Shown here: positions 1 through 64,000 of the stretch, in pieces
How positions within the stretch are numbered: the stretch's first letter is position 1
Layout of the letters: every line of letters begins with the position of its first letter
DNA from: Podarcis pityusensis
Lineage: Eukaryota
NCBI GenBank assembly: GCA_964106645.2
Contig: OZ067047.1
Reading direction: 5' to 3' (one strand)
Length of the DNA: 64,000 nucleotides
Notes under the pieces: model-generated
Databases searched by the model: none
What the model was told of the DNA's origin: nothing
What the model saw: the letters and a program-made list of their open reading frames with translations, nothing else
Made by a program: the position numbers and the translations under genes

Positions 1-1333
1 TTATTGTTACTGTTTTTAATTATTCCTTTCTCACCACATCATCATCATTTTACCTAACAATACGTATGGTGCTTTTGAAAAGAACCATGTATGACAGGTT
101 TCTGCCCCAAAAGGCTTACAATCTAAAATAGATGCAGGGTAACTAAGGAAAGTATTGGGAGGAAATGAGCAAGCAACAGATGAATATGTGGTTCTTTCAA
201 TCACATATTCCTTAGCTTAATTCAGTGTGGAGAACCTTAGCCCCCCAGAGGGTTACACAATGTTGTTGAGTTTATGCTTGGTTTTGATAATTCTGAATGA
301 ATGGCTAGTGACTTATCACAAGAATGCTAATGCTCCTTAATAGCTGGGTCTCCCTCTCCAGCCCTTGGAATGGAATACTCCCAGCAGATACTGAGAAGGT
401 GAAATGGTTTAGAGCCAGTTCTGCAGTATGAATTTCAGAGGCAGAGGGTGTGTTGATTTGGCTGAAGCATCCTTGGTGTACAGTTGCACCTTTTGTAGAG
501 TTCACCTCCACTATGTAGCTCTCACCTCCACTATCTGTGGATAGTGGCTTGCCTATCGGTTTTAAAAGCAAATATTACCCAAAAAATTGCCACAATAGTC
601 CTGTGCTCTCTCATTCAAAAGAAACTAATTCTGTAGTGCTGTCCTTGGAACTTCTCAACGCTTGGCAGCGGGGAACATGTAACAATATGCACATTCATTA
701 GTGTCACAGCGTGGGACCAAACTCTGCTTCTCTTTCATTCCCAGAGAGGATGGGCAACGACGTTTTGAAATATGCCAGCTGGAACTCACTAATGCCATAA
801 TGTATGTGATTTCTGTAGATTTATACAGTTTTAGAAGAGTCCTGGTTTTTCATCGGGGGATCCAAAGCCAAACAAACAAGAAGCAATATATGCTAAATAC
901 GGCCTTCCTTTCGATGCTAAATTTCTGTCTTTCAGATGCATTCAAATGATAAAAAAACAGGCAGTACAAACTCTGCATGTTCTAGTGAGGCAACTGTATT
1001 GAGTGTTAATGGGAGGGTTGGAGTTAGAATTTTGAAAACTTTAGCCTGAGCCATCAAGAAGTTTATTTGCTGCATCGTTTTGGGGACAACCAACTACTGT
1101 AAGAAACAATGAATGGGTCCCCGCTCCCTTGCCTTCTCTATTAGAGCCTTCCCTGAGAAACTGGATCAGATATTCATTCTATCCTCTGAAGCAAGATCAG
1201 TGATGGGTGTGGCCTGAAGGGAGTTCCAAGGGGCAGAGAGAGCCTTGGAAGTCTTCATTTGGCTCCCAGGCCAGAGGTTCCCCATTCTTGGCTTATGTAG
1301 ACAAAATAGACAACGGCACCACACATACACAGT

Positions 1334-1844
1334 ACCTGGAGTACTGTGTCCAGTTCTGGGCACCACAGTTCAAGAAGGACACTGACAAACTGGAACGTGT
1401 CCAGAGGAGGGCAACCAAAATGGTCAAAGGCCTGGAAACGATGCCTTATGAGGAACGGCTAAGAGAGCTGGGCATGTTTAGCCTGGAGAAGAGGAGGTTA
1501 AGGGGTGATATGATAGCCATGTTCAAATATATAAAAGGATGTCACATAGAGGAGGGAGAAAGGTTGTTTTCTGCTGCTCCAGAGAAGTGGACACGGAGCA
1601 ATGGATCCAAACTACGAGAAAGAAGATTCCACCTAAACATTAGGAAGAACTTCCTGACAGTAAGAGCTGTTCGACAGTGGAATTTGCTGCCAAGGAGTGT
1701 GGTGGAGTCTCCTTCTTTGGAGGTCTTTAAGCAGAGGCTTGACAACCATATGTCAGGAGTGCTCTGATGGTGTTTCCTGCTTGGCAGGGGGTTGGACTCG
1801 ATGGCCCTTGTGGTCTATTCCAACTCTATGATTCTATGATTCTA
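1334..1844 (+). mobile_element. 5'-truncated CR1 LINE (3' end of ORF2 plus 3' UTR), young
   Basis: [10 protein letters not shown]...[11 protein letters not shown]...[12 protein letters not shown]-type CR1 ORF2 C-terminus open to its stop at 1767; terminal (ATTCTATG)n repeat. Confidence 0.93.
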
Positions 1845-2705
1845 CACTTGCTGGAGGTTGGGGAAAACCCCAAGGTTTGCAGATTTTAAAAAGACAAAAG
1901 GGGACGACGAAAAAAAGAGCACATTGAGGACCAAGTTGTGGAATGCTGACTTGACTATTTCAATGAAAAACTGGATTACCAGGTAAGAGTGGAATGGAGT
2001 CGTATTGCACTACTACAGCTGCCCCCTTTCCCCATTGGTGGCTGGAAAGCTCATGCTATGGTTGCCAGGCTGGTTGGGCTGGTACAGACCAGCTTGGCTC
2101 TTCAGTGCAGTTTGCAAAGACATGCCCCACAGGTTGGTATAGCATTGTGCAGACATATCATGCACTGGGCAGCCGTAGACTGCATGCAGACCACAAAGGG
2201 CACACTTCCCTAACCACAAGAAGTCTGTTGTCTCTTTTTTAAAGTGAATTTGTTGTGCAAGGGCAACAGAGCACTTTAAGCTACTTAAATTACACAGACC
2301 TAAATTTCCAGCTTGTACTTGAATCCCTCCTGCAAAATAACCAGAGTCTGAAAGTGGCCAAAGACTTCACACATGGCACTTGTGACTCCTTTTCTTCCTT
2401 CACACTTGTACCTTTTTTCTGCAGTAATGCTCACTCTGATTTAGCTCAGCTCTAGAGGCCAGGCGATTCTCAGAAACATTTTAGATAATGTCACATGCTC
2501 CTCACTTCCCTGAACTGTGAGTAGTTCAAAAAGCAGCACTGCCAGAATTCGGTTTCATTTGGGGGGGTGTGTGTGTGTGGAGAACTGGAAACTGTGTTTC
2601 TGCAATATTTTGCTTATTTACCATTATACAGGTAGAACATATCTGGGGGCACAGGCACTCCAGAGGGATGCACCTTGCAACTCACTGGGTGCCTCCAGGG
2701 CACAG

Positions 2706-2706
<1 letters not shown>

Positions 2707-2748
<42 letters not shown>
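2707..2748. repeat. (CT)n microsatellite
   Basis: Directly visible. Confidence 0.95.
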
Positions 2749-2751
<3 letters not shown>

Positions 2752-3206
2752 GTTGTCTCTCTGCAACCATTCTTAGCACTATCTGCCCAAGGGAAGCAAG
2801 AGACAATGGTTTAACTTACTTTCTTCTTCTGACACACACTGATGGCTTTTTTAGCCCCAAATATTTCTGAGAGATCTCTGCATCCAGAAACCATCTTCTG
2901 ATAATATGTACCAGGCAGGTAGTATCTGTGTTGTAAATTAATGTGAAATGACAACCTGAAATTAAGTGGTCCAATATGCTTACAAGTCTTTGAGTTGGAT
3001 CCAGCCTAACTAAACTAGTTGCCCTTATGTCCCATGAGAATCCATGTGAAAAAATAATTATGATGACCTGCTTAAATCCCACTGATTGCAAAGGGAATTA
3101 GGTGCAACTATCTAGGCTGGATTTTTCCCAAAACATCTGCACTGGTTGCCCAGAACCCTAGAGCTGTGAATAGTAGATACATATACCTGCACATTTCCCC
3201 CTAGTG

Positions 3207-3329
3207 TAAGGTTACCAGACGTCCCTGTTTCCTGGGGACAGTCCCCAGATGTACAAATCAGTCCCCATACAAAATCCATTGAAGTTGAAAAGTGTCCCTG
3301 GATTCACTGAAAAAAATCTGGTAACCTTA
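3207..3329. mobile_element. hAT-type MITE (123 bp)
   Basis: Perfect 13-bp TIR TAAGGTTACCAGA/TCTGGTAACCTTA; perfect 8-bp TSD CCCTAGTG. Confidence 0.88.
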
Positions 3330-3879
3330 CCCTAGTGACTGTAAGGAAAAAGGGGGCAGGATTTAGTATTATTTCAGCTTAATGTATAGATTAAAGGGTC
3401 TAATACTCTTATTTGGGGGCATTTCAGTAACAGATAACCTATGTATGGCCTTAGGCAGTCATCATTTTACAGAAAATCAGCTTAGCCCACAGGACTCAGT
3501 CTGTGTCTGGGATGTGATATTACAGATTTGAGTTTGGTCTGGCATTCCCAGGAGCACCGTTGAACTCTCCAGCGCTCAGGCCTTCCCTGCCACAACTACC
3601 AATCCTTCAGCACCAAACACTTGCTTGCATGCCTGGTCTCCTCCAGCCCAGTGTCATGTCATGAAGAGCCCTGATGGAGCAGACCAAAAACCCATCTAGC
3701 CCCGGAAGTGGGGAACCTGAAGCAACTAAGGGACTCAAAACTCCCACCAGCCCGAGCCAACAGAGGCCGATGGTCGGGGTGTAAGTGTTGGGAGTTGTAG
3801 TACAGCAACACCTGGTGGACCAAAGTCCCCACCCCCCCCCCTTGATCTCTAGACTTCCCGCTTTCCACAGAAGCCACTT

Positions 3880-4830
3880 CGGTGCTTCCGGGAAGCTCAC
3901 AGACCCGTTTCCCGCGGATGCAGCTGGCGCTGAGCGGCCCGCTGCCTCTGCCCATGGAAGCTCCATTTGGTGTTCCTAAAAATAAACTGCCGCATCTCCA
4001 GCCAGCGCGCTCCGCTGCCGGAGTCCGTCCCCTCTCGGCTGCCGGGGAGCGAGGCATGCCCTCCTGCTCCTGTCCAGCCCGGCGGCCGCGCCGCACCTCC
4101 CTTCGCCCGCCAGACGGGCTTCTCTCCCGGGGCCGCTCCATGAGTAACCGCTCCGGTGGGGTCGGCGCGGGGATCATCATCATCATGGGCGGAGAAGCAG
4201 CGGCGGCGGCGGCAGAGACAGGTCTGAGCAGAGCCCGGCGGTGTGGCTGGGCGAGAGAGGAAGGAGGCGCCCCCCGGGGGTAGGAGGCGAGCCGGGAGCC
4301 GGCAGAGGGAACCTGAGCGCGGGCCCCGGAGCTCAGCCTCCCCGCCCAAGCACGGGGCAAAGGAGCCGCGCCGGGCTGGAAGGCACAGACCCGCCTCGAG
4401 CCGCGCAGGAGCCGCCCGCATCCAACCAAGGCGCGCCCAGCCAGCCTGGCGCGGCTGCCTCTCCGCCCCATCCATGTCCCTCGGCCGGGCCAGGGCGGCG
4501 GCGGCGGCTCCCTGAGCCTGGACCCGCGCCCCGCTGCTCGGCTCGTCGCCCGCCCCGATGTCGGGGCCCCGCAGCGCCTTGCAGGCCTGGTGCCGCCGCC
4601 AGTGCGAGGGCTACCCGGGCGTGGAGATCCGAGACCTCAGCAGCTCCTTCCGGGACGGCCTGGCCTTTTGCGCCATCCTCCATAGGAACCGGCCTGATTT
4701 GCTGTGAGTACCGGGCGAGCGCCTCAGACCCCGACCCCGACCCCACTTCACCGCGCCCCCCTCCGGGACTAGGCCCAGCAGCCGCGCTCTCGCCTGGGCA
4801 AGCAGCCGGCCCGGGGAGTGACTCTTCTGC
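3880..4830. promoter_or_regulatory. CpG island / promoter and 5' UTR of MICALL1
   Basis: Abrupt rise in GC and CpG density around exon 1 in an otherwise CpG-depleted window; boundaries approximate. Confidence 0.85.
4558..4703 (+). CDS. MICALL1: MICALL1 coding exon 1 (CH domain start)
   Basis: ATG 4558; [48 protein letters not shown]; donor CT|GTGAGT. Confidence 0.95.
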
Positions 4831-7800
4831 GGCTGCGGAATGGAGATTTGAAAAGGGGGCAGGGGCGGAACAAGCCGTAGAGAAGGAAGGATTGAAGGAA
4901 GCGCCCTGGCCATGGGGTAGATGTGGGGTAGCCCTCGAGTGGGATTTAGACTCCTTAGGAAAAAGGAGAGGGAGCCCAGGTTGCCACACCTGGCAGGTAG
5001 GAGGGGAAGCCTTCTTGTCAACGGAAACATGCACCAAGTGCACACCTTCTGCTCCATATTAATTGATCCTGAGTGACTTCTGTCCTTTGCTCATTACAGT
5101 TGCCAGTACAAATTAGGGCCTCGCCTCAAAAATGAGAGCCTAGAAAAGGCTGGAAGGAGAGTCCGCCCTTTTAATCCTTCTTTGATCACCCATTGTTGTA
5201 TATAGAGATTAGGGTAGTTAAAACGTGGGAGTAATTAATCTACCTAAAGGTGATCTCATGACCCAGGTTTTGTGTAACCATGGTTTAGCCTGAACAAGCA
5301 GATGTATAAGTTCCTAGACCAAAGATCATAGCCACAACTGCTGTACTATAGCGAGCAAAGCCATGGTATTATGCTTGAACCCGGTCTCGTGGTTCGGTCT
5401 TGCCGCAGAGGCACCGTGCGTTGTAACCAAAGTCTTTTTTTGGTTTATCACTTTTTTGAGAGCAGGAGACAAACCATAAGCCTGAGTCTGGATGGGACAC
5501 TTAAGCCAAACCATGACTTAACTATGGGTAGTGCAGTAGGGCTGGGAGAGGAGCACTATGGCTGCAGTTAGGCTGGGAGGGACTTGCGTATTTGATCATT
5601 CATGCTAAGCCATAGTTTGGCTTAGTTTTACGTGCAAACTAGGCCCATATATAAGGGAATACCGGACAAAGTCCTCAACCCATATCAAGGAAGAGAGGTT
5701 GTAGACTGTTTTTCTGAAGTCTGGGGTCCTTATCAAAGAGGACTTGGAGGGAGCAGATTAAACCTGATAATGGGGCTCCTCTTTGCTTGGGCTGCTCTGA
5801 TGGGAGTGGTGGCCTCAGACTGCCATTGGTATAGCTGCTCTGAAATCATAGAGGAGCTTTCCAGCCAAAAGAGAGGCATCTGATTATTGGGGTGCTGGTG
5901 GTGCCGTCTTAAAATCTGAATGCCAAGATTCATGTGCAACCTTTGATGGTTCAGCTTCCTTATCTAACCCAGTACACTCTGGAGTTTCTTTATCACACAC
6001 CTGGTTGTTGCAAACTGGTTGAGCCTTTTTCTAGAAAGAGAGACAGGTTGCCTTTAATATGTGATAGTGCCAACTTCTCCTGACAATTCAGTATTATCGC
6101 TGCCATTTAGTGTAGTAATTAATACTTCACCTTCTAATCTCATTTTGAAAGCTTCCTGCATTGTCTCAGACAATGTGCTGCTTCCTTCCATATTACTATT
6201 TATAAACATGACTTGTGAATTGCAGCACCGGAGAATAACATCCATAGACAAAAGCAAGAGATTGATGAATGTGACCTAGTTTGTGTCCTTCAGTGACTTC
6301 TGTGCTTGTATTACAATGGACGGTTGCATCTGGTTGCTGCTTCCTTATGATCTGATTAAGTGCTTGGGGAGAAAAATTGGTGCCATTTCAACAGGAAACT
6401 TCCTTATGTATAGCTTTGAGAGTGTTCAAATGCAGTTCTTACTTGGCAAAGGTTGTAATTTAAAATAAAAATTTTAAAAATTAACTAGCATTTCAAATAA
6501 CCATGTAGGTGAGAACTGGGAAACATGACCTTCCAGATGTTGTTGGACCCCATAATCCCTGACCATTGGCCATGCTGCCTGGGGCTGAGGGAGCTGGAGT
6601 CCAACAGTACTGTATCTAGAGGGCCCTGCTGCAGACAGGGGATGGCATTTTTTTTAAAAAAATCTTGAATTAGGACCCTTATGGTAGTTTGGGACAAACA
6701 AAAACACAGTCTAGATACGATAGAAATTGAAAATAGTAAAAATATTATAAAAACAAATTTAACATACAGTTAAAACTCATTAAAAACTTGACCATCATTA
6801 TTTTTAAAGAAGTCTTGTCTGTCAACCGGGAATCTATGAACAAAAGGGCCAACTGAACTTTTGGGAGAGAGAATTCAGCAATTTAGTTACCAGAGTCTTT
6901 TTACTGTTAGCCACACCTCCTTTGGTGGCAGACCAGGGCTACTGATGGTAACAGTAATGGACAGTAGGTTTGTTTTCATCATGCTCTGCCTCAAAGGTTC
7001 CTAGGGCATTTTGCTGACTTCTGCAGGAAACAGATTGCTGGGGGAGATTTTCTAGAAACACGTGAAGTCTCTGGTTTTGATTTTCTTGCAAGGCGGCCTT
7101 ACACAAGCCAGTAGTCTCTCAGCTTCAGACCCTTCCCTCTCTGCTATATGGAATCAAGAATACTGGCCTACCTTACAAAGCCATAAGGATTATTTATTGT
7201 GGTAATGTATGTAAATGGTGTAAAGGTGCGACCTGAAAGTGCATGAGACTTGCTGAAGTCTAAGAAAGTCTGGGCAATTGCCTGGATAGGTGACCATCTG
7301 GGCACCTTATGTACCCTGCATTGGATTCCATAACAGAAGAAAAGCAGAATGTAATTGTTAAAATAAATATTCCCTTCTTATATGTGTGTTATATTATCAT
7401 CATGATTGGCCCTTTTTTATGAGAACATTTGCTACTCTTCAGAACGGAGACTGAATTTTGCTAACACATTATCTTGGTGATTTCTACTCTAATTCTGAGA
7501 TGTTTTCAGTGTAGACACAGAAGGTTAGCTGCTAATTAAATCAGCTTCGGTTTAGCACAGGTCCACACCACATGCGAGAGGGTAAACCCACAACCTGTAG
7601 CAAACAAGGTTTTGTTGCTAGGACATTGTTCTATCTTCACAGGTGGAGAAGTTCTTGCCAAGGGTCTCCATGGAGTGCTGTGTGACATTGATGTGCGATG
7701 ACAGACAGGCATGAGAACAGTGAACAATTCATACACTTTTTAGATGTGTGTGGCAGCTGTTAAGGGTCCAAAAAGCAGCTGTTTAAAGAGCATGTGGCCT

Positions 7801-8359
7801 AAGCACAGCATCTGAACAAGTGGGTCAGAAGAGCTACATTCAGCAGTGGCAAACTTCTCCAAACAGCTTTTCTATCCCATTAAGCAGAAGTCATTGCTGC
7901 TAAATATCCAGGACATAAATCTCTTTTCTAGCAGATGGTCTAACTAAGCACTTCTCAGTTTAGTGAATTATACTGCAGACTTGACACATAGGACCTTACA
8001 AGGACATGGCACGGTAAGAAAGGATTTTCGAAGCAGCATCTAAGGGGAGTGTTGAATCATTTTAACCACTTTAGTATGCCTTGATTTGGAAGCAGGGGAT
8101 CTAAGAGTGGAAAGAACCACTCAAACAGATCAAAAGCAGACCCTCTCTCCTTCCCTTCATATTAATGGGTTCTGGCTGTGGTTGCAAGGTCCTCCACATG
8201 GACTGGCTGTTTCAGCTGAGGCCTTGGAGAACTCAAAGAATCTGCTTAGACCACAGTGAATTCTATAAAAGCCCTGAATGCTCACATGCAGCTGTGCTAT
8301 TAATCATTGCCACAGCTTACACAGACCATATGATCAGGGCTTTGTGTGGTAAAAAGTAA

Positions 8360-8501
8360 TAGAATTGTTGAGTTGGAAGGGACGGTGAGGGTCATCTAGC
8401 TCAACCCCCATTCAGCGCCGCAATCTTTTGCCCAAAGTGGGGCTTGAACCCACAACCCTGAAATTAGGAGCCTCATTCTCTACTGACTGAGCTATCCCAG
8501 C
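8360..8501 (-). mobile_element. tRNA-Lys(CTT)-derived SINE with CR1-derived 3' tail
   Basis: Minus strand of 8430-8501 reads gctgggatagctcagtcagtagag...gggttcaagccccac (A and B boxes, tRNA-Lys-like), followed by gggggttgagctagatgacc...ccttccaactc...attcta resembling the CR1 3' end. Confidence 0.78.
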
Positions 8502-11276
8502 TGCGCTACCACTAAATAAATCAAAACTCCACTAAGGAAAGATTTCTCTGACTTGAATAGAATACTTTTAAATTCTTATTTTGCGTAATTTAGTCTGTAT
8601 GTTTACTGACTTATTCAGCTTGCACTAGTTAAAGGGGAGGAATGTCCTGCCTATTGGCCATGCGAAATCCTGCAGTCATTTTGACCTGAGATTTCACCAA
8701 GGGTTGTCAACATGCTTTTAAGCATGTCTTCACAATCTTATGGACAAGGAACTTGATTTTTTTAAAGTATAGGCTCCAAAGAAGCTGAATTATGTTATTT
8801 TCCCCTTTCCTGCGTACCAGTGTGGAATACACACAGCACTATTTGTAGGGGGCACTGAAACTGCCTTTGTATACATCACTGGTGGTGAACTAGATATGGG
8901 TTGAGGAAGAGGATGATAGACCCCTTCCACCCTCCATCCTCTCTCTGTTCATTGTGGCCATTCAGTGAAGGTGATGTGTGGCAACCCATACGTTCCTTGT
9001 CATTCACTCGCACCTGGAATAAGCCTTGCCCTTTTGTTTTCAGGGTAGTCGCTCCTTTTTCTGACTACACAATGAACCAAAGGAGCCTGGGATCAGACAC
9101 AGCTTTTCAAACCCCGGGCCAGTGAGTTGCATGTTGGTTCAATTTGATCAATGAGCTCTCTCTCTCCTATATCAGTATTAATACCATCCTTGGGCTCAGT
9201 GAAGTTTTCTCTGGGCTGTGGTGCCTCTGTACATGCCAAGCATTAAGTCACCTTTTATATACGAGCAGCTAGTCAATGTTGTGTCCTGGCTGCATATCAT
9301 TCCCATGCTTTATTTTTTTGCATGTGAGATGATGACAGAGGAGGTGTTTCATATTGAGATTAACAAATAAATACATCACAAAGAGAAATCCCTGCTGCTT
9401 TAGAGTTAGCAGCTAGAGGCCCTGGGCCAAACCTGGCTCCTGAGAGGCGCTGCCTGGCTCTCTGTGCTGCCAACCTGGGGACATGATGGATCTAGAGAAA
9501 TCAGCATCTGTGGTACGGGATAGGGATTAAGGCCCATCAGCTCCCCCTCACTTCTCAAAGTGGGTTTCTAACATTATTAGTTGCACAGAGAGAGAAGCTT
9601 GCAGTATCGTATGACCCACTTTTGCTTCTGCGTTGCCTAAACCTGCTCCAGCATTGAGTGGAGCCCCTCCTGGCCGTATCTATGCTGAAATCCCATCCTT
9701 TCTTAGTGAGTAGTTCCTGCAGTTGAGTCTCCATTGGATGGATGAGCTTAAAAGCAGTACTGCTAGGAGGCCTTGCTGGGAAATGCACGAACCTTGCTCG
9801 AATGAGAAAAAAAAGTGTGTTGTCCTCTTGGAGAAAAATGAATGTTCAGCTTCACGTGTCTTTGATTATCCAGTTGTGAACTTCCTCGACTCCGGCTATA
9901 ACTAGCACATTTCACACCGTGTTTCTGAGCTGCTGCTCTCAGCTGCATCTTTTCCTTCACTCTTCCCTCCCTCTTTCACTATTGCTCAGCAAGCTTATGT
10001 TGCTCTAGGAAAGCTCATGCAGAACAGGAGTGCCTTATACTCCATCTTTCCCTGAAGGATCTAGTAGTTAGTCAGTGGCCAGAAGGTTCTTCACTGAGGT
10101 CACTTCAGTAATGGGAATACCCATACCATGCTAGCTAGGTTTGCTTAGGCTGATTTGCAGATCAAACTTTTTGGGGCCTGAAATGGGCATCCCTGAAGCA
10201 GATGCAGTAATGATACTGGGTGGTGCATAAAAAGCAATGTTTACTCTAATGCCGGAATGGCATGAATGAATTCTATTTCTTTACTCTCAGGTCCCTCTTA
10301 TTTCCGGGACCTGCATATAAGGCTAAAAAAGTACACCTTTTTTTCTCTTGAGGGCACTCGCTCAGCAATATGCCAGTGAGATGGCAAAGTTCTCTCTGTG
10401 TTTTGTGTGAGGAGCATTGCTAGGTAGGGCCCACAAACTGAAACTCTTCTTACTTGGCAGTTTTTATAAGTAACATGAATAACAGGAAAAGAAAGACATG
10501 CATAGACCAGACCTACATATGTTTGTTCAGGAAGTTAGCCATATGGAGTTCCTGAGAAAGTATTCATAAGATTTCAGTCAGAGTTAGATTTTGTTATCCT
10601 TAAGTCTACAATTCATAAATTAACACAGGACACGTTGCATAGAATGTAAGTGCTAAAACTCTATGCTTTGCAGGGTTGAATAGGGTAGCAGGAGAACAGA
10701 CTAAATTAAAAATAAAATCCTTGTGCAACTGATGAAATGAATCCATGTGAAGAAAGGGAGCTTAGCCCCATCCTTAATCAAAGTGCTTGTTTTCCTGCAC
10801 ATGAAGCAGCAGGAGGTTGGACTAGATGATGCTCTGGGTCCCTTCCAGCCCTACAATTCTATGATCTTTGACTTCATCTCAGGTCCGTGGAGATGCCTAA
10901 TTAAAGGTTTAAAATACACACACAATTGCTGAGATCATTGGGCAGATGGTGCCATCATAACCAATCATGGTTGCTGTTATGGTGGATGTGCAACAACTCA
11001 GACATTTGCAGATCATGCCCTAGCTTGTTAAGTTTCCTCCTTTGCGAAAGGTACTGGAAATCTTGGCAAATGTTACCTCTTTTGCTGAACAAGCGTCCAC
11101 ACCATTAGCAATTAAGTGCCACTGGGTAGTTTTAGACTCTGGATGTAATGGTCTTACACCCCACCCCCTTTAGGTGGAAGCACTAACTTACTTCACAGTG
11201 TGGCAAACCACAGCCTTCCCCTATGATGCTGTCATTGCTGTACACAAAGTTTTTCTTCAACTACAGGATGCTAGGG

Positions 11277-11528
11277 TAGAGTTGCCATATTTCAAAAAAG
11301 GTTTTTTTGTTTGTTGTTGTTTTGGCCAAAATCTCCCCCCCAAAATTGAAGTTTTTGAGCTGTTTTTTAAAGGAAATTTGCCAAAAACCCAACACTTCTG
11401 ACATGCGTTGCCATACACCCGGGTTTTCCCTGACATTTTTACCGGTTTTGGGAAATTGTGCCCAGATGCTATTTCCAACAGACAAATCCCAGATATGTCC
11501 AGAAAATTCCGGACGTATAGCAGCCCTC
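11277..11528. mobile_element. hAT-type MITE (252 bp)
   Basis: Perfect 8-bp TSD TGCTAGGG; imperfect TIRs tagagttgccatat/gtatagcagccctc. Confidence 0.72.
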
Positions 11529-11999
11529 TGCTAGGGGAAATGTCATGTGTGAAGCAGTCCACATGATGGTATATCCCTATTTGGATAGACTGAAATGTCA
11601 TACGTGTACTGGCTATGAAAATATTGGTGTAGAACTGTACAGTACCTTTGTGGAGCAGCAGTGGAAGTGTTGGTTTTCTTTTGAAAATAATAATAAGAAC
11701 CAAAGCTCACTTTTTATCTTTGGTCGCCCTAAAATCAAGGTTCTACGGCCTGCATTTCCTGCCTTTGTGTTTTGTAAAATGCCGTAGTCGGAAGCTTTCT
11801 TTTCCTGCCTGTAACATCAAGGACAATTAAACTACAAAGATTCTGTGGTTTGAAAAGTGTGCTTTGAAGTGTCTCTATACTAATGGTTACCCAGAGATGC
11901 TGCCTCTCAGATCTCATGTGTGATCTGGTATAGATTGAACTATGCTTCCTGCTCCTCTTGTAACACCTCCTTTATTTATTATTATTATTTTCCTTTCAG

Positions 12000-12048
12000 G
12001 GACTTCAATTCGCTTTCCAAGGACAATGTATACGAGAACAATCGCTTG
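12000..12048 (+). CDS. MICALL1: MICALL1 coding exon 2
   Basis: tttcag| DFNSLSKDNVYENNRL |gtgagt; 49 nt. Confidence 0.95.
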
Positions 12049-12989
12049 GTGAGTCCCTGCCTCTGTCTTCTCTCTTGATTACTTCACTTAATTCTGACGC
12101 CATTCTGGCTTACAGCAGGTTTTGAAAAAATCCCAGGTGCCTGGTTGCCCAGGTGTCTAGAAAATACGATGCTGGTACTCAGATATTTTGGCAGAGGGGA
12201 TTATCCCTCTTATCTCTTCCTACCTAAATATAAATATGTTGATATCCAGCGAGTGAAGATATTGAAGTATAAATAAATATAAATAGTCATTAATTAATAA
12301 TGACTATAGAATCACCCAAAAGATCATCTGCTGTGCCCACCAGGATGATCTTGTGTGCTCCTGTTTTTGTGTTCTTCTAAGTACCCAGGTTCTGCAATTC
12401 ACTCTCTTGCAAATTCCAAATGTTCAATCTATATAAAGAAATGAGGATGTTCCCTTTTCATCTGATGAATGTGAACTGCCTTGTCCAGTAACTACCAGCT
12501 TTTGCTTCTGGAAAGTGTTGGACCTTCAGTTTTCTGTAAAGTTTAAACGGATGTGTGCAAGGCATGTGGACCAAAGTTTTGGATCGTGAGCTGCTTAATG
12601 TTTCTGGGATAGAGATGGGCCTGGCAAGGGGAATTGGTTTGTATAGGAAAAGGAGCAGAAATGAAACTGAAAGCAGCCAGTACTGAAAAGAAGGAAGAAT
12701 GTGTTCACTTAGGCAGTTTGTATGATTTTATCTCAGATTAATAAGCTGAAATCGAATTAGACTTTTGGCTGCACACACAGACTCTTGGATCCTTTCTTCC
12801 TTGTACAAACAATCAAACCGTTAGCTGTAGTTTCCCATTTTGTCTGAACTAGGAAACTATGGTTAATAGCTTCAGAACAAGCTGGAATTATGAAACCTTT
12901 TGGCTAAGTTTTAATCAGTGTAGAGCCATGGAATTTAATGAACATTACTAACTAAGTTGGTGAGGGACAGAAGGGGCTTGGCAACCTGG

Positions 12990-13343
12990 GAAGGCAACCC
13001 ATCTAGGAAGAGGGAAACTCTAATCCTAAACCTCTGCTGTTTTGTGGGATATCTTTGGGAGGAGAAAAAGCTAAGGAGTAAACCCTAGACAAATCTGGAG
13101 TCCCCAAGACGGTTGGATGGTGCCTTTTACACCTCCTTCTGGCAACTCCTGCAGCCAAGCTGGTACCAAACATATTGCTCTGCTTTCCTTTGGACCACAT
13201 CAGCGAGGCCAAGAGGGGGTTTTGTTGCCTGGGCAGTCCAGGACCTCCAGACATACTGCCCAGGTTTGTGTCCCAGGGAGAACATTTCGGTGCTGCTAAC
13301 ACAGCAGTTTGGTTTTACCCTTGGAGGAACACTCCATTGTCTC
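12990..13343 (+). mobile_element. Degraded RTE-type LINE 5' region into which the Gypsy element inserted (continues briefly after 18839)
   Basis: aaggcaacccatctaggaagagggaaactc...aaacc resembles RTE-clade 5' sequence as I recall it; not database-checked. Confidence 0.45.
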
Positions 13344-13751
13344 TGTGATGGGACGATGAGCTGCTTGTGTGTAAAATCCTAGTCCCTCAGAGTTTGGTCA
13401 AGTTTGCAAACCTCTGTCTGTAACGGAGCCCCTTAAACATGGCTCCGTCAGTCGCTGGCAGTTTCCGACAGTGGTTGCTTTCGGAATCGCTTCCAACATA
13501 AAAGCTCCTTAACGGAAACACGTCTTCTGGACTCTCTGCGTGACAGTTTCCGGCGAGGAGTGGGTGTCCCTACAGGAGGTCCTGAAACCTCCCCACTGTT
13601 TTCGCTGGAAGTGTCTCTGAGCCATCCCTCCAGCTCCCTTTCCCTCAGCCCAGCTCCTCTCCCCCTACTGGTTCCCTCTTCAGCTGCTGAGTCTCTCCCA
13701 ACCTGTGTGAGCCCTTTCACTTCCCTTCCTTCCGATGGCAGTTCCCTGACA
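13344..13751 (-). repeat. 3' LTR of the Gypsy element (408 bp)
   Basis: Direct repeat of 18427-18834; preceded on the element strand by a polypurine tract GGAGGGGAGGTGGA (13752-13765). Confidence 0.97.
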
Positions 13752-16700
13752 TCCACCTCCCCTCCAGGGCCCCCTTCATCCCCTCTCGCCCCCTCCTCTA
13801 CGGGCGGTGAGGAGGCAAAACCCCGGAATGAACTTCCTTCATCTTCCGATGTCCCGAACACTTCTCTCCACCTGTTGCGGTTCCTGGTCTCGAAGTACTC
13901 CTCCTCCTCAGAGTCCATCTCCCCTTCCCCTTCCGATTCCGAGAATCCTTCCAACTCCTCCTCCTCATCGGTGGTCCCAAAGTATTCCCTCCGGAACCTC
14001 TCCACAGGCTGAGGTTTCCTTGGGAACCTTTGATGGAACGTTTCTATCAATACCTCGTCATTGATATCTTCTGCCATTACCCAAGTGTTTTCTGACTCCG
14101 GTTCTCCTTCCCACGCTACCAAATACTCCACCTGATCCCCCTTCCATCTGGCGTCGAGGATTTCTGCCACATGGCTGCTGCATTCCCTTTCTTCTATGAC
14201 CGGTCCCCGAGTGGTCATCCCTTCTCGTCCCCCCTCATACGGTGACAGTAACGACCTGTGAAATACTGGGTGCAGTTTCATGTGGTTGGGTAACCGGAGC
14301 CTGAAAGCCACTGGGTTGACCTGTTGAATGACCTCAAAGGGACCCAATCTCCTGGGTCTTAATTTCTTACAACCTCCTTTGAACGGCAACCCTTGGGTTG
14401 ACAGCCACACCCTATCTCCCACCCTTATGGTTTCACCTTCCCTTCGGTTCTTGTCTGCCTGCCTCTTGTATTCTTCCTTCGCCCTTTCTAAGTTGAGTTG
14501 GAGCTGACGATGGATTGCTTCCATTTCTTCTACAAAATGCTCGGCTGCCGGAACACCCCATCTCTCCCCTTCTCCCCCTGGGAAAGCCCTGGGATGACAC
14601 CCATAATTAGCCAAGAAGGGGCTCATCCCTGTGGACACATTCTCGGCATTGTTGTAGGCAAATTCCGCCAGCGCCAACTTTTCTACCCAGTCATTCTCTC
14701 TGTCATTGACATAACACCTCAGGTATTGCTGGAGGACCCCGTTTGCTCTTTCCGCCTGCCCGTTGGTTTCAGGGTGCCGGGCAGTCGAAAAGTTGACCTC
14801 CACCTGCAGTAAGCTCATGAGCTTCCTCCAGAACCTGGAAGTAAATTGTTTTCCTCGGTCTGAGACCACCCTCAATGGCACCCCGTGCAACCTAAAAATG
14901 TGTTCTACAAATAACTTCGCTGTCTCTTCCGCCGTGACTGCATGCGAGCAGGCTACAAAGTGGCACATCTTTGTTAGTAGGTCTACCACCACCATGATGG
15001 CTGTTTTCCCCTTGGACTTCGGCAGATCAGTCATAAAATCTATCGACACTGCCTCCCAAGGTCGTTCTGGGGTTGGTAAGGGTTCTAATAGCCCCGCCGG
15101 TGCCCGCCTCTCCCCTTTGGCTCGCTGGCATTGCTCACACCCTCTTACATACTCCCGTACATCTTCCCTCACCTTAGGCCACCAAAATTCCCTGGTGACC
15201 AACCACATGGTTTTGTGTTGTCCAAAATGCCCCGCCGTGGGGCTGTCGTGCAACTGCTTGAGTACCCTCCCCCTTAAGTCTCCTTCAGGGATATACAGTG
15301 CCCCTTTGTAATACAAAGCTCCATTTCTTTCCTCGAAACCCCCTGGTTCCTCTCCCTCACCCCTAAGACCTCTGAGCTTATTCTGGGCGTATTCATCATT
15401 CTCTGTTTCCTCTACCAGTTCTCTTTGTCCCACCAATGCCGCCCCACACACCCAGCGGTCCTCTGGAATGACATGTCTCTCTTCGGGTGCTCCCTCCTCC
15501 TCCAAATATTCAGGTTTGCGTGAGAGAGCGTCCGCCCTAATGTTCTCTGGGCCTGGCACGTAACAAATCTCAAAGTTAAATTTGGAGAACTCCTGGGCCC
15601 ATCTCACTTGCCGTTGGTTGAGCACTCGTGCCGTCCTCCAATACTCTAGGTTCTTGTGGTCAGTGCACACTTGCACCTTATGTTGTGCGCCAATTAGCAG
15701 GTGCCTCCATCTCCGGAACGCCTCATGAATGGCTAGTAGTTCTCGGTCATACACCGTGTAGTTCCTCTCGGATTTGTTCAGCTTTCGCGAAAAAAAGGCA
15801 CACGGTCTCCACTCTGACTCCTCCTTCCCTGGCTGCAGAAGCACCGCCCCAATAGCTCTGTCTGATGCGTCAGTTTCCACTCTCATCGGTTTTTGTAAAT
15901 CCACATGCAGGAGTTGTTGTTCCGAGGCGAAGGCCCTTTTTAGTTCCTCAAATGCTCGCTCCGCCTCCTCAGTCCAAACGAACTTCTTCTTACTGCTGAG
16001 ACAGTCCGTAATGGGCGCCGTCAGGTGGGCAAAGTTTCGGATGAACTTACGATAGAAGTTCCCAAATCCTAGGAACCTCTGCACATCCTTCCTTGTTTTG
16101 GGTGTTTTCCATTCCAGCACCGCCTGGACCTTGCCGGGATCCATGGCCAATCCCTTGTCTGACAGGCGATACCCCAGGAATTCCACCTCCTTGGTATGAA
16201 ACTGACACTTCTCCAGTTTCACCCACAGCTGGTTGGCTTGCAGCCTGCTCAACACTTCTCTGACGTCTCTCACATGCTGCTCCTCATTCTCAGAATACAC
16301 CAACACGTCGTCTAAGAAGGCCACACAATTCTTGTAAAGCAAAGGCCCCAGGACGTGGTTCATAAACGATTGAAAGCACGCGGAGCCTCCTTGTAGGCCG
16401 AAGGGCATAACTAAATATTCAAATGCCCCCAAAGGGGTGAACATGGTGGTTTTCCATTCATCCCCCTTCCTTATTCGTATCAGGTTGTACGCCCCCCTTA
16501 GGTCCAGTTTAGTAAAAATCTTTCCCTTCCTGACCCTTGTCAAAATGTCGTCAATCCTGGGCATAGGGAAAGCCACTGGTTCTGACACTGCATTTAAGGC
16601 CCTGAAGTCACACACAAGCCTCGGCTTGTTCGTGTTTTTTTTATCCACAAAAAACACTGGGCTGCCCCCCACCGCCCTGGACTCTCTGATGAACCCTCTC

Positions 16701-17539
16701 TTCAGGTTCTTGTCAATGAACTCTCTTAGCTCCTGCATCTCTCTGTCTGACATGGCGTACAGCTTGCCTACAGGGAGCTGTGCCCCAGGGAGTAAATTGA
16801 TTTGACAGTCAAAGGGTCTATGCGGGGGTAATTGGTCAGCTTCCCTTTCGCTGAAGACGTCGCGGAGATCTGCGTATTGTCGTGGTACCTTCACGTTCTC
16901 CGTTACTTCAGTCCCTGCTAGGGTGGCTTGGGCCCCTGCCAAACCCTTTCCCTCTTTGCAGTGTTCTAAGCAATGTGCTGAACCAAAAGAAACCACTCTC
17001 TGATGCCAGCCCACCAGCGGATCATGTAACGCTAGCCAGCTCATCCCCAATATAATGGGAGCTCCTCCCAAGGTGGCCACATTAAACGCTATCAGTTCGG
17101 TGTGCCTTGCCACCTTCATTATCATTGGGACGGTCTGCAAGCTGACTTCTCCTCCCAACAGCTCCCTGCCATCGATCGTGGTCACCTGCAGGGGGTTGCT
17201 TAAAGGGATCGTCTGTATCTGGTGTTCAGCTGCAAACTCTTTGCTCATGAAATTGCAGGAGCTGCCTGAGTCCAACAGCGCCTTTATCTTTAGAGGGTGT
17301 CCGTTTGGCAGCTCTAGCGCCACTTCTATCACTAGGGCGGGTTTAGGAGGTTCTGGCGTGGGCACTTTCACTGCTCTTTGGCCTGGCTGCTGTGCCCCGA
17401 CGGTGGCAGCCAGGCGTTGGCTTTTACTTGCTTCGGTATTTCTTCCTCTCTTCCCTCCACAGCTCCTACCATCCCTTGCCATTCCTTCCTCTGGGGGCAG
17501 ACTCTGGCAAAGTGACCTGGCTGTTGGCAGAGATAGCAT
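13448..17539 (-). CDS. pol: Retrotransposon Pol polyprotein (aspartic protease, RT, RNase H, integrase, chromodomain, acidic/basic tail); probably entered by -1 frameshift near 17422
   Basis: ALLDSGS (PR); MPFGL and AFLDDVL (RT); ETDASD...DHKNL...ADALSR (RNase H); H-H...CEQC zinc finger, SIDF/SDRG/GQAER (DDE) and GPF (IN); YLVAWEG...NTW (chromodomain); uninterrupted ORF in the -1 frame relative to gag. Confidence 0.96.
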   Translation of the reverse strand: MLSLPTARSLCQSLPPEEGMARDGRSCGGKRGRNTEASKSQRLAATVGAQQPGQRAVKVPTPEPPKPALVIEVALELPNGHPLKIKALLDSGSSCNFMSKEFAAEHQIQTIPLSNPLQVTTIDGRELLGGEVSLQTVPMIMKVARHTELIAFNVATLGGAPIILGMSWLALHDPLVGWHQRVVSFGSAHCLEHCKEGKGLAGAQATLAGTEVTENVKVPRQYADLRDVFSEREADQLPPHRPFDCQINLLPGAQLPVGKLYAMSDREMQELREFIDKNLKRGFIRESRAVGGSPVFFVDKKNTNKPRLVCDFRALNAVSEPVAFPMPRIDDILTRVRKGKIFTKLDLRGAYNLIRIRKGDEWKTTMFTPLGAFEYLVMPFGLQGGSACFQSFMNHVLGPLLYKNCVAFLDDVLVYSENEEQHVRDVREVLSRLQANQLWVKLEKCQFHTKEVEFLGYRLSDKGLAMDPGKVQAVLEWKTPKTRKDVQRFLGFGNFYRKFIRNFAHLTAPITDCLSSKKKFVWTEEAERAFEELKRAFASEQQLLHVDLQKPMRVETDASDRAIGAVLLQPGKEESEWRPCAFFSRKLNKSERNYTVYDRELLAIHEAFRRWRHLLIGAQHKVQVCTDHKNLEYWRTARVLNQRQVRWAQEFSKFNFEICYVPGPENIRADALSRKPEYLEEEGAPEERHVIPEDRWVCGAALVGQRELVEETENDEYAQNKLRGLRGEGEEPGGFEERNGALYYKGALYIPEGDLRGRVLKQLHDSPTAGHFGQHKTMWLVTREFWWPKVREDVREYVRGCEQCQRAKGERRAPAGLLEPLPTPERPWEAVSIDFMTDLPKSKGKTAIMVVVDLLTKMCHFVACSHAVTAEETAKLFVEHIFRLHGVPLRVVSDRGKQFTSRFWRKLMSLLQVEVNFSTARHPETNGQAERANGVLQQYLRCYVNDRENDWVEKLALAEFAYNNAENVSTGMSPFLANYGCHPRAFPGGEGERWGVPAAEHFVEEMEAIHRQLQLNLERAKEEYKRQADKNRREGETIRVGDRVWLSTQGLPFKGGCKKLRPRRLGPFEVIQQVNPVAFRLRLPNHMKLHPVFHRSLLSPYEGGREGMTTRGPVIEERECSSHVAEILDARWKGDQVEYLVAWEGEPESENTWVMAEDINDEVLIETFHQRFPRKPQPVERFRREYFGTTDEEEELEGFSESEGEGEMDSEEEEYFETRNRNRWREVFGTSEDEGSSFRGFASSPPVEEGARGDEGGPGGEVDVRELPSEGREVKGLTQVGRDSAAEEGTSRGRGAGLRERELEGWLRDTSSENSGEVSGPPVGTPTPRRKLSRRESRRRVSVKELLCWKRFRKQPLSETASD

Positions 17540-18381
17540 TTCCGGGCGCCTTTTCCCTCCTTCTTTCCCCCCTCACTGGGCTTTGAAACTGCGCGCGCGC
17601 GCGCTGTTCCGATTTCCATCGGCTCTGCCGGCGGGAAAGTTGGCTCTGGAATGTCTGGAATGCGGAACTCCTTCCAACGTTCCCCCTTCCCTTCCCGCCT
17701 CTCCAATGCTCTCGCCTCCTGGCGCGCTCCTATGGTCAGCGCTGATTTGGTCAGCTGGTCCATAGACTCCGCCCTGGGCGCCCGGGAAAGTTCGTCTTTC
17801 ACAGCCGAAGAAAGCCCTTCTTCAAAGAGCATTTGAATGGGTTCCGCCGATAGATCCCACCCCAATTTATGGATCAACATGGTGAATTCAGTCCAGTACT
17901 CACGGACAGATCGGCTCCCCTGTTTGCAAGCCATTAACTGTCTGCGGACCACTCCCTGTTCAATATCGCTGGAAAACATCAGATCCATGGCGCGAAAGAA
18001 CTTCATCGTGTCCTTTAGGACGTCACTATTCGCTGCCATCAGGGGTCTAACCCAGTCTCTCGCCCCCTTTTCAAGATGCCCAATCACGAAAGCCACTCGT
18101 GATTCCTCGTCAGGGAATTCATCAAACTGCAGATTGAGGGCATATTGCATCTCTGTCCGAAAGCCATGATAGTCTTTGGGCTCCCCCCCAAACTTCTGCA
18201 CCAATCCTGGTACCTTTCTGACGAGCTGGGTGTCTTTCCCCTTTTTGTCTGCATCCTGAGCCCTCCTCTCCTCAAGCCTCGCCGTCTGCAGCGCTAGCTG
18301 GACCTCCAACACCCGGTACCTTTCTTCCAGGCTTGGACCCGCTCCAGCTCCTGCTTCTCCGGTTCCGGCTGGGTTGCTCAT
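17368..18381 (-). CDS. gag: Retrotransposon Gag (capsid-like domain plus CCHC zinc knuckle), 337 aa
   Basis: Retrotransposon gag motifs (QGSRSVREYWTEF, FEEGLSSAVKDEL, EPMEIG) and CYLCQQPGHFARVC = CX2CX4HX4C. Confidence 0.95.
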   Translation of the reverse strand: MSNPAGTGEAGAGAGPSLEERYRVLEVQLALQTARLEERRAQDADKKGKDTQLVRKVPGLVQKFGGEPKDYHGFRTEMQYALNLQFDEFPDEESRVAFVIGHLEKGARDWVRPLMAANSDVLKDTMKFFRAMDLMFSSDIEQGVVRRQLMACKQGSRSVREYWTEFTMLIHKLGWDLSAEPIQMLFEEGLSSAVKDELSRAPRAESMDQLTKSALTIGARQEARALERREGKGERWKEFRIPDIPEPTFPPAEPMEIGTARARAVSKPSEGGKKEGKGARKCYLCQQPGHFARVCPQRKEWQGMVGAVEGREEEIPKQVKANAWLPPSGHSSQAKEQ

Positions 18382-18426
18382 GATGCCTTCTCCTGCACAA
18401 GCTGCTCACGAAGACTGTCGGAATGC

Positions 18427-18834
18427 TGTGATGGGACGATGAGCTGCTTGTGTGTAAAATCCTAGTCCCTCAGAGTTTGGTCAAGTTTGCAAACCTCTGT
18501 CTGTAACGGAGCCCCTTAAACATGGCTCCGTCAGTCGCTGGCAGTTTCCGACAGTGGTTGCTTTCGGAATCGCTTCCAACATAAAAGCTCCTTAACGGAA
18601 ACACGTCTTCTGGACTCTCTGCGTGACAGTTTCCGGCGAGGAGTGGGTGTCCCTACAGGAGGTCCTGAAACCTCCCCACTGTTTTCGCTGGAAGTGTCTC
18701 TGAGCCATCCCTCCAGCTCCCTTTCCCTCAGCCCAGCTCCTCTCCCCCTACTGGTTCCCTCTTCAGCTGCTGAGTCTCTCCCAACCTGTGTGAGCCCTTT
18801 CACTTCCCTTCCTTCCGATGGCAGTTCCCTGACA
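18427..18834 (-). repeat. 5' LTR of the Gypsy element (408 bp)
   Basis: tgtgatggg...ccctgaca; no difference from the other LTR seen on visual comparison. Confidence 0.97.
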
Positions 18835-20208
18835 GTCTCTCTAGACAGACTGATGCTGAAAACTAAGTTAGGTCCAATAACTTAGCTCAATACCACCCAT
18901 AGTTTGAAACTAGATGTAAATTGAAGACTTCCTGATATGTGAAGGATGGGGCAAAGGCCCCAAAGACTCTCCTCCTCTCCTCATTTATTTGTTATTTATT
19001 AATGTCATATGCCACCATTCCTCCCAAAGGAGGCTGTGACTTATTAAGATGAGATATGGCCATCTGAATGTGGTCAGTGTACAGCTCTATCCTTACTCAA
19101 ACAGACTGAATAAAACTAGTTGCAACCAGACTGTATTTGTTAGAAACTCTCTTCCCCGCCCCCCGCCACTCTGTTCCTTAAAAAAAGAAATCAAGTTCAG
19201 ATTTCCAGGGTAGCATATGAGATTCCACATTTGCACAGCAAACTTGCAGACCCAAATATGCAGCCCAGCATGATGGACTTGCCATGACAGTGGAGGAATG
19301 TGCTTAGATTTCTCTTTGTGGCCTGCCAGTGATACCAAGCAAGTGTAAATAATAATCTCAGCTGGGCAAACAAGCGTTGATGTAATTGCAGACTTCTGCT
19401 GGAGATGGGCTGGTTCTGACATAATCCTTTGTGGTTCCATTCTGGAAAACGCCAGAGCAAACCATATGTACCGTACAAATGTTCAGGCATACTTAGTCAA
19501 GAGTGCCTTTATTGAAGTTTTGCCTTTATGTTTCCCTTGGCACTAAAGTCATGGTACCAGGCTTTCTTACCGTGTTTAAATTCCCAGCCCAAGACCAAAT
19601 GGAACCAAGCAGAAGTTTTCAAGTTTGATCCCTGGTATCTCCAGGTAGCACTAGGAGAGACTGAAATCCTTGAGAGCCACTGCCTGTGAGCATAGACCAT
19701 TCTGAGCTAGAGGGACTTATGGTCTGATTCAGTATAAAACAGATTCCTAGGTTCCTACTGCTGTGGTGGGCAGATCTCCCATTTCTGTGTGACTGGTGTT
19801 TGTTTAATACAGTATGCATCTCTTCCTAGTGTTTTGTTCAGTGTTGTTGTCTTATGTTTTATATTGATTGCAAACACTTTGAACACATATTTCTGGGGGG
19901 GGGGGGCGGAATGGGAGAAAGCAATTTTAAGCAAACAAATAAATAAAATATACTCCTCACAATATGATTTATGCTTTATATTTGATAAGCGCCAACATTC
20001 TCAAACTGAGGGAGAGAGCCTCAAGGTCTGTGGTGCAGCTGAGAATTGGTCAGAGTCCAAATTCTGACTAATGGGCCATGCTGGAAGCAAATATAGCGTC
20101 GTCATCTCTATTCTGCTTCATTCTCTGTCCCTGAGCAATTGCTAATGACTGGAGAAATTCACATACCCTGGCAGGGGCACTTCTATTGCCACTAACTTCT
20201 TCCCAATT

Positions 20209-20211
<3 letters not shown>

Positions 20212-20272
<61 letters not shown>
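20212..20272. repeat. Compound (GT)n(AT)n(AG)n microsatellite
   Basis: Directly visible. Confidence 0.95.
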
Positions 20273-20273
<1 letters not shown>

Positions 20274-20741
20274 TTTTTTGGGGGGGGGAGGGGGGTGTTA
20301 AACTAAAATGGTGGAAAGGATCATTGGACCCTTGCTGAAATTTCAGAGGTGTACAATAAAAAAGCTCTGCTGGTTCAGGCCAAAGGCCCACCTCTTCTGG
20401 CACCCGATGCCCATGGGAAGCCCGAAAGCAGACCTGAGCACAACAACACTCTCCCAACCTGTGATCCCCGACAACTTGTGATCCCCTGGCATTCAGAGGC
20501 ATGCTGCATCTGACAGTGGAGGCAAAACATAGTCATTGTGACTGGTAGCAATGCCAATGGAAAGAGGTGGTATGAGTGGCCAAGGTCCCAATATGTGTCA
20601 TCTTCCTTATTAGTTCCTTCTGTACTGCAAGTTTCTACTTGGCGACTTCTGCCCTTATTTTGTTCCACCAGTGGTGCGTGCCTGTCTCTTTCTCAGAGTC
20701 AGCTTCCGCTTCCTGATTGTCTTCTCTTTGTTGCCTTTCAG

Positions 20742-20883
20742 GCCTTTGAGGTGGCTGAGCAAGAGCTGGGGATCCCTGCCCTGCTGGATCCCAGTGACAT
20801 GGTCTCCATGAAGGTCCCTGACTGCCTCAGCATCATGACCTATGTCTCTCAGTATTACAACCATTTCAACAACCCCAACCAAG
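20742..20883 (+). CDS. MICALL1: MICALL1 coding exon 3 (CH domain end)
   Basis: tttcag| [42 protein letters not shown] |gtgaga. Confidence 0.95.
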
Positions 20884-21996
20884 GTGAGAGCTCCGAAGCG
20901 GGGCATTTTCCTACAGTTACCCCTCCAGGGATCTGAATGACAAAGAGGAGGAGTTGTGCTCTCCACCCCACCCCCCGCTCCATGACAATATTGGCACCTT
21001 TGCTCGCTTGCAGTCCATAAAGTTGTTCGCAGTGGTGAGCACTGACTTCTCCAAGCTTGATGAATCCATGCCCTTCTCCTAGAGCAGGTGTGGAGAACCT
21101 TTAGCCCTCCAGATGTTGCTGAACTACAACTCCCATCTTCCCTTGTCTGTGGCCATACTTACTGGGGCTGATGGGAGTTGCAGTTCAGCTGCTGAGTCTT
21201 GCCTTTTGTGAGTGGGTTAGTAGATTCCAAAGTACCATACTGGGAGCAATACGCCATCACCCTTCCTGAGACTGGCGTGGGGCAGGGCACAAACGCTTGC
21301 CTGCTCCTAATTGGCCAAATTTTGCAGATCCCCAGAACTGCTTATGGGTTTAATGATGCTGCTTAATGTTTCTGGGCTCTGTGCTGAAAGTTGAGCTTAA
21401 GGGCTCATCGCAGCTTTGAAGTATAAAGGAATGGGGTGAATAGTTTGCCCACAACAACCGGAAAGAACAGAAACTCATGTAGGCTGTGTGCTGCCACCCC
21501 TGTCTAGGTGTTTTCAACTATGAGACAGTAGCGAAGTGAGAAAATCCAGGTAGGCCAATTCCACCTCATCAAATGCAGTGATTCTCTACAACTTCTGGCC
21601 CTGAAAGCATGAAGGCTAAAAGGGGGTGGGGGTGGATATGCAAATCCATCTCCAGTGTCCCTGCATTTGCCAGCTCTGCTTCAGACCCATGTTGAGAGGG
21701 AAAGTCTGGAGATTCTAAATGCGTTCACCCAACAGGCCTAGAATCCTCCCCATGAGCCTCTCCATGCCTTAGCTGGTTCTCGATCGCAAGGAGCCTAAGC
21801 ACGCTCACCCAAACACATTAAGACTCCCTTTTCTGACTTTCCCTCTGGTTTGTGTTCAGAGATGTGCTTGGGTACATGTACTTGTCCCCTGCCCACTTTT
21901 AGCCCACATGCTTTCAGGTGAGCACCTGAAGAGGGCTTCTGTCTTTTACTTACTCAGCAGCCACCATCATGGATTGGTTCCCATCTGTCTTTGCAG

Positions 21997-22097
21997 CCAG
22001 AGTCCTCCCGCCTATGAAGCACCCTGCAGTTGCCTCCTCCCCTACTCTGCCAGCACACAAACCTGTGCCTGCCTCCGAGACCACATCAGCACCCAAG
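21997..22097 (+). CDS. MICALL1: MICALL1 coding exon 4 (Pro-rich linker)
   Basis: ttgcag| (A)RVLPPMKHPAVASSPTLPAHKPVPASETTSAPK |gtactg; its length restores phase between exons 3 and 5. Confidence 0.8.
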
Positions 22098-23914
22098 GTA
22101 CTGAGCCTGCTCCTCTGATCGGTCAGATGTCTCTAACCTGCTTCAGGTTCCAGTTTCTGAATCGAATCTTTCCAAAAGCGAGCGATTCAAAAAGTGTGAC
22201 TGATCATTCTGTCCTCTTCAGCTTTGAAGAATTTACGGGTCTCCTTTTGTGGTTACTGCGGCAGCGTTTATATTGTTTCTGCACTTGACACAGAGATATG
22301 TATATTTCAGGAAGGGGAATGCAGTGTATAGAGCAGGTGTTACTCACAAAGTTGAATGCAGCCATTGTGCCACTAATAACAGCCCACAAAGGCAGGGGTG
22401 GCCCTTTAGGTATTGTTAGTCTTCCAACTCCCAACAGCCCCAGCAGCATGGCCAATGGTCAGGGATCGTGGGAGTTGTAGTCCAATAATATCTATAGGGT
22501 TAGAGGTTCTCTTGTAAGGGTTTGCTAAACCTTATGTTTATGCTACCTGCCAGGGATTGCAAAAAAGGGGTGTTTGAGCACCATGCATGCCACAATACTT
22601 GGGTTGTAAATTGTGCAGGTCTGGTGTAGAGAGTTGCTGTTATTCCTGATATCCGAGGGCCTTTTATTTATTTTTTTTACATAACTGAGTATTTTGAAAT
22701 AACTATCCCTTAGCTCACATCAGTGGTTGCTGTCTTTACAGGATATCAGCCCTACATATCTTGTTTCACCTTGGGATAAAAACAATTCTATTGTAAACAA
22801 CCTTTTTTTCTGTGACAGGGGTCAACATTTTTGCCCAGGGCAAATAGCAAACCTGTTAAACCTTGTCATGCACATTTCAAACTAGGATTCAGTTGCACAT
22901 AGAGACTGTGAAACAGAGCTTGCCTCTGGACAGGGTTGCTGTATGATAAACACCTGTCTTTCTCCAGTCAGCAATAATGCATGAAGACAAAGTACTGGCT
23001 TCTTCCATGACTTCTCAGTATAACACTTTCTACTGCCAACAGTTCCACATGATCATGTCAAACAGTAACACAGAAGCCTGCAATCATCCGGGGAATGGAA
23101 ACATGCATGCAAAGAAGGAGGCGACAGTGAATTAGGGATCCTGCAAAGTTGTGCAGCACATTTGCTCAGGCTTAACAATACATTCAAAATCCAAAAGAGA
23201 GTATAGCATGCCTCTCTGCTGAAACTCAGAAACTTTCATCTTTACAAGTGAAAAGGTAGACAGACCTTTTACCATAACTTAATCAGAAGGTTGGGGGGGG
23301 GGGCTACTACCAGAGTCCATAGAAAATTGATTTGGTGTGTGGATGTGGCATGTACACCTCTGGTTGGCCGCTCCTGAATACAGAAAACAAACCAGTTATC
23401 TGCAAATTGAGAGTAAGCCAAATAATGCAAACCATTTGGAGGTAACAACTGAATTTCTGAAGAAGAAGGAAAGTCAAGATACGGCTTCTATTCTGAAAAT
23501 AATAGTGTAACCTGGAAGCTATATATGTGCCTCTTTCAAGGGTCTTGTTGAGAGATTTAGTAGTTCTTATGAGCTGTTGAGAATTTTACATTATTGAACT
23601 GGTATTGGAAGATTCCCCTCTTCCTCCTTGGCAGTCATCGTAGGAAAGAGCATCATGCGCCATTCATTCCAAGACTGGCTGAGAGCCAGAGCACCTTGCT
23701 GAGATCTGGGCTGTGGATGTTGGATAAATTGCTTCTTAATACTTTGAACTGGGTAGGGCCCTAAATTGGTAAGCAACCCTGGTACCTGAATAGATCTTTC
23801 TTCAGGTTTGAGGCTCTGCTGTGCTAGACAAGAGTCCTCTTGAGGCCAGTCCCAAGAATGTCTGAATCTCTTTGTTTGTGGAGGCATTCTTACGCCACCT
23901 TTCTGTTGCCACAG

Positions 23915-24051
23915 GATGAGGATGCTGCAGGCCTGGCAGAGCAGTCCCAGAGAACCACCCTGAGCAGCACTTGCGCAGCTTGCCAACAACACGTCCACTT
24001 GGTCCAGCGCTACCTGGCTGATGGCAAGCTGTACCACCGCCAGTGCTTCAG
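23915..24051 (+). CDS. MICALL1: MICALL1 coding exon 5 (LIM domain, first half)
   Basis: cacag| DEDAAG...[28 protein letters not shown] |gtaagc. Confidence 0.95.
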
Positions 24052-25139
24052 GTAAGCTCTTCCTCCTCACTGAAGACCAAGTGGAGCCACCTGCTCTCCT
24101 GTAGCCTTATCCTTCTTTGCCAGGCATCGCCTTCTAATTATGCCAAGCCCACGTAGATCATCTCTGTTCTATGAGTAGTGAGAACATACTGCCTGCATAT
24201 TTTTGCCAGCTACCATGAGGTCAGTAACTTCATTACGAAAAGAAAGAAATAAGCAGCAACCTAAAGCTTCTGTACTTGAGTGGGTCCCATAATTGCTACT
24301 GTTCTGAGAATCAGAACAGTAAAACACAGATTGCAACAGCAGCCAGTGAATAGTAGCTACAAAGTAATCAGACTTTTAAACAATGTACAGCCCAGCATAA
24401 AAATAACCAGAATGTCCAGATAAACTGAAGATTAAAACCCAGTCCTCTAAAACCCAGCAGCCTAAAAAGAAAAAAGAAAGCTGAAACAGATGGGGCTTCA
24501 AGGCTTTTTCACATCACTACTGTAGGTTAAATGATGAGGTCATATCATTTTCAAAAATATGGGCAGGTGTGGGAATATAGAACTCTACTGTGATGTTCTG
24601 CTACTAAATCCATGAGGCTCATAAGTCTCGCTGTCATTCCCAGTTCTGACCTGCTTTCTGTGTTATTGGCGTACGACTGTAGTGTAGAAAAAGTGAGGGG
24701 CACGTCTGTTTCTCAGGAAAGAGGCACATTTTCCAAACCAGCTTTGATTGTTTTACTTAATATGTCTTTTCTCTGAGGAATAAAATGTACTTGATTAACT
24801 TTATGGTGTCATATTTGCCCACGCAAAAATGGAAGACAGATCCAGCCCCGGAAAGCAAAACTGCTTTTGAGTTTAAGTCGTGTGAGAGAGACGGCACCAA
24901 TCTCTTCTCTGAAAACCTTATAGCCTGAGTTAGAAGTGCAAATCAATTGTAATTTCTATGTGGACAAATGGGGAATCAAGAAACAGAGAAGCTAAGTGAC
25001 TTAGCCTAGAGTGTCACAGGGCATCTTCGGCGAAGCTGTAAATGGAAGGTTGTTCTTCTAAGGGTGCCTGTGATCACAACTCCGCAATTCTTGCCTATCT
25101 CCACTGTTTGGTGACAGGCTTTGCTTGTGTCTCCGGCAG

Positions 25140-25705
25140 GTGTAAGGAATGCTCCAGCACTCTCCTCCCCGGTTCTTACAAGCCTGGACCTGAACTGGGC
25201 ACATTTGTGTGCACCCAGCATCGTGGCAAGTTGGGCCTGAGCGGGAGGATGGAGCGCAGGCCAAGCCCAGATCTTCAGCACGTGGGGGAAAGCGGGGAGA
25301 CTGGGATAGTGAGCACTGGTGCGGAGGAAGAGAACGGAATACTGGAGGAGCACCCATCTGCTGCGGAAGAGATAGGCAAAACGGGGGAGAGGGTAGCTGA
25401 TGGAGTGGAGAGCGAGATGCCTCTTGCGCAGCCAAAGAACGAAACACTTGCCCCTGCTCCCGGATCTGAAACCTGCTCCCAAACACCTCCCAAACCTCCT
25501 GTGCCAGCAAAGCCACCTCTGCTCATGCAAGAGAAGGCTAGCCTGCAACACGGGCAGCTCAAGGAGGCTCGGCCCACGCCTGCCCCCAGGAAGAGCACAG
25601 ACACAGCAGCAGCCCTGTCACCGCCAAGCTCCCAGCCTGTTCCAAAACCCAGAGCCAACGTGCAAAGCGAGGGATCCAGTGAGCCTGGCACTGGACTGGC
25701 CAATG
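25140..25705 (+). CDS. MICALL1: MICALL1 coding exon 6 (LIM second half, Pro-rich)
   Basis: ggcag| CKECSSTLLPGSYK...FVCTQH...PTPAPRK...GLAN |gtaagg. Confidence 0.93.
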
Positions 25706-27026
25706 GTAAGGAAATGCGTGCACAGAGGGAAGTAGTGAAGAACCCATCTGCAGCACCGTGGCAATAGCCAAACTGAAATGGGAGCCCTCATTTGCAGCTT
25801 GTGTGGATTGGAATCTTAGAATCACAGAAGGAACCTCAAAGGCCATCTAGTTAGACTCCTGAGACAGGAAACCTGCTGCTACAACATCTCTGGTAGGTGG
25901 CCACCCATGATGTTGCAGGAGCAGATTCCCTGCTGTCTCTTTTTTGTAAACTGCACTGCAGCCATCCTTGTTGAGGGGAAGTATAGAATTCTCCGCATAA
26001 ATAAATACAATTGGCAGGGGGTTGTACGAGAAAACCTTTGGAGGTACATTTCAGTTGTAGCAGTGGGCAGCTTGGCGAAAGCCCCTTTGTCCTGTGAAAC
26101 ATGCCCTTCTGATGGGACAGATAACCTGGATTCTGTGCCCATGAATTAACTGCATTCACTCCTTGTGTGCTGCTTCATTCTTCTTCCACAAGCACGATTT
26201 TCTTGTAAGGACCAGTGGAGTGGATGGAAAGAAGGGCGTGGAGATTCAAGGCTGGGTGTGCCTTGGGCATAGATCAGAGAGCCGTAGCCAGGATGGAGGG
26301 AAAGGAGCTGTGTGGCTGTGCAGTCATGCTCCCAGAAGGCAAGAGAAGATTTATTTGGCCACTTTCCTAGTTTCTGAGGTTTCGCAAGATGCTGCGCAGC
26401 TGCATGTTGGGAGCTTTCATCCCTGGCTATAAAAACAAGTTATCCCAGCGTAATGGATTTGGACATCCTTGCTAGGAGATGAGACACATGGGTATGTTAA
26501 GAGCATTAGGAGAGCCCAGCTGGATCAGACCAAAGGCCCATCTAGTCCAGCATCCTGCTCTCACAGTTGCCAACCAGAGGCCTATGGGAAGCCTGCAAGC
26601 AAAACTAGAGCTCAAGAGCAGTCTCCCCACTTGTATAACAGCTGTTATTCAGCAGCAGATTGCCTCTGACAGTACAGGGGGAAAACATAGAGCTATTAGC
26701 CATTATGGCAATCTGCCATGACTTTGTCTAAGCCTCCATTAAGGCACCTATTTTGCTGGCTATCCCTACGTCCTGTGGGAATGAATCCCATAGATTTAAC
26801 TGTGTGCTAGAAGAAGTATTAACTGTCGCCCTGAATTTTCCAACAAATTCAGTAGTGCTTGAAAACTGTTGCGAGAGAGGGAGAAAAATCCTTTCTCTCC
26901 ACTTTTTCCAAACTGCATAATTGTATACACATCTATCATGTTCTCCCTTACTTGCCTTTCCCCCTCTCCTAAACATAAAAGCCCCTAATGTTGCACCCTT
27001 TCTTGTGTTCTTCATTTCTGGATTAG

Positions 27027-27090
27027 GTAGGCCTCCTGAGCCCTGTCCTCCTGTTCCGAAGCCCAGAGGCAGACCCACGTCCTCCGAGCG
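27027..27090 (+). CDS. MICALL1: MICALL1 coding exon 7
   Basis: gattag| (G)RPPEPCPPVPKPRGRPTSSE |gtatgt; phase-consistent. Confidence 0.82.
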
Positions 27091-28222
27091 GTATGTCCCT
27101 TTTGCTTGCAAATCACACACAGACAGCGAGATAAATGTTGACCTTCCTTCCATTTTCCTTTTTCCCTGTTCATGCAAATTGAGCTGCAGGATGGGCATGC
27201 ATTGGAGGTTTTAAGTGAGGGATGGGGGCTCATTCAGAACTTGTTATTCTGAAGTAGTGACACTCCCCCCCCCCCCCAAACTATTGAAGAGAGAATCCTG
27301 GGTCCTTGCAGAGCAATACAGACAGCAACACCCCCCCTTCAATCTGTGTATCTCTTGCCAAAATGCAAGTTAACAAACAACTGTGTAGACCACACTTCTC
27401 CAACCTGGTGCTCTCCAGATGTTGTTGGCCTGCAACTCCCACCATCCCTGAACCCTTCCTGTGCAGTGCTGATGGGAAGGTGGAGTTAAAAAACATATTG
27501 AGGGCACCCAGTTGGGGAAGGCTGACTAGATAGTAAATCATGCAGATGAACCCTGTGTAGGAAGAACAGCATGTCTTGATTTCCAAAGGGTAGCTATGCT
27601 AGTCTATTGCAAAGAGTCTTGTGGCACCTTTAAGGACTAGCAAAGCTAAGAAATCGGGTAGTTTTCCCTGGACCATGTGTCACAAGACTCTTCATCATGC
27701 TTTAAGCAGCTCTTCGCAATTTCAGCCACATAGAGGGGAAGATGGAAAGGCTCAGGGTCATGTCTGAGTCACTTGATGTCTCCCAGTCCAGCACAGATGG
27801 AAATGGTTGTTCTCAGTGCATCAGACTATCTATAGCTTGAGAATCCAAAGCTGCTGCTCAGTATTCCTGCCTGAAAGATTGGAGAAAAAAATAACAGGGC
27901 CGTGTATATTCTAAACATAACAACCAAAGTCATGATTCAGTACCAAGAAAATATGCTTTCTGCTTTTCAGCCTTCAAAATATACATGTGTCTATCTTTTT
28001 TCTTTTTTCTTTTAAGCAAAGGGTTATGAAGTAAATTAAGATTCTGCAGGGGGGGAGTGAATGCTGTGTTCACTATCAGCTTGTGGTCTTGTGTGGCACA
28101 CTTGCGGAATATGTGCAGCCTTGGGCTTCAGAGACCGAGCGTCTTGCTTGGGAGGAGCCTCTTTTCCATTTTGTACTCTCCCCCTTTCATCCTTCCTTAC
28201 CCCATATATTTTCTCCTGCCAG

Positions 28223-28629
28223 AACTGGGGAATGCCTGCGGCCCAAAGACCCTCCCTGGATTGCATTGGTCCAGGGAGAGCCCAAGAAGAAGCCGGCCCC
28301 TCCGCCTCCCCCGCCAGGTAGTCGCAAGGAGAGCCCCTCAAGGGTTTCAGAGGAGGATGAAGGCGGAGAAGGGAAAGCGCAAGGCAGGGAAGGCAGGCCC
28401 ACTCCGGAGGAGCCCAAGCCGTATAATCCCTTTGAGGATGATGAGGAAGAGCAGCAGGAGGAGGAAGAAGAGGAGGGAGTCGTCGCGCAACAGAGCACGC
28501 CAAAGCAAGAGCAGAGTGAGGGCGAGCCCACCTCCAAGGTGGCTCATCCCTGGTATGGCATCACCCCCACCAGCAGCCCCAAGACCAAGAAGCGGCCAGC
28601 TCCAAGGGCCCCCAACGCATCCCCTCTTG
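28223..28629 (+). CDS. MICALL1: MICALL1 coding exon 8 (first NPF motif)
   Basis: gccag| [11 protein letters not shown]...[13 protein letters not shown]...[23 protein letters not shown] |gtgagt. Confidence 0.93.
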
Positions 28630-29239
28630 GTGAGTCTCCACCCTGCCTTCCAACAGGAAGGAAAAGAATGAGCTCTCTCATGGCTTGCACCAATGTGGCT
28701 TGGATGTTTGAGGCCTGGTCCTGCCATGCTTGCCGTGGCTGGGGTTCCTTCAGGGCTTTGTTGGACTCAAGCTCCCATCATCCCTGACCACTAGCCATGC
28801 TGGAGAAGGCTGATGGGAGTTGGAGTCCAGCAACGTTGAAGGGGAGATGCTCAGGTTCCCCATCTTTCGAATGGGCCTGTCTGGAAAAGGTGTTCTGTCA
28901 TGCTATGACTTTTTTTTCTGCCCGAGCGCTGCCTTCACTCCTGGGTGCTTTGGGGGGGGGGGGGCAAATTGGCTGGGGCAGCAAAGGTAAATTTTGCCTT
29001 TGGACCAGTAGGCTAGGTTTTGCGCACACACATCGTTCTCTGTCCTCCAAATGGACAATCAAGAGGCAATATCGGAGTTCAAGGACACATTCCAAGCAGG
29101 CATATTGGGGGCCAAAGCAAGGCCAGTGGGAGGTGTGGCATGGGGAGGGTTCAGAGGGCTGGGCAGAGAGGCCTAAAGAGCCATGCTTGGGCCTGAGTTC
29201 CCCGACTTTCGTCTCACCTGTACTTTCCCCTCGTTGCAG

Positions 29240-29727
29240 CTCACCACCCCATCTCCCGACTCTCCCGCTCGGAGCCGTCTTCCTCCACGCCCTCGCCCGC
29301 CCTGAGCCTGGAGAGCATCGCATCCGAGTGTTTGGCCAAGGGCGCGGACGACTTGGACGAGACCTCCGTGCCCAAGAGCTCCTCGGAGCCCGCAGTCCAC
29401 GTCCCAGCCGCCACTTCCATTGTCTCCTCCTCAGCCCCTCCGCTCCCCCGTCTCTCCTCCTCTGGTGAGGAGTGTCCCACAGCCCTGCCCAGCAGCTCGG
29501 CCAACTCCTCCTTTTCGTCCTCCAGCGATTTGGCTGGCGATGGCAGTGAGGCACAAGGGGGACATTCACAGACTGCCCGAACCTCCTCATCTGGGAACTT
29601 GAAAACCTCTCCTGGGGGAGCCTCCCCCAAGCCTTCGGCCGGGGCCATTCCCACGCCTATCCTCTTGGCCTCGGAGCTGAGTGGTGCGGCTGCCAGGAGC
29701 TCTCCATCACCCAAAGCACAGCCAAAG
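29240..29727 (+). CDS. MICALL1: MICALL1 coding exon 9 (Ser-rich)
   Basis: ttgcag| SRLSRSEPSSSTPSPALSLES...VPKSSSEPAVH...SPKAQPK |gtaagt. Confidence 0.9.
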
Positions 29728-29937
29728 GTAAGTTGGAGTCGCTTTCCTAGGTTCTGGTCGTGAGACCCATCCTTCGTCCCTGCAGGTTTTTGAAAAACAA
29801 TGACCTTTTGCCTTGCTCTGTTACTTTGAAAGGTCCCTGAAATGAACTGAGAAGTTTTTATGTGTGCATGTTTGTGTCTGTAACAAAGCATCTGGCCAGG
29901 AAGTCCCAGCCAGAGTTACAGCTTTACTGTCTTCATA

Positions 29938-30132
29938 CAGTGGCACTTTGGTTTGCAACCGCTTTGGATTACAACCACGTCAAACCTGGAAGTGTGTGTC
30001 CCTTTTTTTTTGGATTACAACCCATTTTTGGGGGGAGGCCCCATTGGCGAAAGCGCACCTTGGGTTACAACCTGTTTTGGTTTACAACCAGACCTCCGGA
30101 ACAGATTATGGTTGTAAACCAAGGTACCACTG
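29938..30132. mobile_element. Tc1/mariner-type MITE, diverged
   Basis: TA-flanked cagtggcactttggttt...aaaccaaggtaccactg. Confidence 0.78.
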
Positions 30133-30993
30133 TATCCCCAGAGACATGACAACTTCTTGGCCTGCTCTCCACTCTTGCCTCTAGCACCACCCGCTGGTTA
30201 TGTTATGTACTGCTTATTTTGCAGCCTTACAAATAATTAACTCCGGGTAGAAGCTGCTGTTATGAAGCATTGCACAGGGTTTCAGATCCTCTGTCAATGC
30301 TGCTTTAAAGATGGCATGCACAACAAAGGCTGTTCTCATGGGGAAAGTCTGTTAGGGCTGTGTTTAATGGTGCTTAGGGCCAGATCTGATTGGGGGGCTT
30401 CTGATTCCCCCACCCCTGCTTTAACTCTCCATCAGTTTTGGCTTTTTGCTCCATTCTCTCCCCCTTCCCATTAACATAAGCCTAAACTGATCACATGCAG
30501 AGGGCTTGAAATGAGGGCTGCCTGTGGCTCATGAGCTGCAGAGGAGGGGGCTGACACGAAATTCCCCAGCCACAGAGTGCTGCAGGGTTTCGTGTCAGCC
30601 CCCCTCCCTCCATCTTTTACCCCGGGAAATTTAAAACTCACTGCTCCACCATGCAATTCCCTGTTCCACCAGGATCCCTTGAACTGCAGGGCAGTCTCAC
30701 TGTGGCTGGCTTGTCCTCAGTTGCTGAGCATGGCTGTCGGGAGTGTCCCCAGCATTTGTGATTTCTCGTGTGCACTGCCTCATTTCCCTTGCTCAAAATC
30801 AGGAGTCCCTGGCCTGTGTCTGTTGCAAAAGAGGCCTGGCTACTACGCCCCCCCCCCCCCGTGCCAGAGCTGAGTCCCTGCTCCAGAGATATGGTCCTCA
30901 AAAGTGCCAGGGTGGAGTGGCAGGTTCAGGATCCCATTGTGGTGCAGCCCAAGAGGTATATTTTGATATTCTGCTTGGTGTGTTTGTCCCCAG

Positions 30994-31128
30994 TCATCCT
31001 GCAAAGAGAATCCCTTCAACCGGAAGCCGTCGCCTGTCACATCCCCCTCCATTAAGAAAACTCCAAAGGGACCCAAGCCAGCGAGGCCTCCTGCTCCGGG
31101 ACATGGCTTCCCACTAATTAAACGGAAG
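30994..31128 (+). CDS. MICALL1: MICALL1 coding exon 10 (second NPF motif)
   Basis: cccag| [14 protein letters not shown]...[15 protein letters not shown] |gtaacg. Confidence 0.95.
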
Positions 31129-31919
31129 GTAACGAGGATTGGGGGCTTCTGCCTCATTTGCCATGCTACTTAATTTCCCACAAATTGCTCACAAAAGGAG
31201 TATTTAAATTAACTGAGCTAACTCAGTCGTGTTTGTTAACTTTGGTGGGTTCTACTCTGAGTAAAACTTAATTGAATACCACCCCTGTGAAGAGGGATTG
31301 CATACTTTCTAGCGGGGTGATTGAGAGCTAAGGGCTGGTGTGAGGCATTTGTATGTAGTGGTTGTGGCTTCCTCTGAAAGCTACACCGTAACAAAAGTTG
31401 CTGGGGCAGATTCTAAATGCTGAGCCTGAAACCTGGCTTGAAAGGTGCTGAAGGCAAGCCTCGCTTGCAGAGGAACAGTTATCTGGGATCAGGTGTGGGG
31501 CAAGGCTTGGGGAAATGACAGCACAGGCCAAAGTAGGACCAGGACATGTTTAGTTAGGCCTGCAGGCTGGAGGTTCCTCACCAGTGCTTTATGTTTACTC
31601 TGTGGACTCCAGAATTTGTCTCCTTAAGAATGTCGGCCAAAACAAGTTTCTGCCCCTCATGATTGTGTAGGAAACCATCTGAAACATTCAGTAGTGATAA
31701 TTTTAGGTAAGGAGGCTAGGAAAGATTTTGGGTGGGAGACCCCTGCCAGGTTCTGCCCTACATCTTGCCCTAATTCACAGATACATATTTTTAAAAATGT
31801 ATTCCCCATGACTCTTATCTCCCTCCTCCCACCCTGGAGTCAGTAGTTATCTTCTAGAAAGCCACGCCTGCCTTGTTAGAAACAGGAAGCATGATCTTTG
31901 GTTCCTTGCCTTTTTACAG

Positions 31920-32049
31920 GTTCAGTCAGACCAGTATGTTCCAGTGGAGGACATCTATGGCGAGATGGACAGCATTGAGCAACAGCTGGATGAGCTGGAG
32001 CATCGAGGGGTTGAGCTGGAAAGGAAGCTTCGCAGCATGGAAAATAATG
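31920..32049 (+). CDS. MICALL1: MICALL1 coding exon 11 (bMERB start)
   Basis: ttacag| [38 protein letters not shown] |gtagag (weak donor). Confidence 0.9.
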
Positions 32050-32817
32050 GTAGAGTGGTGGATCACTGCCTGTGAGGCTGCGCAGGGCGAGGCAGAAGGC
32101 AGGAAGATTCGCAGGATATATGAGCGTCATCTTCGGTCATGCTTGCTGGGGCTGCTGGGAGTTCTAGTTCAGCAACACCCGGAAGGCCAAAGGTTTCCCT
32201 GCACCTGATATAATGTAGCCAAGTTTGCTTTTCCATGGCTTGGGCACCACCTGCCTATCTTTGCTTATCCCACTGTGTATATTCATGGGGTGAATGTTAA
32301 AAAATATTATATGTATATGAATTATCCATGTTTGTTAAAATATATACCATGTAATACTTGGTTAGGGAACTTTCAGGCAGAAGGGTTTCTGTGTTCAGAG
32401 CAAAGGCAAGGAGGGAAGAGGTTAAGCTTTGGCAACTTGGAAAAGATGGGTCAGGTTTAAAAACAAAAGCCAACCCTCCAGGATGTTTGGTATTTGTGTC
32501 CGGAGATGGAGGTGATTGAGGAAATGCCTTTGTGCGTGTCCTGGTAGTGCTGCTGCTTCAAAAATAGCATTTCTAGGTTTCAGGTGCCCTGAAGCTAATG
32601 TGGACTAACAGTAAGAGCTGCTGTAGCTGCCTCATCCCTTTGCCTCTGTGGTGGGCAGATCTCAGGGAAGGTCTCAGTGGTAGAGCACATGCTGTGCATG
32701 GCAAAGATCTGGGTTCAGTCCCTGGCATTTCTACGTAGGGCTGAGAAAGTCCCCTGGTCTGAAACCCTGGAGAGCCACTGCCAAGGTAGATGAACCAATG
32801 GTCTAATTCAGTATTGG

Positions 32818-33292
32818 TGTCAGGCTCTGAAGAGTGTGTAGCAGAGGCAGGGGGACAGGGGAGTGACCCCAGAGAGGGACCAGTGATTTATGGGATGCCA
32901 CGCAACCCACAAGGCAGGAGCAGGAGCCAGGGCAATTCAAGGCAGAAGAAGAAGAGACCGTTCAGGCAAGGGACGGGTCAGTAGACCTTCCTCTGTCCCA
33001 CTGTCTCCTGGGAGCAGGAGGGGCTTGAAAATGGAAGAGCAGCGACGACTTCTGTGCAGGAGGTCTCAGGTTGAGGCCACGCCACCCGTCAGATAAGCCT
33101 GAGGATGGGAGGGGGCCCCATTGTTGCCGCAACTTCTCCGTAGGGCCCAGACCTATGGACAGCTGCATAGAGGCTAGAAGTGTGTGAGTATGTGTATCCA
33201 GAGCACGATGGAAGCTACTGTAAGTGTTTCTCTAGCCAACAAAGAGTTAACTGTCAGACGTGCATCTTCCTTATCTGAGATAGGCCAGGACA
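32818..33292 (+). mobile_element. Probable older solo LTR (475 bp) inserted in a SINE tail in MICALL1 intron 11
   Basis: TGTCAGG...GGACA termini; purine-rich U3-like body; splits a SINE motif (ggtctaattcagta | aaggtagcttc); TSD degraded. Confidence 0.6.
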
Positions 33293-33359
33293 GTAAGGTA
33301 GCTTCGTACCCGTGTGGCCTTCTCAGCTCTTTCCCTTCCTCTGTCCCTTTGACCAGCAG

Positions 33360-33450
33360 ATATTCCTGAAGACGGCTTGCTGGTCGACTGGTTCAAGCTC
33401 ATCCACGAGAAGCACATGCTGGTGCGCCGGGAGTCTGAACTCATCTATAT
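33360..33450 (+). CDS. MICALL1: MICALL1 coding exon 12
   Basis: cagcag| (D)[29 protein letters not shown] |gtaagt; alternative acceptor at 33357. Confidence 0.92.
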
Positions 33451-34221
33451 GTAAGTACACATGGTTGATTAATGGCCACACACTTTCTAGGGGGCAAGTG
33501 CCGCTCTTTGCAGGCTCAGTCCCAAACGCCAAAGGCCATCTCAAACAGGTAGATCAGAAGTTGGGGGCGCCATATGTTGTTGGGCTCCATCTCCCATCGT
33601 CTCCAGCCAGCATGGCCAGTGGCCAGCAATGATGGGAACTCTCATCCAACAGCATCTTGAGAGGCTCAGATTCCCCATCCAGGATTGGATCTTCCAACCT
33701 TCAGAAATAATCTGGACTTTGCTGAGTAGGCATAGGGAATGCCATAATGGCAAGGAGGATGAGCTAGTTATAGAATATACTATTACAGATGCCACATAAT
33801 ATTAGTTCTGCACTTGTAAGAAATAGATCTTGCAGGGGGGGGGGGCACCACCAAAACTCTGGAACTCACTGCCTATTGACGCCTTTACTGTACTCTTTTC
33901 AGCGCCTGTCAGAAACTTTACCCAAAGATGTAAAAACTGACAGACATTTTAATCTGCCATTTTAGCCTAGCTGACTTTATTTATATATTTTATATATATA
34001 TTTATATATTTTGTTTTTAAAAAATAACTTTAACTTTTATCAATAATTCTAATGTATATTTTATGCCTTTTGTAAACCACTTAGAAGTTTTACTTCCAGT
34101 TAAGCGGTTTATGCAAATTTTGTTAAAAATAAAAAATAAATTTGCCTTGCTGAAGATTCCCATCCCACTGCTCCCACATCTTGGTGCTGGCATGTAACTC
34201 TCCTCTTTTCCTTCCTTCTAG

Positions 34222-34295
34222 TTTTAAGCAGCAGAACTTGGAGCAGCGTCAGGCTGATGTGGAGTATGAGCTGCGATGCCTCCTCAACAAACCTG
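34222..34295 (+). CDS. MICALL1: MICALL1 coding exon 13
   Basis: ttctag| [24 protein letters not shown] |gtacgt. Confidence 0.95.
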
Positions 34296-34584
34296 GTACG
34301 TCTCTCAGGGTGTGATACGAGCAGTTTTTAAAAAAGCGATCTTTGCCGTAGCATTTGAGAATGACTTGAAAATGATTTTGGATGCATTTGAAGGGAACAG
34401 TGTTACAGGATCTACGTGAGGAGACCATGCCAGGCAATGTGAGCTGTTTCTTGTTCCCCTGGTGTGCTCAGGCTTTGCTGGGATGGCCAGTGCTCCAGGT
34501 TGCTCACTTTGAACGTTAGCCTAAGTATGTTTCTTCATAAGGTGCTTACAGTTCCTTCAGTATCCTTAAAATTGTGTATGTCCG

Positions 34585-34616
34585 TTTGTTTGTTTGTTTG
34601 TTTGTTTGTTTGTTTG
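34585..34616. repeat. (GTTT)n microsatellite
   Basis: Directly visible. Confidence 0.93.
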
Positions 34617-36582
34617 CCAAAAAAAGACTGAATAGCAATCAATAATTCATTCATCCAATTTATATCCTACCTTTCCTGCCGAAAAAGTCTAGGACTGCAG
34701 AAACAGCCATGATAAATCACAACTAAAAACAGTCAAAAACAGTTACAAGCATGTTAAATGCATTCTAAAAACCAGCTAAAGACGTTATTTCAGTCGGTGA
34801 CCTCAGGGTTGTCAAGAGCAGTTTTTCAGCCATCAAATGCCTGGAGAAACAGGAATGTTTTTAGAGTGCTGAAAATCAGTAATGAAGGAGACAGACACAC
34901 CTCACTAGGGAGAGCATTCCACAAACACCCCTGTCCCTAGGTTTAAAATTTGAAAGACACAACACAAAAGGAAAAAGGATTGGGCAGGAGGAGGAAATAA
35001 ACAAAACTCAGAACTAGTTCTTAGATATGGAGTTCTTTTGACTAGCTGGAAGGGAAACTGCTGAAGGAGAGGAACGGCCAAAAGTTGCTGATTTTGCATC
35101 AGAGCCAGTAAAGTGGTCCTGCTTCCCTTCCCTTTGCTCTGCTGCAGTCTGACAGAATGGCAAGATGGAATTTGAGGAAGAAAAGCCTGCTGGAGACGGC
35201 TTCTCAGTGGAGCTGATGGAGCGGTCCTTTTTTCCGTATGCTTCAGGCTGATGGAATGGCAGGCTAGGAAACTGCCTAATACCTGGGACCCAGGAACTGT
35301 TCTTCCACTATGGCCTGAGTGTTGCTCGTTTAGACAACTGATGTTACTGTGTCAGCTAAGAGGAGAACTCACTAGTTTGAACCTTTCCTCTGCCATGGGC
35401 GCATTAGGTGGCATTTGGCAAGCCATAGATTCCCAGATTCATAGATTCAATCTCATCTGCAGTATGAACAGAATAATAGCGGCCTACCTTACAGGGCTGT
35501 TCTAAGGCTTGCTGAGATTGAAGGATTTCAGAGTTTCGACATGAACCTATATGTAGGTGGAATACTACCCAGAGCAGAATATTATCTCAGCGCACGTTTA
35601 CTGCCAGCAGAGAGCACTGTTCAATAAAACGAGAGGTTCTTTCCCTACTGCCAGCCTTCAGTCGATGGCATTTCCTGCCCTAGTTAGTTCATGAAAGTCC
35701 AACAAGAGGGAAGCTCTCGAAACAGGCTCAAGGCACGGATGATCTGTAGAGAGGTATGGGGAAGAACATAGTGAGCAAAACCCAGTGTTTCTTGAGCCAC
35801 AATTGACCCTTTGTGAGGAGAACTTGGAAGATGTTCAGCCTCACAGGCAAGAAAGGAACATGGAGCAGTCTTGTTCTGAGTCACTGCCTTACACATTGCT
35901 TTGCCCAGTCTAGTTCTGTGTACTCTGAAGGGCAGTGGCTCTCTGGGGACCCAGACAGCGGTTTTCCTTAACTCTACTACCTGAGACCCCTTTGACTCAG
36001 GAGTAGCTAACCTGGGTCCCTCCAGAGGTTGCTGAGCTACAACTCCTCTCTGTCCTAGCCAACACCCCGTCATGGACAGTGTGGGTTGTAGTCCAGCAAC
36101 TTCTGAAGGACACAGATTTTCTCACCCATTTTATCTGGAACTGACACACTCTGTCCCACACAATCCCACGGGTTGTGCGCCTTCATAAGGGCCAGCTTTT
36201 ATCCTTTGGGTGGCACATTCTAGGCTAAAAAGCCAGAACTTTGCTCAGACTTTAGCACTGTTCATGTTAAAAGGAGGAGCACGCTGGGTTCAAGCACACA
36301 CTTGTCATGTAATCCTTCGCAGAGCAGAAGTGCGACCGTCTAACCCTAGGAAGTTCCACCACATAACCCCTGCATTGCTCTTTGCTGCTATTCTGTGCTG
36401 ATGTTTTGCTGTTGGGTGTTCTTGTGCTTTCATTTTATGATTTTAACGTAAACTGTACTTGTTTAATTGTCACTTTTTTTTGTAATCCGCTCCTGGACCG
36501 TTTCAAGGAAGGTGGGCTTATAAGTACAAACACCTAGTAAATAAATAACCGCCTACTCACCTCTCTCTTTCTTGGCGGACAG

Positions 36583-36697
36583 AGAAAGACTGGACAGATG
36601 AGGACCGTGTGAGGGAGAAGGTGCTGATGCAAGAACTGGTGACCATTATTGAGCAGCGGAACGCCATTGTCAATTGCTTGGATGAGGACCGGCAAAG
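36583..36697 (+). CDS. MICALL1: MICALL1 coding exon 14
   Basis: gacag| (E)[37 protein letters not shown] |gtagca. Confidence 0.94.
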
Positions 36698-37202
36698 GTA
36701 GCAGAAGGGGAAGTGGTTGGAAATGGCCTGCCTACTTCTAAATAGTAGGGCTGGGGTGACTGTAAAGATGGCTGTAGTTGCATGGCCCCAAATGCCATTT
36801 TTATAGTGAACATCTTCCCTAGACAAGACACAAGAGCTTTGTCCAAGGGAGCAGGTGCTAGGAGCTTGCCCAAAGATGTGGTGCATTTGGGATCTGAAAG
36901 AATGGCTTTCCAACTTGGGCCAAGGATGGTGAACCTGTGGCCTGTCAGTTGTTTCTGGACTACAGCTCCCATCATCCCTGACCATTGGCCATGGTGGCTG
37001 GGACTGATGGGAGTTGGAGCCCAAAAGCTTCTAGGGGAGGGCCATAGAGCCCTATCCCCCAGCATAGAAACTATTGGCTGGGCAGGATTGGGAGAAGAGC
37101 AGCTTCTTGTGTTCTATGGCATAATGACATCTTTTTAGAAGCTTCACTTCAACTGTTCTGGCAAAGACCGAATCTTACTATTCCTTCTCCTTGTTTTACC
37201 AG

Positions 37203-37249
37203 GGAAGAAGAAGAGGACAAAATGCTGGAAGCCATGATTAAAAAGAAAG
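37203..37249 (+). CDS. MICALL1: MICALL1 coding exon 15
   Basis: accag| EEEEDKMLEAMIKKK |gtaaga. Confidence 0.94.
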
Positions 37250-38826
37250 GTAAGAGAGGTCCAGGAGTTAAGGCATTGGTTCCTGGAATATTCTTTATTA
37301 AAATATTTCTAACCCACCTTTCATTTAGATAGTTAAAACGACTGTTAACCAGGACACAATGTGCTTATGTGTCCTTTCCATACTGAACACACTAAAAGTA
37401 TGCACCCAAGCAATTTGAATTCTGCTCCAAGGAAAGCTGAATTGTATGACTTAAATGCAAAATTAAGTAAATTTGCATAATTTTTCTTTTTTTTTTTGTA
37501 ATCCTGCTGATCACTCAGGAAAGTAGCCTTCTGCTTGCAGATGCAGTAGGGGCAGGAAGCCAAGGTGGGGGGGATTTGGGACGGAAAGGATGTCAAATGC
37601 TCCTCTGCTTTCTCCCCAAACTGCCTTTGGCCATGGGTGGTGCATGCATGTTTCCTCTGTTGTTGGGGAATATCGCTCCCAGCACAGGGCAGCACATAAT
37701 CCCTATAGCCCAGGTCTTGTTCTTCATCTTGGAAGCAGTTGCAATACAGAAGGAGGAAGCTCTGAGACATTGCACCTAAATCTGAATCCTTCCCTCTTAA
37801 TAGTTGCCTGGGGGGCAAAGGGAATCTAAGTTTTCCCTTCCCTTCTGCAGCAGCTATTTTAGAGGAAGAATGAAAGCCATGGAAATTCTTTCATGGATGC
37901 ATGCTTGTTTTTGCTAATTTGCTAATTTAGTCTGGTTTTGCTAGCCACAGGGCAGGGCAATAAACTATGCAAGGCACTGAAAGCCCTGCCCCCAAACATA
38001 GGAAATTCAGTCTCCTTTATGGCTTCTGAGATTTTAACTCTGCATTTTCAAGCCTTTTCTTCACATCCAAAAAGGCTAGAAACCTTTTTCTGTCCTCCTG
38101 GTTTCTTTTTTCTTTTAATCAGGAAACCAAATTCAGTGACTTAAGAAAACATTACGGGTTTTTTCTGGACTCCTGCAGAATGGCAGGATATACACAGCTT
38201 TGGGATCAACCCCTGAACACCCAGGGATAATTCCAGCTTGAGACTGTATCTAATACAGTCATCTAATACACCCTTTAGGTGCCTATTTGTTTTGGCAAAC
38301 AGCAAGGGTCACAAATCTATTTAGTGGTTGCTATTCCTCCCTTTTTGCATTTTTCCACAGGTGATGATCCTCCTTTCTCAATTCCTTGCAGAATAATAAT
38401 TCCAGATTCTGTAAACAATGCTTGTCCTGACTTGACAATTGGCCTGTTGTATGAAGCATGCAAATAAGCAGATTTATGCTAATTTAGCTAATGTAATCCC
38501 TTGAGGCATTTGGATTTTCTGGTTACTGAATCTAATTTTAGTATAGAACTGTAGCATCCATGATGTTACAAGCATTTGCCAGGGTAGGCTTTGTTGCATG
38601 AAGATCCTGATATATATGGGAGGGCTTTAGCCCAGGTTCAGTCCCTGGCGTCTCCAAACAGTGTTGGCGTCTCCTGTCTGAAACCCTGGAGAGCTGCTGC
38701 CAGTGCTGAGCGCCTGTCTGACTCAGCTGAAAACAGTTTTTTACCTTCCTCCCTTGCCCAACCCCAAGTGCATTCCACAGAAAGTGATCACTGTACTTTC
38801 TCTCTCCCCCTCCCTCCTTTCTCCAG

Positions 38827-38948
38827 AATTTCATAAGGAGACCGAAGCTGAAAGCAAGAAGAGAGGGAAATTCAAGCCCATGAAAGTGTTGAAACTGCTT
38901 GGGAACAAACATGAGTCAAAGAGCAAGTCGCCCAAGGAGAAAAGCTAA
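38827..38948 (+). CDS. MICALL1: MICALL1 coding exon 16 (last)
   Basis: ctccag| (E)[39 protein letters not shown] (TAA 38946-38948). Confidence 0.95.
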
Positions 38949-40644
38949 AGCAGGAGGCAGCCAGAAGCGGGGAGGGACAAAATCGGTCCTGTTTGGCCGG
39001 CCACCTGGCAAATGGGGCTTCTGCCTCCTGCCCCTTCCCTGCCCTCCCGCCACCACCAATGCTGTGCCTCGCCATACACCAAAGCTGGCTTCCCTCGGAG
39101 AAATTCCGTCAGCTTCCATCAACAGAAGCTCCTTTGCCTAGTAAAAGGGGAGAGAGGTGGGGTAAGCCTAGTCAGCACTGAAATAGTTGGAGGGACAGAC
39201 TGGAGGAGGAAGCTACTTGTCTCTTCGGCTTCTGGGTAGGGGTGGGAAAGTGAAATAGCTTTAGGCTTCCTCGATTGTACGTGTGTACTTCTTATTACTG
39301 GTTCTGAGCAGTGCAGAATTTGGGTGTCTGTGGGAAACTTGCACTAATTGTCCCCCTCCCGTCTCTCAACTGTGATAGTCACATGTGCCTCGTACCCCTC
39401 TCCTTCGGGGAGGAGGAGACTTTCCATAGTAGTCCAGGGACGGGGACTCCTCTCCCCTGCTCCAAATCCCTTTTCTCATTAACCTGCTAGTCAGAAATCC
39501 CACTTGGGTCATTTGGAAAGGTTTTGGGCTTTTGGAGCACGGTTATTTTTTTGTTTTGGCTTAAAACTGTTAAACTGAGTATCATGGGAAACGCTTCCAT
39601 GCCATAAGGGCGGATAGAAACAGCCAAGAGCCTAACCAGTGGCCTATTTCTCGCCTGCTGCCAATGTGCTGCAAATGCCGAGTCTCTTGGAAACCGTTTT
39701 TAGCAATGCAGGGAGGAAAGCTTAACGGGATTGGATTTTCATGTACTTGGTAAGGTCTGAATCGGACACTCACTGGGCCTTTTCACCCTCTTGGTTGCTG
39801 CTGCTAAATTTCATCCATGGTGCTCTTCAAGGGACACAGTGGGCTGGGAAAGTGTCCAACGTTCCCCTCCACTGTGAGGGCATAAGATCTCATGCTGTAC
39901 TCGATGCCAACAAGGTTTCCTTTTTGCCTTGCTCACCAGTGCTACCCTTAGCCCATTTGGGAGGGATTCCAGCTGCTCCCCCCTCGGCTTGACATGTATA
40001 TACTTTCCTAAGAGTGCAAGAGGGCTCCTTTCTATACTGCTTCCTTAGCTTGAATTTCCACCTCTCCCTTCCAGCTTTGTTTTTATTTGTTTGCGTGTGT
40101 GTGTGTGTGTTTGCGTGTGTGCTGGGAGGGAAGGGGCCTTCCCACTTTCCTTTCTGCCTTCTCCTCCGAGTGGAGGAGCTATTTATTGAGATGTTTGTTT
40201 GGTCTGAGTTAAACACTGATAGTATTGTAGGTGTTGGTTAGTCAGCTGTTAGTCTTGGGTTCTTGTTAGCAGAGTAGACTACCAGCCCAGAGCAAATTGC
40301 TGTGCTGCCTTATCCAAATATGATGGAATGTTTGGCCAGTCCCTGGCTATGATGCTCAGCCTACGCTGTCCCAGAAGGGGATCTGAGTTCATCAGTGTTG
40401 CCAGCGCTGGTTTGGGGCCTTGTTATCAGTCCCCACAAGTGGGTGACAACCTCCTGCTGAATCCTGCTCTCCACAGAAAGGCCACCCTGGGGTTTGATTC
40501 CAGAGCACAACATTCCCCTCTAAAACGAAACTGTTACAAAATGCCACCAGAGACGCTCCCATCACAAATCCCCCTAGCCCTGATGGACAGAATTACACTG
40601 TATTAACCACAATCTCCACTTACATGCAGGGAACAAACAAATGA

Positions 40645-40650
40645 AATAAA
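40645..40650 (+). terminator. Likely MICALL1 polyadenylation signal AATAAA
   Basis: AATAAA ~1.7 kb after the stop codon, followed by a GT/T-rich downstream element (tgttggtgtttattt). Confidence 0.7.
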
Positions 40651-40678
40651 ACTATTGTATTTAGCAACAGTGTTGGTG

Positions 40679-40684
40679 TTTATT
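40679..40684 (-). terminator. Likely C22orf23 polyadenylation signal AATAAA (TTTATT on +)
   Basis: First clear minus-strand AATAAA I could find downstream of the C22orf23 stop; T/GT-rich sequence follows on the minus strand. Confidence 0.55.
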
Positions 40685-41760
40685 TCTCCGTTTTGAATCA
40701 CAGTAGAAACAAAACAGACCCTCTCTTATAAAGGTAGTCCCAGGGCATATAAAACAGAGAAGTCTCAGGTATATATTTCATACCAGTCTTGTTTTTAAAA
40801 ATAATAATAATCTGAGAAGAGTATATGAGGGGTAAACTAGCCTTGAGGGGGCAGCTGTATTTTGTATTCACACTTCTGCCCCACAACTAAACTGGAGTGG
40901 GTGTTCTTTTTACAATAAGAGGTAAGGGGAGCTGGTTGCCTCCTCTCTCCCCAATTTACCTCTTTCCACTCTTGTCACTTCAGGCATTTGCCCGGGTTCC
41001 AATACCAACCATGAGCTAAACAGCCAGAAAATGTTTCAAGTGACAGAGCACAGTGAGTTAAAGCAAATAAGAGATCAGTCCTCCTTGGCCCCAGCTTTAG
41101 TCATGAATGGGGTAGGCCTGTGACTAAACAAACATGGGTGCCCTCTGTTATATCTAGGTTGGTCCTGACATGTTCCTACATGCTCCCAATCTCATTGAGG
41201 TAGACATAAAATTAAAAACAAGTCCTCACAGTGTTCTTACTAGCTCTGAAGCAGCAGGCAACATTATTTGTCAGGTATAATTGTACACAAGATTGTAAGA
41301 GACTTTCAGCTTTCACAGGAAAACGTGTGAAAAGTAAAGGATATGAGTTTAGACAGAAGCTTTTGACCAAAACACTTCCTATAATAGGCTGTTGTGATTT
41401 TAAGAAGCAGAAGCACAACCTTCTAGAAAACTGCATACTGTTATGTTTCACATTGAGACTAGATAGGTGTGTGGAAGTTCTACCCCTTGCTGGTCTGTTT
41501 AAAGAGGAAATGCCCATTCATGCCTTTTACTGTAGCCAGGCATTAATCCTATGGCTACTTTTAAACCACACCCTCGAAAAGGCCTCTTGCTGTTAAAGGC
41601 TATGAAAATAGAATGTTTTGAGTTCCTGCAAAAACAAAGCCCCTGGGGGCACGGAAACTTCCATTTGCCACTTATGGGCTAAGAGCCATTTCTGAAACTC
41701 TTGTGGAAAGTCTAGTTCTGGCACCCTTGTACAATAATCATGTTCTGGAGTGGGAAAGGA

Positions 41761-41883
41761 CTACTGGTCTTCTTGACTTGTGCAATCAGGGTCAGGTTTG
41801 TTGCCTATATTGAAGGATTTAGCCATCGCCTCTTTCAGTTCTGCACTTCTCTGTTTGTCGATGATCTCCATCTCTCGAACCTT
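41761..41883 (-). CDS. C22orf23: C22orf23 coding exon 6 (last)
   Basis: ttgcag| KVREMEIIDKQRSAELKEAMAKSFNIGNKPDPDCTSQEDQ* (TAG). Confidence 0.92.
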   Translation of the reverse strand, partial: KVREMEIIDKQRSAELKEAMAKSFNIGNKPDPDCTSQEDQ

Positions 41884-42046
41884 CTGCAAAAAGCAGGGGA
41901 AGGGGAGGCAGTGAGTATTCCAGACACTTTCATCACAAAATTACATGCAACAAGTGTCAGAGATTTACTCCCACACCTGTAGCATTTTTTTTAAGGCTCT
42001 TCATGTCTTTCATATACCTGGCGGTCAATCTTTCCCCACCTTCTCA

Positions 42047-42349
<303 letters not shown>

Positions 42350-43791
42350 TTACTACACATATTGTATTCATTTTTAGTATGCTCTTTAAACTTGGAAAGG
42401 ACCATTGCTCTCTCGGAAAGAAAGCTTGATGACTGAATTGGTTTATTTACGTGTATGAAAAGGAAGTCTTCCCACAGTGCCTAATTAATTTATCGAATTT
42501 GCTTGCAATATAAAAGTGGCGGTCAGAGCAAATTTATGGATATCAACTTGCTGGCGTCCAATATACATCAACCCCAGGCAGCATGGCTCAAGGGCCAGGG
42601 AAGATGGGTGTGGTGCCCTCCAGATGTTTTGGACTACTCACTTGGCGAAGGCTGAGCTATAATAACTAAATGGGAACTCCAAATTCAGAGGAGCTGAGCA
42701 TATAAGTTCTATTTGCTGTGGTTGGAGGGCAACAAGTACAAGCCAGCAGTTGCTTGCCAGAACATTAGATTGGATGGCCCTTACGCTGATCCAGCAGGAA
42801 TCTTTCATCAGAGCATTAATATTCTGCCCTTCTAGTTTTGATACACCACACAGGGGTGCCTTAATATACATTAAAAATACAATCCTATTAAAAAATGGTA
42901 TAAAACAATTACTAAAAAAATGGTATACAATTACAAATATTGTAAACATACTGTTCTAAAAATTTAAAATAACATTTTGTTTCCTTTTATTTTTATTTAT
43001 AAAAGTATTTAATTTTATACCATCCTCTCACCAATCATCAGAGCAGTGTACAGCCCTGTTTATGAAATGACTTTTGCCTGATCACCACCAATCAACATAT
43101 TTGAATGCGGAGGAAAATAGGCATAGCTTTCCCAACTTGCATGTATATATATCACCTACTCAGCATGTTTTCCAAATCAAATATGAGAATATTCCCCTAC
43201 ACCATTGGCAGATGCTTTTCAGAATGAGCTCAACTCAAGGTTTTTGATGCCCCAGCTGTCACTGGCACTGTGAAGGCGTTCCCATGCAAATAGGATGCAC
43301 CTCTGGGGCTCCTAAACTAATGGGAGTCTGCAGTGTGAATTCACTTTACACAGAGGACACAAGCCCACAATACGTGTGCTGTTTCTATTGTGGCAGGAGT
43401 TCATTTAACTAGGAAAACTAGGCTGCCTGCCTAGTCTGCTTGTATATTTGGACAGCTTTACTGAGTCAGGTCTGCACTGTATGTGCTCAGACACGAAACT
43501 AGCCCTTGTAACTCATTATACCCATCTTAAATATGTATTAATCTTGTATCAGACTGCTGTAGTGCCATCACGGGGAACAGAGGGCACTACTGACCATGTT
43601 TATAGGGTGGAATTTGTCCTGCACTCTATAGTTCCTACTTAGTGAGGTAACCTTCTTTGACAAGACACAATAAGGGAGATTTCTTTACTTAGGGCTCTCC
43701 CTGAACCCAAGAATACAACCCTTACTTTCCTCTGACCAGTTCCTATGCTTCAGTATGGGAGAGCAGCCTCCCTACCATACATAGAGCATCA

Positions 43792-44016
<225 letters not shown>

Positions 44017-44802
44017 CTATTGCAAGCTCTTCAGGCAGTTTCTGTGCTAGATATTCAGAGTTCCTACAAAGGTGTCTGCATAGGAGACTTATCAAAATCA
44101 GGCACCACAGACTGTAGGCTGCAGAGGCCATGCATCATGAAAATGACAAATATTTTGGGTAGAAGTTCTGACACAAATCAATCAGCAATGGTAATATGAA
44201 ACAACCTGAACACAGCAAGGTATGGCAGGCACCAAAACTGGTAAGAGGAGGGCAGAGGTTGCAACACAATCCTATTCATATTTACTTGGCAGTAAGTCCC
44301 ACTATGTTCAACAGGGCTTGCTCCCAGGTAAACATGCATAAGGCTTGTAGCCTTAGTAATGGAAACTAGATTCTATTAAGCTTTTCAGAGGAAAGGTGTG
44401 AAAACTGGTTTAACACCTGGAAAATTTCAGTGTGTGGTCTAAAAATTCTGCTGAGCTTTCACAAACAGGAACTTTCATAAACGTTACTGCAAAGAAAACT
44501 TGTGAGCTACTGCACTGCAGTGGCTAGGAGCTGGAAGCCAGGAATTTCCCAGTTCAAATCCTGCCCTTAACCATAAACTTATTGGTGGCCCTAGGCAAGT
44601 CACTTATCCATCCGCTTCAGCACAAACACACCCACCCATTGCACATGGAAGGACTGTTAATGCTGACCTGACAGGGCTGTTGTGAAGAGCGCTAAATCCA
44701 TTTTACATTCTGAAGTGCTACATAAATGCAAAATGTTGTCAGGGTTACTTAACTCCCATTTCAAAATTAGTCCCCTGGGAATGTTATCATTTGCTTCCTT
44801 AC

Positions 44803-44988
44803 GGGTGGCCTGGGGCCTGAATTGCTCCCGGATGTATGCATCGCCTGCCCGGCACATCTCAGCAGGCCGGAGACGAGGTCTTCCATATGGACTGATGGAC
44901 AAAAAAGCCTTTGGTGGTGAGACAGGCTTGGAAAGCTCTGGTTCCTTGCTGGATGTTGGGCTGCATTTATCAGGAAGGGAGTCACCTC
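44803..44988 (-). CDS. C22orf23: C22orf23 coding exon 3
   Basis: ccttag| (R)GDSLPDKCSPTSS...EQFRPQAT |gtaagg. Confidence 0.93.
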
Positions 44989-45583
44989 CTAAGGAAGGAA
45001 AGACCAAGAGCAGAAGATCAAGGAAGTAGATCTTGTGACTTACTGACAGAAGCAAGTGACTGTAACCCTGAGGCTTCAAAGGTATACCTGGTAAAAACCA
45101 AGCATTTCAAGAGCTCAGATTTGAACCAAAGGCCTAACACAGCCAAGCAGATGCACAGTGCTCTACTCACAACCTCTCAGCAGTGGCTCTGGCAATTGGT
45201 TTGGCTGCAAATGCATGGTGCAGCATGGTAGATGACATTTAACGTTCAGAATCTTTTGATTCTCAGCTTTTAATAAAAACTACCCAAATCTAGTTTTACA
45301 AATCTAGTTTTACAGTATATACAGTGACCAGAACAATAAAACAGCCTTTATTATGTCCCTACTGGATAGAACTAGTATCTGTTAGGGAATCATCCATGAC
45401 TCATTTCCACTTACATTCTGTTTAGCTGCTTGAGTCAATGCTAATTTCCTTTCCAAAGGGATGATTTGTTTGTTTGTACATGGATAACATGAATGTGACT
45501 AAACCGTATTTGGACTAGTAACAACCAACAACTCAGCAGCAATGCTAAGTGTAACGGCAAGGCTGAAATTAGACATAACTCAC

Positions 45584-45646
45584 GCTTTATGCAGTTTGTG
45601 AGATGACGTTGCTGGAAGTTGGTAAGTTTGGATTCTTGCATCATCA
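45584..45646 (-). CDS. C22orf23: C22orf23 coding exon 2
   Basis: tttcag| (V)MMQESKLTNFQQRHLTNCIK |gtgagt. Confidence 0.93.
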
Positions 45647-47312
45647 CTGAAAAACAGAAGCTATCTGTAAATATCATGGCCTGAAAATTCCTAGGACATC
45701 ATCACCTTCACAGGATTAGTTTTAACATAAACAGGAAGAGCAATGGTCCTACAGATTCTTAAAAGATCTTAGGTAACGTGTGTTTTTTTTGGGGGGGGGG
45801 TTAAAGTATATACAGCAAAATAACTACTTAAATCTTCAAATGTGTGATTCGCCATCAGCTCCCACTGATCTCAATAAGTGGAATTCTTGGGTGAAATGGT
45901 GATGACTATTTGAACTTTTCAAGAGACCCCCAAATGGAATAATTGATTTTCCCCATATTTCTGAAAAAGAATACAAATATTTAAATACCTTCTGAACCAC
46001 AGAAATCCAAAGGAAAGAGACACTTTTATGAGTTTGTACTGGATCTTTCATTTTAAAAAGTATTATTTAGAAAGGCCATTATACAGAAGCTTTTTTTTTT
46101 ATATAACACAAAATTGCAGATCAGTTTAGAATCTGTTTCCATTAAAACTTCAGTGGACAGCAGCAGTGAGAGAAACCCAATCTTTGCCGACATGGAGCTA
46201 ACTGCAGAGCATGGCATATGGGACACATGCACTTGTCCCCATGCGTTGGGAGCTTGGGCAGCTTATGGTAGTGTGCCAAAAGCTGCTTCCACTACATCAT
46301 GGCAGGTGTGGAAATCCTTCCTGGCACATGCTAGGCAAAGAAGGGACTTGATGTAGGTTTGTTTCTGTAGTCATCATTTATGAAATTGGTTCTGAAACTA
46401 GGCCTTTACTTTATAATCCCGATTTGCACTTTCAACACCATTAAAAATTATTTGTATTATGACGTAATATATTTTCTTTGGCTTGTGCTCTTAAGTGTAG
46501 ACTTGGATAAAGAGGGCTAAATCAGAAGTGTGAGAAGCCCACAAATTAGATAACTCTGAAATGCAAGTCCATTTTCTTGCACTTATACAATAAAACTCAT
46601 GCCATGTGGATTGTATTTTTAATCTTTGTTGGAAGCCGCCCAGAGTGGCTGGGGAAACCCAGTCAGATGGGCAGGGTATAAATAATAAATTATTATTATT
46701 ATTATTGGCTCAAAGAAAACCTGTAGCACGGTGGTAGTATGCATGATGTCAGCCCCTTGTTTGTCCAAGCAGTCTGGGTAAGACTCCTGCCTGAAACCCT
46801 GCAGAGCAGTTGCCAGTCAGCATAGAGCAGTGGTGGGGCATCTGTGGCCCTCTAGATGCTGTTGGGCTCCAATTCCCATCAGGCCCAACCAGCATTGACA
46901 ATAAACAGGAATGGTGGGAGTTCAGTAACATCTGGAGAGCCCCAGATTCTCACCCGGCATACAATCTTTGCAGACAATACTGACTGAGATGACTCAATGA
47001 TCTGACCTGGTAGAAAGCACCTTTCAGTGTTCATGTAACTGCAGAGACTTTGCTGTATCTGCACTTGCTGTTGCCCGAGGTGTAGACAGGCCGCAAAAGA
47101 GGGGCGATGAGTGCTAGATGGACTGCAGACTGTGATAGTGAATGTGGATCTACAATCTCAAGGACCTATGTGCGTGGGAATGCATTCACACAGAAGATTA
47201 TACAGGGCAGCATGGCCAAATGATCTGGTGCATGAAGCAGGGTACAGAGTTGCTGGGCAAGGTCTACGAAAGCTCAGTCTTGTTCTAATATCTGCTTAAC
47301 AGCCTTAATTAC

Positions 47313-47418
47313 CTTTCAACAGTTTCTGTGTTTCCTGGCTATATTCAGTTACAATGGGAACATGCCAGAATCCAGAGCCTTTTGCCACAGCAGGTGTGGT
47401 CCTTTCTCGGGCAGCCAT
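47313..47418 (-). CDS. C22orf23: C22orf23 coding exon 1
   Basis: MAARERTTPAVAKGSGFWHVPIVTEYSQETQKLLK |gtaatt; acceptor tttaaag| at 47427-47428 just upstream of the ATG. Confidence 0.85.
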
Positions 47419-48079
47419 TGCAGCACCTTTAAAAGAAAGGTAGGGAAATGCATTTTCTGCATTGGTTAGAACTACAGCTCTAAGACATATTCCAACACCA
47501 AATATACTTTTTCAAATAAACATTGGTCAACATCAACAAATTTTACCCTTTCACTGTGCTGTCAGGTACTACTGAAAAAAAGATGGGGAGTGAAAATTAT
47601 ACTTTGAGAAGTTACAGGTAATGGTTTAAATGAATTCAGGATTTGATTGCCTTATATGCAGTCCAGTCCTATGCATATTTACTGGGTACTGGTTGCTAAT
47701 GTGCTTCCAGTCCATATTCATGGTGCTGGTTTTAACCTTGAAAACCCTTTGCATTCCATCATTGAAGGGGATGGGAACCTCAGTTGGTAGAAGCAGATTT
47801 TTTACAGCATTTGCTCTCATCCTGAATAATGATATCAGACCTGAAAAGCTGCAAATCTTTGGCTCTTTCAAATGGCTTTTGGTTTGGGTGGACAGGAGGC
47901 AAATTACAAAAAGCAGCTGATGCTGTTACAGTTCTGGGGTTTTTTTTTAGAACTGTGTTTGAGATGCTATTTTAAATATTGATTAATTTATTATATGCCT
48001 CTCTTATGAATAAAAACACATAATAACTCAGAAATCAGCCCTTCAGACTTCAGTGGGGCTTAGTACCAAGTAAGATCTA

Positions 48080-48490
48080 AAGGGTTGTCACACAGATTGA
48101 GAAAACTTGTTTTCTCCTGCTCTGGAGGGTAGGACTCAAGCCAATAGATTCAAGTTACAAGAACAGATATTCTGACCAGTGTTACAAAATGAGATATGAA
48201 AGCTAGGAGCTAAATGGCACCTTAAACCTAGGGGCACCACAATGGAGTGTCTAGACACACTTTTTAATAAGAATACAAAGCGCCTAGAACAATGGGAGTT
48301 TCGAACGCTGATTCCGACTAAACATCAGGAAGAACATTATGACAGTAAGAGCTGTTCAACAGTGGAATGAACTCCCTCAGAAAGCGGTGAACTCTCTTTC
48401 ATTGGAGGTTTTTAAGCAGGATGGTCATCTGTCATGTGATGGAGGGCTGAACTAGCGGATTCTTTGGTCTCTCCAGCTCTATGATTCTAG
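48080..48490 (+). mobile_element. Old CR1 LINE 3' fragment interrupted by a hAT-type MITE
   Basis: Diverged version of the CR1 at 1334-1844 (gacagtaagagctgttcaacagtggaa, tttaagcag, ctatgattct). Confidence 0.8.
48177..48310. mobile_element. hAT-type MITE nested in CR1
   Basis: 8-bp TSD ATTCTGAC/ATTCCGAC; imperfect CAG-starting TIRs; the CR1 sequence resumes colinearly after it. Confidence 0.7.
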
Positions 48491-49119
48491 GAAGCCAAAT
48501 ATTTCAGGTATTATTGCAACATATGAGTTTCTCATGCTGAGGCTGTATACACACCATATATTTAAAGCCGACATGCCTACCCCCCCCCCCACAAAAAATA
48601 CTGGGAACTGTAGTTTGTTAATGGTGCTGGAACTACAGCTCAGTGATGGCTAAACTACAGTTGTGGTGCTTTGGGGCGGGGGGGGGGAGGCACTCAGCCA
48701 GAATTTCTCACAAGACCAATTTAAAGACAAAAATGATATCTCTATTATTTTATTTTATTAAATTTGTATACCGCCCTTCATCCGTAGATCTCAGGGCAGT
48801 TCCCGGTATAAAAATACAAGATAAGAACACGTTTCATAAACAATAAAATACAAACAAAGCAGCAATCCCATAAGGGAACACACAGCCCCTCGTGCATGTT
48901 GCTACAACAATCCGCGCGCATTTCTTATTCCCGACTGGTTCTAGGGGGCATTTTGGCATCGCTCGTGATGCCACGGAGCAGCTTGTTGCCTCGCAAACAA
49001 CGGAGGGACAGTCTTCTTCCGCCTTACATATACCGTGGACGCCCCAATTCCACCCTTTTACCTTTAAAAGAAAAAAGTTCCCTCATAGGATCTTAATTGT
49101 TCCCTTCATTTGTAAGGGT

Positions 49120-49420
49120 AAGACGAATCCCTGACGTCCTCCTCCTCCTCTTGCCCGAGCTGGCGGCTTCCGTCGCCATAGCAACCGCCTCCGGCGTCCA
49201 CTTCCGGTGACGTCAGTTGCGACCCGGAAGGACTTGCGCCTAGCAAAATCGTTGCCGGTAGAACGTTTGCGAGGCTTGTGCGCGGCGGCCGGGGTGCCGT
49301 TTGGCGTTTCTTGGCTCCCTCGTGCTGGGCGCCTCGCTTCTCGTCGGAGCCTCTGGTATCGCGAGAGGTCGCGCCGAACCCGGAAAAGCCTCAGCATGTC
49401 TGACAACGAGGATAAGTAAG
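49120..49420. promoter_or_regulatory. CpG-rich bidirectional promoter shared by C22orf23 (-) and POLR2F (+), with RFX X-box (49172-49185), ETS/GABPA sites (49201-49207, 49224-49230) and a full CRE (49208-49215)
   Basis: GTCGCCATAGCAAC, CTTCCGG, TGACGTCA and CCGGAAG read directly from the sequence between two head-to-head genes. Confidence 0.85.
49396..49415 (+). CDS. POLR2F: POLR2F coding exon 1
   Basis: ATG TCT GAC AAC GAG GAT AA|gtaagg. Confidence 0.95.
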
Positions 49421-50035
49421 GGACCCTCGTGAGGGGAAAGGGATGGGGGTGGGTCGCTGGGGTTTCTGTAGGCAGCAGCGGTGGTATTTACGCAGGGCGC
49501 TTATTTTGTGCTGTGCCGCTGGATTCCCAAATATTAAACGCCATTATTGACACAGTTACAGATAGGTAGCCGTGTTGGTCTGCCATAGTCAAAATAAAAA
49601 AAATCCTTCCAGTAGCACCTTTAAGACCAACTAATGCCATTATTGACATTATTCTTATTACGTCCTCCCTCCAGGGAACTCAGGGAAGCCTACCTGGTTA
49701 TTCCTATACACATTCTATCCACACAACAACCCTGTGAGGTAGGTTAGGTGGAGAGAGAGGGACTGGCCAAAACTCAACCAGTGAGCTTCATGGCTGACCA
49801 ACAGTTTTGTGGTGGTGATGGCCACAAAAGTTCGATGATTTTAGAAGAGGATCGACCAAATATTGCCAGTGACTATTGGCCACAGTGGCTATGCCCTGCT
49901 GCCACAGTTGGCACCAGTAATCTCTTTGAATACCAGTTTGTAGAACTACAGGAGGGGAGCATGGGATTTTTTGGGGGGGAGGACTTTTGTTAGGGGAGAG
50001 GGCAGAAGTGATGTGATTGGTCAATTAGTTACGTA

Positions 50036-50277
50036 CAGTGGTACCTCGGGTTACATATGCTTCAGGTTACATACGCTTCAGGTTACAGATTCCGCTAACC
50101 CAGAAATAGTACCTCGGGTTAAGAACTTTGCTTCAGGATGAGAACAGAAATCGTGCTCTGGCGGCATGGCAGCAGCGGGAGGCCCCATTAGCTAAAGTGG
50201 TGCTTCAGGTTAAGAACAGTTTCAGGTTAAGAATGGACCTCCAGAACGAATTAAGTGCTTAACCCGAGGTACCACTG
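50036..50277. mobile_element. Tc1/mariner-type MITE (242 bp) in POLR2F intron 1
   Basis: Perfect 18-bp TIR CAGTGGTACCTCGGGTTA; TA TSD. Confidence 0.9.
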
Positions 50278-51141
50278 TATTTCTATTGTTTTACTTGATC
50301 GGGGGGGGGGGCAGCTGCCCCCCCTGCCCCCTTTGGCTATGTCCATGGAGGGGAGAGCAGTCTTGTGCTTGAATCCAGATTTTGGTAGGTGGTGGTTGGG
50401 TTCTTTTCTTTCCCTTTTTCTTATACTGTATTAAGGTGAAAAAAACTGAAAGGCTGTGATTTGTCTGTGGTCGCTCTTTAAACTAGTTGCCAAGCTGAAA
50501 CATAAGCCAAGCAGTCAGTTCAAACTCTCATAAATTAATTTGACTATTAGCTTCCAAACCTTCCACTCAATGCAATGGAAAGGATTGTGAGAATAAGGTG
50601 CATTGTTTACATAGAGGTACATGCTATGTATCTCATGTCATGGCAGCCATGCTCATAAGTTTCTCACCTCATATTATGTATAGTATTTTGAACTGGTCCA
50701 AAGTGTCTTAAAGTTGGAAGGAATCCAGTGAGTCACATTAGGCCTTGAAGCAGGACTAGTGGCCCACAAACTTTGACTAGCCACTACTGCATGTTGCCAC
50801 CAACCTTTCCCCAAGTCTTCTGCGATATGCAAAAGATTCATGCTGGGATTTGGAGATTCTTGGAAGATGTACGAGAGCTGTGATGGCAGGTTTCAGTTCT
50901 CCAATCTTGGAAGCCTTGGCAAAGGAGATGAGTTGAACATATTTTGTTGATGATTTTGCAAAGGGAATCTTGCTGTTAGTAAAGTTTAAGCAAGATACAG
51001 TAACTAGCCAATTCCACAAAAAGTTATTTGAGTATTTAGTGGCTATTATGAAAACAATTAAGAGAGTATTTGAAGACAGTGATGTAGTAAGATTTGAGCT
51101 CTGAAATTTTATATAAGCCTTTGATACATTTCTTCCTCCAG

Positions 51142-51211
51142 TTTTGATGGAGATGATTTTGATGATGTGGAGGAAGATGAAGGACTGGATGATCTGGAAA
51201 ATGCTGAGGAG
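51142..51211 (+). CDS. POLR2F: POLR2F coding exon 2
   Basis: ctccag| [23 protein letters not shown] |gtaagt. Confidence 0.97.
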
Positions 51212-51607
51212 GTAAGTGACTTCAGTATATGATGTCCTATAGCCTATGTAAACATCCCAACATTTACCTGCACTTCTTGTATCTGTGTCTGTAACCTGTA
51301 CCTGCACGGTTCCTATGTCTAACGTCAACAACTCCTCCAAAACTCATGTGATGAGAACAATAGAAAAAGATTAGGGAACAAGTTCTAATCTATTAAGGTG
51401 AACATATCTCATAGCCTTTCTTTTTTTTTTTTGAAATGGTAAAACTTAGTCTTCTGTGTTAATCAAATAAATACTTCTCTCTAATGGTTTTCCTCTTTCA
51501 GACCTTTATTTTAAAATATTTTATTGAAATCTTCTCTGTAGATTTGAATTTGATCTCAAGTGGCTCTAACAACTAATACACATATAACTCTGTGAATATG
51601 GTTATAA

Positions 51608-51760
<153 letters not shown>

Positions 51761-53114
51761 TAAGTATGATTTTGGTCCAGGAATATGGATATTCGTCAAT
51801 GAAAATTGGTAGAACTTATTTCATGTGTTTAAAGTTACTTCTGTTTAGATCTACACCTAGTTCTTATCTCAGTCCTCTCCCCCTCAGAAGATTTGGCGTT
51901 CCAACCAAGGATAATACCCCTGTGCTATAAAGCAAGTTAGGTGTTTTAGCCAAATCCCAGAAGGTTTTAGGCTTTTTCTATAATTTTCTGCCCCCTTCTT
52001 TTGCCCCATTGTGCAACAGTGCCCCTCCAGAAAGCAATAATAAAATAACATTTGGGAAGCATTTCAGAACAACTAATGAAGAGGAATGATGTGTGGATGG
52101 GCCAGTAACACACGGTTATTGTGACAGTGACATGTTGCAGAATACACCCACACAAAACTCTGGTCTTGAGGGGCCACATGTGTGTCAACTACACATGCAG
52201 TGGATCACCAAAAGAAGTAAGCTGTGCATAAGGGGTGACAAAGAACAGGTTGCATATAATCTGCCACCCACTGAAAGCTTTTCATATGAGGATGTGAAAA
52301 TTCACCTTTTACTCTGGTTCTAGGTTTTCATATAATTCCAGTCCGTTATATTGTCATAAAATGTAGGTATCTCATTTTTCTAGAGTGCTGTTATGGAGAT
52401 GTGCTTTAAAGTATCTAAGATAAGGGGGGTGGTGGTCTTTTTTATTATGGGTCCACAAACAAGCAAACAATAAATGCATTATAAACAACAAAAAACCTGA
52501 AAAGGTTAAAACTTAAAATAATTTAAGCATCAACTCAATTAAAAAAAATGTTTATACTTAAAATAGTGGAAATGAAAGGGAAAAACAAACTTATCAGCTT
52601 ACATACTAATTATATAACAAAATGGTACATAATATTTCATTTTTTCTCTTCATATTTTATGTTCTTGTAGTTAGTAAATACATTTCATTTTTCAGTGAAT
52701 GTATATGATGCACAGTCTTCTTTACATTGATAAGTAAGCTTAGTCAAGGAGAAAAGTGTTTTCTTCTTCTTAAAGAGGTTCCCATTCTGTATCTCTGAGT
52801 TAATACCTGTTGCTGCATAACTTAATATGCCATGAATACAGAATATAGGCCTGTAGGAGCTAGATCAGTGTAGCATGCATAGTTATTTTGCTGAGAATGT
52901 TTCTTCAAATTCTCATCCAGGTTTAATATTAGATGTGAATGCAGCATTGGCTTAGTGCATGTTTTGGTTATAATAATATACAGGTTATTTCATAAAAAGA
53001 CCAGTATTTCCAAGCAATATTATTCATGTGCAAACCAGAATTTTTAGAAAGCTAATTTGCATCCATAATTGTTAAAATAAAAACTGTCTTGAATTTAAGG
53101 TGTATTGCCTAGAC

Positions 53115-53250
53115 CAGGCATCCCCAAACTCGGCCTGCCAGATGTTTTGGGACTACAGTTCCCATCATCCTTGACCACTGGTCTTGTTAGCTAGGGATAA
53201 TGGGAGTTGCAGTCCCAAAACATCTGGAGGGCTGAGTTTGGGGGTGCCTG
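53115..53250. mobile_element. Palindromic hAT (Charlie-like) MITE, best-preserved copy of a family with many degraded copies in the window (e.g. near 6.5, 21.1, 22.4, 27.4, 28.8, 33.6, 36.0, 36.9, 46.8, 57.5 and 57.7 kb)
   Basis: Near-complete internal palindrome (ccagatgttttgggactac...gcagtcccaaaacatctgg); TSD GCCTAGAC/GTCTAGAC. Confidence 0.82.
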
Positions 53251-54203
53251 GTCTAGACATTTTGTATGTTCTGAATAAATGATGTGTGGTCCGAGTCTCT
53301 TAAGTTTCCTGGTAAAACAATTTTTTCTAGTACATTGATGCTACTTATATTAGCACATAATAACATCACTGTTCACACAAGGGAAGGTATGAAGGGCAGG
53401 AGGTGGGATATCTATCTAGGCACCAAAATTACTACATCTACTCCAGTCTACTGGGCAAAGAGAAAGGGAAGCTTTAGGGTGAGGTACTGAAAGTACCTTG
53501 CTCCACCTGTGTTTGTTGTTACTTGAGATACCTGATGTCTTGCAGAAGATGGAGATTTTCCCTGCTTGGCATTCTGTAAAATCTGGAAGTGAAAAGCAGC
53601 CCTTCTCTGCTCAGGATTAACTGGTCACTGAAAGTGAAGTGATGTCCAGTGTTAGGCAATATCTTCTGTTTAGGGCTTCAGGGAAGCACATGGAATCAGT
53701 GTAATGCAATACAGTACTCCTGAGCTGAGCCTAACAGTATCTTTCCACAACATTGAAAGGGCAAAAATAAATGTAGTTTGTAGATACAAAAGATCCCTGG
53801 ACTGCTTTTCTCCCTGAAGTTAATAGGAGTCCCACATAGCGCAGTTGCTTTGATAAGCCAGCTGAGACATGTTTGCTGGCGCCTGTCAGAATAATGTGTG
53901 TGTCTGACAATTATACTCTCTGTTTGCTTTATTTATTTCAAATATTTCTATTCTGCCTTTTTGCCCACAAAAGGGCCCCTAAGGTGGCTTTCAATTTAAA
54001 AACTACAATAGAAAATTTAAAAAACACAATCAAAACATCTCAAACAAATAAAGCAAGTGGTATTAAGTGACCTCAGTTAAAATAGCAGCAAGCAGAAATC
54101 ATGAAACTAGGTCAAAAAGCTAACAGTAGAAGGATAAAAACACAGGTTAAATAAAAAATATGATGCAAGATGGAATTCACTGCCCACTCTGAACTGAGAA
54201 TAG

Positions 54204-54344
<141 letters not shown>

Positions 54345-55519
54345 TAAGTTGGAGATTTTAACCATGTGTGCGTGATTTGTTGTAGAATGCTCAGCCCTGA
54401 AAGAGGAAAGTTGATATAAAGCAATGTGAAGAAGAGGGCTTCATCCCATCTCTTAATATTTGCTGTCATTTCATTCACACGTAGATTACAGACAAGGCTG
54501 GTATTGATATGGAGTTTAAATGGAAAATTCATTTTCTTATTAAAAGTGCAGTAGAACCTTCATTAGCTTGAAAGCCATAGTGCCACTTCATAAATTACGT
54601 AGGAGTTGTGAAAGAAGTGCTGGCGACTTGTGCTCCTGCTATAATGCAAGTGAGATTCATAACTTCAGCTTCACACATTACAGAAGTGATGAGAAAAAGT
54701 ATGACAAATCAATCAACCTTTCCTCGCATCTGTGCTAGACTTTTATATATTTCATTTATAGCTCGGTTTTCTCCATAAGAGTCTAGAGATTTGGCTCTTG
54801 TTTTCCATATAATTTAGCATCTGTACATCTGTGTCTGTATAACTTCGTGGAAACAAGTTTGAATAGTCCAAACATTAAAAGTATGTAAGCTTGTTTTGTT
54901 GTAAGCTTGTTTTAATGCATGTTTGAGCTGTGTGGAAGGAGTCATGATGAGGGGCACCAGTTACGCCATTCTGGACACGGCTATGTAATGAATTCTTGTG
55001 ATTTTTAAAGATTTTCATGTGGGGTTTTTTTTACTGTTCATGTGCTGCAAGATTATAAGCCTGATGTCCTGGACAAATTCCAAGCTGGCTAATTACATTG
55101 TTGACCTAAAAAGTCGTACTTAGATTAATCTGGATTTGAGTTTCTTTCCTTTCAGTCCTGAAATGTTCACTTTTCCAAATGCTTTTTTACAGCCATTGTA
55201 TTCCACTCAAAGGTGGGGCCGTTTTCAGTGGTTGATGAGGTGTGTGAGCTCTTTAGATTCTGCTAGACAGATGTGTTATAGATAGGTCAACATGTGTCAG
55301 ATATTTGTGTCATCCCAGCAGGATCTTTATTCAATTGTTTCTTCACCTCGGGGGGGCGGGGCGGGGCGGGGATGATCCATTGATTGGGATTCAGTATTAC
55401 TAAATCAAACCATTTCCTGCTGAGCTGTGGGGGAACTCATCACTTAATGTCAGAAGTTTTTGTAAACATTTTGTGTGATCTTACCCTACCAAAGTGCCCT
55501 TGGATGCGAAACTCCATGA

Positions 55520-55657
<138 letters not shown>

Positions 55658-55716
55658 TCAGCTATCCTTCTGTGCTCTGACTTCACTTTGACTGCAGATG
55701 TTTTTATTTTTGTGTA

Positions 55717-55722
55717 AATAAA
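55717..55722 (+). terminator. POLR2F polyadenylation signal AATAAA
   Basis: AATAAA 60 nt after the stop codon, with T/GT-rich sequence downstream. Confidence 0.75.
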
Positions 55723-58417
55723 TACTAAAACCCCACTATAAATGTTTAGTTGCTTACTTGTTCCTCTTACAACTTAATTCCGTGAAGAGGTCGTAGTATC
55801 CTTTTTTCCTTTCTGTTTTTCTGGAGCTTCTAGGCTACTTGGCCTATTGCTAGATTTGAGCTTTGAAATACTACATCAGCAAACTAGTTGAGGACCACAA
55901 GAACAGACTCTCATGTACTTGTTTCTGACTGCCATGTTGTATATTTAAGTGTTTTTTAAAGTGATTGTGCAGCTGCCAGGCTGCCAGGTGCCCTCTAAGG
56001 CAATTGAGAGACACCCTCCCCCCTGCCCAACCCACACCCTTTTCCAGGGGCCTGTAGTAGAGGAGACCTTTCTCTTGTCTGCCAGCAGACAGACATGCCT
56101 TTGTGCCTGGGAACAAGTTGCCTTGGAAACCCCCAATTTCCCCTCTGATCAGGGCTGGCTCTGTGGGCTTCTCAGGAGTATCACAGAGCAACTCTCATCA
56201 AATCTCCCATTGTTCCCTTCTTCTGCCCCAGCTTCTTATCAATCAACAGGATCCCCTTACAGTGGCAGTTCTGCAGCAGAAAGCACAGTTGCCTCTATGA
56301 ATCCCAACCCAGTGAGGCTCTGTTTTACATCTTTAGGTATAAACTATGATTTACGGTATGTATCAGTGCACCTCTTTCCCACAGATCCCATCATAGCCTT
56401 AATGTAAGTACATCTGGTCTTCCTATTGTAAGGAAGTGAGGTTCTTAAATTTTAGTGAATCAACCACTATTGAGGCAGGGATCTGTTTGAGGCACTCTGT
56501 GGGTAACAAATGGAAATATTCACTTTTGAAAAAAACAAAATAGAAAAGAGCAGCTATTTGGATGCTTCTGGATGGGTTTCTGTGTTAGTCTGTTCTGGAA
56601 AAAATAACAGTGTCTTTTGGCATCTTAAAGACTGACAAATTAATTGTGTCTCTTCATTGTTTTTGCTGTGTATCTTAGATCTAAAGATCTGCATATAGCA
56701 CTAATTCCAGATTTTAGGTACTGAAAGCAGATTTTAAAGCAACAACCATCCTTTAAAAACCACCCTTTAAAAACAGCACCACCTTTAAATTGCTGCACTG
56801 CAAGTTTTAAAAAGCAGTTGGTGGTAACCTGTAAAAGTGTCAGAAACAAAACATCTTAAGCGGATGACAAAGCTACAAAGTGGGTGGACAACTGAAGTTC
56901 CCTGGGCAAAGAATTCCAGAAGTGAGTTTTTAATAATTTGGGGTGGGGGAGAGAACCACTCCTAACTATACTATGCTCTTACAGACTCCACCAAATGTAA
57001 GCCACTCTGTGATCATCAAAGGAAAGGTGGTATATAAATGTAAGAAATCAAAATAAATAAATACATCATGAGTTACAGAGCAGAGCTTGATTTGCTGATC
57101 TCAGTGTGAGTGGAAGTACATGAGGCAGCAGGCACTCCCTAAGCATGTAAAGTGGTTTTAAAGGTCAACAGCAGCATCTTGAATTGGGGCCGAAAAAGAA
57201 GTGGGCAGACAGATCAGCATCAGAATAATATGATCTGTCCTAGACAAAGCTACCAGTAGGTGGAAAGCGCATTCTGTATTACCTTTCCAAACAGTCCAGG
57301 GCAGCACGTTACAACAGTTTAAACCAGACCTTGCCATCGCAGAGACGATAGGAGCAAAATTCTGGGCTAAAAGAATGTCTTAGATGGTTTGCCAACAAAA
57401 GGTGATGGAAAACATTACTGGACACTTTCTCCACCTGAGAATTAATCAGCCATACACAGTCAAGGAGCACTTCCAGACTGCATGAATCAGGAGTGAAGAA
57501 TCTGTAGGACTCAAGAGGTTAATCCCACCATCCCTGGTTATTGGTCATGCTGTCTGGGCAGATGGTAGTTGTAGCCCAACAGCATCTAAAGAGCCACAGG
57601 TTTCCTACCTCTGATCTATAATGGTGAAAGTCACTGAGGTCAAGTAGCACTGTTACACTCTGTCTGCTGAATTCTAATAATCTAGATCTGTGGTAGCCAA
57701 TGTCCCCTCCAGATGCGGATACAACTTGCATCAGCCCCAGCCAGCATAACTATTAGCCAGAAATAATTGGAGTCCAACAATATTAGGAAAGCACCAAGGT
57801 GGCTACTCCAGATCTAGAGTCTAAGTGTAAACTTTAGTTAAATTCTGCACAAATCTACCATCACTTGTACTCAAGTTGCTACTTCCTTGCAATTTCATTG
57901 CCAAGAACTACTCCAAGTAGAAATCCTTCTTGTTAGCAACATGAGAGATCATGGCAAAATACTTTTTGATTTCAATAATCAACTTGGCTACAAACCAAAA
58001 CACTAGTGGGAGCAGCTGGCAACATCTCCAGAATGTTTAGAAACCAATTCGATTCATCAGTCCTAAGAGGAAGACATATCTGAATTGATCTCATAGGAGA
58101 CAACTCCTAGGGGCTGAGGGGGCTTCAGCCCCTCCTCATAAAATATTTGAGGGAGCCAGGCCCCACTCCCAAAATTGATGGGCATTGCCATTCAAATGGT
58201 GTGATTGCACCGCATCATGTGATTGATTATTGTGGGGCAGGGCTCACCTGCCCCCCTCCCCCAATATTTTTTTCACGTTGGCATCCCTGATTGATCTACC
58301 AACGCTGTGTAAGTGAAGGACTTTCACGACCTGCGCCCTGACCAGGTTTCAGTTTGTGCATGACAGCTGCAAAACGGAAATGTTGCCTTAAAACCCAGCA
58401 GTAGAGCACGTGCTTTG

Positions 58418-58899
58418 TGTCAGGAGCTGGAGCCCAGTGGAGGTCAGCAATTCAAATAAAGCAAAACAGTGCAGGCCTAGTCACCTCAGTAGGTCTTGCC
58501 CCCATGTAGGTCTTGCCTAAGTCCCCTCCTCTCCAGGGGTTCCCCCAAGCAATTGGAATTGTGTCTGCATGCAATCTTTACCCTGCTCTTTTCATTTCTC
58601 TGTGTGTTCTGGCAGACCAGTGGCGAGGGGAGCTGGTCGCATCAGGATGGGGAGACTTCCTGGATTCTTCAGCAGCCAGCCTCCTCTCTGTCTCCTATTC
58701 CCCCTCCTCTACCTCCTCTGAATAAGGACTGCTCTCTGCCCCAGCCTCTTCCTGCTCACTAAACCCTGTTGCCCCTTCAGCTTCTTCCTCCTCCTCCCAG
58801 ACTGTCCCATCGTCATCGTCATCCCACCACTGATCCCCTAGCTCTGAACCTTCTTTCCTTGGTTCCTGCCACTCTTCTGCATCTAGCCAGTCCATGACA
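58418..58899 (-). mobile_element. Solo LTR (482 bp) of a second Gypsy-like family, inserted in a SINE
   Basis: TGTCA...TGACA termini; perfect 5-bp TSD CTTTG; SINE sequence continues on both sides. Confidence 0.82.
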
Positions 58900-60492
58900 C
58901 TTTGCATGCAAAACATCCCAGGCTCTGTCCCAGGTATCTGCAGGAAGGGCTATGGAAAATACTCCTGCCTGAAACCTTGCAGAGCCAATGCCAGCCAGTG
59001 GGGAAGGTATTGAGCTAAATGGATCGGTAGCCTTGATTTCGGTCTAAAGCAGCTTCCTGTTACTCCTCATCCATGTGACCAGTGTAGGGTATATGTGCCT
59101 TGCCAGTGACCAACAGTTGCCGTGGGTGCCATGAAATCCTGAGCTACATCTGACAAGGCAGATTTGATATGGCTGTATCCCCCCACTCCAGCCGCAGCCC
59201 TCAAATACCAACAGCCTTCATCCTGTGTTGTGTGTTGCTTCAGGCAACCCATCGATAATGTCTTCCCATGTGAAAATGGAATGCAGAGATGCGAACGGCG
59301 ATTTAATCAAGGGAGCGGTTTAAGAGGCAGTTTTGAGAAATGACCGCTTTAAAGGGATATGATAAGCAGCTGTCAGCAGGAGCAGGGCACTGAAGCCACA
59401 AGGAATGTGCTGTGTGCTCACAGCAACCTGGCCAGGAAAAGGTTAATCTGTGGAGTTAAAGCTTACAGGCCTCCTTGTCCTCCCCGCTCCCCCTGGCGTT
59501 TAATCACGTTGGCGTGATGAAATTTCAGTAATGAAATGTGCCTTTGTGCGATCATTTTGGCATCTGCAATGGAGCGCGGGAGTAGTTTTCTTGGTCCTCT
59601 TTTTTAAAAAAAGCTTCTTTGTTTTAATGCTCCCCCCTTCCCCCAGCCCAAGCCTTGCATCTATATCAGATACAATTAAAGGGATAGCGAGGGACTCTAG
59701 GCCAGCTCCCACCAGACTGCGAAAGGGAACGTGCAGCCCCTTTGTGTCCACTGTGGAAGCTGGTGGGTGCTGGATCCTGCTTTTGCTGGGAAGACAGAAG
59801 TGGAGTCGTTGGCACTAACTCCTGCCAGTCAGTGACCAAGAGAGCCTGCCACCGCTCTCTTAAGCAGTCTTCTTCATAGGGAAGTCTGGGGACCACTTGA
59901 ATTAGGCTGGGTGTTTGGTCTCATGTGCATCACTTTTTTGCACGTTCCCCTAATCCAAATCCCAGCTGTGCTTCTGCAAAGGCAGGATTTGAGCCTGCAC
60001 TTTATTCTTAGCTATCTTTCTTAACTTTTAAAAATGGCTTTTCTCCATCGCTCTATTTAAAATATTTTCTCTGCCTTGGATTTTCCAAGGGCATGTCTTC
60101 ATGTGCACTTAACCACAAGGCAATTTGCTCTGCTGTTGCTTTTGCCTGCATATCCAGGGAGCAACTTCTAGAGGGGTAGCCGTGATAGTGTGTTGCTGCA
60201 AAAACAGTCTTTGGGATCTTAAAAGACTAATATTTATGTTGGCATAAGCTTGGGATGCATCGGATGAAGTGGGCTCTAGCTCACCACAGTTTATGCCACA
60301 ATAAATCTGTTATGAAGGATCAAGTGCCCTCTAGAATTAAGCAGTATCCTAATTTCTGTCTCATTTGCCATCTGAAGGCATCTGAATGTGTAGCCATGTC
60401 TGGTACAGACTCTGATTAGATTCCAGTGCCAGCCAGAGGCCACATTTGCCCAGGTGTTTGCTGTGCATTAGCACTTGAGCCGTATTTGATTA

Positions 60493-60734
60493 CAGTGGTA
60501 CCTCGGGTTAAGTACTTAATTCGTTCCGGAGGTCCGTTCTTAACCTGAAACTGTTCTTAACCTGAAGCACCACTTTAGCTAATGGGGCCTTCTGCTGCTG
60601 CCGCGCCGCCGGAGCACGATTTCTGTTCTCATCCTGAAGCAAAGTTCTTAACCCGAGGTAATATTTCTGAGTTAGCGAAGTCTGTAACCTGAAGCGTATG
60701 TAACCGGAAGCGTACGTAACCCGAGGTACCACTG
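60493..60734. mobile_element. Tc1/mariner-type MITE (242 bp), inverted copy of 50036-50277
   Basis: Same TIR and TA TSD; ~15 substitutions relative to the first copy by manual comparison. Confidence 0.9.
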
Positions 60735-62506
60735 TATTAGATTTTACTGGGTGTTTTAAGTTTGTGAATAATATTATTTTCTTAGTGGTTTATTACACGT
60801 GTTGCATTTTTTTTAAATGGTGAAGGAACTCTGCCCTGGGCTTGTTTTTACAAAGAGAGATCGGGTAATGCATACATTAAGAGCAGTTCTTCATGTTTCC
60901 GCTTGCTGACCTATCCCTTCATAATCCTCTTTCTCCTCTTCACTTTAATCCATGGGTGCAATGGTGGCTAAGTGGGCACTTAACTGAGGCAGAGTACCTC
61001 CCCTCACTTGATTAGGCAACTTCTGGCACCATGATGGAGGCATGGTCCAAATTGCTTAATTTGGCTGGGCATTTAAAGCATTTGAACTGGAAAGACCCTC
61101 TGTAGGCGTGGAGCCAAAGATTCCCATTAAAGCCAGTCGGGATAATGTCAGGCCAAAGCATAATCCACTCGCCTACTGCATTTTTGCATGTGCCCACGCG
61201 CAGAAAACGGGCAAAGTGTCTGCTCTGTCATTCAAAAACGTGGCATTTCCTAACTCTTTGAAGTGACCTCTGGCTGCGTATCCCCCCCTTCTTACCTTTT
61301 GCTACCCTTGGCCTTGCAAAAAGATATTTCAGAGTGAAGAAAGGATGTGTCGTCTGTTCGTCATCTTGAAAGGCTGGCTGTGGAACCATTTTATCTGATG
61401 GAGTGGAAAAGCCGGGGGAAGCTTCTGTAAATGGTGTTTCTTTCTCCTCCTGACTACTGTGCAGTATGACAGCTCCGAGATCAGAGGGTGTCAGTTGCCT
61501 TCAAGGGTAGTGCAGAGGCTTGAAACAAAGGAATCATGGTTTGGAGTGGAAATGCCAGTGGTGTGGAGCAAAGGATGGGTTGTTGCTGCCATAAGCAATC
61601 TGCTGGAGGTGTGCAGGCAGCAATGGGATGGAGGAGGCAGAACATCCTCTTTTACTTAACCTTTGGCTTTAACTGAGCTATGCATGATAACGGCAGGTTC
61701 TCTGAGCTCTCTCTCTCTCTCTATGTGTTTCAGTACTACTAGAATGTGATGCTACCCAGTGGAATAGATTAGAAGGAGGCTTACAAAACGAAGTCATACT
61801 TAATGCAGTGTGTAACTTACAAATGCATTGAATCAGTTGCAGGTATGGATGGGGGAGATATTCTGCTTAGATCACAATTAAAGATGAGCCTACCTAATTT
61901 GTACTTCCCAAAGATATAGTCAAACTGAAACACAGCCTGCCTTTGAAATTTGCATTTATCTGAATTTTGCAATGCCATGTGCACAAAAATGCATATATTC
62001 ATGGAAGCAACATACAGAAATGCTTTAACTTAGAGGACATTGCTTTGCAAAAAAGTGTGTATTAGGTAAAGCTGTATACAAAAACGTGCTTATTCAGGGA
62101 CAAATTCACACTAAAATACTGGTGAGGACTTTAAAACGAACAGTTTGGGGGCCTGATGTGGAAATGTGAAGAACTGAACTTAAGTCAGGAAAAATGAGAA
62201 ACTGAAATGAATAGTTTTGCCCATGCCTAGCTGAGAGGGACCTCAGCGTTTGCTTAGTCAAGTCCCCTGTCACTACATTCCCACAGAAGGTGGGAATGGG
62301 TGCTTCTGCCAAAAGATTAGATGCAGACCAGGGCGTGGATCTCATTTGGGATTATCCCTGAAAACTAACTGCGTGGAACTTAGGTCACCCAGCAAAGACA
62401 GTTCTTAGTTACCATTTGTGCCCTTTCAACAATGTTTAGGGAAGAAATATGAAACACCATTTTCATATTGCATATGTACTACTGCTATTAGCCGCCTTGA
62501 GCACTG

Positions 62507-62729
62507 CAGTCGTACCTTGGAAGTCAAACGGAATCCATTCCGGAAGTCCGTTCGACTTCCAAAACATTCAGAAACCAAAGCACGGCTTCTGATTGGCTGC
62601 AGGAAGCTCTTGAAGCCAATCGGAAGCCACTGAAGCCTTGTCGGACGTTTGGCTTCCAAAAATAGTTCGCAAACCAGAACAATCACTTCCGTTCAAGAAC
62701 TAAGCTGTTTGAAAACCAAGGTACGACTG
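62507..62729. mobile_element. Tc1/mariner-type MITE
   Basis: Perfect 14-bp TIR CAGTCGTACCTTGG; internal palindrome gcttctgattggctgc...gaagccaatcggaagc; TA on the right, TG on the left. Confidence 0.82.
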
Positions 62730-64000
62730 TACTTGGAGGAAAGGCGAGATTCAGATTTAACATATAAATAAGAAGAAAAAAATGTGTGAGCCAGAAGGGT
62801 GTGTGTAGGTAGAAATAGTTTCCTTCCACCCCTTTTGGGCGGTGGGGGTGGGGATTGAGATTGAGATAGAGAAAAGAAGAAACAGAAATTGACACGCATA
62901 GCTGAAACCTCTTAAGTTTATTATTCCATACATTTGATGCAAAGTTAATGGTGCTAGAGGGTTGTGGTGCTGGGAACAGGGGAGGATGTGCTACTTCCAT
63001 AAATAAGGGTGTAGAGCAGTTAATAGATTGCATGCATACAAGGATTACAGGCATACTACATGTTCTTTTCAAACACCATGGAGAAGAGATAATCATCCAT
63101 AGCAGAAAAATGGAGTCAAGCATATATAAAGCTCATAACTTTTGGGGAGGTTAGCCTCAGTCGTCTCAATCCAAAGGGGTTAGGAACAACAGCAAGTACC
63201 ACAATGTACATGGTGGCCAGTTGTGGGTCTATCCTCATGCAACTGCACAGTGTCTGGCCTCTCCAGGGTGTGTTTTGGGTACCGTCTTAAGTCACGGCAG
63301 CCATCAAAGTGACATGCTCATTCTTTTTTGAAGCTGTGGAATGGGCATGTATCAGGGCCACGGAGAAGAGGCAAAGTTTGATTTAGCTGAGGAGGCTGCC
63401 TCCATTTGAAAAACTCAAAAGTGAACATGGGTTCATCTGAATTCTGCACAGCCCTACTTCTTCTTTAAATGCCCATTCCACATCCTTTGTTGTGGCAAAG
63501 ACAGAACTTAGCTGTTAACAATTTTGAACATGTGACAGGGATTGGCCCTGCCAGGAGGCAGGGTGAGGCAGCCTCTGGCACACAACAGATTTTGGAAAGC
63601 GGGAGCAAATGATTGGTGATTTAGTTTATAATGTTTTTGGCAAGCCATGTGCATGCTCTGCCTCGGGCACCAAAACGCCTTGAGCTGTCTCTCGTGGGGG
63701 AATGAGGATATGTCTGTTCTAGCATTGTGTTCATGTAGAAGTTCTCCCTGCGCATTTGGTCTGTGTTTAAGAAAATAGGAGAACCACACTGACCGTTCCA
63801 GGCACTGATATCTTTCTGCTTTCCCTCACCCACTCTGCACACACATGTGCACACACGCATATAGACACACAATCACTCTTGTAAGCCGGAAGGAAAAGTA
63901 TTGGCTTTGGTAGGGTATCTTCTGGCATGTTAGAAAGGTAGCTGGGGGAGTTTAGAAGGGAGCCACAAAGTGTTGGAAACAAACTAGGAATACAAAATGT

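What the first reader, a model, noticed from the sequence alone, without database searches (positions are those of the whole stretch)
13817..14000. Gypsy integrase tail carries two tandem LEDGF-IBD/TFIIS-N-domain-interacting-like motifs: candidate host-mimicry integration-targeting system
Seen: directly after the chromodomain, Pol contains two similar units, RFRREYFGTTDEEEELEGFSES and RWREVFGTSEDEGSSFRGFASS. Each is a short R-[F/W]...F helix, then GT[T/S], an acidic run with CK2-type S/T-D/E sites, and [L/F]xGF. Established: a short helix plus a phosphorylatable acidic linker plus FxGF is the motif by which MLL1, JPO2/CDCA7L, IWS1 and the domesticated transposase POGZ bind the integrase-binding domain (IBD) of LEDGF/p75 and related TFIIS N-terminal domains (TNDs). 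LEDGF/HRP2 read H3K36-methylated transcribed chromatin and tether lentiviral integration there, although HIV integrase uses a different binding surface. Inference: this vertebrate retrotransposon may have evolved the cellular linear motif to hitch onto elongation-associated TND proteins and integrate into active gene bodies. This copy sits in an intron of an intact gene, which fits but is a single case. I know of no description of this for a Gypsy element, but cannot search the literature.
Basis: partly seen in the sequence, partly recalled or inferred. Interest (0 to 1): 0.85.

Follow-up and report, generated by a model that had tools for sequence, protein, structure and literature searches.

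The report
Lizard retrotransposon mimics LEDGF-binding motif
A very active lizard jumping gene carries, on the tail of its integrase, two conserved short motifs built like those that host proteins use to dock on the chromatin reader LEDGF (the protein HIV uses to reach genes); they likely tether the element to chromatin, but binding is untested and its copies show no clear preference for genes.

Summary
Both units lie in frame directly after the chromodomain of an intact, very young Ty3/Gypsy element (identical LTRs, 1365 exact junction matches in the genome; host inferred to be a lacertid lizard). They are under purifying selection (pN/pS 0.05 and 0.20). They persist across one clade of lacertid elements down to about 44% identity: 18 of 19 clade members carry the motif, 0 of 153 other chromoviruses do. 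They share spacing and grammar with this lizard's own CDCA7L/JPO2 and CDCA7 motifs. Unit 1 is LxGF here but canonical FxGF in older sister families. New: no clade member keeps the complete methyl-lysine cage of the chromodomain (146 of 153 outside do). LEDGF/HRP2 binding is therefore a good inference (~0.7) but unshown. The gene-body-targeting half is not supported: copies are spaced at random along C1, not enriched on small autosomes, sixfold enriched on C19 (likely W), and host exons flank 8 of 60 copies versus 5 of 56 control sites. No prior description was found in the searches run. Verdict: a real, conserved motif; a new variant of integrase-tail host mimicry; targeting outcome open.

The parts
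13344..18834 (-). Full-length Ty3/Gypsy chromovirus-type LTR retrotransposon with 5-bp target-site duplication (GTCTC)
18427..18834 (-). 5' LTR, 408 bp, 100% identical to the 3' LTR
13344..13751 (-). 3' LTR; Pol reads about 100 codons into it and ends in a conserved basic motif
17368..18405 (-). gag frame (Retrotrans_gag, Ty3_capsid, zinc knuckle)
13448..17572 (-). pol frame, 1374 codons: protease, RT, RNase H, integrase, SH3, chromodomain, disordered tail
14027..14170 (-). Chromodomain (Pol 1135-1182) lacking aromatic-cage residues 1 and 3
13934..13999 (-). Unit 1: predicted helix, F, 8-residue acidic S/T linker, LEGF (FxGF in older sister families)
13808..13873 (-). Unit 2: W-x-x-V-F, 9-residue acidic S/T linker, FRGF
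13752..13765 (-). Polypurine tract, in frame within Pol
12000..20880 (+). Host MICAL-like (CH+LIM) gene: exon 2 (~12000-12048) and exon 3 (from 20741) flank the insertion; the gene name is my reading of the domains

Best explanation
[quoted passage not shown] Shown: the motifs, their conservation and selection, the match to host motif grammar, loss of the chromodomain cage in the same clade, and the dispersed insertion pattern. Inferred: that the tail stays on mature integrase; that the helix and FxGF phenylalanines fill the two TND pockets while the acidic, likely CK2-phosphorylated linker meets the basic patch; that two units on a multimeric intasome give avidity; and that this took over from chromodomain reading of methyl-lysine.
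For: (1) Grammar: the review defines TIMs as helix + 8-16 aa acidic S/T linker + FxGF, and says FxGF marks partners of LEDGF and HRP2 (PMC9987994 sections 6 and 12). This lizard's CDCA7L carries two such motifs and CDCA7 one, with 8, 10 and 8 residues between the anchor F and FxGF; the element's units have 8 and 9. (2) Selection: against a second subfamily, pN/pS is 0.05 (unit 1) and 0.20 (unit 2), versus 0.05-0.06 for the integrase core, 0.41 for the linker before the chromodomain and 1.6 just after unit 2; the spacer is 0.16 with an 8-codon indel. These are 16-21 codons per region. (3) Depth: the x of FxGF varies (E, V, R, K, Q, L, H) while G-F and nearly always the first F stay, in proteins 44-70% identical over SH3-chromo-tail. 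In the most distant two-part relative (P0143, 51%) only unit 2 survives in an otherwise unalignable tail. 25 of 25 older sister copies keep FxGF in both units and 25 of 25 copies of a distant family keep one; these were retrieved with motif-bearing queries, which favours intact motifs. (4) One clade (SH-aLRT 99, quick tree): 18 of 19 with the motif, 0 of 19 with a full aromatic cage; outside it 0 of 153 with the motif and 146 of 153 with a full cage. (5) AlphaFold2 folds the chromodomain, puts a helix on unit 1 and leaves the rest disordered. (6) Both partner genes exist in this genome; the two LEDGF IBD exons I read match Podarcis muralis LEDGF. (7) The two-unit family lies along chromosome arms (4 of 57 within 1.5 Mb of an end), whereas the one-unit family with a non-acidic linker piles up at ends (55 of 110).
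Against: No enrichment near genes was detected. Spacing of 96 sites on C1 is Poisson-like (dispersion 0.62-0.92). Small autosomes C13-C18 hold 9 of 53 autosomal sites against 9.5 expected. C19, likely the W, holds 10 of 67 against 1.7 expected. 8-kb flanks are slightly poorer in GC than controls (0.421 vs 0.437, p=0.02). Pfam-confirmed host exons flank 8 of 60 copies versus 5 of 56 controls (p=0.56, odds ratio 1.6, 95% interval 0.4-6.5). Unit 1 of this most successful family has lost the first F of FxGF (L), P0003 has M there, P0293 has lost the G, and P0143 lacks unit 1. The distant family's linker is S/T-rich but not acidic. No helix was predicted for unit 2 alone. A profile of the units scored the host motifs only weakly (7.1 and 4.9 bits, E 4 and 19). 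Motif gain and cage loss coincide on a single branch, so this is one event, not a correlation. The family-to-family difference in chromosome position may reflect age or segmental duplication.
Confidence: 0.5

Rival explanations
1. One reading: the motifs bind LEDGF/HRP2 and steer integration specifically into transcribed gene bodies, as for lentiviruses, with the signal in the assembly eroded by selection against intronic copies.
For: Same motif evidence. The window's copy is intronic. The exon test allows an odds ratio up to 6.5. Where a flanking gene was identified the element was antisense in 5, sense in 2 and unclear in 1 (strands, hits), as selection on intronic copies would leave.
Against: Random spacing on C1. 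No excess on small autosomes: a 2-fold excess would give 16 expected versus 9 seen, p=0.02; that these chromosomes are gene-denser is my background knowledge, not tested. Lower flank GC, and equal exon-like scores at four thresholds. The copies are so young that little purging is expected.
Confidence: 0.15
2. The motifs do bind a TND protein, but for something other than site choice: stabilising integrase, nuclear retention, raising integration efficiency, or recruiting elongation factors and the chaperone activity of LEDGF/HRP2 to the new copy.
For: Strong motif conservation with an almost random insertion pattern. LEDGF and HRP2 also act as histone chaperones in elongation (PMC9987994 section 12).
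Against: Position directly behind a cage-less chromodomain, where targeting modules sit in other chromoviruses (PMC3059260 passages). Different chromosome-scale patterns of the two-unit and one-unit families.
Confidence: 0.2
3. The units bind a different partner (another protein with hydrophobic pockets and a basic patch, such as a histone dimer or another chromatin factor, or the element's own chromodomain or integrase), and the likeness to TIMs is coincidental.
For: Acidic tails with aromatic residues are a common binding theme (background knowledge). Unit 1 starts within about 10 residues of the chromodomain. The distant family keeps the aromatics without the acidic linker. Weak profile scores of the host motifs.
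Against: The specific F-x-G-F end with free x and the same spacing as host CDCA7L/CDCA7 motifs, twice. The pattern is rare in background sequence.
Confidence: 0.12
4. The tail is neutral low-complexity sequence and the pattern is chance or kept for a DNA/RNA-level reason near the polypurine tract.
For: The tail is acidic and low in complexity and lies 60-250 bases from the polypurine tract.
Against: Synonymous sites in the units diverge freely (pS 0.43 and 0.57) while amino acids are kept. The motif survives where flanking residues do not (P0143).
Confidence: 0.03

Closest known systems
Cellular LEDGF/HRP2 TND-interacting motifs (JPO2/CDCA7L, KMT2A, IWS1, MED1, CDC7-ASK, DPF3a; PMC9987994 sections 6 and 12 read; POGZ, JPO2, IWS1 and KMT2A complexes listed in PDB)
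   Same: Hydrophobic helix with Phe, 8-9 residue acidic S/T linker, FxGF, disordered context; tandem pair as in the lizard's CDCA7L.
   Different: Carried by an active retroelement's integrase; binding unmeasured; unit 1 is LxGF in this family; no DNA-level sign of capture from CDCA7L or CDCA7 (16-35 of 72 bases alike), so convergence is likelier but old capture is not excluded.
Lentiviral integrase-LEDGF tethering (HIV-1, MVV)
   Same: Same proposed host domain and the same proposed step (tethering the integration complex to H3K36-methylated chromatin).
   Different: HIV integrase uses a pre-arranged folded site, not the unstructured motif (PMC10854676 passages). Lentiviral sites are biased to active gene bodies (PMC9987994 passage), which was not seen here.
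Yeast Ty5 integrase targeting domain-Sir4 and Ty1 integrase C-terminal segment-Pol III AC40/AC19
   Same: Short, phosphorylation-sensitive motif in the integrase tail that binds a host chromatin or transcription factor (PMC9673352 passages; PMC10050235 abstract start in listing).
   Different: Those are Ty1/copia elements in yeast with sharp targets; this is a vertebrate Ty3/Gypsy element with a different motif and a dispersed pattern.
Chromoviruses with type II or vestigial chromodomains (plant Tekay/Reina/CRM group C; CR motif; yeast Ty3)
   Same: Loss of cage residues 1 and 3; in CRM group A the integrase also runs into the 3' LTR (PMC3059260 passages); Ty3's vestigial chromodomain binds TFIIIB non-canonically (bioRxiv 10.1101/2021.07.27.453949 passages).
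   Different: None of the passages read describes an added helix-acidic-FxGF module.

Membership tests
Ty3/Gypsy chromovirus | LTRs with target-site duplication; gag then PR-RT-RH-IN order | tested here: met
Ty3/Gypsy chromovirus | Chromodomain at the integrase C-terminus | tested here: met
   PF00385 at Pol 1135-1182, E 7e-10; folded in the model
Type I (methyl-lysine-reading) chromovirus chromodomain | All three aromatic cage residues | tested here: not met
   S/W/E at the three positions in the window's protein; 0 of 19 clade members complete
LEDGF/HRP2 TND-interacting motif | FxGF | tested here: met
   Unit 2 FRGF; unit 1 is LEGF in this family (strict form not met) but FVGF/FEGF in 25 of 25 older sister copies
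LEDGF/HRP2 TND-interacting motif | Acidic, S/T-containing linker of 8-16 residues | tested here: met
   8 and 9 residues between anchor F and FxGF; host motifs 8, 10, 8
LEDGF/HRP2 TND-interacting motif | Short alpha-helix with hydrophobic/Phe anchor | tested here: inconclusive
   Helix predicted for unit 1 (model residues 57-64, moderate confidence), none for unit 2 alone; unit 2 has the host's hydrophobic-x-x-hydrophobic-F pattern
LEDGF/HRP2 TND-interacting motif | Lies in a disordered region | tested here: met
   No secondary structure and low pLDDT after model residue 64
LEDGF/HRP2 TND-interacting motif | Binds the IBD/TND in a Phe-dependent, CK2-enhanced way | not testable with these tools
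   Needs a binding assay
Lentivirus-like LEDGF-guided integration | Insertions enriched in transcribed gene bodies and gene-dense regions | tested here: inconclusive
   No enrichment; no annotation available, odds-ratio interval 0.4-6.5

The most novel reading that the evidence does not exclude
A lacertid Ty3/Gypsy lineage swapped its targeting device: it lost the chromodomain's methyl-lysine cage and evolved (or captured) the cellular helix-acidic-FxGF motif, becoming the first retrotransposon to hitch onto LEDGF/HRP2. It would reach the lentiviral tethering factor by the host's own linear code and move from heterochromatin to H3K36-methylated chromatin, with CK2 as a switch.
Probability: 0.3. 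Interest if true: 0.85.

Novelty: new variant of a known kind. Interest (0 to 1): 0.62.

Why it matters
If true, LEDGF/HRP2 has been recruited twice by unrelated retroelements through different surfaces: a folded pocket in lentiviral integrase, and the host's own short motif here. It would be a case of a mobile element mimicking the TND-interacting motif for which I found no description. A genome with over a thousand near-identical young copies plus sister families that differ in motif number and linker charge is a natural experiment on how a linear motif replaces a chromodomain in target choice. The claim is cheap to test with 20-residue peptides.

Tried and rejected
Complex prediction of lizard LEDGF IBD (P0027 400-487) with unit 2: no answer (score 0.02, mark 0.34; alignments not used, peptides are outside what the tool was tested on). 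PDB sequence searches with the tail and with the unit profile: 0 matches up to E 10. Strand-skew proxy for being inside a gene: the signal in 8 known gene stretches was no larger than the scatter of controls, so it was dropped. DNA-level capture from CDCA7L/CDCA7: no excess similarity, saturated. Alignment A2 (22 of 33 units) was cut by the [FL]xGF pattern, so its invariant columns are circular and are not used as evidence. The careful tree did not finish; the quick tree is used, with long branches flagged near the clade, and no one-clade test was run. Three primary TIM papers were not held, so the motif definition rests on the review and on host sequences read here; their supplements may hold motif screens that I could not see. 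Earlier findings of the scan: none returned. In the exon test I dropped three transposon hits (L188, L269, L099) and one low-complexity hit (L260); counting L260 gives 8 vs 6, p=0.78.

Full report
The element. The finding lies in the pol gene of a complete Ty3/Gypsy retrotransposon on the minus strand, window 13344-18834, with two 408-bp LTRs that are 100% identical and a 5-bp target duplication. Gag is followed by a 1374-codon Pol frame with protease, RT, RNase H, integrase, SH3 and chromodomain; the frame runs through the polypurine tract and about 100 codons into the 3' LTR. The copy sits antisense in intron 2 of a CH+LIM (MICAL-like) gene. The nearest named relatives are Podarcis muralis proteins, 81-87% identical over the C-terminal region, so the host is inferred to be a lacertid lizard. 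The family is very young and large: 40 of 40 scored DNA matches were 100% identical, 150 of 150 scored protein matches were 99-100% identical, most with the same 1374-codon frame, and the tract/LTR junction occurs exactly 1365 times in 1515 Mb.

The observation. Both units are where and as described: unit 1 at 13934-13999, unit 2 at 13808-13873. A pattern of hydrophobic residue, F, 7-11 residues with at least three D/E, then [FL]xGF arose twice in 2 of 200,000 shuffles of the tail. It hit 6 times in 630,520 aa of six-frame lizard DNA: three host motifs in loci I had included on purpose, two units of another family copy and one chance hit. The pattern was written after seeing the data.

Conservation. 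Against a second subfamily in the same genome (7 copies listed), pN/pS is 0.05 in unit 1 and 0.20 in unit 2, like the integrase core (0.05-0.06) and unlike the pre-chromodomain linker (0.41) or the 20 codons after unit 2 (1.6). The spacer has an 8-codon indel and pN/pS 0.16, and synonymous sites in the units are well diverged (16-21 codons per region). Among the best 150 of 13,480 representatives, units appear in P0142 (70%, both, unit 1 with FVGF), P0160 (58%), P0143 (51%, unit 2 only, FLGF, rest of the tail unalignable) and P0149 (44%, FQGF). A profile search returned 21 proteins, of which those with units are Podarcis entries or three unnamed records (only the 8000 best candidates were scored). 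In the own genome 25 of 25 older sister copies have FxGF in both units and 25 of 25 copies of the distant family have one; the queries contained the motif, which favours such copies. Exceptions: L or M for the first F of unit 1 in the window family and P0003, a lost G in unit 1 of P0293, and no unit 1 in P0143.

One clade, with a dead cage. A quick maximum-likelihood tree of SH3+chromodomain for 171 of 184 retrieved proteins plus the window's (the rest did not cover the region) groups 19 rows at SH-aLRT 99. Eighteen carry the motif (P0148's annotated protein appears to shift frame there), and none of the 153 others does. None of the 19 has all three aromatic cage residues, 146 of the 153 do. 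Loss of cage residues 1 and 3 defines type II chromodomains (PMC3059260, passages). This is a single coincidence on one long branch.

Match to TND-interacting motifs. PMC9987994 (sections 6 and 12 read; passages) defines TIMs as helix, 8-16 residue acidic S/T linker phosphorylated by CK2, and FxGF, the last being essential for all known LEDGF and HRP2 partners. Fly JIL-1 uses the same FxGF (PMC6877644 passages). I fetched this lizard's CDCA7L and CDCA7 (the names rest on Pfam PF10497 and my reading of the exons). CDCA7L has LADIFNTPSDDEDFLGF and LREIFREDTESENEAFEGF, and CDCA7 has IAKIFYEDSDDESFCGF. The element's units have the same order of parts and F-to-F spacings of 8 and 9 against 8, 10 and 8. 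A profile of the units ranked the CDCA7 motif first among non-family hits, but at only 7.1 bits (E 4), with one CDCA7L motif 13th in the list, so the likeness is one of grammar, not of alignable sequence. DNA shows no sign of capture. AlphaFold2 gives a folded chromodomain, a helix on unit 1 and disorder beyond. PSIP1 and HDGFL2 are both present. Binding has not been shown.

Where the copies are. The first 100 junctions on C1 (96 after merging neighbours) are Poisson-spaced at the genome-average density. A genome-wide sample of 67 LTR ends, picked by two flanking bases, shows no excess on small autosomes (9 vs 9.5) and a sixfold excess on C19, likely the W. Sixty one-sided 8-kb flanks and 56 control stretches on C1 differ slightly in GC (0.421 vs 0.437) and not in exon-like scores. 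Of 299 top exon candidates sent to Pfam, host-gene hits marked 8 of 60 flanks and 5 of 56 controls (p=0.56, odds ratio 1.6, interval 0.4-6.5). So a strong lentivirus-like bias is not seen, a moderate one is not excluded, and the intronic position of this copy is uninformative. The window family avoids no region but W-like C19 is favoured; 4 of 57 lie near chromosome ends against 55 of 110 for the one-unit family and 16 of 102 for the older two-unit copies, a contrast that age or duplication could also produce.

Mechanism. Most likely the tail stays on integrase and presents two TIM-like units. These would dock on the LEDGF/HRP2 IBD, whose PWWP domain reads H3K36me2/3, holding the integration complex on broadly methylated chromatin; the cage-less chromodomain would no longer read methyl-lysine. 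I put true LEDGF/HRP2 binding at about 0.7 and this whole mechanism at 0.5. The rivals are sharp gene-body targeting (0.15), TND binding for a non-targeting purpose (0.2), another partner (0.12) and chance (0.03).

Novelty. Integrase-tail motifs that bind host factors are known (Ty5-Sir4, Ty1-Pol III), and LEDGF tethering is known for lentiviruses, by a folded surface. Nine full-text searches, judged from listings and abstract starts except for the papers named above, showed no report of a TIM/FxGF motif in a retrotransposon; subscription papers and three primary TIM papers were not available. I file it as a new variant of a known kind, interest 0.62.

Noticed in passing
window 13448-13530 (minus strand, inside the 3' LTR): Pol ends in a third conserved motif, a basic stretch around LLCW (RRRVSVKELLCWKRFRKQPL in this copy). 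It is kept in the sister families read and in P0142 and P0143, where flanking sequence is not. It could be a nuclear-localisation or nucleosome-binding signal, or an LTR DNA constraint.
   Followed up: partly
G000 contig C19 (38 Mb): All three families accumulate here: 10 of 67, 30 of 150 and 48 of 150 listed copies; likely the W chromosome (inferred, not tested).
   Followed up: partly
L142-L166 and one search list: A distant sister family (one unit, S/T-rich non-acidic linker, chromodomain without the cage Trp) clusters within 1.5 Mb of chromosome ends (55 of 110) and on small unplaced contigs (10 of 150).
   Followed up: partly
3' flanks of L002-L063: Target-site preference: the second and third bases after the 5-bp duplication are A/T in 53 and 54 of 57 flanks.
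   Followed up: no
L097/L098 versus window Pol: The second subfamily is nearly identical to the window family in RT-RNase H (pS 0.02) but diverged in integrase and tail (pS about 0.4): a recombinant between subfamilies.
   Followed up: no
L171 (host CDCA7): Lizard CDCA7, not only CDCA7L, carries a helix-acidic-FxGF motif; CDCA7 is not among the LEDGF/HRP2 partners in the review section read.
   Followed up: no
L188:131-1069: A copy of the family sits next to, probably inside, another chromovirus, whose chromodomain keeps cage residues 2 and 3 in the part seen.
   Followed up: no
G000 C1 near 1.79 Mb and 88.63 Mb: Junction matches 5083 bases apart, the element's LTR-to-LTR distance, suggest tandem copies sharing an LTR.
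   Followed up: no
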